The notes below the pieces were generated by a model. That model was not told the origin of the DNA and made no database searches. It worked only from the letters and a program-made list of their open reading frames with translations. A stretch of 53,188 nt of DNA from a bacterium. GTDB taxonomy: Bacteria; Cyanobacteriota; Vampirovibrionia; Gastranaerophilales; Gastranaerophilaceae. The DNA lies in assembly GCA_017512405.1 (NCBI GenBank), contig JAFWGJ010000027.1, positions 1 through 53,188 of the forward strand, given 5' to 3'. The position numbers were made by a program, and so were the translations under genes. Numbering within the stretch: the stretch's first letter is position 1; each line of letters opens with the position of its first letter. Positions 1 through 53,188 of the stretch are shown one piece after another.

Positions 1-168
1 AAAGGGTTTAATCCAATATATGGTGCAAGACCTTTGAAACGTGCGATAAGACAATTTGTAGAAAATCCTTTATCAAAATTGATTTTGGCTCAAAAATTCA
101 TAAAAGGCGATACATTAGTAATAGATGCAGAAGACGACGAAATAAAATTTAAAAGAAAATCCAAATAA
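1..168 (+). CDS. Clp/Hsp100 AAA+ chaperone (ClpB/ClpC-type), C-terminal fragment; 5' end lies outside the window
   Basis: Frame +1 from base 1 reads KGFNPIYGARPLKRAIRQFVENPLSKLILAQKFIKGDTLVIDAEDDEIKFKRKSK, then TAA at 166-168. GARPLKR is the conserved motif of the Clp ATPase C-terminal small domain. Confidence 0.8.
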   Translation, partial: KGFNPIYGARPLKRAIRQFVENPLSKLILAQKFIKGDTLVIDAEDDEIKFKRKSK

Positions 169-253
169 TCGTCTTTTAAATATTAAAATAGCCCAAAAGT
201 CGCATTAAATTATAAAAAACATAAGTTATCATACCTAAAAAAGGTGTGTGTGT

Positions 254-1861
254 ATGTTTTATAACTATTATCAGTATGATGAATATAATTTTGATAGTTG
301 CGTAGCAAAGGGTGTTTGTTCTACCGACCCGACAATTTCCTCTTTACAGGAAGTTATTATAATGTATTTAAAGCAATTAGCTTTTTACACTTTAAAATTA
401 AAAAAAAGAGGAGTAACGAATAAAGTTATAAAAGACAATATTTTAAACACTCTTTCAGGATTTGTTTCAAATACGGATTATTCAAAAGAGCAGTTTCAAA
501 GTATTATTTTAACAATTTATGACAATTTAAGACAATCAAAAATTCTTTACGAGAGAATTTGCAAAAATAATAATGCAAGTGCGGATAAACTCGAATCACA
601 ACTAAAAATTAGTAAAAAATTTGATATGAATACAGCGATAAAGCAAGGTGAAAAAGAGTTTATTAAAAAAAATAAAGTGCTTGATTCAAAACACAGACAT
701 ATTTTTGAAATAATGTTCGTTTTAATAAAAAATGTTTGCATAAATCTTATTCAGCTTAAAAGCTATGAAAAAGAATATAATGAAGCGTATTACGCAATGC
801 TCCAGGTATTGAGTATGATGAATTATAAAAAAACGCCGTCAGATAACTTAAAGAAAATCATAAATAGTTTTACCAAAGTTAATTATAAACTTGTAAAATT
901 ACTTCATAAGGCGGAAACAGAAGCATTTGGTAAACAAGAACCGGTTGAAGTTTCATTTTCAACCCGTAACGGCAAAGCTATATTAGTTTCAGGTTCTAAT
1001 TTAAAAGAACTTGAAGATGTTTTAAAAGCTACAAAAGGTCTTAATTTAGACGTCTATACTCATGGTTCAATGATTATGGGACATACATATCCAAAATTAA
1101 GAGCATACCCTCAATTAAAAGGTCAATTCGGACTTGGAGTTGAAAATTGTCTGCTTGATTTTGCAACTTTTCCAGGCTCAATTTTAATGACAAAAAATTC
1201 TCTGCAAAATATTGAATATCTTTACAGAGGACGACTTTTTACAACCGACATTAACGTTCCGAAAGGTGTTGCGCAAATTAAAGATAAAAATTTTGAACCT
1301 CTGATTAAATCCGCAATTGATGCAAAAGGGTTTGCAAAAGGTCAGATAAGAGATTCCTTAAAAATCGGCTATCAAGAAGAAGTCATTGAAAGACGTGTAA
1401 ATGAAGTAATTACAAAAATCAATTCCAGAGATATAAAACATTTGTTGATTGTCGGTATTTTAAATCACACATCATTGCAAAAAAGATATTTTTCAAGATT
1501 GTTAAAATCCCTACCGGCAAATACTCATGCTATAACACTTTCAACTTATACACCATCAACAAATACTTTCCAGATAAATTCAGGTTATGATTTTATGCTT
1601 ATGTATAAAATTTTGGAAGATTTATCCCGCAAAATGCCTGAAAAAAATTTTGATGTAAGCGTCTTTTTGACAAAATGTGATAAATATGCTATTTCAAATA
1701 TGCTTAACTTAAAAGAATTAGGCGTAGAGAATATATTCTTGGGTCATTGCTCGCCATTATCAATAAACCCAATGGTTACAGAAGCGTTTAAAGACATTTA
1801 TGACGTAAAAATTATATCAACGCCAAAAGATGACATAGATTTTATATTAGGGAAAGTTTAA
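254..1861 (+). CDS. Hybrid-cluster protein (Hcp/prismane)-like protein with apparently degenerate cluster ligands
   Basis: The track ORF starts at GTG 248; ATG at 254 follows AAGG at 241-244. Hcp-like blocks: GVCSTDPTISSLQEV (compare GMCGKTAETSDLQDL) and ILVSGSNLKELEDVLKATKGLNLDVYTHGSMIMGHTYPKL. The N-terminus is MFYNYYQY where Hcp has MFCxQCEQ. Confidence 0.6.
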   Translation: MFYNYYQYDEYNFDSCVAKGVCSTDPTISSLQEVIIMYLKQLAFYTLKLKKRGVTNKVIKDNILNTLSGFVSNTDYSKEQFQSIILTIYDNLRQSKILYERICKNNNASADKLESQLKISKKFDMNTAIKQGEKEFIKKNKVLDSKHRHIFEIMFVLIKNVCINLIQLKSYEKEYNEAYYAMLQVLSMMNYKKTPSDNLKKIINSFTKVNYKLVKLLHKAETEAFGKQEPVEVSFSTRNGKAILVSGSNLKELEDVLKATKGLNLDVYTHGSMIMGHTYPKLRAYPQLKGQFGLGVENCLLDFATFPGSILMTKNSLQNIEYLYRGRLFTTDINVPKGVAQIKDKNFEPLIKSAIDAKGFAKGQIRDSLKIGYQEEVIERRVNEVITKINSRDIKHLLIVGILNHTSLQKRYFSRLLKSLPANTHAITLSTYTPSTNTFQINSGYDFMLMYKILEDLSRKMPEKNFDVSVFLTKCDKYAISNMLNLKELGVENIFLGHCSPLSINPMVTEAFKDIYDVKIISTPKDDIDFILGKV

Positions 1862-2184
1862 AACAATTCAGCATTAAAGAATATACCTTCTGTTGTAATT
1901 TCTTCGTATAGTTCTTCTTCTTTTTTTAATGCTTCTGCTGTGAGCGGGTGTAAATCTATAAATACGTTGAAAATTTCTTCAATTTTGCCGACAATTCGCC
2001 AAATTTGTTCTCTTTTTGTTTTATCTTGTTCATTATCAAAAATTGCAACAAGTTCAATATCCTCATCTTGATGCATTTGTCCATCTAAAAACAATCCGAA
2101 AAGATAAATTCCCTTAAAATCAGTAAATTCACATTTCAAAGATTTTATTAATTCAACAACAATTTCATCAATTTTATCTGACAT
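1858..2184 (-). CDS. Small nucleotidyltransferase-fold (MNT-like) protein with a degenerate active-site motif
   Basis: 108 aa. It has FGLFLDGQMHQDEDIELV in place of the canonical GSx(n)DxD. It overlaps the hisS stop by 11 nt and the stop of the convergent Hcp-like gene. Confidence 0.5.
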   Translation of the reverse strand: MSDKIDEIVVELIKSLKCEFTDFKGIYLFGLFLDGQMHQDEDIELVAIFDNEQDKTKREQIWRIVGKIEEIFNVFIDLHPLTAEALKKEEELYEEITTEGIFFNAELF

Positions 2185-3421
2185 TTTTTAAAATGCCCCC
2201 CAATTCATCCTTCTGAACAGAAATTTGTTCGGAGTTTGCAAGATTTTTTACAGAAACTGTGCCGTTATTAATTTCGTCTTCGCCTAAAATTAAAGCAAAA
2301 CGAGCAAGTTTTGAAGCTTTTTCAAGTTGTTTTGTGAATTTTTTGTTTGTCATATCAAAATCAACTTTAATGTTGTTTTGTCTTAAATATTCAACAAGTT
2401 TGAGCGTTTCTTCAATATTAGTTGAAACTACGTATGCATCAAGTTTTTGGCTTTCTTTTTGCGGAAGCAGTGAAATTAATCTTTCCATACCCATTGCAAA
2501 ACCAACGGCGGGAGTATCTTCACCGCCTAAGTTTCTTACAAGACTGTCATAACGACCACCGCCGCAAACTGCATTTTGCGAGCCTAAATTGTTTGATTTG
2601 ATTTCAAAAACAGTCCTGTTATAATAGTCCAAACCTCTTACAAGAAGTTTGTTTACGGAATATTTTATACCTAAAACATCTAAGTATTTTTTTACGCTTT
2701 CAAAATGTTCATGACACTCAGGGCAAACAAAATCTGATGTTATAACCTCTTTTACTTCCGGTTTTTCGTAAATAGCCTTACATTCTTCAACTTTGCAGTC
2801 TAAAAGTCTTAAAGGATTTTTTTCATATCTTTTTTGACAATCAGGGCAAAGTTCTGATAAATAAGGTTTTAGAACTTCTTTTAATCGTTTTTTGTATTCT
2901 TCTCTGCAAGTCGGACAACCAAGAGAGTTAATTTCAACGTCTAAATCGTTTAAGCCGATAGCATTTAAGTAATTAACTGCAAGTGAAATAGCCTCAGCGT
3001 CGGCAGTAGGTTGAGAAATACCGAACATTTCCATACCTACCTGATGGAATTGTCTTTGACGACCTGCCTGAGGACGTTCATATCTGAACATTGGACCTTT
3101 GTACCAAAGTTTTACAGGTGCAGGAAGTCTGTGCATACCGTTTTCGATATAAGAACGAACAACACCTGCGGTGTTTTCGGGACGTAATGTAAGCGAACGT
3201 TCCGATTTTTCAAACGTATACATTTCTTTGTTTACAATATCTGTTGTGTCGCCGACACCACGAGCAAAAAGTTCTGTTGCCTCAAAAATAGGTGTTCTTA
3301 TTTCGCTGTAACCTGCGTTTGAAAAAACTCTTTTAGCCGTTTCTTCTATAAAATGCCAACTGTCAATTTCTATTGGCAGAATATCTTTTGTTCCTTTTTG
3401 TACTGTAATCATCTTAGCCAT
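2174..3421 (-). CDS. hisS: Histidine--tRNA ligase
   Basis: 415 aa. Class II motifs are present: KLWYKGPMFRYERPQAGRQRQFHQVGMEMFG, GGGRYD and an anticodon-binding C-terminal domain. Confidence 0.95.
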   Translation of the reverse strand: MAKMITVQKGTKDILPIEIDSWHFIEETAKRVFSNAGYSEIRTPIFEATELFARGVGDTTDIVNKEMYTFEKSERSLTLRPENTAGVVRSYIENGMHRLPAPVKLWYKGPMFRYERPQAGRQRQFHQVGMEMFGISQPTADAEAISLAVNYLNAIGLNDLDVEINSLGCPTCREEYKKRLKEVLKPYLSELCPDCQKRYEKNPLRLLDCKVEECKAIYEKPEVKEVITSDFVCPECHEHFESVKKYLDVLGIKYSVNKLLVRGLDYYNRTVFEIKSNNLGSQNAVCGGGRYDSLVRNLGGEDTPAVGFAMGMERLISLLPQKESQKLDAYVVSTNIEETLKLVEYLRQNNIKVDFDMTNKKFTKQLEKASKLARFALILGEDEINNGTVSVKNLANSEQISVQKDELGGILKNVR

Positions 3422-3493
3422 AAAAAAATGTTAGTACAAACAATACGCTAATTCAAGGTTTGTTTTTACAATACAGTATGTTATAATAAATTT

Positions 3494-3796
3494 ATGGATA
3501 AAGTTTATACGATAGAAGAAATAAAAAATATATTGAATGATAACAAAGATTATTTTGCAGAAAAGTATAATGTAAATAACTTTTTGTTATTTGGCTCTTA
3601 CGCAAAAAATCTCCAAACAGCAGAGAGTGATATTGATTTGCTGGTGAATTTTACCCAACCTGTTGATATGTTTATTTTTATTGATTTACAGGAATATTTG
3701 GAAAAAATTTTTAATAAAAAAATAGATTTAGGCACAGTCAATGGTTTAAAATCTTTTGTAAAAGACTCTATTTTAAAGGAAGCCCTTGCTATATGA
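3494..3796 (+). CDS. mntA: MntA-type nucleotidyltransferase antitoxin
   Basis: 100 aa with a canonical LFGSYAKNLQTAESDIDLLV (GSx10DxD) motif. ATGA start/stop overlap with the downstream DUF86 gene. Confidence 0.8.
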   Translation: MDKVYTIEEIKNILNDNKDYFAEKYNVNNFLLFGSYAKNLQTAESDIDLLVNFTQPVDMFIFIDLQEYLEKIFNKKIDLGTVNGLKSFVKDSILKEALAI

Positions 3797-4140
3797 AGAA
3801 AAAAGAACCTATATTTTTTCTAAAAGATATTTATAATTCGCTTGAAAAGATTTTCAAATATACAGAAAACATTTCTTATGATGATTTTTTAAAAAGTGAT
3901 ATTACAAAAGACGCTGTTGAGAGAAATTTTGAAATAATTGGCGAGGCTGTTAAAAATTTAAACGAAGATTTTAGAAATCAATATCCGAATATACCATTCA
4001 AACAAGTAGCGGGAATGAGAGATAAATTAATCCACGATTATTTTGGTATTGATTATGAAATATTGTGGAAAACAATTAAAGACAAACTACCACAATTCAA
4101 ATCGGAAATTAAAAGTTTAATAAAAATTTGTGAAAAATAA
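3793..4140 (+). CDS. hepT: HepT-type (DUF86/HEPN) RNase toxin
   Basis: 115 aa. Rx4HxY HEPN motif in MRDKLIHDYFGIDYEILW. Translationally coupled to the upstream nucleotidyltransferase. Confidence 0.8.
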   Translation: MKKKEPIFFLKDIYNSLEKIFKYTENISYDDFLKSDITKDAVERNFEIIGEAVKNLNEDFRNQYPNIPFKQVAGMRDKLIHDYFGIDYEILWKTIKDKLPQFKSEIKSLIKICEK

Positions 4141-4181
4141 CAATAATTTTTTTGTTGTATTATATAGTCAGAGGGGAAATT

Positions 4182-5600
4182 ATGTACGACAAAAAATCAC
4201 TCAAAGCTGAAGAATTTATTGACCATAACGAAATCGTAGAAACATTGGATTTTGCTGAAAAAAACAAAGATAATGTTCAATTAATTGACGAAATTATTGA
4301 AAAAGCAAAAGAAAGAAAAGGCTTATCCCACAAAGAGGCAAGCGTCCTTTTGTCGTGCAACATAGAAGAAAAAAATCAGGAAATCTACAAACTTGCAGAA
4401 CAAATTAAAAAAGATTTCTACGGAAACCGTATCGTAATGTTTGCGCCGCTTTATCTTTCAAATTATTGTGTGAACGGTTGTGTATATTGCCCATACCACG
4501 CACAAAACAAGCACATTCCACGCAAAAAAATGACACAGGAAGAAATAAAGCGTGAAGTTATTGCTCTACAAGATATGGGACACAAACGTCTTGCACTTGA
4601 AACAGGTGAAGATCCTGTAAATAACCCTATTGAATATATTTTAGACAGTATTAAAACAATCTATTCAATCAAACATAAAAATGGGGCTATTCGCCGTGTA
4701 AACGTAAACATCGCGGCAACAACAGTTGAAAATTACCGCAAACTTAAAGAAGCAGGCATCGGAACATATATTTTGTTTCAGGAAACTTATCACAAAGAAA
4801 GTTACGAACGCTTGCATCCGACAGGGCCAAAACACAATTACGCTTATCACACAGAAGCTATGGACAGAGCCATGGACGGCGGAATTGATGATGTTGGCTT
4901 AGGCGTTTTATTCGGACTTGAACGTTACAAATACGAATTTGCAGGACTTTTAATGCACGCAGAACACTTAGAGGCAGTTCATGGTGTCGGACCTCATACA
5001 ATTAGTGTTCCAAGAATAAGACACGCAGACGATATTGACCCATCAGCATTCGACAATGGAATTGACGATGAAACTTTCTGTAAAATCGTTGCATGCATTA
5101 GAATTGCCGTTCCATACACAGGCATGATTGTTTCAACAAGAGAATCCAAAGAAGTCAGAGAAAGAGTTTTACATTTAGGTATTTCACAAATTTCAGGCGG
5201 TTCAAAAACATCTGTCGGCGGTTATGATGAAGAAGATTACACCGAAGAAGATTCATCACAGTTTGATGTCGTTGATAACCGTCCGCTTGATGAAGTTTTG
5301 AATTGGCTTATGGAAATAGGCTATTTACCAAGTTTTTGTACTGCTTGTTACCGTGAGGGCAGAACAGGTGAAAGATTTATGGAAATTTGTAAATCAAAAC
5401 AAATCCAAAACTGTTGCCATCCAAACGCAATAATCACAATGAAAGAATATTTGGAAGATTACGCATCTGAAAAAACTAAAAAAACAGGTGATAAACTGCT
5501 TGAACAAGAACTTTCAAGCATAGAAAATGATGTTACACGCAGAAAAACTTCCGAAATCCTTAAAGAAATAGAAAATGGCAAACGTGATTTCAGATTTTAA
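4182..5600 (+). CDS. hydG: [FeFe]-hydrogenase maturase HydG (radical SAM tyrosine lyase)
   Basis: Radical SAM CVNGCVYCPY (Cx3Cx2C) plus the HydG-specific C-terminal Cx2Cx22C (FCTACYREGRTGERFMEICKSKQIQNCC). The size fits HydG rather than ThiH. ATG 4182 follows GAGGGG; the track start 4152 is a TTG. Confidence 0.8.
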   Translation: MYDKKSLKAEEFIDHNEIVETLDFAEKNKDNVQLIDEIIEKAKERKGLSHKEASVLLSCNIEEKNQEIYKLAEQIKKDFYGNRIVMFAPLYLSNYCVNGCVYCPYHAQNKHIPRKKMTQEEIKREVIALQDMGHKRLALETGEDPVNNPIEYILDSIKTIYSIKHKNGAIRRVNVNIAATTVENYRKLKEAGIGTYILFQETYHKESYERLHPTGPKHNYAYHTEAMDRAMDGGIDDVGLGVLFGLERYKYEFAGLLMHAEHLEAVHGVGPHTISVPRIRHADDIDPSAFDNGIDDETFCKIVACIRIAVPYTGMIVSTRESKEVRERVLHLGISQISGGSKTSVGGYDEEDYTEEDSSQFDVVDNRPLDEVLNWLMEIGYLPSFCTACYREGRTGERFMEICKSKQIQNCCHPNAIITMKEYLEDYASEKTKKTGDKLLEQELSSIENDVTRRKTSEILKEIENGKRDFRF

Positions 5601-6995
5601 TTATCTGCTTAAAAGAACTCTCATACCTGCCATAAAATAGCTTTTAATTTCATAAAGCGACCGTATTTTTGTAAGCATTTTCAAAATATACAAAGGCCTT
5701 AAATAGAAAGATTTTACAGCTTTTTTATGAAGTTCCATAACTCTTTCTTTTGATAGAGAATAAGTTTTTATAATTGGCTCATAATAAGCGTTGTCATAAT
5801 TTTCTATATCCTCATGTAATTCATTTATTGCATAATTATAAAATCTCGTTCCGGGCAGCGGAGTAGCGGTATAAAAACTTACGAAATCCGTATCCAGTTC
5901 AATTGCAAAATCAATTGTATCTTGTGCAGTCTGTTCGTCTTCCCAAGGCAGACCTATAACAAAATAATTGTATATCTTTATATGCGCATTTTTGAAAGCT
6001 TTTACAGTATCTCGAATATCGTTAAGTGTAATATTTTTACCAATTTTATCAAGAATAAATTGAGAACCGCTTTCCGAACCTATGCTTACAAGTCTGCAAC
6101 CTGCTTTGTACATAAGTTTTGCCATTTTTTCATCTGCCGTATCAGCTCTTGTATTTGCAGACCAGGTAAATTTTAATCCGCTTTTGATAATTTTTTCGCA
6201 AAGATTAACAGTCCATTCTCTGTCCTGATTAAAAATATCAGACCAGAAAATAAAATTTCTTATTTTATATTTGTTTATACACTCTCTGATTTCTGCAATA
6301 ATATTTTCAGCAGAGCGCATTCGAACTTTTCTGCCTGATGTCGGAGTTGCAAGGCAGAAAAAACAATGATGAGGACATCCTCTTGAAACCTTTATTACAG
6401 CCTGCACTTTGTTATTATCAGGACGGCGATAGATAGTATTATCAATTAAATGTCTTGCAGGGAATGGAAGAGTGTCAAGTTCTTCTATAAAAGGTCTTAC
6501 GCCAGAGAATTTAACTACAAAACCTTCTCTGTACCATAATCCCAATATATCTTTCGGTTCTTTTTCTTTTTCAAGAAGTTCTCTTAAAGTTTCCTCCGCT
6601 TCTCCTGAAATAATATAGCTTATGGCTTTATTTTTAAGCATAATTTCATCATTTTTTGTTAAAAATATTGCACCCTTTGCTATATTAATAATTTTAGGCA
6701 GAATTTTTTTAGAAGTCGTAAAACATTCTAAATCGTTGTATAAAGTAGGCGTTGCAATATTTGCAAGTAAATAATCAGGTTTTATTTCATTTAAATCCTG
6801 CTCAAAATCACCTCCAAGGCTGTAATCTCTTACGAAAGCTTCAAATCCTGCTTTTTCGGCAACTGCTGCAAGATATAATAAATCTGTAGGTGGCAGCGGA
6901 GGAATTACAAGAAGGTCTTTTGTCGGCTGTTGACAACGGTCTTCTCTGTTCATTACTGGTGATTTAGGATAAATAAGTAAAATCTTTTTCGCCAT
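5601..6995 (-). CDS. B12-binding-domain radical SAM protein
   Basis: 464 aa. It has an N-terminal Rossmann-like cobalamin-binding region and a SRGCPHHCFFC (Cx3Cx2C) motif. Its stop directly abuts the hydG stop. Confidence 0.75.
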   Translation of the reverse strand: MAKKILLIYPKSPVMNREDRCQQPTKDLLVIPPLPPTDLLYLAAVAEKAGFEAFVRDYSLGGDFEQDLNEIKPDYLLANIATPTLYNDLECFTTSKKILPKIINIAKGAIFLTKNDEIMLKNKAISYIISGEAEETLRELLEKEKEPKDILGLWYREGFVVKFSGVRPFIEELDTLPFPARHLIDNTIYRRPDNNKVQAVIKVSRGCPHHCFFCLATPTSGRKVRMRSAENIIAEIRECINKYKIRNFIFWSDIFNQDREWTVNLCEKIIKSGLKFTWSANTRADTADEKMAKLMYKAGCRLVSIGSESGSQFILDKIGKNITLNDIRDTVKAFKNAHIKIYNYFVIGLPWEDEQTAQDTIDFAIELDTDFVSFYTATPLPGTRFYNYAINELHEDIENYDNAYYEPIIKTYSLSKERVMELHKKAVKSFYLRPLYILKMLTKIRSLYEIKSYFMAGMRVLLSR

Positions 6996-7057
6996 AAGTT
7001 TATTTTATATCAAAAAATTATTTATGCTATAATTTTCTAAAAAGGAGCTGTATAAAT

Positions 7058-7633
7058 ATGTCAAAAGCATTGTTTGATCCCGGATTTTCAAAAATTTTAA
7101 TTTCAGGATTTATTTATAACATTGAAATTCTCTATTACAATTTAAACAAAATTAAAAATTTTGGTCAGAAAAAAACTCAATTTATATTGACTTTTCAAAA
7201 AGGAAAAGGTCTGTTTGATGTTTATTTAGGTTTTTATTTGGGCTGTATGCTTTGGGGTGCTTGCTTAAAATCAATGGAAAATGAAAAAATTGAAGGTAAT
7301 CCGTTTTTAGGTGGAACTTATGAAAAAGAACGCTCACTTGAAGAAATAAATTATATGAAAGCTTTTGTTAAAAGTTTTGACAGAGATTCAAAATATTATT
7401 TAGGAAAGCCGTTTAAAGTTGATGAAAATAAACTTAAAATTCTTGATTTATACGAAGAATTTGTCGATGCAAACGAAGGATTTTCCAAAACAGATACCAC
7501 TGATAAAATTAAACTTGTTGGTAAACTGAATAATGCATCAAAAGAGGATATCGAACTATTTAATTCAAAAATAAACGAAGTAATAAATGAAAACAAAATA
7601 GAAGAATTATTGGTTTTTTGTGATAAAATATAG
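7058..7633 (+). CDS. Hypothetical protein
   Basis: 191-aa ORF with no recognisable motif. The true start may be internal. Confidence 0.4.
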   Translation: MSKALFDPGFSKILISGFIYNIEILYYNLNKIKNFGQKKTQFILTFQKGKGLFDVYLGFYLGCMLWGACLKSMENEKIEGNPFLGGTYEKERSLEEINYMKAFVKSFDRDSKYYLGKPFKVDENKLKILDLYEEFVDANEGFSKTDTTDKIKLVGKLNNASKEDIELFNSKINEVINENKIEELLVFCDKI

Positions 7634-7670
7634 AAAATTTAAAAATTCGGTACACTAAGAAAGGAAAAAA

Positions 7671-9404
7671 ATGCATCAGGAAGAATTTATTGCAGTAGCA
7701 TTAGGTGAAACAAAAGCAGATTTAGTTATTAAAAATGCAAAAGTTGTTAATGTATTAACAGAAGAAATATATGAATCGGAAGTTGCAATAGTAAAAGGTC
7801 GTATTGCAGGAGTCGGCAAAAATTATGAAGGCGAAAAAGAGATAGATTTAAAAGGTGCTTATTTGACACCCGGATTTATTGACGGCCATGTTCATATAGA
7901 AAGTTCAATGATGCTTCCTCATAGATTTGCACAGGCAGTAGTTCCGGCGGGTACAACAACAGCAATTATCGACCCTCACGAAATAGCTAATGTTTTAGGT
8001 TTGCACGGTATTAGTTTTATGCACGCTGCAACAAGAGAGTTACCATTGAGAGTTTATACTATGCTTCCTTCTTGTGTTCCAGCAACTCCTTTTGAAACAT
8101 CAGGCTTTGAATTAAATGCTTATGATTTGTCATTATTAATGGATAGTGATTGGGTTGTAGGTCTTGCAGAAATGATGAATTTCCCCGGTGTTATTCACAG
8201 AGATAAAAATGTTATGGCAAAAATAGATCTTGCATTGAAAAATCAAAAACGCGTAGACGGACATGCACCGCAAGTTTCAGGAAAAGATTTGTGTGCTTAT
8301 ATTGCAAGCGGAGTAACATCAGACCACGAATGTACCGATCCTCAACAAGCAATTGAAAAATTAAGACAAGGTATGTATATTATGGTTCGTGAAGGTACGG
8401 CAGCAAAAGATTTAGATGCTTTAATGCCAATTCTTTTACATGATAATAATCGTAAAATAATGTTTGTAACTGACGACAGACATCCTGAGGATTTAACTGT
8501 TCATATTAACGGAATGGTTCAAAGAGCCGTTGAAAACAGGGTAAATCCGATAAAAGCAATTCAAATGGCAAGTTTGAATACTGCGGAATACTTTAAAATT
8601 CAAGACTTAGGAGCTATTGCCCCTGGTTATAGAGCAGATTTTAACGTATTTGAAAACTTACAAGAATTTAAAAAACCTTTAATGGTATTCAAAGGTGGTG
8701 AAGTAGTTGCAGAAAACGGTAAATTACTTGACGATTTGGAAAATATTGAAATTCCTGCAACTCGTGGTTCTGTAAATGTTGGCTGGCTTGAAGATGATTG
8801 TTTTCAAATAGAAGCTCGGGGTAAAAAAGCAAAGGCAATAGAGATTATTCCTCATCAGTTAATTACAAAGGAAACAATAATTAATGTTAAAGAAAAAGAT
8901 GGTTTTGCTATATCAAATGTGAAAGAAGATGTCCTTAAAATTTGTGTAGTAGAGCGTCATAGAGCAAGTGGTAACATTGGTAAAGGCTTCGTTAAAGGAT
9001 TTGGGATTAAAGAAGGTGCAATAGCATCAACAGTTGCTCACGATTCGCATAATATGATTATTATCGGAACAAACGATAAAGACATGTTATTAGCACAAAA
9101 AGAACTTGTAAAATCACAGGGTGGTAAGGTTGTTATTAAAAACGGCGAGGTTCTTGCAAAATTACCGCTACCGGTTGCAGGTTTAATGTCGGATAAAGAT
9201 ATCAATTATGTAACAGAGCAATCAGAAGCATTAAACAAAGCTGCAAAAGAAATAGGTTGTGTTGTGGATGATCCGTTTATGACAATGGGCTTTTTATCAT
9301 TACCTGTAATTCCTGAAATAAAGATTACCGATAAAGGTATTTTTTCAACGAAAGGTTTCAATTTTATAGATATATTTGATGTTGAAACGGTAGAAACCAA
9401 ATAA
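7671..9404 (+). CDS. ade: Adenine deaminase
   Basis: 577 aa. Amidohydrolase metal motif GFIDGHVHIESSMM, and length typical of Ade. Confidence 0.9.
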   Translation: MHQEEFIAVALGETKADLVIKNAKVVNVLTEEIYESEVAIVKGRIAGVGKNYEGEKEIDLKGAYLTPGFIDGHVHIESSMMLPHRFAQAVVPAGTTTAIIDPHEIANVLGLHGISFMHAATRELPLRVYTMLPSCVPATPFETSGFELNAYDLSLLMDSDWVVGLAEMMNFPGVIHRDKNVMAKIDLALKNQKRVDGHAPQVSGKDLCAYIASGVTSDHECTDPQQAIEKLRQGMYIMVREGTAAKDLDALMPILLHDNNRKIMFVTDDRHPEDLTVHINGMVQRAVENRVNPIKAIQMASLNTAEYFKIQDLGAIAPGYRADFNVFENLQEFKKPLMVFKGGEVVAENGKLLDDLENIEIPATRGSVNVGWLEDDCFQIEARGKKAKAIEIIPHQLITKETIINVKEKDGFAISNVKEDVLKICVVERHRASGNIGKGFVKGFGIKEGAIASTVAHDSHNMIIIGTNDKDMLLAQKELVKSQGGKVVIKNGEVLAKLPLPVAGLMSDKDINYVTEQSEALNKAAKEIGCVVDDPFMTMGFLSLPVIPEIKITDKGIFSTKGFNFIDIFDVETVETK

Positions 9405-9406
9405 GT

Positions 9407-9438
9407 AAAAAAGGCTTTGATTAATCAAAGCCTTTTTT
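9407..9438 (+). terminator. Rho-independent terminator after ade
   Basis: AAAAAGGCTTTGATTAATCAAAGCCTTTTTT: a 10-bp perfect stem (GGCTTTGATT/AATCAAAGCC) followed by a T-run. Confidence 0.8.
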
Positions 9439-9557
9439 ATTTCTAAATTTTTGCAATGAATAAATGTAACAAAATTTAACATCAGGCTAAAATCATGGCA
9501 ATTATTCCGTTTCAGAACTTTTTATTATATTAGATAGTTCTGTAATTAGGTAAAAGT

Positions 9558-11243
9558 GTGTTTAATTTAGTATCATTTAATAAAATTATGCCTGCTAAAA
9601 AGGCTTATAATACACAATCAAGCCAAAGTTTGTTACGTGGTTTTTATACTCAAAAACCTGATACTTTTGAACGCTCAAATACTGAAAAAACAACTTCTTG
9701 TCCTATAAGCTTTACAGGTAAATCAAACAGATTAAAAGAATATAAAAAAGTTACAAACGCACTTTCATTAACAGCAGAAAACGCTCAGGCTGCTCTTAAC
9801 GGTCAACTTGCAATGGATGGTTGGGCAGGCAAAGTTGCTGATGCTGTTAGTGCTTTATGGAATTCTAAAAACAGAGCTAAATTAGTTCAAGCTGACATTG
9901 ATAGCTACAAAGAACAAGTTAATGTACTTGATAATTCTATTAAAGAAGATAAATTTACAAAGAAATTTAAAGAAATGTTTGATGTTGAATACAATCATGC
10001 AAACATAGCAAAATACAATAAAAAAGCAGAACAATACAAATCAGCCGTAGCAAGTGATTATATGGCTAAAATTACAGAGAAAAAACTATCTAAGGATATT
10101 GAAAGATACAATAAATTATCAGGTAAATTAGACGATATTACAGAAAGAAAAGTTGCTACAAACGTATCTGCAGGTTTTGTTACAAGTTATAACAAGACCG
10201 CTACAAAAGAAGAAATTTTCTCGGATATGGAAAATTCTTTAATCGGTATGTTTGGCGATAAAAAAGTTTTAGATACAATTTTAACTTCAGGCGGTTTAGA
10301 TGCTGAAACAGCTACAAAAGAAGAAAAATATAAAGCTTACGGTTTTGTTGCAAACTTCTTGATTGAAACATCTAAGGAGACCGCTAAACAAGTAACAAAA
10401 GGTCAATCTTTAAAAGAAATAAGAGAAGATTATTTATCAGCTTATGAAAAAGCTTATGGTAATAAAAACAATATTCAAAAACGTGTAGATGATTACAATC
10501 ATTCTCAAGAAATAGGTGCCGCAGCTGTAAGAGGTGCAACTCGTTCAGCATTAATGACTGCTGCAACATTAATCAGTCCTCCTTCAGGTTTGGCAAAAAT
10601 TGTTTTCAATTCTGCTATGACTTTCGGTGTTAAAGTTGCAGTTGACGGTTCAGATAAATTAACTAACAAAGTTGATAATTCAGCAGATTTTAATTCTGAG
10701 GCAGTTAGAAAACTTGTTAAAAGTGCATCAATCAGTGCAGCTGAAAAATTTGTTTCAGGCGGAGTAAGTTCATTCATTCCTAAAATCAGTACAGGTCACG
10801 GACTTATTGATTACGGCTTAAATCAAGCAGAATTAGCATTAGTTGATACAGGTATCGGTTTAGTATCAGAAAAACTTAAAAAAGGTGTTTGGGCTAAGAA
10901 CCAAATTATTCCTCGTTTGATTATTTCTGCAACATTCAGAAATCTTAAACCGGAAGACAAAATGTTAAAAGACATATTATCAATGACAAAGGGTGGCGTA
11001 AATCAAGCTATGAAGTATTCAACTCGTGAATACAATCCTGTTAAAGCCTTCATTGAAGGTACAAGACAAGTTCTTGAACAAAATTATCAACAAGATAATA
11101 AAACATTTGCCGATTTGAAAAAATTAGCTGATGAACATCCTGAACAATATGAAAAGCTTATGGCTGAAATGCTTCAATTAGAAGTTGATGAACAAAACGA
11201 AGAAGGAAAAAACGAAGGCAATAAAAAATGGTTACCAGTGTAA
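9558..11243 (+). CDS. Hypothetical large protein (561 aa), no recognisable domain
   Basis: Long ORF with a GTG start after AGGT and genome-typical codon usage. It has a coiled-coil-like N-terminal half and an Ala/Gly/Ser-rich hydrophobic central region. Confidence 0.6.
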   Translation: MFNLVSFNKIMPAKKAYNTQSSQSLLRGFYTQKPDTFERSNTEKTTSCPISFTGKSNRLKEYKKVTNALSLTAENAQAALNGQLAMDGWAGKVADAVSALWNSKNRAKLVQADIDSYKEQVNVLDNSIKEDKFTKKFKEMFDVEYNHANIAKYNKKAEQYKSAVASDYMAKITEKKLSKDIERYNKLSGKLDDITERKVATNVSAGFVTSYNKTATKEEIFSDMENSLIGMFGDKKVLDTILTSGGLDAETATKEEKYKAYGFVANFLIETSKETAKQVTKGQSLKEIREDYLSAYEKAYGNKNNIQKRVDDYNHSQEIGAAAVRGATRSALMTAATLISPPSGLAKIVFNSAMTFGVKVAVDGSDKLTNKVDNSADFNSEAVRKLVKSASISAAEKFVSGGVSSFIPKISTGHGLIDYGLNQAELALVDTGIGLVSEKLKKGVWAKNQIIPRLIISATFRNLKPEDKMLKDILSMTKGGVNQAMKYSTREYNPVKAFIEGTRQVLEQNYQQDNKTFADLKKLADEHPEQYEKLMAEMLQLEVDEQNEEGKNEGNKKWLPV

Positions 11244-11722
11244 CTTTGGGGTTAAGACCGCATCATTTTTTGTGTTTACCCGGATATAAAGGTTATAATT
11301 ACAATCAGGCTCAAATAAACAGTTGGGATACTATATCAAAACATTTAAAAGATAATCCCGACACAGACATTTTGATTTTGAGCGGAAAAGATGATTTATG
11401 TAAAAAATGTCCGAATGACGGTACCGGAACTGCTATTTGTAAAGATAATGCCGTTAATGAACTTGATAAAAAAGTTCAGGATTTGATTGGTGTTGAAACC
11501 GGCAAAACATATAAGTTTAGTGAAATAATGCGCCGAATGAAACTCGCTGTAACACCTGAAATTCACGAAAGCTTATGTTCTAGCTGTACTTGGTGGCGCC
11601 ACGGATTATGCAGAGATACATTCAGCCCTGAAAACAAAGCTCCGTTCTTATCAGTTACATCAGGCGGTAAAGTTGATCCGTCAACCATTACATTTATTCC
11701 TGCGATAAAGAAAGCTGCTTAA
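11228..11722 (+). CDS. DUF1284 domain protein
   Basis: N-terminal LRPHHFLCLPGYKGYNY signature plus Cys-rich segments (CKKCPN, CSSCTWW). It overlaps the upstream ORF by 16 nt. Confidence 0.65.
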   Translation: MVTSVTLGLRPHHFLCLPGYKGYNYNQAQINSWDTISKHLKDNPDTDILILSGKDDLCKKCPNDGTGTAICKDNAVNELDKKVQDLIGVETGKTYKFSEIMRRMKLAVTPEIHESLCSSCTWWRHGLCRDTFSPENKAPFLSVTSGGKVDPSTITFIPAIKKAA

Positions 11723-12297
11723 TCAGTTAATTTTATATCACCTTGTCTGAATATGGTGATGCCATTTTGTGAAATACCTGCAACAGTTGAGGCTCTGCCT
11801 TGTGCTTTTTCGCCGTTATCTTCTATTACCAAATCAACTTTATCACCTATGTATCTAACAGCCTCCTCATAAGTCAAAGCAGCAGGCTCGTTTGAAAGGT
11901 TTGCACTCGTTGTTGCAAGCACATGCCCGTCTATTGAGTCGCAAATTTTTACAAAAGTCTTGTTATTAGGCACTCTTATACCGACAGTTTCTAATCCGCT
12001 TGTAATATAATCAGGCGTGTTATCAGATTTATCTATAACGAGAGTTAATGCTCCCGGAAAATGTTTTTGTATAAGTTCATTAGCAAGTATTGACAATGGT
12101 TTCACATATCTTCTCAAATATTTATCGCTATTTGACATTAATATTAATGGTTTTTTTATATCACGATGTTTAATTTCGTATATTCTTTCAACTGCTTTTT
12201 TGGATGTCGGTAAACACCCGATACCCCACACAGTATCAGTTACAAATGCAATTACACCGTCATTATTCAATATTTCCGCTATTTTTTTTGTATCCAT
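11719..12297 (-). CDS. tsaC: L-threonylcarbamoyladenylate synthase (TsaC/YrdC/Sua5 family)
   Basis: 192 aa with a YrdC-like fold pattern: VWGIGC, IYEIKHRDIKKPLILM, TSANLS. Confidence 0.8.
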   Translation of the reverse strand: MDTKKIAEILNNDGVIAFVTDTVWGIGCLPTSKKAVERIYEIKHRDIKKPLILMSNSDKYLRRYVKPLSILANELIQKHFPGALTLVIDKSDNTPDYITSGLETVGIRVPNNKTFVKICDSIDGHVLATTSANLSNEPAALTYEEAVRYIGDKVDLVIEDNGEKAQGRASTVAGISQNGITIFRQGDIKLTD

Positions 12298-13871
12298 TAT
12301 TTCTTAATTTTTTCCATTACACGTTTTGCAAGTTCACCCGCATATTCCATTTTCATTGCTAAATTTAAGCCTGTATAAACAATAAGGCAAAGAATACCTA
12401 TTAATGCTATTCTCACAAGTTCATGTGTGTGCAGATATTTTGATGCAAAATAGCAAATTACAAACGTTATTGCTCCTGCGATACACATTTTAAACAAATT
12501 AATAAATAGTTCTTTATAGTTTAATTTGATTTTTTTGCTTATTAAAATACCTAAAACTGTTGCATTAAAGAGAGTTACGAGTGATGTTGATAATGTAATA
12601 CCACCGATACCAAGCATTAATTTTTTAACCAAAATATAATTAAACAAAATTTTCAAAACAATTGATGAAAAGGCAACATAAAACGGAGTTGCGGAGTCAT
12701 TAAACGAATAATAAACCCTTGTTATAGAATCTCTGAAAACGTAAGGCAATATTGAAAAAGATAAGAACCATAATGCCTGAGTTACCATAAATGTGGCGTT
12801 ATCATTGAACGCTCCCCTTTCAAATACAACTTTTACTCCGTCATATCCTAAAATTAAAATGCCTATAATAATAGGTATTGCAGCAAAAAATAAAACTCCG
12901 ACGCCTTTGTTAAAATAAGTTCTTATGCCGTCAAAATCTTTTTCACCTGCAAGTCTTGAAAATAAAGGAAACAAAGGAACTAAAAACGCAGTAACCAATA
13001 TTCCGACAGGGAATTGGAAAACTCTGTTTGCAAAGCCTATTGCTGTCCAAGCACCTTCTTCAAGACAAGAAGAAAAGAACATATCTATATATATATGAAC
13101 TTGACCTATTGTTGAACTTAATACAGCAGGAAACAATAGCTCTAAAATGCTTTTATAATTAGGATTGTTAATAATATTAAAATTAGGCTTTATTTTGTAA
13201 CCAATCATTCGGACTTTTGGTATTTGCAAGATTAATTGACATAAAGCACCTACAACAGTTGCCGTTGCAAGAACAACTCCGGATTTATCACCGCCCGTAA
13301 ATAATAATGCTACAATAATTACCATACTTACGACAATTGGTGATAAGCTTGGTAGCATAAATTCTTTATATGTTATCAAAATTCCGTAATATATACCTAT
13401 TAACCCGCCGATAATCATTGACGGACACATTATCCTTAAATGTAATGCCGCAAGATTAACTAATTCCGCACTTCCGTCAGATATTATTAATCCCATTATC
13501 TGATTAGAAAATAAGAATAAAATTATTGTTAAAACGGTGAAAAACACAAAACTTGTAGTTAAAAAAGTATTAAAAAGTTTTTCTGCAACTTCGGGTGGTT
13601 TTTCTTTTAAATTAGGGATTATTTTTGTAAAAACTGCAACGGTTGCACTGTGAAATGGGCCGCCAATTCCGCCTAAAAGAGTTATTGCCAATGCAGGAAA
13701 CTGATATGCATAAAAATATGCATCGGAAACAGTTGTTGCGCCGTAATAATTTGCTACAATAATATCTCTGAAAAAGCCGACAAGTTTACTTACAACCGTA
13801 ACAACCGCAATTAACCATGCGGCTTTTAATATACTTGTTGTTTTGTTATCAGAATCCAAATTTGTCTGCAT
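12297..13871 (-). CDS. murJ: Lipid II flippase MurJ (MviN)
   Basis: 524 aa, polytopic. Typical MurJ N-terminus: SKLVGFFRDIIVANYYGATTVSDAYFYAYQFP. Confidence 0.9.
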   Translation of the reverse strand: MQTNLDSDNKTTSILKAAWLIAVVTVVSKLVGFFRDIIVANYYGATTVSDAYFYAYQFPALAITLLGGIGGPFHSATVAVFTKIIPNLKEKPPEVAEKLFNTFLTTSFVFFTVLTIILFLFSNQIMGLIISDGSAELVNLAALHLRIMCPSMIIGGLIGIYYGILITYKEFMLPSLSPIVVSMVIIVALLFTGGDKSGVVLATATVVGALCQLILQIPKVRMIGYKIKPNFNIINNPNYKSILELLFPAVLSSTIGQVHIYIDMFFSSCLEEGAWTAIGFANRVFQFPVGILVTAFLVPLFPLFSRLAGEKDFDGIRTYFNKGVGVLFFAAIPIIIGILILGYDGVKVVFERGAFNDNATFMVTQALWFLSFSILPYVFRDSITRVYYSFNDSATPFYVAFSSIVLKILFNYILVKKLMLGIGGITLSTSLVTLFNATVLGILISKKIKLNYKELFINLFKMCIAGAITFVICYFASKYLHTHELVRIALIGILCLIVYTGLNLAMKMEYAGELAKRVMEKIKK

Positions 13872-15579
13872 GTGGGTTTATTGCCTCTACATATAATCTT
13901 ACGGCTTTTATGGAACCTTCATCTAAAGGATAGCAAAAAGTTATTTCGTTTTCACCTTTTTTTATAAAATCAGAAATATCTATCCTTATTGGAGTTTTAA
14001 AAGAAAATAACTCTTGTGATAATGGCAAAACCATTTCTCTGCCGTTGATGGTTAAATTAATTTTTGAAAGTCTGAATTTATTATCAATAACTAATTCTGC
14101 TGCTTTATAATCAAGATAAAATCTTTGTGTAACCTTTTGTTGAGTTGGGTATGCAGATAAAATTATCGGTTCTGTTCCAAGGGATATTCCTGTGTAATAA
14201 TGTTTCAGAATTTTATCATAAGGCATTTTTAATTCTTTGCCCATAAATCCTGCTCCATATTGACTCATTCCTACACCGTGTCCAAAACCTCCGCCATATG
14301 CATTTATTTCAAGTATTTCATTATTTTCGTCAATGACAAATTCAAAAACTACGTTTGCACTTGGTAATGATATGTTATTTTTTTGAAAAATTCTTCTTAT
14401 AACAAGTTCTTTTTGAACTGTATAAATTCCTTTATCTGTAACTATTTCAAGGTCAATAAGTTTACCGGAATCACCTCTGCGTTTCGGTCTTAAATCTATA
14501 AGTTTTATATTTTCTTCACTTTCAAATTTAGGAGTTACAAATCCTGTTTTTGACTGTTCTTTCAGGGTTCTTGTCAAAACTTCTTCCAGTTCTTCTTTTG
14601 TCCAGTTCTTCTGCCAACGGTAATATGGAGAGCGGATATCATAAGAATCAGGTTTTGTTGTATAAAACTCTCTTACTTCTTCCTCAGTTTTTAGCGGCAA
14701 TTGAGAAATCATATCAGGTTTTGCAACCAAATATGGTTTATGAATTGATGGAAATTTTTTATTATTAGCATCAGAAAAAGCATTTGAAAAACTTTCTGTA
14801 TATCCGCCTGCTGTTGAGCTGTACTGCGCTAAAATTAGTTCCCAATTGTGTGTTGCAACTATTCCGTCTGTTTCATCAACTGCTTTGTTTGAAATTTTTT
14901 CTTCCGTATTTGCTCCGTAATATACCTGACTTGCAACGGAATCAACTACATCATATTCATTAACAAGTCTTGTGCGTGGACTTAAAACATAATTTCTTGC
15001 TGCAACTGCCTGTGCTTTTAAAGCTTCCAAACCAAAGCTTGTAGGCATTTCGTTCGGAACAACGCCTTTTAAATAATCCTGAATATCAAGAACATTCACT
15101 ATATAAAAAAGATTTTCTGTTTTTGGTTTTTTTATAAGTTCTAATGATGTTCTGTATAAAGCCTGTTTTCCTTTACGTTTAAGGTCTTTGATGCCTAAAA
15201 AACCTCCGTTACACAGTATAACAATATCATTATCCGTAAGAGCAGTAACAACTTGTGTAGTATTTTCTTCTGTATTTAATTCTGTTTTGGTAGTTTTTGC
15301 TTCAAAAGTATTGTTTCTCATTGAAATTTCCACAAAAGTATCAGCAGGAAATTCTGCTATTAAGACATCATTTTTTTTATCGTAAACTGAAATATCGGAT
15401 GTACCAAAAACAGTTGTTGTTTGATAAACATAGTTCTGAAAATTTTGATTACCGATAGCAACTCTCACATATTTATTTACGGATTGTTTTGTATTTTGTG
15501 CAAAAATTTCAGAACTTACAAATACTAATGAAAATATAGCAAGTCCTAAAAAAATTTTTTTTAATGTTTTAATTCCCAA
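13849..15579 (-). CDS. SpoIID/LytB domain protein (secreted)
   Basis: Signal peptide, plus SpoIID motifs (YLKGVVPNEMP, EALKAQAVAARNY, GHGVGMSQYGA). Confidence 0.85.
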   Translation of the reverse strand: MGIKTLKKIFLGLAIFSLVFVSSEIFAQNTKQSVNKYVRVAIGNQNFQNYVYQTTTVFGTSDISVYDKKNDVLIAEFPADTFVEISMRNNTFEAKTTKTELNTEENTTQVVTALTDNDIVILCNGGFLGIKDLKRKGKQALYRTSLELIKKPKTENLFYIVNVLDIQDYLKGVVPNEMPTSFGLEALKAQAVAARNYVLSPRTRLVNEYDVVDSVASQVYYGANTEEKISNKAVDETDGIVATHNWELILAQYSSTAGGYTESFSNAFSDANNKKFPSIHKPYLVAKPDMISQLPLKTEEEVREFYTTKPDSYDIRSPYYRWQKNWTKEELEEVLTRTLKEQSKTGFVTPKFESEENIKLIDLRPKRRGDSGKLIDLEIVTDKGIYTVQKELVIRRIFQKNNISLPSANVVFEFVIDENNEILEINAYGGGFGHGVGMSQYGAGFMGKELKMPYDKILKHYYTGISLGTEPIILSAYPTQQKVTQRFYLDYKAAELVIDNKFRLSKINLTINGREMVLPLSQELFSFKTPIRIDISDFIKKGENEITFCYPLDEGSIKAVRLYVEAINPHADKFGF

Positions 15580-16937
15580 GTAGTTCCGTCCTTTGAATCT
15601 TTTAAAATGATTCCGACTTTATCAAGTGCCATACGAATTTTGTCTGCCATATCCCAATTTTTTTCTGCGCGCGATTTTTGTCTTAATTCAATAAGTTCTG
15701 CCATTGAATTAAGTTCTAAATCTAAATCTTCGCTTACAGCCTTGATTTTTTCTTTTAATTCATCTTCTGATAATTCTGTTTTTGTAAAATTAAATCCTAA
15801 AACTTCACCCAATTTTACAAGTAAAGTATAGGCGCCTGCCTCATCTTTATTAGCTTTATTAACCAAATCAAACAACACGGCAAGAGCTTTAGACGTATTC
15901 AAATCATCGTCCATAGCCTCTACAAATTGTTTATATTCTTCTGTTTGCGTAATATCTAAAGCTTCATCAATTGGTGTCGATTTAGCATTTAACAAGCGTT
16001 TTGCACCGGCTTGAGCTGAATTTAAAGATTCTTCCGAAAATTCGACAGGCATTCTGTAATGGTTTGTTAAAATAAACAATCTGATTGTATTTGAATCATA
16101 TTTTTCAAGAACTTTGTCAATGGTTAAAAAGTTACCCAAAGATTTTGACATTTTTTCTTTGTTAATAGTAACAAAACCATTATGCAGCCAATAATTTACA
16201 AATTTACAACCGTTTGCGCATTCAGATTGAGCGATTTCATTTTCGTGATGAGGGAAAATTAAATCAGCGCCGCCTGCGTGAATGTCAATGGTTTTGCCCA
16301 AATGTTTTCTACTCATAGCTGAACATTCAATATGCCAGCCGGGTCTTCCTACACCCCATGGTGAATTGTAGCCGAATTTTTCGTCTTTTTTCCATAGGGC
16401 AAAATCAAGCGGATCTTCTTTCAAATCTCCTACTTCAACTCTTGCTCCGCTTTCAAGCTGGTCAATAGGCTGTTTTGAGAGCATACCGTAATTTTTGAAG
16501 TTTTTAACTCTAAAATATACATCTCCGTTAGCTTCATAAGCATAACCGTTTTTTATTAAATCTTTTACTATTGAAATCATTTCACCAAGAGTTTTGGTAG
16601 CAAACGGTTCAATATCAGGTTTTAAATTATTTAATGCTTCCATGCTTTTTGTAAAAGATTTATACCAAAAAGTTGAAACTTCTTCAGGTGTTTTTCCCTC
16701 GTTTTCTGCTTTTTTTAAAATTTTATCATCAACATCGGTAACGTTACGGCAATATGTAACATCATAACCTTTAAATTTTAAATATCTGTATAAAACATCC
16801 CAGGTAATATAACATCTGGCATGTCCTAAATGTGCATAATCATATACGGTTGGACCGCATACATACATTTTTACTTTATTACCGTCAATAGGCGTAAATT
16901 CTTCAACTTTATCAGTATAAGTATTATGTAATTTCAT
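15561..16937 (-). CDS. cysS: Cysteine--tRNA ligase
   Basis: HIGH-type motif (YAHLGHARCY) and KMSKS (EKMSKSLGN). Confidence 0.95.
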   Translation of the reverse strand: MKLHNTYTDKVEEFTPIDGNKVKMYVCGPTVYDYAHLGHARCYITWDVLYRYLKFKGYDVTYCRNVTDVDDKILKKAENEGKTPEEVSTFWYKSFTKSMEALNNLKPDIEPFATKTLGEMISIVKDLIKNGYAYEANGDVYFRVKNFKNYGMLSKQPIDQLESGARVEVGDLKEDPLDFALWKKDEKFGYNSPWGVGRPGWHIECSAMSRKHLGKTIDIHAGGADLIFPHHENEIAQSECANGCKFVNYWLHNGFVTINKEKMSKSLGNFLTIDKVLEKYDSNTIRLFILTNHYRMPVEFSEESLNSAQAGAKRLLNAKSTPIDEALDITQTEEYKQFVEAMDDDLNTSKALAVLFDLVNKANKDEAGAYTLLVKLGEVLGFNFTKTELSEDELKEKIKAVSEDLDLELNSMAELIELRQKSRAEKNWDMADKIRMALDKVGIILKDSKDGTTWELKH

Positions 16938-16943
16938 GATTTA

Positions 16944-17699
16944 TTAATATGTACCTTCTATTTTTTCCATAATTTCGTCAGGAATATCAAAATTAGAATA
17001 TACGTTTTGAACATCATCGTGTTCTTCAATTTTATCCATTAAACGCATAATTTGAGTTGCGGTTTTTTCATCAGTAATTTCGATTGTATTTTCTGGAATT
17101 CTTGTAAATTCAGCTGTTATATGCTCAAAGCCGGCTTTTTCAAGACCTTCCGAAACGGCCTGCAAATCAGCAATTGAAGTTAATATTTTATATTCGTCCT
17201 CTTCTTCTAAAAAGTCTTCCGCACCTAAATTTATTGCTTCTTCAACTAATTTATCATAATCAACATCAGAAGAAAATGTAATCATACCGTATTGTTTGAA
17301 CATCCAACCTACGCAGCCTGTTTCACCAAGATTACCGTTGAATTTTGTAAAATAACTTCTTATATCACCTGCTGTACGGTTTCTGTTATCTGTCATAGCT
17401 TCAATAACAATAGCAACACCACCTGCGCCATATCCTTCGTAGGTTAATTCTTCATAATTCTCTGCTGCACCGTTACCACAGCCCTTGTCTATTGCACGTT
17501 TAATATTATCATTAGGTAAACCTGCAGCTTTTGCCTTTTCAACTGCTGTTCTTAATCTGAAATTACCCTTTAAATCACCACCGCCAAGTCTTGCGGCAAC
17601 AATGATTTCTCTTGAAAATTTTTGAAAAACGACTGCTCTTTGTGAATCAACTTTAGCTTTTTTATGTTTTGTTGTTGCCCATTTTGAATGTCCGCTCAT
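16944..17699 (-). CDS. yebC: YebC/PmpR family DNA-binding regulator
   Basis: MSGHSKWATTKHKKA N-terminus, 251 aa. Confidence 0.9.
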   Translation of the reverse strand: MSGHSKWATTKHKKAKVDSQRAVVFQKFSREIIVAARLGGGDLKGNFRLRTAVEKAKAAGLPNDNIKRAIDKGCGNGAAENYEELTYEGYGAGGVAIVIEAMTDNRNRTAGDIRSYFTKFNGNLGETGCVGWMFKQYGMITFSSDVDYDKLVEEAINLGAEDFLEEEDEYKILTSIADLQAVSEGLEKAGFEHITAEFTRIPENTIEITDEKTATQIMRLMDKIEEHDDVQNVYSNFDIPDEIMEKIEGTY

Positions 17700-17872
17700 A
17701 TATTTAATCCTTTATCCTGTATACAACATGAATTATATCAGAAACAATGCATTTTAGAAATTGTAAACAAATGTAAATGATTTTTTGACATGGTGTTATA
17801 AAAAATTTTTTCTGTGGAATATTAAACTTGTACATAAAACAAAAACATTTTATGTGTCGTTGTCACTTTGAT

Positions 17873-17931
17873 GTTACGCAGGGAGCGTAACAGCACCACA
17901 TTGGATAGTGGTGTATCAATCACGAAAGGAG
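17873..17931 (+). promoter_or_regulatory. Flagellin 5' leader with two GGA-loop hairpins plus a GGA Shine-Dalgarno (CsrA-type binding-site architecture)
   Basis: Hairpin 1 is GTTACG-CAGGGAG-CGTAAC (17873-17891). Hairpin 2 is CACCAC-ATTGGATA-GTGGTG (17894-17913). The SD is AAGGAG (17926-17931), 7 nt before ATG 17939. Confidence 0.5.
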
Positions 17932-17938
17932 TCCGCTT

Positions 17939-18772
17939 ATGGCAATTACAGTAAACACAAACGTAGCATCCCTTACAGCACAACACGCTTTGACAAAAGC
18001 AACTAGCAGTATGAACACCGCAATGGAACGTATGTCAACAGGTTTGAAAATCAATTCATCTAAGGATGATGCAGCAGGCTTAGCTGTATCAAGCAAATTA
18101 GATTATATGGTTAGCTCACTTGGAGTAGCACAAAACAACGCTCAAATGGGTGTTTCAATGTTAGATACTATGGAGGGTGTAATGGGTGTAATTAATGACA
18201 ACTTAACTCGTATCAGAGATTTGACTGAACAAGCTGCAAACGGTACTTACGGTTCAGATGCAATGTCAGCAATCAAAATCGAAGTTAATGCAAGACTTGC
18301 GGAAATCAACCGTGTTGCAAGTTCTGCTGAATTCAACGGTAAAAAGTTGTTAGACGGAACAACTTCATCTGTAAACTTACAAGTTGGTATTAACAATGAT
18401 GATAATTCAACTATTACTTTGGATTCATCTGTATTCCAAGATTGTACAAGAGAAGGTTTAAATCTTGAAGATGATGTTGATTGGGCATCAGATTCAGATG
18501 CAAAAGGTTTCTTAACAACTGTTGATGAAGCTATTAAGAGCGTAACAAATGCTAAGACTGCAATCGGTGGTAAGCAAGCAGCTATCACATCAGCAATGGA
18601 ATCAGCTCAAGTTATGGCTACAAACTTAACTTCTGCAAGTTCATTGATTAAAGACGCAGATATCGCTGAAGAATCTTCTAACTACATTAAACAACAAATT
18701 CTTCAACAAACATCTGCAAGCTTGTTAGCAACAGCAAACCAAGCACCTTCAATCGCATTAAATCTTGTTTAA
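17939..18772 (+). CDS. fliC: Flagellin (short, D0/D1-only type)
   Basis: MAITVNTNVASLTAQ... N-terminus, LSSGLKINSAKDDAAG-like MSTGLKINSSKDDAAGLAV, and a C-terminal ILQQTSASLLATANQAPSIALNLV. Confidence 0.9.
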   Translation: MAITVNTNVASLTAQHALTKATSSMNTAMERMSTGLKINSSKDDAAGLAVSSKLDYMVSSLGVAQNNAQMGVSMLDTMEGVMGVINDNLTRIRDLTEQAANGTYGSDAMSAIKIEVNARLAEINRVASSAEFNGKKLLDGTTSSVNLQVGINNDDNSTITLDSSVFQDCTREGLNLEDDVDWASDSDAKGFLTTVDEAIKSVTNAKTAIGGKQAAITSAMESAQVMATNLTSASSLIKDADIAEESSNYIKQQILQQTSASLLATANQAPSIALNLV

Positions 18773-18795
18773 TACGATTAAGGCAATTATTAGAA

Positions 18796-18826
18796 GACCT
18801 GAGATTTTTCTCAGGTCTTTTTTTTT
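18796..18826 (+). terminator. Rho-independent terminator after flagellin
   Basis: GACCTGAG-ATTTTT-CTCAGGTC followed by a 9-nt T-run. Confidence 0.8.
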
Positions 18827-18851
18827 ATAATAATTCAATTCAACTTAATAA

Positions 18852-20066
18852 CTATTGTTCGTCAAGAGCTGCAACGCCCGGTAAAACTTTACCTTCAATA
18901 AATTCTAATGAAGCTCCGCCGCCTGTTGATACGTGTGTGAAATCTTCTGTTTTAAAATATTTTTTAGCTGCTGAAACAGAATCACCGCCACCAATAACAG
19001 AAGTTGCGCCGTTTTTAGTTGCATCTACAACGGCTTGTAAAATAGATTTTGTACCTTCCGCAAATTTAGGATTTTCGAAAGCACCTACAGGACCATTCAT
19101 AAGAATTGTTTTTGATGATTTTACAACTTCTGCAAAGTTCTTTCTTGATTCTTCACCTGCATCAACACCTTCAAATCCGTCAGGTATTTCATTGATTTTA
19201 ACAAATTTGTTTGTTCCGTTGCCTGAAAAATCGTCTGTAACTAAAACATCTGTTGCCATAACTAATTTAACACCTTTTTCTTGTGCTTTCTTTTCAATAG
19301 CTTTTGCAACTTCAAGCTGGTCGTCTTCACAGATTGAATTACCGATTTTACCGCCGTTTGCCTTAACAAATGTATAAGCCATACCTCCGCCGATAATCAT
19401 ATTATCAACCTTGTCAAGTAAGTTTTCCAAAACACCGATTTTAGAAGATACTTTTGCACCGCCTACGATAGCTGTAAATGGTCTTTCAGGATTATCAAGA
19501 GCTTGTGATAAACAACGGATTTCTTTTTCCATTAATAAGCCTGAAACAGCAGGTTTAACCAACTTTGCAACTTTTGCAGTTGATGTATGGTTTCTGTGAG
19601 CTGCACCAAATGCATCGTTTACATAGAAATCACCAAGTTTTGCAAGTTCTTGAGCAAAAGTCATATCGTCATCTTTTGCTTCTTCTGCTTTGTAGTAACG
19701 AATATTTTCCAACAAAGCAACATGACCGTCTTGTAAATCCGCCAATTCTTTGTCTGCACCTTCACCGATTGGTGATTTTACAAATTTAACTTCCTGACCT
19801 AAAACTTTTGACATATATTTTGCAACAGGTTCAAGTGATAAATCTTCAAGTTTTTGACCTTCTTTTAATTTTTGCGGTCTGCCAAGGTGAGCCATTAATA
19901 TAATTTTTGCACCTTTATCTTGTAAAAATTTAACTGTCGGTAAAATAGCTTGAATTCTTGTATCATCCGTAACATTTTTGTCTGCATCCAGCGGAACATT
20001 AACGTCAACTCTGACTAATGCTCTTTTACCTTTTACATCACCTAAGTCTTTGATTGATTTTTTCAT
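18852..20066 (-). CDS. pgk: Phosphoglycerate kinase
   Basis: 404 aa with typical Pgk blocks: RVDVNVPL, AHLGRP, GGGDS, STGGGASLEF. Confidence 0.95.
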   Translation of the reverse strand: MKKSIKDLGDVKGKRALVRVDVNVPLDADKNVTDDTRIQAILPTVKFLQDKGAKIILMAHLGRPQKLKEGQKLEDLSLEPVAKYMSKVLGQEVKFVKSPIGEGADKELADLQDGHVALLENIRYYKAEEAKDDDMTFAQELAKLGDFYVNDAFGAAHRNHTSTAKVAKLVKPAVSGLLMEKEIRCLSQALDNPERPFTAIVGGAKVSSKIGVLENLLDKVDNMIIGGGMAYTFVKANGGKIGNSICEDDQLEVAKAIEKKAQEKGVKLVMATDVLVTDDFSGNGTNKFVKINEIPDGFEGVDAGEESRKNFAEVVKSSKTILMNGPVGAFENPKFAEGTKSILQAVVDATKNGATSVIGGGDSVSAAKKYFKTEDFTHVSTGGGASLEFIEGKVLPGVAALDEQ

Positions 20067-20211
20067 TTTATTCTCTCCTTTTTACTAAAAAATATCTTCA
20101 ATAATTTAATTCTAACATAAAGAAAATCCTGTTTACTTAAATTTTTTTCATATTATTGAAAAATTTTAATTGTTTAAAGTACAATATTATTGATAGCATG
20201 GAAAATAAATT

Positions 20212-21042
20212 ATGGATGAATTACTAACAGGATATAACTTCTATTCAAGCGGTCGTGATATGGAAATGATTACAAAAATCGTTGACACGCTTAAAAGTAT
20301 CTTGGAATATGATAAAAAACAGCCCCAACCGCTATTTTTAAGAACAACTGACAGTTTTATAATGAATATTGCAAGAAAAGTTGTTGAAGAAAAAAAGAAA
20401 ACATTTCTAATTGCAATTACAGGTGAAAGTGCTTCCGGTAAGACGGTTTTTGTAGATAATACAACAAAAGCATGTATTAAAGATGAAAACAGAAAAGGTT
20501 ATTATACGGTAGTAAGACAAGACGACTATTATAAAGACACTTCAAAAGAACTTCAAGAAGCGGGAAGTTACGAAGAATTGTTTAAAACGGGATTCAGTTT
20601 TGATACTCCTGATGCAATAAATTTACCGCTTATGAGAGAACATCTGTTAGCATTAAAAAACGGACAAACTGTTCAATCACCTAATTATGATTTTGTAACT
20701 TGTGAATCAAAACCTGACGGAGAAATAAAAGAACCTGCAAAAATTATTTTAACGGAAGGTTTATATGTGCTTCACGAAAGTGTGAGGGATATTATGGATG
20801 TAAAAGTTTATGTATTTACTCCATTAGAAGTTTTGAAGGAACGTTGGTACAGACGTGCAGAAAGCCGTGGTAAGACAGGTGAAGCTGCGGATTTGCAATT
20901 TAAGGATGTAAACAAAACAGCTCAACAATACATAAGACCGACTTATCCTATTGCAGATGTAATTATAAACGGTCTTGTTTCTCAGGATTACATTGTTGAA
21001 ATTACTGACAAAATTTTTAACTCAATAAGAGAATTGTTTTAA
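20212..21042 (+). CDS. Phosphoribulokinase/uridine kinase family protein
   Basis: P-loop ITGESASGKT, and TEGLYVL typical of the Udk/PRK family. It has an N-terminal extension of ~60 aa. Confidence 0.6.
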   Translation: MDELLTGYNFYSSGRDMEMITKIVDTLKSILEYDKKQPQPLFLRTTDSFIMNIARKVVEEKKKTFLIAITGESASGKTVFVDNTTKACIKDENRKGYYTVVRQDDYYKDTSKELQEAGSYEELFKTGFSFDTPDAINLPLMREHLLALKNGQTVQSPNYDFVTCESKPDGEIKEPAKIILTEGLYVLHESVRDIMDVKVYVFTPLEVLKERWYRRAESRGKTGEAADLQFKDVNKTAQQYIRPTYPIADVIINGLVSQDYIVEITDKIFNSIRELF

Positions 21043-21096
21043 AAATCATATACATTAACGATTTGAATTTTGTAAAAATATAATTATACTTATGAT

Positions 21097-21687
21097 ATGA
21101 AAAAATTATTAGTCATACTAAGTTTTATATTTGTAATTTCGGGACTTTGTACAAAAGCCGTTGAAGTTGATAATTCTGACCTTGTTTTAAGAGATTACGA
21201 CGGGGTTGAATTGCCTACCGGTACTTTTATTCAGGTTATTAATTTAAGAGAGTTTTCTACAAAATATTGTGATGAATCAACAAAAGTTTCTTTTGCCGCT
21301 AGAAATGATACTTTTATGCAGGATATGAATTTAATTCCTAAGGGTACTATTTTTCACGGGTTTATTGAAAAAATGAATGAACCAATTGTTGGAACAAACG
21401 CTTCTATGGTTGTTAAAATTACATAAATGGTTTTGCCTGACGGATTTGAAATTCCTATGAAAGGATATATATATACAAATAATAAAAATTTAATTGGCGG
21501 CGGATTGACAGCACCTCTTACTTGGCATAAACAACCCCATTTTCAACAAGGTTTTGGCTTAGGAACAATAAAATATGTTCCGGGTCAGGAACGTAAAATG
21601 GGTGAACATCTCACTGTTGCAGCAGGTGCAGACCTTATGATAGTACTTACATCTCCTGCATGGATTACACATACCTTAACAAATTGA
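21097..21687 (+). pseudogene. Secreted TrbI/VirB10-like beta-barrel domain protein interrupted by an in-frame TAA (21424-21426)
   Basis: ORFs 21097-21426 and 21427-21687 are in the same frame. The junction VVKIT*MVLPDGFEIPMKGYIYT aligns with LKITFTQITTPQGIQIPINGIIKT of the downstream paralog, so the stop lies inside a conserved domain. Confidence 0.6.
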
Positions 21688-21742
21688 CAAGAATAACTAA
21701 AAAAAATACAATGTTATTGTTGTAATTTATTAAGGAATTAAA

Positions 21743-22456
21743 ATGAAAAAAGAATTAAGTTTATTGCTTATATCAACTATGTTTGTAACGAACGCTTCTT
21801 TTGCAGCTACAAATTACAATTTTGAAGAACCTAATAAACCGGAACCTTACTCATCAAGTAAACCATTAAGAGGCTATTTGGTAAGCGTTCCAGCAGGATC
21901 AGTTGTTCCAGCCGTAACTACTATGGATTTTTCATCAAATACTTTAACACAAGGTCAATTAGTTCAAATGGCTTTAGGTTCAGATTTTTATTATGAAAAT
22001 AAATTAATAGCACCGGCAGGTAGTATGCTAACCGGCACTGTTGTAACATGCAAAAAAGCAACATGGGGTGGTATAAACGGTAAATTAAAAATTACATTTA
22101 CGCAAATAACGACTCCACAGGGAATACAAATTCCTATTAATGGGATAATTAAAACAACAGACGGTTCTGGACTTTTAGTCGGCGGAACCAAACTTGATGT
22201 TGCCAAAGAATATACAAAAGATGCAGCAGCAGGTGCTGCAATAGGGGCATTGTCAGGTGTTGTATTTGGGGCATTGGCAGGTGGTAGTGTAGGCAGAGGT
22301 GCTGCATTAGGCACTGCTGTCGGTGCAGGCGGCGGATTAGTTAAAGGTGGTGCTACAAAAGGTGCTGATGTGGAAATACCTGTTAATTCTTCCGTCGATA
22401 TTATTCTTACTCAGCCAATTACGGTTCAACCATCAAATTATAGTTACGAAGAATAG
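21743..22456 (+). CDS. Secreted TrbI/VirB10-like domain protein with a C-terminal glycine-zipper segment
   Basis: Signal peptide (LLLISTMFVTNASFA). Domain pattern VPAGSVVPAVTT...LIAPAGSMLTGTVV...ITFTQITTPQGIQIPINGII. Gly-zipper AAAGAAIGALSGVVFGALAGGSVGRGAALGTAVGAGGG. Confidence 0.55.
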   Translation: MKKELSLLLISTMFVTNASFAATNYNFEEPNKPEPYSSSKPLRGYLVSVPAGSVVPAVTTMDFSSNTLTQGQLVQMALGSDFYYENKLIAPAGSMLTGTVVTCKKATWGGINGKLKITFTQITTPQGIQIPINGIIKTTDGSGLLVGGTKLDVAKEYTKDAAAGAAIGALSGVVFGALAGGSVGRGAALGTAVGAGGGLVKGGATKGADVEIPVNSSVDIILTQPITVQPSNYSYEE

Positions 22457-22528
22457 ATAGTAGGGGAATAATTTTATCTTATATTTAATTTTAAAAGTAT
22501 AAAGTAAATCATAAAATAGGGATAATAA

Positions 22529-23677
22529 ATGTCAATTCTTGGAAATTTAAATGAAATATTAGAGGACGAACAGAACGAAGGTGCTTATACCACGCCGGCG
22601 GTAATTCGGGATAATAAAAATTATATATCTTTCAAAAAAGCATGTATAATGTCAACAATATTGCATCCCGCAGTTGTAGCTGTTATAGCGTTGGTATCTT
22701 TTGGTTTGATGCTTCTTGGTATAGATTTATTCATGCTTAAACCTCCAAAACCAAAAATGAATGATTTAGAATTTGTTTTGGTTGAAAAACAGGCTCCACC
22801 AATTAACAAAAAAACACCGTACAGAGCAGATATAAATTCACGTGCAGGCGGAAAGCATGACCCTAAACGAAAAGTGTCAATGCCATCGCCTAAACCTGCA
22901 AAAACTCAAAAACCAAAACAAGCAGCACCTGCTGCAAAAGCTCAAAAAAAAGTAACAAAACCTGCTGCGCCAAAAGCAACACAGCAAGCTCCTAAAAAAG
23001 CTTCACCGCAGCCTGCAAAAACAAATGTTGCTCCAAAACCTGCACCACCAAGTGTAAAACCTAGTACAAAACCTGTTGCAGCACCAAAGGTTACTACAAA
23101 TCCAAAAACAAACTTTACTGTACCTGTACCTCCAAGTGCAAATAAAGGAAGTTTATCGACAGGTCCTGTTGGTTCAACAGGTACATCAAACAAATCAGCA
23201 GGTGGTAACTATGCTCCGACACCTTCATTGGCTCCTACTTATAAGTCAAACGGCACTGGTACCGGTTCAGGAACAAGTACAGGTTCAAAAGGTGCAACCG
23301 GAAGCAAAGGCGGTACCGGTAATTACGGTAATCCGGGACCGGGTAATCCAAATGGTGCTCCGGGTATAGATACAATTGCCGCACCTGATTTCGGACCTTA
23401 TATGAGAGATTTGCAACGTCGTATTAAGATGAATTGGGATCCTCCAAAAGGTAATGAAAGCAAACGTGTTGTATTGTTATTCAAAATAGCAAAAGACGGA
23501 AGGTTGCTTTCTTGCACAGTTCATAAATCGTCAGGACTTCCTGCGGCAGATAAGGCAGCAATAAACGCTGTTCACTTAACAGCTCCGTTTAAACCTCTGC
23601 CTGCTAATTTCAGAGGTTCAAGCGTAGATATTCAATTTACATTTGACTACAACGTATTTGGCGGTAGTTACAGATAA
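22529..23677 (+). CDS. tonB: TonB-family energy transducer
   Basis: N-terminal TM helix, a long Pro/Lys/Ala-rich spacer (KPAKTQKPKQAAPAAKAQKK...), and a C-terminal TonB_C-like domain (VVLLFKIAKDGRLLSCTVHKSSGLPAADKAAINAV). Located next to exbB and exbD. Confidence 0.75.
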   Translation: MSILGNLNEILEDEQNEGAYTTPAVIRDNKNYISFKKACIMSTILHPAVVAVIALVSFGLMLLGIDLFMLKPPKPKMNDLEFVLVEKQAPPINKKTPYRADINSRAGGKHDPKRKVSMPSPKPAKTQKPKQAAPAAKAQKKVTKPAAPKATQQAPKKASPQPAKTNVAPKPAPPSVKPSTKPVAAPKVTTNPKTNFTVPVPPSANKGSLSTGPVGSTGTSNKSAGGNYAPTPSLAPTYKSNGTGTGSGTSTGSKGATGSKGGTGNYGNPGPGNPNGAPGIDTIAAPDFGPYMRDLQRRIKMNWDPPKGNESKRVVLLFKIAKDGRLLSCTVHKSSGLPAADKAAINAVHLTAPFKPLPANFRGSSVDIQFTFDYNVFGGSYR

Positions 23678-23719
23678 AAAATCAGTTAGTACATTAAAAT
23701 AAAGGAAAAGGACAAAAAC

Positions 23720-24367
23720 ATGGAATTACTACTTCATTCAATTCAACTTGACTGGCCGGTATTGACACCGATATTGATTTGTTCAATTTTGGTTGTGGCA
23801 GTCGCAATTAACAGATACTCTTTTTACAAACAAAACAAAAGAGATGTTGTTCAATTTATACCAAAATTACAAAAAGAACTTGCAAAAGAAAATCTTTCAG
23901 GCGCTCAAAGTTTATCAATTCAATTGGGCGGTGTAATCGGTGAAGTAACAGAAGAAGCTGTCAGAATTTTCACAGAGCAAAGAGCAGGTTTTTCTCGTTC
24001 ATTTGATATTGCATCGGCTCTTGCAACAAGAAAATTAGAAAATCACTTAACAGTACTCGGTACAATCGGTGGTGTTTGTCCATTCTTAGGTTTGTTCGGT
24101 ACTGTTGTTAGAATTCTTTATACCTTCCAAGATTTAGCAACACAAGGTAACCAATCAGCAGCAGTAGCGATGGGTATTGGTTCTGCTTTGATTGCAACAG
24201 CTTTCGGTCTTGGAGTTGCTATTGTTGCCGTAATTTTCTACAACTACTTCCAATCAGTTGTTAAACATTACGAAGACGATTTCAACTTAATCAAATTACT
24301 ATTCTTAAGCTTTGTTGATTCAAATGACGAAGTTAAAACTCAATCACCTACAAATATTGCTTTATAA
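23720..24367 (+). CDS. exbB: MotA/TolQ/ExbB proton-channel protein
   Basis: 215 aa, 3 TM helices, LGLFGTV and GSALIATAFGLGVAIVA motifs. Confidence 0.85.
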   Translation: MELLLHSIQLDWPVLTPILICSILVVAVAINRYSFYKQNKRDVVQFIPKLQKELAKENLSGAQSLSIQLGGVIGEVTEEAVRIFTEQRAGFSRSFDIASALATRKLENHLTVLGTIGGVCPFLGLFGTVVRILYTFQDLATQGNQSAAVAMGIGSALIATAFGLGVAIVAVIFYNYFQSVVKHYEDDFNLIKLLFLSFVDSNDEVKTQSPTNIAL

Positions 24368-24379
24368 GGATTAATTGAC

Positions 24380-24922
24380 ATGGCAATGCAAACCAATAAG
24401 GGTAAAGAAGCTCTTTTTACAGAAATAAATATTACACCGCTGACAGATATATTTTTGGTGCTTTTAATCATTATGATGGTTGTAGCTCCTACGTTTCAGT
24501 CAATGGATAACGATATAAATATTCCTGAAATTAACAGCGGTATTTCAATTGAACAGAAAAATTGTACTGTTTCTGTTACAAAAGAAGGACTTCTTTACAT
24601 AAACGGCAAACAAATATCAGAAACAGCTCTTACTTCAGAATTGGAAGCTGTGAAAGATTCACTGGAAAAGAAAGAAGTTGTTGTTAAAGCTGATCAGGAT
24701 GCTAAAAATGCCGTTGTTTTGAAAATTATGGATGCTGCCCAAGCTGCTGGTTATGAAAAATTAATCGTTGCAGGTGAACCTTTAAGCAAAAAAGAACAAA
24801 ATGAATTGAAAAATAGCAGTAATTCAGAAAATAATGCGGAAGTTCAAACAATAATTCCAAACCGTCCAAAGGTAAAAGAATCAAAATTGAATATTCCGCA
24901 AGATGAAGATTGGACAGAATAA
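24380..24922 (+). CDS. exbD: ExbD/TolR family protein
   Basis: INITPLTDIFLVLLIIMMV signature TM helix. Confidence 0.85.
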   Translation: MAMQTNKGKEALFTEINITPLTDIFLVLLIIMMVVAPTFQSMDNDINIPEINSGISIEQKNCTVSVTKEGLLYINGKQISETALTSELEAVKDSLEKKEVVVKADQDAKNAVVLKIMDAAQAAGYEKLIVAGEPLSKKEQNELKNSSNSENNAEVQTIIPNRPKVKESKLNIPQDEDWTE

Positions 24923-24924
24923 TT

Positions 24925-25317
24925 ATGGCAGGTAATAAACGAGATACTTTTAATGAAATAAATATTACACCGTTAACAGATATATTTTTGGTACTGTTAA
25001 TTATTATGATGGTAATTGCACCATTGTTGGATAATCAAGGACTTAATCTGACAGTTCCGGAAATAGTCAAAGAAGAAAATCTTAAAAAAGATGCTAAATT
25101 GTTGAATGTTCTTGTTACTAATGATGACAAATATTTTATTGATGACAAAGAGGTAACATTAGAAGAATTACCTGATGTTTTGAAAAAAGAATCAGTAGAA
25201 AAACCTGATGGGCTTTTAATTCAATCACAACCCGATTCAACTCACGGTGCTGTTGTAAAACTAATGGATAATGCGAGAAATTCCGGAATTACAAGTATTT
25301 CGGTAGTCGAAGGATAA
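24925..25317 (+). CDS. exbD: ExbD/TolR family protein (second copy)
   Basis: INITPLTDIFLVLLIIMMV is repeated exactly. ATG 24925 lies 2 nt after the preceding stop; the track start 24910 is a TTG. Confidence 0.85.
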   Translation: MAGNKRDTFNEINITPLTDIFLVLLIIMMVIAPLLDNQGLNLTVPEIVKEENLKKDAKLLNVLVTNDDKYFIDDKEVTLEELPDVLKKESVEKPDGLLIQSQPDSTHGAVVKLMDNARNSGITSISVVEG

Positions 25318-25322
25318 CTCTA

Positions 25323-25661
25323 TTATTTTTCTTCGTAAGTCCATTTCTTAACATCAAAATGTAAATCTTTTACAGTCAATTTTAAAGATTTTAAGTAAGG
25401 TTCTAATTCTTTCAAAATTTTGGCTTTTCTTAGCATTAGTTCCTGCGCAACGGTAGAATTTTTACATGCCACAACCATAACATAATTTTTTGTCATTGAA
25501 TAAGGTTTTGAATTATTTGAAAACTTTTCACCTACGACCTTTTCCCAGAATTTGAATAAATTACTTCTGGTTATACCTTTTTTTATTGCGGACTCTTTGA
25601 GAATTGTTGAAACAATTTCGTCGATGCCTGAAAATTCTGTGTATAATACCTTTTTTGCCAT
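25323..25661 (-). CDS. DUF721 (DciA-like) protein
   Basis: 112 aa. The pattern FWEKVVGEKFSNNSKPYSMTKNYVMVVACKNSTVAQELMLRK resembles DUF721. Confidence 0.55.
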   Translation of the reverse strand: MAKKVLYTEFSGIDEIVSTILKESAIKKGITRSNLFKFWEKVVGEKFSNNSKPYSMTKNYVMVVACKNSTVAQELMLRKAKILKELEPYLKSLKLTVKDLHFDVKKWTYEEK

Positions 25662-25698
25662 TTTGATATCCGTTTTATGTTTATGTTAAAATAAAGAA

Positions 25699-26664
25699 AT
25701 GGAATATTTAAACTTAGATGATAGCATAAAATTATCAAAAAATATATTAATAATTTCGCATGTAAACCCTGATGGAGATACATTGGGTTCAATGGTTGCG
25801 ATGAGAGATTTAATATATAAACAATACAAGAAGAAACCGGAAATGATGCTTATATCAAAAATTCCTAAAATGTATGAATTTTTGAACGAATTAAAAGATG
25901 CAAAACATTTTTCACAATTCGATAATTCTATGGTTTATGACATGGTAATTCTTGTTGATGTAGCAGCATTAGACAGAATTTGTGATGCTCAAATTTTTTA
26001 TGAAAAAGCAAAAATAAAAGTTGCAATAGACCATCATAAAACTAATAATTATGATGCAAATATAAAATTTGTAAAAGGTGAAGCAAGTTCAACAGGCGAA
26101 GTTATATATGAAATAGCTCAAAATCACGGTTGGAGTATTGATGATAAAATAGCGGAGGCTCTATATACTGCTATTTTAACCGATACCGGCGGGTTTAGGT
26201 TTGATAATACAAGTGCATTAACTCTTAAAATTGCTTCAAAATTAGTTGAAGCAGGTGCTAAACCTCAATGGATTTATAAAAATTGTTATGAAATGAAATC
26301 TAAAAATTTTATAATGTTTCAGGCATACTGTCTTAATAAGGCAGGATTCGCAGAAAATGATAAAATAGCATATATTACTGTTTATAAAAAGGATTTGGAA
26401 AAATTCGCAAGCGAAGATGATTTAACGGAAGGACTTGTAGAGAAATTACGTTCGATGGATTCTACAGAAGTTGCTTTTTTATTAAAAGAAATTGATAATA
26501 AAATGTTCAAAGTCTCAATGAGAAGTAAAAACATTGATGTTGCGGAAGTAACAGCAGTATTTAACGGTGGCGGTCATAAATTCGCTGCAGGATGTGTCTT
26601 AAAATATAGCGCAGATGAATGTGTAAAAAAACTTTTAACAGAAATTAAAAAACAGGATTTATAA
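25699..26664 (+). CDS. nrnA: DHH-family phosphoesterase (NrnA-type oligoribonuclease/pAp phosphatase)
   Basis: HVNPDGDTLGS, DHHKTN and a DHHA1 GGGHKFAAG motif. Confidence 0.85.
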   Translation: MEYLNLDDSIKLSKNILIISHVNPDGDTLGSMVAMRDLIYKQYKKKPEMMLISKIPKMYEFLNELKDAKHFSQFDNSMVYDMVILVDVAALDRICDAQIFYEKAKIKVAIDHHKTNNYDANIKFVKGEASSTGEVIYEIAQNHGWSIDDKIAEALYTAILTDTGGFRFDNTSALTLKIASKLVEAGAKPQWIYKNCYEMKSKNFIMFQAYCLNKAGFAENDKIAYITVYKKDLEKFASEDDLTEGLVEKLRSMDSTEVAFLLKEIDNKMFKVSMRSKNIDVAEVTAVFNGGGHKFAAGCVLKYSADECVKKLLTEIKKQDL

Positions 26665-27518
26665 TGAAAAAAACTATTATATATTTAAAAAGACTTATAA
26701 AATCTGTTTTGGATAATGATTTTTTCGGTATGGCATCCGAAATGAGTTATATGTGTTGTTTGGGTATTTTTCCGTTAATGCTTTTTTTAACAGGCGTTTT
26801 TGGATGGGCAGGTAAACACGAATTTATCCGTCCTGTTTTTGCTTTTATGTCATCTATTATGCCTGGTGATACAATGGGGCTTATTAATACCGTTATAAAA
26901 GAAGTCTTGTTTTATTCAATGGGTGGTTTTTGGGCAATTTTGGGCTTCTTTATTACTATATTCCTTTCTACAAATATGATTGCGATAATTTCAAAAGGCT
27001 TAAACAGAGCTTATAAAATTGAAGAAACACGATCTTTTTTATATACGAGAATAATGGCTTTTTTAATGCTGTGTGTCAATACAGCTGTTTTATTCATAAC
27101 AATAAATTTAATCATTTTCGGTAAGTTGTTACTTGGTTTTTGCGTAACTTATTTGAATTTGGGTGAAGGTACTGCTTCTATGTGGATGTTTTTACGCTGG
27201 CCGATTGCATTTTTAGCATTGTATATACTTGCATTCTTACAGTATTATTTGTTACCGGATTTGAAAGGTTCCGAAAAATTAAAATTAAGAAGCACCGTTC
27301 CGGGTACATTCTTTTTTTGCACAAGTTGGTTATTAGGTTCTTGGGGTTTTTCAATTTATATCAATAATTTACATACTTATAATTTTGTTTACGGAACGAT
27401 AGGTGCTTTTGCAGTTTTAATGGTTTGGTTGTATTATACGTCAATACTGATTCTTATCGGTGCAGAGATTAATTCTCAAGTTTACAACAGACTTGAAATA
27501 ACATCTAACTGTAAATAG
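26664..27518 (+). CDS. YihY/BrkB family membrane protein
   Basis: 284 aa, ~6 TM helices, and a typical SYMCCLGIFPLMLFL start of the family. Confidence 0.7.
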   Translation: MKKTIIYLKRLIKSVLDNDFFGMASEMSYMCCLGIFPLMLFLTGVFGWAGKHEFIRPVFAFMSSIMPGDTMGLINTVIKEVLFYSMGGFWAILGFFITIFLSTNMIAIISKGLNRAYKIEETRSFLYTRIMAFLMLCVNTAVLFITINLIIFGKLLLGFCVTYLNLGEGTASMWMFLRWPIAFLALYILAFLQYYLLPDLKGSEKLKLRSTVPGTFFFCTSWLLGSWGFSIYINNLHTYNFVYGTIGAFAVLMVWLYYTSILILIGAEINSQVYNRLEITSNCK

Positions 27519-27577
27519 TATTGCATTTTAAAAATCTCTTTGTTATAATTGTTTCAAAGAAATAATTAGGAGATATT

Positions 27578-28459
27578 ATGAGAAATATAATTATTTACAC
27601 TACAAAGAAGCAATCTGATATTAAGGATACAATTGAACATTTAGACAATATCGAGGAACTTCAAATTCGTGTTGAATTGTCAGATGATTTAAAAGAATAT
27701 TTACTTTTAAATCCTTCATTACTGATTATTGAAGATGTTCCTAATTTATTAGATGTTTTGATGACAACAAAATTCCAAGTTCCTGTTTTATTTGTAGGTG
27801 ATCCTATTAACGAGGTTACTGTAAGAGCTTTAAGTTATGATTATATTTCTAAACCTATAAATAAAGATTTACTTATTGTAAGAATAAGATCTTTATTAAA
27901 AATAAAAGAATTACATGACAAAATCGATGAAGTTTCAACAACAGATGAACTTACAGGTCTTCATAACAGAAAATATTTGCAAGAACGTCTTGATGCAGAA
28001 ATTTCACGTGCAAGACGTTACAAAACTCCATTATCATGCTTATTGTTTGACATAGACTTTTTCAAAGTTGTAAACGATATGTATGGCTATGAATGGGGTG
28101 ATGTTTTATTGAAAAATCTTTCTGATAAACTAAAATCATTCATCAGAAAAGAAGATGTTTTAACAAGATATGGCGATGAAGAATTTATCGTAATTTTACC
28201 AAATACATCAGAAGACAATGCATTTATTTTCGGTGAACGTTTCAGACGTGAAATTGAAAAAATGGAATTTATTCCGGCAGGTGAAGAGGAAAGACATCCT
28301 ATTACAATATCCGGTGGTATTTCAACTTATCCTTGCTTAAAAAATGTTGAAGAAGATGCTAATACTGTTATCAGATATGCAGAACATGCTTTGTATAACG
28401 CTAAAAAACGCGGTAAAAACAAAATTGTTCAATTCTCTCAAATTAATTTAGAAATTTAA
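27578..28459 (+). CDS. Pseudo-receiver + GGDEF-domain protein with a degenerate A-site (GDEEF) and an intact RxxD I-site
   Basis: GGDEF-domain blocks: LTGLHNRKYL, FDIDFFKVVND, RKEDVLTRYGDEEFIVILP. The N-terminal REC-like fold lacks the acidic pocket (IIIYTTKK) and has Glu at the phospho-Asp position (LLIIEDVPN). Confidence 0.75.
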   Translation: MRNIIIYTTKKQSDIKDTIEHLDNIEELQIRVELSDDLKEYLLLNPSLLIIEDVPNLLDVLMTTKFQVPVLFVGDPINEVTVRALSYDYISKPINKDLLIVRIRSLLKIKELHDKIDEVSTTDELTGLHNRKYLQERLDAEISRARRYKTPLSCLLFDIDFFKVVNDMYGYEWGDVLLKNLSDKLKSFIRKEDVLTRYGDEEFIVILPNTSEDNAFIFGERFRREIEKMEFIPAGEEERHPITISGGISTYPCLKNVEEDANTVIRYAEHALYNAKKRGKNKIVQFSQINLEI

Positions 28460-28478
28460 TAGTATTCAAACTAATAAT

Positions 28479-37680: not shown

Positions 37681-38082
37681 TTATTTAATCTGAAATACAC
37701 ATTTTGTGCAGTAACCCCTGGGTGTAAGAACCATATTATCTTCTAAATCATACATTTGTTCAATTCTTACTTTTAGAAGAGATTTACATTTTGGACAATA
37801 TAATTCTGTTTCACCATTAAGAATACGTTGTTTTAAAACATCCATGACTTCCATTGGTACTTCTTCAAATTCAAAATCTTTTTCAAGAACTTTTAGTTCA
37901 TCAGCAAGACAGCGTAACCCTTTGGCTAAATTTTGCCTAACCGTAACCGACAAAAATAACTCACGTCCGGCTTCAATTTCTTCAATAATTACAGCAGGAA
38001 CATTACATTTTTTTGACAAGCCAAACGGAGTAAGTCCCAGAGCTTCTCTTTTTCTTTGTACAAATTGAGCCAATGTATCCAT
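37681..38082 (-). CDS. XRE-family helix-turn-helix protein with a C-terminal zinc-ribbon
   Basis: N-terminal HTH (RKREALGLTPFGLSKKCNVPAVIIEEIEAG) and a CPKC...CTKC four-Cys ribbon. Confidence 0.65.
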   Translation of the reverse strand: MDTLAQFVQRKREALGLTPFGLSKKCNVPAVIIEEIEAGRELFLSVTVRQNLAKGLRCLADELKVLEKDFEFEEVPMEVMDVLKQRILNGETELYCPKCKSLLKVRIEQMYDLEDNMVLTPRGYCTKCVFQIK

Positions 38083-38184
38083 TGCTACATTATAGAATAA
38101 AATAGATTCTCTTTACAATTGTTAAGCAATGTTAAGAAATGGAATAAAAAAATAAATTCATTTTAACAAAACTTAATAAAAGGG

Positions 38185-38213
38185 TTGCGGAATTTTTTAG
38201 AAGATGCTATAAT
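38185..38213 (+). promoter_or_regulatory. Near-consensus sigma70-type promoter with an extended -10
   Basis: TTGCGG, 17 nt, then TGcTATAAT. It lies ~250 nt upstream of the sigma-factor start codon. Confidence 0.6.
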
Positions 38214-38470
38214 AAAAATGTACATATTATGCATTTGAATTTTGCAAGTGGGAGTCTTGCATAGAATTATTTTTTAAGTCTGTTTAATTAAAACCACAAA
38301 ATCGCAAATACGAAGAGTATATCTATCGTATAGCTTAGTTTGTCTGTTAAAATTTATGTTTTAATGGTCTACTTTGTATTGCGAAAATTTTGAAATGTTG
38401 ATTTTTTTAAAATCATCATTAAAAACAAAAAATGAGAGATGAGAGAATAAGAAGATGAGGAGAGATGCTT

Positions 38471-39370
38471 ATGAGAAATTGTCCTGTTGAAATGAAAAAA
38501 GGTTTTACAAATCCTGCAAAAAGCGAAGTTGTTGCAAGCGAAAATGATTCTACATTATCAGTTTATGTAAGAGAATTAGCTTCAATCAAAACATTATCAC
38601 CATTTGAAGAAAAAGAAATTGCAAAAAAAGCTGCTGAAGGTGATATGGAAGCTAAAAAACAATTAGTTCAAGCTAATTTAAAATTAGTTATCACAATTGC
38701 AAAAAAAGCAATTCACATGTCAAATTTACCTATGGTTGATTTAATTCAAGAAGGTAACTTAGGTCTTATGATTGCTGCTGAAAAATTTAACTGGAAATTA
38801 GGTTACAAATTTTCAACTTATGCAAGCTGGTGGATTAAACAATCTATGTTCAAAGCTATTTCTGAACAAGGTCACTGCATGAAGATTCCTGTATATATTC
38901 AAGAAACATTATCAAAATTCTCAAAAGTTAAATCTGAAATGGAAAAACAATACAACTGTCAAGTAAATACAAAAGATGTTGCTCAAAGAATGAACATTTC
39001 TGCAGATAAAATTGATACATATTTATCAGCATATTCAAAATCAGTATCATTAGAAGGCGGTTTTGAAAACAATGACGGTAAAGAAACATCATTAGCAGAA
39101 ATTTTGGCAGATGAAAAAGCAAGCGTTCATTCATCAGTTGAATTTGAAGGCTTAAAGAAAGATATCGAAATGGTTGTTTCAACATTAAAAGAACGTGAAC
39201 AAGAAGTTGTAAGAATGCGTTATGGCTTAGGTAATGTTGCTAAGAAAACATTGGAAGAAATTGGCAATATCTACGGCGTAACAAAAGAATGTATCAGACA
39301 AACAGAAATCAGAGCTTTGAAAAAAATGAAAGCTCAAGCACAAGAAGTTTTAGCTTGCTATATGGACTAA
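38471..39370 (+). CDS. RpoD-family (sigma70) RNA polymerase sigma factor lacking region 1.1
   Basis: Regions 2-4: LVITIAKK, FSTYASWWIKQSMFKAISEQGHCMKIPVY, LEEIGNIYGVTKECIRQTEIRALKKMK. ATG 38471 sits 8 nt after GGAG; the track start 38465 abuts the SD. Confidence 0.85.
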   Translation: MRNCPVEMKKGFTNPAKSEVVASENDSTLSVYVRELASIKTLSPFEEKEIAKKAAEGDMEAKKQLVQANLKLVITIAKKAIHMSNLPMVDLIQEGNLGLMIAAEKFNWKLGYKFSTYASWWIKQSMFKAISEQGHCMKIPVYIQETLSKFSKVKSEMEKQYNCQVNTKDVAQRMNISADKIDTYLSAYSKSVSLEGGFENNDGKETSLAEILADEKASVHSSVEFEGLKKDIEMVVSTLKEREQEVVRMRYGLGNVAKKTLEEIGNIYGVTKECIRQTEIRALKKMKAQAQEVLACYMD

Positions 39371-39514
39371 TAAGTTTACGAGATTGTACTCAGCTTAAAA
39401 GTCCAAGAAAGTTGAGTAGAGTTATAGCGAGGAAAAATAATAGAGAGAAAATAAGGATATTAGAAGAAAGACAAAAACATTTTAAACATCATCATTCATC
39501 ATCTTTTTCAAATA

Positions 39515-39545
39515 AAAACGGCGGAACATATGTTCCGCCGTTTTT
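39515..39545. terminator. Bidirectional rho-independent terminator
   Basis: AAAAACGGCGGAACA-TA-TGTTCCGCCGTTTTT, between convergent genes. Confidence 0.85.
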
Positions 39546-39547
39546 AT

Positions 39548-40222
39548 TTATACCAGTCCTTCTTTTACTGCCTTTACTGCTGCTTGAACACGGTCATTTA
39601 CACACATTTTTTGTAAAATAGAACAAACATGTGCTTTTGCTGTATGAACGCTTACAATTAATTCTTTTGCAATTTCAGTATTACTTTTACCTGTAACCAG
39701 ATGTTTTAAAACTTCGTATTCTCTTTCTGTTAGCGGAACTCTGCCTTCTTGTGAAGAATTGCCTGCTAAAAGTCTTGTATTTTCGGGCTTTGGAAAGGAA
39801 CTTAATGCCAATTGTGCGATTTCAGGGTCAAGCCAGCAAACTCCGTTTGCAACATCTCTTACTACATCTGCAAGTTTATTTGGGTCAATATCTTTCATAC
39901 AATAACCTGTTGCTCCCGAACTTAATGCAGCTACTACTTCTTCCTCTCTATCGTGAGATGTAAGCGCTATTATTTTTATTTTCGGATTTATTTCTTTTGC
40001 TTTTATTGTTGCTTCAATACCGTTCATACCCGGTAAACCTAAATCCATGAGTACAACATCAGGGTTATATTTTTGGATTAAATTCAGCCCCTCATTGGCA
40101 TCCTCACACTCGGCTAATACTTCAATGTCTTCATTAGCATTAAGCGCACATCTTAAACCGACTCTTGTTAATTTGAAATCTTCAATAATAATAACTGAAA
40201 TGGTTTTTGTTGCTACTGTCAT
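39548..40222 (-). CDS. NarL/LuxR-family two-component response regulator
   Basis: REC domain (IIIEDF..., DVVLMDLGLPGMNG) and a LuxR HTH (LTEREYEVLKHLVTGKSNTEIAKELIVSVHTAKAHV). Confidence 0.9.
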   Translation of the reverse strand: MTVATKTISVIIIEDFKLTRVGLRCALNANEDIEVLAECEDANEGLNLIQKYNPDVVLMDLGLPGMNGIEATIKAKEINPKIKIIALTSHDREEEVVAALSSGATGYCMKDIDPNKLADVVRDVANGVCWLDPEIAQLALSSFPKPENTRLLAGNSSQEGRVPLTEREYEVLKHLVTGKSNTEIAKELIVSVHTAKAHVCSILQKMCVNDRVQAAVKAVKEGLV

Positions 40223-40437
40223 ATTTTTCTCCTTATTTGGTCTGTTTACAAATAAAATTAAATTATATTTTTTGCAATTGGGAAATTAGGCAAAAGAGTA
40301 GTATTATATTAGCCGATAAGGTAATATCCATAAGGGGAATAAGATAATATACTATTGAAGAATGAGATTATTAACATGTTCTTGATAAATAATTTTTTCT
40401 ATTGTAAAATCAACTTGTTAAAGATATGAGGTAAAAA

Positions 40438-40683
40438 ATGGATCAAATAATTAAAACTGCGTGGGATTTAAATGAAAAAACAGAAAACAGATACCAATTG
40501 GTATATGAAATTTCTGAGCTTGCAAAAAAATTGGTAGATGAAAACCAAGCAAGAAAGGCCAGAGAGGATTTTGGTTTTGATGAATACGGTTTTGAAAGTT
40601 CATCATATAAAAAAGAAAATCCTGTTGAACACGCTATTATGGTTAAATATTCAGAATCTGACGAAGATAGTCTTGTTGGTTAG
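40438..40683 (+). CDS. Possible RNA polymerase omega subunit (cyanobacterial-type RpoZ-like)
   Basis: 81 aa. NRYQLVYEISELAKKLVDE resembles the RpoZ NRY(x)L core helix. Weak, assigned by eye only. Confidence 0.4.
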   Translation: MDQIIKTAWDLNEKTENRYQLVYEISELAKKLVDENQARKAREDFGFDEYGFESSSYKKENPVEHAIMVKYSESDEDSLVG

Positions 40684-40721
40684 TGTAATTTAATTCAAAT
40701 TAATAATTTAGGAGAAGTATA

Positions 40722-41528
40722 ATGCAGTTACAAGATACGGTTACGTATATTAATGAGAAAACAAATAATTTTACACCTGAAATTGCTTTAATTTTAGGTT
40801 CAGGTTTAGGCGATTTTGCTGATGATTTCAGTGATTTTGTTATTCCATACGGTGATATACCTGGTTTTGAAGCTTCAACTGTAAAAGGTCATAAAGGACA
40901 ATTAGTTTTTGCAACAATATGCGGCAAAAAAGTAGTTATGATGCAGGGTAGATATCACTATTATGAAGGACATCCAATTCAAAGAGTTGTTTATCCTGTT
41001 AAAGTTTTCAAAAAATTGGGTGTTAAAAATTTAATTGTTACGAACGCTGCCGGCGGAATTAGCAGAGATTTTCAGGCTTCTGATTTGATGCTAATTACAG
41101 ACCATATTAACTTTATGCATGTAAATCCGCTTATTGGACCTAATGATGACGATTTGGGACCAAGATTTCCTGATATGACAGATGTTTACAAAAAAGATTT
41201 ACAAGAATTAGCTATGGCAGCTGCTAAAAAGTTAAATATTAACCTTAAAAAAGGTGTTTATATGGCACTTACAGGTCCTAATTACGAAACGCCTTCCGAA
41301 ACAAAAATGGTTAAATTGTTAGGTGCTGACGCTGTCGGTATGTCAACAGTTCCTGAGGCAATGGTTGCAAATTATTGCGGTATAAAAGTCTTGGGTATAA
41401 GTTGTATTTCAAATGCAGCAGCAGGTATTACAGGCGAAACTCTTTCTCATCAAGAAGTTATAGAAGCTGCTAATGCTGCAAAAAGTAAGTTCAAATCATT
41501 ACTTCTTGAAATTATTAAAGGTATGTAA
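40722..41528 (+). CDS. punA: Purine nucleoside phosphorylase (PunA/trimeric type)
   Basis: ILGSGLG, GRYHYYEG, GPNYETPSE, GADAVGMSTVPE. Confidence 0.9.
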   Translation: MQLQDTVTYINEKTNNFTPEIALILGSGLGDFADDFSDFVIPYGDIPGFEASTVKGHKGQLVFATICGKKVVMMQGRYHYYEGHPIQRVVYPVKVFKKLGVKNLIVTNAAGGISRDFQASDLMLITDHINFMHVNPLIGPNDDDLGPRFPDMTDVYKKDLQELAMAAAKKLNINLKKGVYMALTGPNYETPSETKMVKLLGADAVGMSTVPEAMVANYCGIKVLGISCISNAAAGITGETLSHQEVIEAANAAKSKFKSLLLEIIKGM

Positions 41529-41552
41529 TTTTATACTACATAAAAATTTTAC

Positions 41553-41583
41553 AAAGCCGGATTTTTATCCGGCTTTATTTATA
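41553..41583. terminator. Bidirectional rho-independent terminator
   Basis: AAAGCCGGAT-TTTT-ATCCGGCTTT followed by T-rich sequence, between convergent genes. Confidence 0.8.
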
Positions 41584-43785
41584 TTAATTTCTTTTATAAA
41601 ATTTAACAGATTTTATTGTTATAGGCCTATTTGTTTTTATTGTAATTGTTTTGATATCAGTATTTAAGAGCCAAGACGGAAAATTATCAAACGGAAACAA
41701 TACGGATGTTTGTTTTGATTTAAAATGTAAATCGGAATTACTATTATTAATTGAAATAGTATATTCAATATCTTTGTTATCAGTATTTAATTCAACTAAA
41801 TCGATATTTTTACCGTTTTGAGGAATATCAAATTTAATAATATTACCATTTAAAGAATAATTTATATTTAAATTTTTAACAGGCAATGAGTTTATAGAAT
41901 TAAACCAAGCATCAGGTAAATATTCTAAATTATTTGTCGAGAGTACTTTGTCCAATAAGTACATATCTTTATTATTTTTATTATTTTTTATAAAGAAAAC
42001 GTTATTTTCTGTTTTAAATGTTGAGTATTCATTATTTAAAACTAAATTTCTGTATAACGGATTAATTCTTAGTGATGGATAAATATTATCAAATCTGTTA
42101 AGATAAGTTTTTAAAAGAACTATTTTAGGTTGGACGTGTGCAATTTTGTAACTTTGTTTAGAATTCGTCATAATAAAATATGATGTATATGGTATTGGCA
42201 TTTTTTTATTAAAGATAAAATAGTTTGCCCCACTATTTAAGTCGAGAAAATCTGCGTTGGGGTATTTTTCAAAAATAGAGTTTATTTCATTATTATTTTG
42301 TAGTTTGAGGTTAAAGCTTTTCCATTTATTTAAAGTCGTAGAATTCATAAATATCAAGTAGATAGCCATTATTGAGGCAACATACTTAGGTGCTTTGCTG
42401 TTTATGAATAACAGAGGAATAATTACAGTTAAATATGACAGCGAAATTTCTCGAATTCTTAACATTAAAATTCCGTCTATTCTGCCTAATGAATAGCTTG
42501 TCGATAAGCATACGTATAAAATTGCAAAAATGAGTAGAAAAATATTTTTAACATTTTTATTTTTAAATTCTTCAAAAAGTTTAATTATGAAATACGGTAC
42601 CACTAATAATGCAAAAAGTTTTATACAATCAGAGGGTATTTGCTGCCATTTGAATAAAGGAAAATCGTTTCCAAATGAGAATATATTGCTTTGTATATAA
42701 TTAGCTGATTCAATTAAGTAATAATAAATAAAATCTTTATTAAAATAGATAATTAATCCGATTAATATTACAGAAATATATTTATGAGGTTGTTTTATAA
42801 AAACATATATTGCGAGTGGTAAACTTGCAAGAATCCAATAATTACCATGACCTATGTAGAAAAATAATGCAATGTATGCGAAATTTATATATAAGATTAC
42901 CCAAACTAATGGTTTTATTTTAAATGCAGATTTTAAGAAAAAAAAGTAGCTTAATATATACAATTGTGGAATATTAAATGCTCTAAATGCTGACAGAAAG
43001 ATTAAAATGGGGTATTCTTTAAAGATATAATATGAAAAAGTTATCGTTAATATAAGTATAAAATTATCAAAAAGACTTCTTCCTAAAAAAAATGCATTCA
43101 AAGAATTTTCGCCAAATATTTTTTCTCCAAGCAATGGCGGTATAATATCACAAAAACCATGAACCAACGATATATCTTTGTAGTAAGTTAAATTAAATTT
43201 GCTGTGCATAAGCCAAGTTGCCAGCTTTTCACCCTCATGAAATATATCGATTGTTATATTTTCAAAATTATAACCGTTGCCAAAAAACAAGATAAAAAGT
43301 GGGATGAATGCAAATATTGAAAGTTCTGCTTTTTCTTTTTTATAAAGATTTATATAAGAAGATATTATTGATAAAATTATAAAAAATATTATTAAACCCG
43401 CAAGTATAGGGTAAAAATGTCCATTGAAGGGATGTAAAATTATATAGCCGAATGACAAAACTGTTTGAATTGCCATACATAAATGCTTGTGGCTTTGTAT
43501 ATGATACTTAATATCAAAATTTATATCAGGAAGTTCAAATTTAAAATTTATCTTTGGAAGAGGTTTATAAATTGGAATAATTACAAAAAAAAGTGCAACA
43601 TATAAGGGAAACATTGCTAAATCTAAGTATTTATTATGATTTTTATATATTGAATCTCCGACATAAAAATCATTTAAATTTGTATATCCTACAATATCAT
43701 ACAAAAAATGATAAATTAAGCACACAATGCCGCATGACAATAACGAAATTATTATATAATCAAAAATGCTTAAACGTTTATTCAT
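41584..43785 (-). CDS. Large polytopic membrane protein (733 aa) with a C-terminal soluble domain, function unknown
   Basis: About 15 hydrophobic helices over ~500 aa, then an Asn/Lys-rich soluble C-terminus. No catalytic motif recognised. Confidence 0.6.
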   Translation of the reverse strand: MNKRLSIFDYIIISLLSCGIVCLIYHFLYDIVGYTNLNDFYVGDSIYKNHNKYLDLAMFPLYVALFFVIIPIYKPLPKINFKFELPDINFDIKYHIQSHKHLCMAIQTVLSFGYIILHPFNGHFYPILAGLIIFFIILSIISSYINLYKKEKAELSIFAFIPLFILFFGNGYNFENITIDIFHEGEKLATWLMHSKFNLTYYKDISLVHGFCDIIPPLLGEKIFGENSLNAFFLGRSLFDNFILILTITFSYYIFKEYPILIFLSAFRAFNIPQLYILSYFFFLKSAFKIKPLVWVILYINFAYIALFFYIGHGNYWILASLPLAIYVFIKQPHKYISVILIGLIIYFNKDFIYYYLIESANYIQSNIFSFGNDFPLFKWQQIPSDCIKLFALLVVPYFIIKLFEEFKNKNVKNIFLLIFAILYVCLSTSYSLGRIDGILMLRIREISLSYLTVIIPLLFINSKAPKYVASIMAIYLIFMNSTTLNKWKSFNLKLQNNNEINSIFEKYPNADFLDLNSGANYFIFNKKMPIPYTSYFIMTNSKQSYKIAHVQPKIVLLKTYLNRFDNIYPSLRINPLYRNLVLNNEYSTFKTENNVFFIKNNKNNKDMYLLDKVLSTNNLEYLPDAWFNSINSLPVKNLNINYSLNGNIIKFDIPQNGKNIDLVELNTDNKDIEYTISINNSNSDLHFKSKQTSVLFPFDNFPSWLLNTDIKTITIKTNRPITIKSVKFYKRN

Positions 43786-43837
43786 AATTGTATTTTACAA
43801 TAAAAAATTATTGTAATAGTCTATAATTATACAAAAT

Positions 43838-43862
43838 AACATTTTATAAGAAGTGTTATTTA
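43838..43862. repeat. Left arm of a perfect 25-bp inverted repeat
   Basis: AACATTTTATAAGAAGTGTTATTTA is the exact reverse complement of 44281-44305. It extends to 43834/44309 with one T-G apposition. Confidence 0.95.
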
Positions 43863-44280
43863 TGAATATTTTTATATACAATTTAACTTGTCCTGCTCGG
43901 ACAGAGGGAACTTTTGGTGGCAAAAGTTCCACAAAAGCCACGACCAAATTTCCATTCATTAATTTTCACTAAATTCAACTTGAGCAAGCAAACTCACTAC
44001 GTTCAAACAATGCTTGCTTTGTTGTTGTTTCATTAAGTGAAAATTATTCATTACAATATGGTCGTTATAATAAAAAATCGCCCTTTGCGGAATGAACCAT
44101 AATTGTTATGTTCTGTGAAAATTAGTCCGCATTGTCTGAACAACTACAATTTTATGTGAGTTTGCGGACTTGATACAGAACATTTACAAATTATGAGAGA
44201 ATGAAGCGTAGGGCAGGAGTTTCTTTGTACCACGTTTCTTTGCGGTCAAAGAAATGTGGTGTAAAAATATAATAATATGT
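43863..44280 (+). ncRNA. Candidate large structured RNA (family unknown) or the cargo of a MITE-like element
   Basis: No ORF of 60 aa or more on any frame. 29/60 G+C at 43891-43950 against 8/60 at 43801-43860. Nested helices: H1 43907-43930, H2 43940-44065, H3 44098-44195, H4 44224-44265, closed by 43891-43896/44213-44218. Every non-Watson-Crick apposition I found inside a helix is G-T on the + strand. Confidence 0.4.
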
Positions 44281-44305
44281 TAAATAACACTTCTTATAAA
44301 ATGTT
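44281..44305. repeat. Right arm of a perfect 25-bp inverted repeat
   Basis: TAAATAACACTTCTTATAAAATGTT, the reverse complement of 43838-43862. Confidence 0.95.
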
Positions 44306-44335
44306 GTTTATATAGATGCCCAAATAAAGTTTTAT

Positions 44336-45430
44336 TTAAGCATCAATAATTCCACCGCCAAGGACTAAATCATTATCATAAAAAACAATGGACTGTCCTA
44401 TTGCTATTGATTTTTGCATGTTTTCAAAATGAACTTTTATATTTTCGCTATCAATTTGTAAAAATTCAACAGGGGTTAATTCTTGCGTTGAACGAATTTT
44501 TGCCATACATTTTAAATTTTTAGGCATTTCGTCAAAAGCTATCCAATTTAATTTTGTAGCAACAAGTTCATCTTTCATTGTTTCGTCTTTAAATCCTACA
44601 ACAACTTCATTTGTATCTTTACGTAATTCAATAACATAAAGAGCCTCAGTTGAAGATACACCAAGCCCCTTTCTTTGACCAATTGTATAATTCCAAATTC
44701 CGTTGTGTGTTCCTAAGATTTTTCCTGATTTGTCCACAATATTTCCTTGCTTATCCTGAACTTCAAGTAATTCGTTATAATCACCTTCGTAAAAATCCTG
44801 ACTGTCAGGTTTATCATGAACTGTAATACCGGCATTTTTCGCAATTTCTCTTATTTCTTCTTTCGTGTATTCACCAAGCGGCAGAATAATATTTTTTAAT
44901 TGCTCTTGTGTTAATCTATACAAAAAATAAGATTGATCTTTCTTTAAATTTGAACCTTTTTTTAAATAAAATCTACCGTTTTCTTCAATAACTTTTGCAT
45001 AGTGTCCTGTTGCAAACTTATCAAATTCAATTCCGTTTAATTTTGCAATACGTGGCAAAACATCAAATTTGATGAGACTATTACACCAAATACAAGGATT
45101 TGGTGTTCTTCCTTGCAAATACTCTTTTTTAAAATTTTCCAAAACTATTTTTTCATATTGTTCTGCACAATCAAAAACGTGATAAGGTATTCCAATTTGT
45201 TCGCAAATTTTTCGCCCTGCTTCAATATCTTCTTTTTCATCAGGGCCGTAGCAAGCACCATGTGTAGATTTTGGTTTTAATCTGTTCATTTTTTCTTGAA
45301 TTTTTTTTTGCACGCCGTTTTTGCCCCAAATAGACATTGTTGCGCCAATTACTTCGTGCCCTTGTTGTTTTAATAAATATGCTGCAACAGCAGAATCTAC
45401 ACCGCCTGAAATTCCAACTAATATTTTCAT
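44336..45430 (-). CDS. mnmA: tRNA 2-thiouridine(34) synthase MnmA
   Basis: PP-loop GISGGVDSAV, and CNSLIKF. ATG 45430 (MKILVG...) follows AAAGGA; the track ORF extends 20 codons further upstream. Confidence 0.9.
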   Translation of the reverse strand: MKILVGISGGVDSAVAAYLLKQQGHEVIGATMSIWGKNGVQKKIQEKMNRLKPKSTHGACYGPDEKEDIEAGRKICEQIGIPYHVFDCAEQYEKIVLENFKKEYLQGRTPNPCIWCNSLIKFDVLPRIAKLNGIEFDKFATGHYAKVIEENGRFYLKKGSNLKKDQSYFLYRLTQEQLKNIILPLGEYTKEEIREIAKNAGITVHDKPDSQDFYEGDYNELLEVQDKQGNIVDKSGKILGTHNGIWNYTIGQRKGLGVSSTEALYVIELRKDTNEVVVGFKDETMKDELVATKLNWIAFDEMPKNLKCMAKIRSTQELTPVEFLQIDSENIKVHFENMQKSIAIGQSIVFYDNDLVLGGGIIDA

Positions 45431-45526
45431 AATTAATCCTTTACTCGTAAAAATGTTCGGTATACCATAACATATATTAAACATTGACACATAAACATAT
45501 TTTTAAATCAAGAATGAGGAATTTTT

Positions 45527-46018
45527 ATGAACGATTTAACACCGTCTTTAATGAAATATTTGAAATTTATATATAAAACTATTGAAGAAAGTGGAAATGT
45601 TCAGGCAAAAGACTTATCAAAAATGTTGAATGTTGGGCGTTCATCAATATCAGAGGCTTTGAAACTTTTAGAACGAAAGGGTTATATCGAATATGAACGC
45701 TACGGGCAGATAACTCTGACATTGCTTGGTGTTAAGACTGCGGATTTGCAGATGAAAAGACATCAAATAATTTGTAATTTTCTGAAATTTGTTCTTGCAA
45801 TAAATGAAAACGAAACGGATGAAATTGCCGATAAATTTGAATATACAATTCCTGAAATTGCAATAGACAGATTTGTAAAATTTTTAAATTTTATGCAAAT
45901 TTGTAGCTGTGAAAATCCTAAATGGATACAAAATATGCAAGAATATGCAAAAACTCAAAAATTTACAAAAAAATGCGAAAGTTGCAAAGGGGAGTGTAAA
46001 GGTGGGTGCTGCAGCTAA
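45527..46018 (+). CDS. DtxR-family metalloregulator with an unusual Cys-rich C-terminal tail
   Basis: DtxR N-terminal and dimerisation pattern (YLKFIYKTIEESGNVQAKDLSKMLNVGRSSISEALKLLERKGYI; KRHQIICNFL). The tail CSCENPKW...KKCESCKGECKGGCCS has 9 Cys in the last 38 aa. Confidence 0.7.
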   Translation: MNDLTPSLMKYLKFIYKTIEESGNVQAKDLSKMLNVGRSSISEALKLLERKGYIEYERYGQITLTLLGVKTADLQMKRHQIICNFLKFVLAINENETDEIADKFEYTIPEIAIDRFVKFLNFMQICSCENPKWIQNMQEYAKTQKFTKKCESCKGECKGGCCS

Positions 46019-46019
46019 C

Positions 46020-53188: not shown

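Follow-up and report, generated by a model that had tools for sequence, protein, structure and literature searches.

In an uncultured gut or rumen member of the Gastranaerophilales, what is the 476-bp segment that separates the tRNA-modification gene mnmA from a gene for a membrane protein? The preliminary description of the window (the whole 53,188-nt stretch of DNA analyzed here) took this segment for a candidate large structured RNA, transcribed antisense to both neighbors and closed by a long perfect helix, with a MITE as the alternative. Both neighboring genes lie on the minus strand. The upstream gene, mnmA (tRNA 2-thiouridylase, 44336–45430), has its true start at the ATG at 45430, and immediately downstream of the segment is the gene (41584–43785) for a polytopic membrane protein of 733 aa whose C-terminal domain is a beta-sandwich. 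The protein has no Pfam match even at E up to 10 and no sequence match in the PDB; weak fold matches to oligosaccharyltransferases, and of the C-terminal domain to carbohydrate-binding modules, suggest that it is possibly glycosyltransferase-like. The 23 nt directly upstream of its ATG (43786–43808, minus strand; ATTTTTTATTGTAAAATACAATT in gene sense) are kept in filled and empty sites alike.

The gap has no open reading frame of 60 aa or more, as had been stated, the longest within 43786–44335 being 54 aa. A conserved minus-strand frame of at least 30 aa (MN.N.VVAFVELLPPKV...) was considered and rejected as coding: it has no ribosome-binding site, and compensatory changes in the stem are non-synonymous in that frame (E to K, P to S). 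The base composition is less distinctive than had been supposed. The earlier hand counts of 29/60 G+C at 43891–43950 and 8/60 at 43801–43860 are exact, but the interior averages 33.7% G+C against 31.2% for the window and 31.8% for mnmA, and stands out as an island only against AT-rich spacers of 13–18%.

The inverted repeats and the two orientations

The segment is bounded by inverted-repeat arms lying 418 nt apart. The perfect repeat originally noted is indeed complementary at 25/25 positions (43838–43862) and extends to 43834/44309 as arms of 29 nt, complementary at 28/29; the 25-mer is confined to two places in the window, any match being found in 0 of 100 shuffles. Each arm is itself palindromic in an 11-6-11 arrangement (AAATAACATTT-TATAAG-AAGTGTTATTT), and each is read here as a recombination site. 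On the membrane-gene side, the left arm (43834–43862) comprises the outer half-site AAATAACATTT (43834–43844), the asymmetric 6-bp core TATAAG (43845–43850) and the inner half-site AAGTGTTATTT (43851–43861). On the mnmA side, the right arm (44281–44309) comprises the inner half-site AAATAACACTT (44282–44292), the core CTTATA (44293–44298), which is the reverse complement of TATAAG, and the outer half-site AAATGTTGTTT (44299–44309). Between the arms lies a highly conserved, non-coding cargo of 418 bp (43863–44280).

Related Gastranaerophilales assemblies carry the segment between the same two genes in either orientation. Orientation A is found in the window (with L001 and L002), L006 and L100, and orientation B, the commoner, in L005/L083, L084–86, L087, L090 and L096–98; the membrane-protein tree requires at least three orientation changes. 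The notion of an RNA antisense to both neighbors describes orientation A, in which the more stable plus sense is antisense to the flanking genes, and fails in general, the window's plus strand running in the same direction as those genes in six of nine lineages or strains.

The exchange point is visible in two conspecific contigs (L006 and L087) whose flanks are 98.9–99.1% identical and whose 464-bp interiors are 99.6% identical on opposite strands, the inversion being seen between consensus assemblies only. The inner half-sites have moved with the interior and the outer half-sites have remained with the flanks; the exchange falls within at most 8 nt around the 6-bp core. Ordinary homologous recombination between these arms is unlikely because the longest identity shared from arm to arm, the 8-mer TTTATAAT, is too short. 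The window has a core of its own (TATAAG as against TATAAT), and this change and a half-site change are found in both of its arms. Because the enclosed segment is flipped in close relatives, conspecific contigs included, the outer 25-bp stem of the supposed RNA is better read as a pair of inverted recombination sites, while the remainder of that proposal, a conserved and self-complementary interior with compensatory changes, stands. This holds a caution for RNA-discovery screens: where a structured island seems to be enclosed by a long perfect "closing helix", the two arms of that helix can be recombination sites.

We consider it likely that the locus holds an inverton, a stretch of DNA turned over by site-specific recombination, which would be acted on by a recombinase encoded in trans and would make the downstream gene phase-variable. 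In one clade of Gastranaerophilales the segment would have entered the short spacer between mnmA and the membrane gene; the enzyme that flips it would be of the tyrosine type (Xer-like), with its gene elsewhere, and the flip would most likely render expression of the downstream membrane protein phase-variable. A recombinase gene was looked for and not found in the 53-kb window, within ±10 kb of the element in L005, or beside it in L084; for the window, phmmer was run with approximate XerD and Hin queries, and Pfam was applied to the flanking genes and to those ORFs not recognized by eye. The recombination half-site agrees at 7 of 11 positions with what we take to be the E. coli XerD arm, which is a lead only, the comparison being with E. 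coli rather than with the dif site of the host.

Empty sites and distribution

Several relatives have an empty site (L088/89, L091–95, L099) in which mnmA and the membrane gene are separated by 30–50 nt, and because the genes lie so close there the pair is probably co-transcribed. Between filled and empty sites a 9-nt spacer is replaced by a larger block, and relative to the empty sites the inserted block exceeds the invertible part by about 60 nt. Identity among the elements is star-like at about 90%, whatever the divergence of their hosts.

Such a distribution might be expected of a selfish cassette resembling an Xer/dif module that integrates downstream of mnmA, with inversion a by-product and any regulation of the neighboring gene incidental. 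Patchy presence, with two nested empty sites that have the identical spacer GCATGTTTG, would follow from this, star-like identity is compatible with horizontal spread, and the 11-6-11 sites look like dif sites. Inversion does occur in the dif modules of Acinetobacter plasmids, whose bounding XerC/D sites are inversely oriented and 28 bp long, with two 11-nt arms around a 6-nt spacer (PMC9947245, PMC13141974), and as in those modules both presence/absence and orientation vary here. Unlike them, however, the present element lies on the chromosome, carries no gene, and is confined to one locus in the roughly 1.4 Mb of DNA from relatives, where the recombination-site motif occurs nowhere else; moreover, the inserted block exceeds the site-bounded segment. 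The wider collections also speak against a spreading cassette: the cargo has no match in phage and plasmid collections, and there were 0 matches to the exact H1 pattern in viral contigs and to an invariant H3 21-mer in JGI metagenomes. On this evidence a selfish cassette is an unlikely explanation. Matches to the site motif were returned from metagenomes (113) and viral contigs (9) and were set aside as chance AT-rich occurrences, lacking the cargo, a convincing inverted partner and the flanking genes.

The conserved interior

The interior is 88–92.5% identical at the nucleotide level, against 84–86% for mnmA and 69–71% for the membrane gene. Its plus strand has a fold energy of −161 kcal/mol, against −92 ± 5.7 kcal/mol for shuffles (z = −12.1), and with z = −9.7 for the minus strand both strands fold well. 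The plus sense is nevertheless the more stable of the two, by 5–14 kcal/mol in 4/4 homologues, and the leader is more stable in the plus sense by 5–15 kcal/mol in every genome compared. An argument for the plus strand had previously been drawn from G-T appositions; that asymmetry is weaker than claimed, the difference in G-U cells by each strand's own consensus fold being modest (32 on the plus strand, 23 on the minus strand), and it is in the fold energies that the preference for the plus sense is borne out.

All four of the large hairpins first recognized by eye are in the MFE and consensus folds of the plus strand. H1 (43907–43930) is a 10-bp hairpin, GGAACTTTTG-GTGG-CAAAAGTTCC, in which G-C has given way to A-U by compensation at two pairs (L006/L087, L100). 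H2 (43940–44065) is a 126-nt arm of three stacked helices whose basal pair has changed from A-U to C-G by compensation and whose apical loop carries GTTCAAACAA at 44001–44010. H3 (44080–44214), a 135-nt arm closed by GCCCT/AGGGC (44080–44084/44210–44214), is preceded by an A6 tract (44072–44077) that is a U6 tract on the minus sense, and carries in its apical loop TTGTCTGAAC (44132–44141), complementary at 9 of 10 positions to the loop of H2. H4 (44224–44265), a 19-bp hairpin with a CGGT loop, includes one compensatory pair, and several assemblies break here. A further helix that had been proposed, TCCTGC/GCAGGA, is absent from the predicted folds and broken in L005 and L084 (TCCTAC); it is replaced by a small plus-strand hairpin, TTGTCC-TGCTC-GGACAG (43888–43904), which is 100% paired across homologues, and by the stem that closes H3. 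The threefold TTTGCGG reported at the outset is present, with spacings of 77 and 78 nt.

Across homologues, 97.3% of cells in the 120 predicted pairs are paired. Compensatory change of the kind that the preliminary description proposed to look for occurs in five pairs, as many being reached in 3 of 500 shuffles, and the covariation score was reached by no shuffle, in a set of only about six distinct sequences at about 90% identity, for which power is low and in which DNA hairpins would yield the same signal. These observations support a non-coding module that is conserved, strongly self-complementary and marked by some compensatory changes, one that is not junk.

It might be argued from the same observations that the locus encodes a large structured non-coding RNA as a gene in its own right, with the 25-bp repeat as its closing helix and the two orientations as irrelevant history. 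Folding well beyond shuffles on both strands, helices kept with five compensatory pairs, an interior conserved beyond the flanking genes and a consistently more stable plus sense would all be in order for such a gene. In its length of several hundred nucleotides, its many-armed fold, its lack of coding capacity and its modest covariation, the element also resembles the large Rfam RNAs of unknown function OLE, GOLLD, ROOL, HEARO and raiA. It matches no known family, as had been surmised: the Rfam 15 covariance models gave 0 matches in the whole window at gathering thresholds and chance-level matches only under permissive filters (E up to 10; best E = 0.54), and a scan for tRNA and tmRNA found none. 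Unlike those large RNAs, however, the element is flanked by recombination sites, physically inverts, and is limited to one narrow clade and one locus. The arms of a mere closing helix would hardly each be palindromic (11-6-11) with an asymmetric core inverted between them, a flip precisely at that core between conspecific contigs is foreign to an RNA gene, and such a gene would not be expected to change strand between sister lineages whose flanks stay the same; nor does the segment have a bracketing promoter or terminator, and it is missing from nested relatives. A free-standing RNA gene is for these reasons quite improbable.

A MITE, that is, a non-autonomous transposon with terminal inverted repeats mobilized by a transposase, would account for the terminal repeats, the small size, the absence of coding capacity and the insertion-like presence/absence polymorphism, and to that extent the alternative raised in the preliminary description was well founded. 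However, the copy-number check proposed for it returned one copy in the 53-kb window (blastn, nhmmer) and one locus, with no second copy, in the 1.4 Mb or so of related DNA, and the exact pattern of the repeat 22-mer has 0 matches in 185,579 representative genomes. The ends show no target-site duplication and are not of transposase type, the position is always the same, and in-place inversion at a 6-bp core is the behavior of a recombinase rather than of a transposase, all of which makes a MITE very improbable. That the two orientations are assembly artifacts of the inverted repeat is barely credible, for although a number of contigs stop inside the element or close to it (L002, L003, L083, L086, L090, L096–98), most of the breaks are at the 42-nt H4 palindrome rather than at the repeats, each orientation occurs in several independent samples and assemblers, and since the k-mers of a typical final assembly are longer than the arms (21–29 nt, imperfect in L006/L087), assemblers would keep the orientation.

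Inversion and the downstream gene

For the inverton, the reading preferred here, the conserved four-arm fold would be the payload of the switch, acting either as an RNA leader or as DNA. In orientation B the mnmA-sense transcript would carry the more stable plus fold together with an outward TATAAT, and this is taken as the ON state; in orientation A, the state of the window, its place would be taken by the complement, an RNA of lower stability in which a U6 tract follows the H3 arm, and this is taken as OFF. Which state is ON and which OFF is only a guess because there is no convincing promoter, no consistent terminator or start-codon signal, and both strands fold well with a modest difference in G-U usage. 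The TATAAT hexamer (44268–44273, plus strand) is a candidate −10 box directed outward; of the 8 aligned sequences that span the position 7 have it, and in orientation B it would face the membrane gene. Its −35 match is just 3/6 and the promoter scan made no call there. The search for sigma-70 promoters gave none that was convincing, with 3 promoter-like sites against 5.9 expected. A local scan for hairpins with U-tracts and an inspection of the junction hairpins revealed no orientation-consistent intrinsic terminator: at the junctions of the window, L005 and L084 the hairpins are weak, at −3 to −7 kcal/mol, and in L006/L087 they are terminator-like in both orientations (−12.1 and −15.3 kcal/mol). 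When native and in-silico flipped leaders were folded, start-codon accessibility showed no consistent difference.

A more specific form of regulation is conceivable, though we regard it as on the doubtful side: the element may be a flip-able riboregulator in which inversion selects the transcribed strand of a conserved RNA of about 420 nt and four arms within the mnmA/membrane-gene transcript. Phase variation would then proceed by swapping a large structured leader (or non-coding RNA) for its complement, and not by moving a promoter or a simple terminator. To our knowledge, no such class of riboregulator has been described so far. In a full-text literature search, no account of a regulatory (non-hsdS) inverton from Melainabacteria came to light, and the locus would provide an uncultured gut and rumen lineage with a testable phase-variation switch before a probable cell-surface glycosylation gene.

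Invertons have been catalogued with PhaseFinder (Jiang et al. 2019, as cited in PMC10994844), and the nearest parallels in arrangement are two switches of Clostridioides difficile. In the cwpV switch, 21-bp repeats bound a segment of 195 bp that ends 57 bp short of the start codon, and both promoter and ORF lie outside; it works via the RNA leader and is inverted by RecV, a tyrosine recombinase encoded elsewhere (PMC2784873). The flgB switch, likewise under RecV, acts through Rho (PMC7446863). Like these, the present element is a short segment with imperfect inverted repeats just upstream of a surface-related gene (here a probable one), and like cwpV it lies within a probably transcribed spacer, judging from the gap of 30–50 nt at empty sites. 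It differs from both in its host, an uncultured non-photosynthetic cyanobacterial lineage, and from cwpV in showing no one-orientation-only intrinsic terminator at the repeat/cargo junction and in having a cargo that is twice as long, conserved across species and folded into four long hairpin arms with compensatory changes. A hairpin-rich, conserved interior is unusual for inversion switches, the unusual feature here being 418 bp of non-coding cargo under stricter conservation than the flanking genes. If the fold regulates, the principle of cwpV, inversion acting via an RNA leader, would be extended to a much larger structured RNA.

Invertible promoters, such as fimS of E. coli and the capsule promoters of Bacteroides, share with the element their inverted repeats, in-place inversion, gut or rumen habitat and a position directly upstream of a gene that is here a probable cell-surface one. 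Unlike them, the present segment has no clear promoter inside, only the lone TATAAT, and an interior more constrained than the neighboring genes, and where fimS has simple 9-bp repeats the sites here are of the 11-6-11 form.

Inversion of a conserved segment beside mnmA

The 476-nt element at 43834–44309 consists of two inverted-repeat arms and a 418-bp interior, its cargo, and an nhmmer search against all fetched loci found it solely between mnmA and the membrane-protein gene. When these loci are oriented by their genes, the element lies on the '−' strand in L001/L002 (the window's own strain) and L006, and on the '+' strand in L005, L084/85 and L087 as well as in the partial copies L083, L086 and L090; by direct reading, L096–98 are oriented like L005/L084/L087 and L100 like the window. 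The window's state is termed here orientation A and its opposite orientation B. Two conspecific contigs, L006 and L087, have flanks that are 98.9–99.1% identical and 464-bp interiors that are 99.6% identical but inverted. The left junction reads GCAACATTT-TATAAT-AAATGTTGTGTAAC in L006 and GCAACATTT-TATAAT-TAATGTTGCATAT in L087, and the left inner half-site of L087 is the reverse complement of the right inner half of L006, the reciprocal also being true. The outer half-sites therefore stay in place while the inner half-sites travel, with the exchange occurring inside the common 8-mer TTTATAAT. This is much too short for ordinary homologous recombination and, judging from the junctions, is the behavior of a conservative site-specific recombinase.

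The conserved non-coding cargo thus undergoes site-specific inversion inside a probable operon spacer just upstream of the membrane-protein gene, and at least three orientation changes are required on a neighbor-joining tree of the membrane protein. It is unlikely that the two orientations are an assembly artefact, given that the arms are short and imperfect in L006 and L087, that each orientation recurs in independent samples, and that contigs break mostly at the 42-nt H4 palindrome of the cargo.

Recombination sites and the insertion locus

The inverted repeat, described initially as the 25-bp closing stem of a candidate large structured RNA, is borne out as 43834–43862 against 44281–44309 (28/29 complementary). 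Within the window the 25-mer AACATTTTATAAGAAGTGTTATTTA is restricted to the two arms, and window shuffles gave 0 matches. Each arm is palindromic in itself, with two ~11-nt half-sites around an asymmetric 6-bp core; the window arm is AAATAACATTT-TATAAG-AAGTGTTATTT and the consensus is RYAACAWTT-TATAAT-WAATGTTRY. Core and half-site changes peculiar to the window are found in both arms, as expected of partner sites that must match, and the motif has no further occurrence in 1.42 Mb of related DNA. In one metagenome contig from the site-motif scan (L189, 1065–5119) a related AT-rich palindrome, AACATTTTGTAAAAAATGTA, recurs several times within 4 kb, variants included, with no relation to the cargo.

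Tyrosine-recombinase sites such as dif have the same 11-6-11 layout, although the likeness to dif modules is in architecture only. A tyrosine-type recombinase encoded elsewhere probably drives the inversion; by sequence alone, a serine invertase that crosses over at 2 bp is a possible alternative. Searches including XerD and Hin queries found no recombinase in the window or adjoining the element in relatives.

At empty sites (L088/89, L091–95, L099) only 30–50 nt separate the mnmA stop from the membrane-gene ATG, which makes co-transcription of the pair probable and places the element within their spacer; the final 23–24 nt 5' of the ATG are identical in empty and filled sites. On the neighbor-joining tree the element is absent from the outgroups and present in most of the ingroup; two nested empties have a common spacer. 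This 9-nt spacer, GCATGTTTG, follows the mnmA stop identically in L088/L089 and L099, which belong to different sub-branches, and, read with the stop codon (ATAA-GC-ATGTT-TG-TTTTT), it bears a loose resemblance to the filled-site core and outer half-site (ATAA-A-ATGTT-A-TTTT); an ancestral pseudo-site and an excision scar are both possible origins. On each side the inserted block extends ~30 nt beyond the part that inverts. Comparison of filled with empty sites revealed no target-site duplication at the element ends, which speaks against a MITE, and the 53 kb of this genome covered here hold no second copy.

Fold and conservation of the cargo

The preliminary description was correct that the gap lacks any ORF of at least 60 aa, and its G+C hand counts were exact; the enrichment, however, holds for the intergenic region and not for the genome (interior 33.7%, window mean 31.2%). 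A scan of the whole window matched no Rfam family. The 476-nt fold has an energy of −161 kcal/mol on '+' (z = −12.1) and −142.8 kcal/mol on '−' (z = −9.7), and the proposed arms H1 (43907–43930), H2 (43940–44065), H3 (44080–44214) and H4 (44224–44265) are all present in the predicted folds. A further proposed helix, TCCTGC/GCAGGA, is absent from them, and in L005 and L084 a G to A substitution breaks its pairing; a local hairpin at 43888–43904 and a GCCCT/AGGGC stem closing H3 take its place. In reading every mismatch as G-T on '+', the description overstated the asymmetry (32 G-U cells on '+' and 23 on '−', each on its own fold), and its claim of a '+' sense antisense to both neighbors fails in 6/9 lineages, where '+' runs in the gene direction. 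The preference for '+' is real but modest, this strand being the more stable in 4/4 homologues. The RNAalifold consensus is −141 kcal/mol for '+' and −130 kcal/mol for '−'.

Compared with L005, L006 and L084, the window has a nucleotide identity of 88–92.5% in the element interior, 84–86% in mnmA and 69–71% in the membrane gene. Interior identities near 90% recur in every pairwise comparison, a uniformity that would reflect either strong constraint or horizontal spread. Across nine sequences (five full-length, four partial), the 120 interior pairs are 97.3% paired, and pairing falls to 39–49% when partners are slid out of register. Two-sided changes occur in five pairs (two in H1 and one each in the H2 base, H3 and H4), a number equaled in 3/500 shuffles and with a covariation score equaled in 0, although power is low with ~6 distinct sequences that are ~90% identical, and selection on hairpins at the DNA level would give the same pattern. 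The motif (C/G)TTTGCGG occurs three times at a spacing of 77–78 nt, and the apical loops of H2 and H3, which do not vary, are complementary to each other at 9/10 positions. GC skew flips sign mid-element, and RNA from either strand thus has a C-rich 5' half. Independent short-read assemblies (L002, L086, L090, L096–L098) end at or near the H4 palindrome (element ~378–397) and not at the terminal repeats, probably an artefact that the long perfect hairpin causes in de Bruijn graphs.

Flanking genes and possible regulation

Upstream lies mnmA, whose true start is at 45430; its relatives in representative genomes, from rumen and gut MAGs, place the organism in Gastranaerophilales (Melainabacteria/Vampirovibrionia). 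mnmA of this type (70–90% identical) also occurs in MAGs labelled Muribaculaceae (L004, L033), Fusobacterium (L010), Methanomethylophilaceae archaeon (L025), Alistipes senegalensis (L047), Methanobacteriaceae archaeon (L050) and Acinetobacter (L080); these contigs are probably mis-binned, or the MAGs mislabelled. The window is of bacterial origin and uses the standard genetic code, and a tRNA scan of its whole length returned nothing.

The downstream gene (41584–43785, −) encodes a 733-aa polytopic membrane protein without a Pfam match. The public call is 676 aa from an internal Met (P0001, 92% coverage); homologues of 731–750 aa align across all 733 aa, so the longer ORF from 43785 is the real one. 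An AlphaFold2 model (pLDDT 86, pTM 0.85) has ~13–15 transmembrane helices, followed at the C-terminus by a beta-sandwich. Foldseek matches in the PDB are weak, the top ones being the oligosaccharyltransferases AglB, STT3 and PglB (best E = 5e-3, TM ~0.26–0.29), with a weak match of the C-terminal domain to carbohydrate-binding modules. A tentative role in surface glycosylation would suit a phase-variable gene.

The repeats, the occurrence of both orientations in one species and the confinement of exchange to the core support placing the element among DNA inversion switches, and its output is probably phase-variable expression of the membrane protein. We would guess, with low confidence, that orientation B is ON and orientation A OFF, because in B the '+' sense is transcribed as a leader 5–15 kcal/mol more stable and an outward TATAAT (44268–73) faces the membrane gene, while in A a U6 tract follows the H3 arm. 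The search for a regulatory signal gave no clean candidate: shuffled sequence yields more promoter-like sites, and the scan turned up no terminator. In-silico flipping of the segment produced no consistent shift in start-codon accessibility. It is possible, though less likely than not, that the regulatory payload being flipped is the fold itself. There are precedents in the cwpV switch, where the promoter lies outside the segment and control is via the leader RNA (PMC2784873), and in the flgB switch, which acts through Rho (PMC7446863). The orientation-specific junction terminator expected of a cwpV-type switch was not found: neither a custom hairpin and U-tract scan nor the repeat-junction hairpins gave anything that tracks orientation across genomes. 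What is new here is the host lineage and 11-6-11 sites without an adjacent recombinase, and chiefly the conserved 418-bp cargo, whose four hairpin arms show compensatory changes.

Elsewhere in the window, a 23-nt inverted repeat (37820–37842/39700–39722, 91% complementary, 1857 nt apart) surrounds a sigma-70-family gene (38465–39370); there is no evidence that 37820–39722 inverts, and the homologous region of L047 is colinear. Overlapping tandem genes at 34123–35550 and 35547–37010 (+) encode polytopic membrane proteins of 475 and 487 aa, which have no Pfam match up to E = 10 and by eye look like further glycosyltransferase-like membrane proteins. Tandem paralogues of 562 and 563 aa lie at 28537–30225 and 30405–32096 (−), the former with a weak calpain-type (Peptidase_C2) match and the latter assigned by sequence similarity; their relatives adjoin the membrane-protein gene in L084, L090, L091 and L095, and AAATCCTAAAT-type palindromes lie by them near 28472–28525 and 30348–30385. 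Perfect or near-perfect palindromes of 20–25 nt per arm with A- and T-tracts stand at gene ends (39510–39549, 9403–9442, 28472–28525), and are likely bidirectional terminators.
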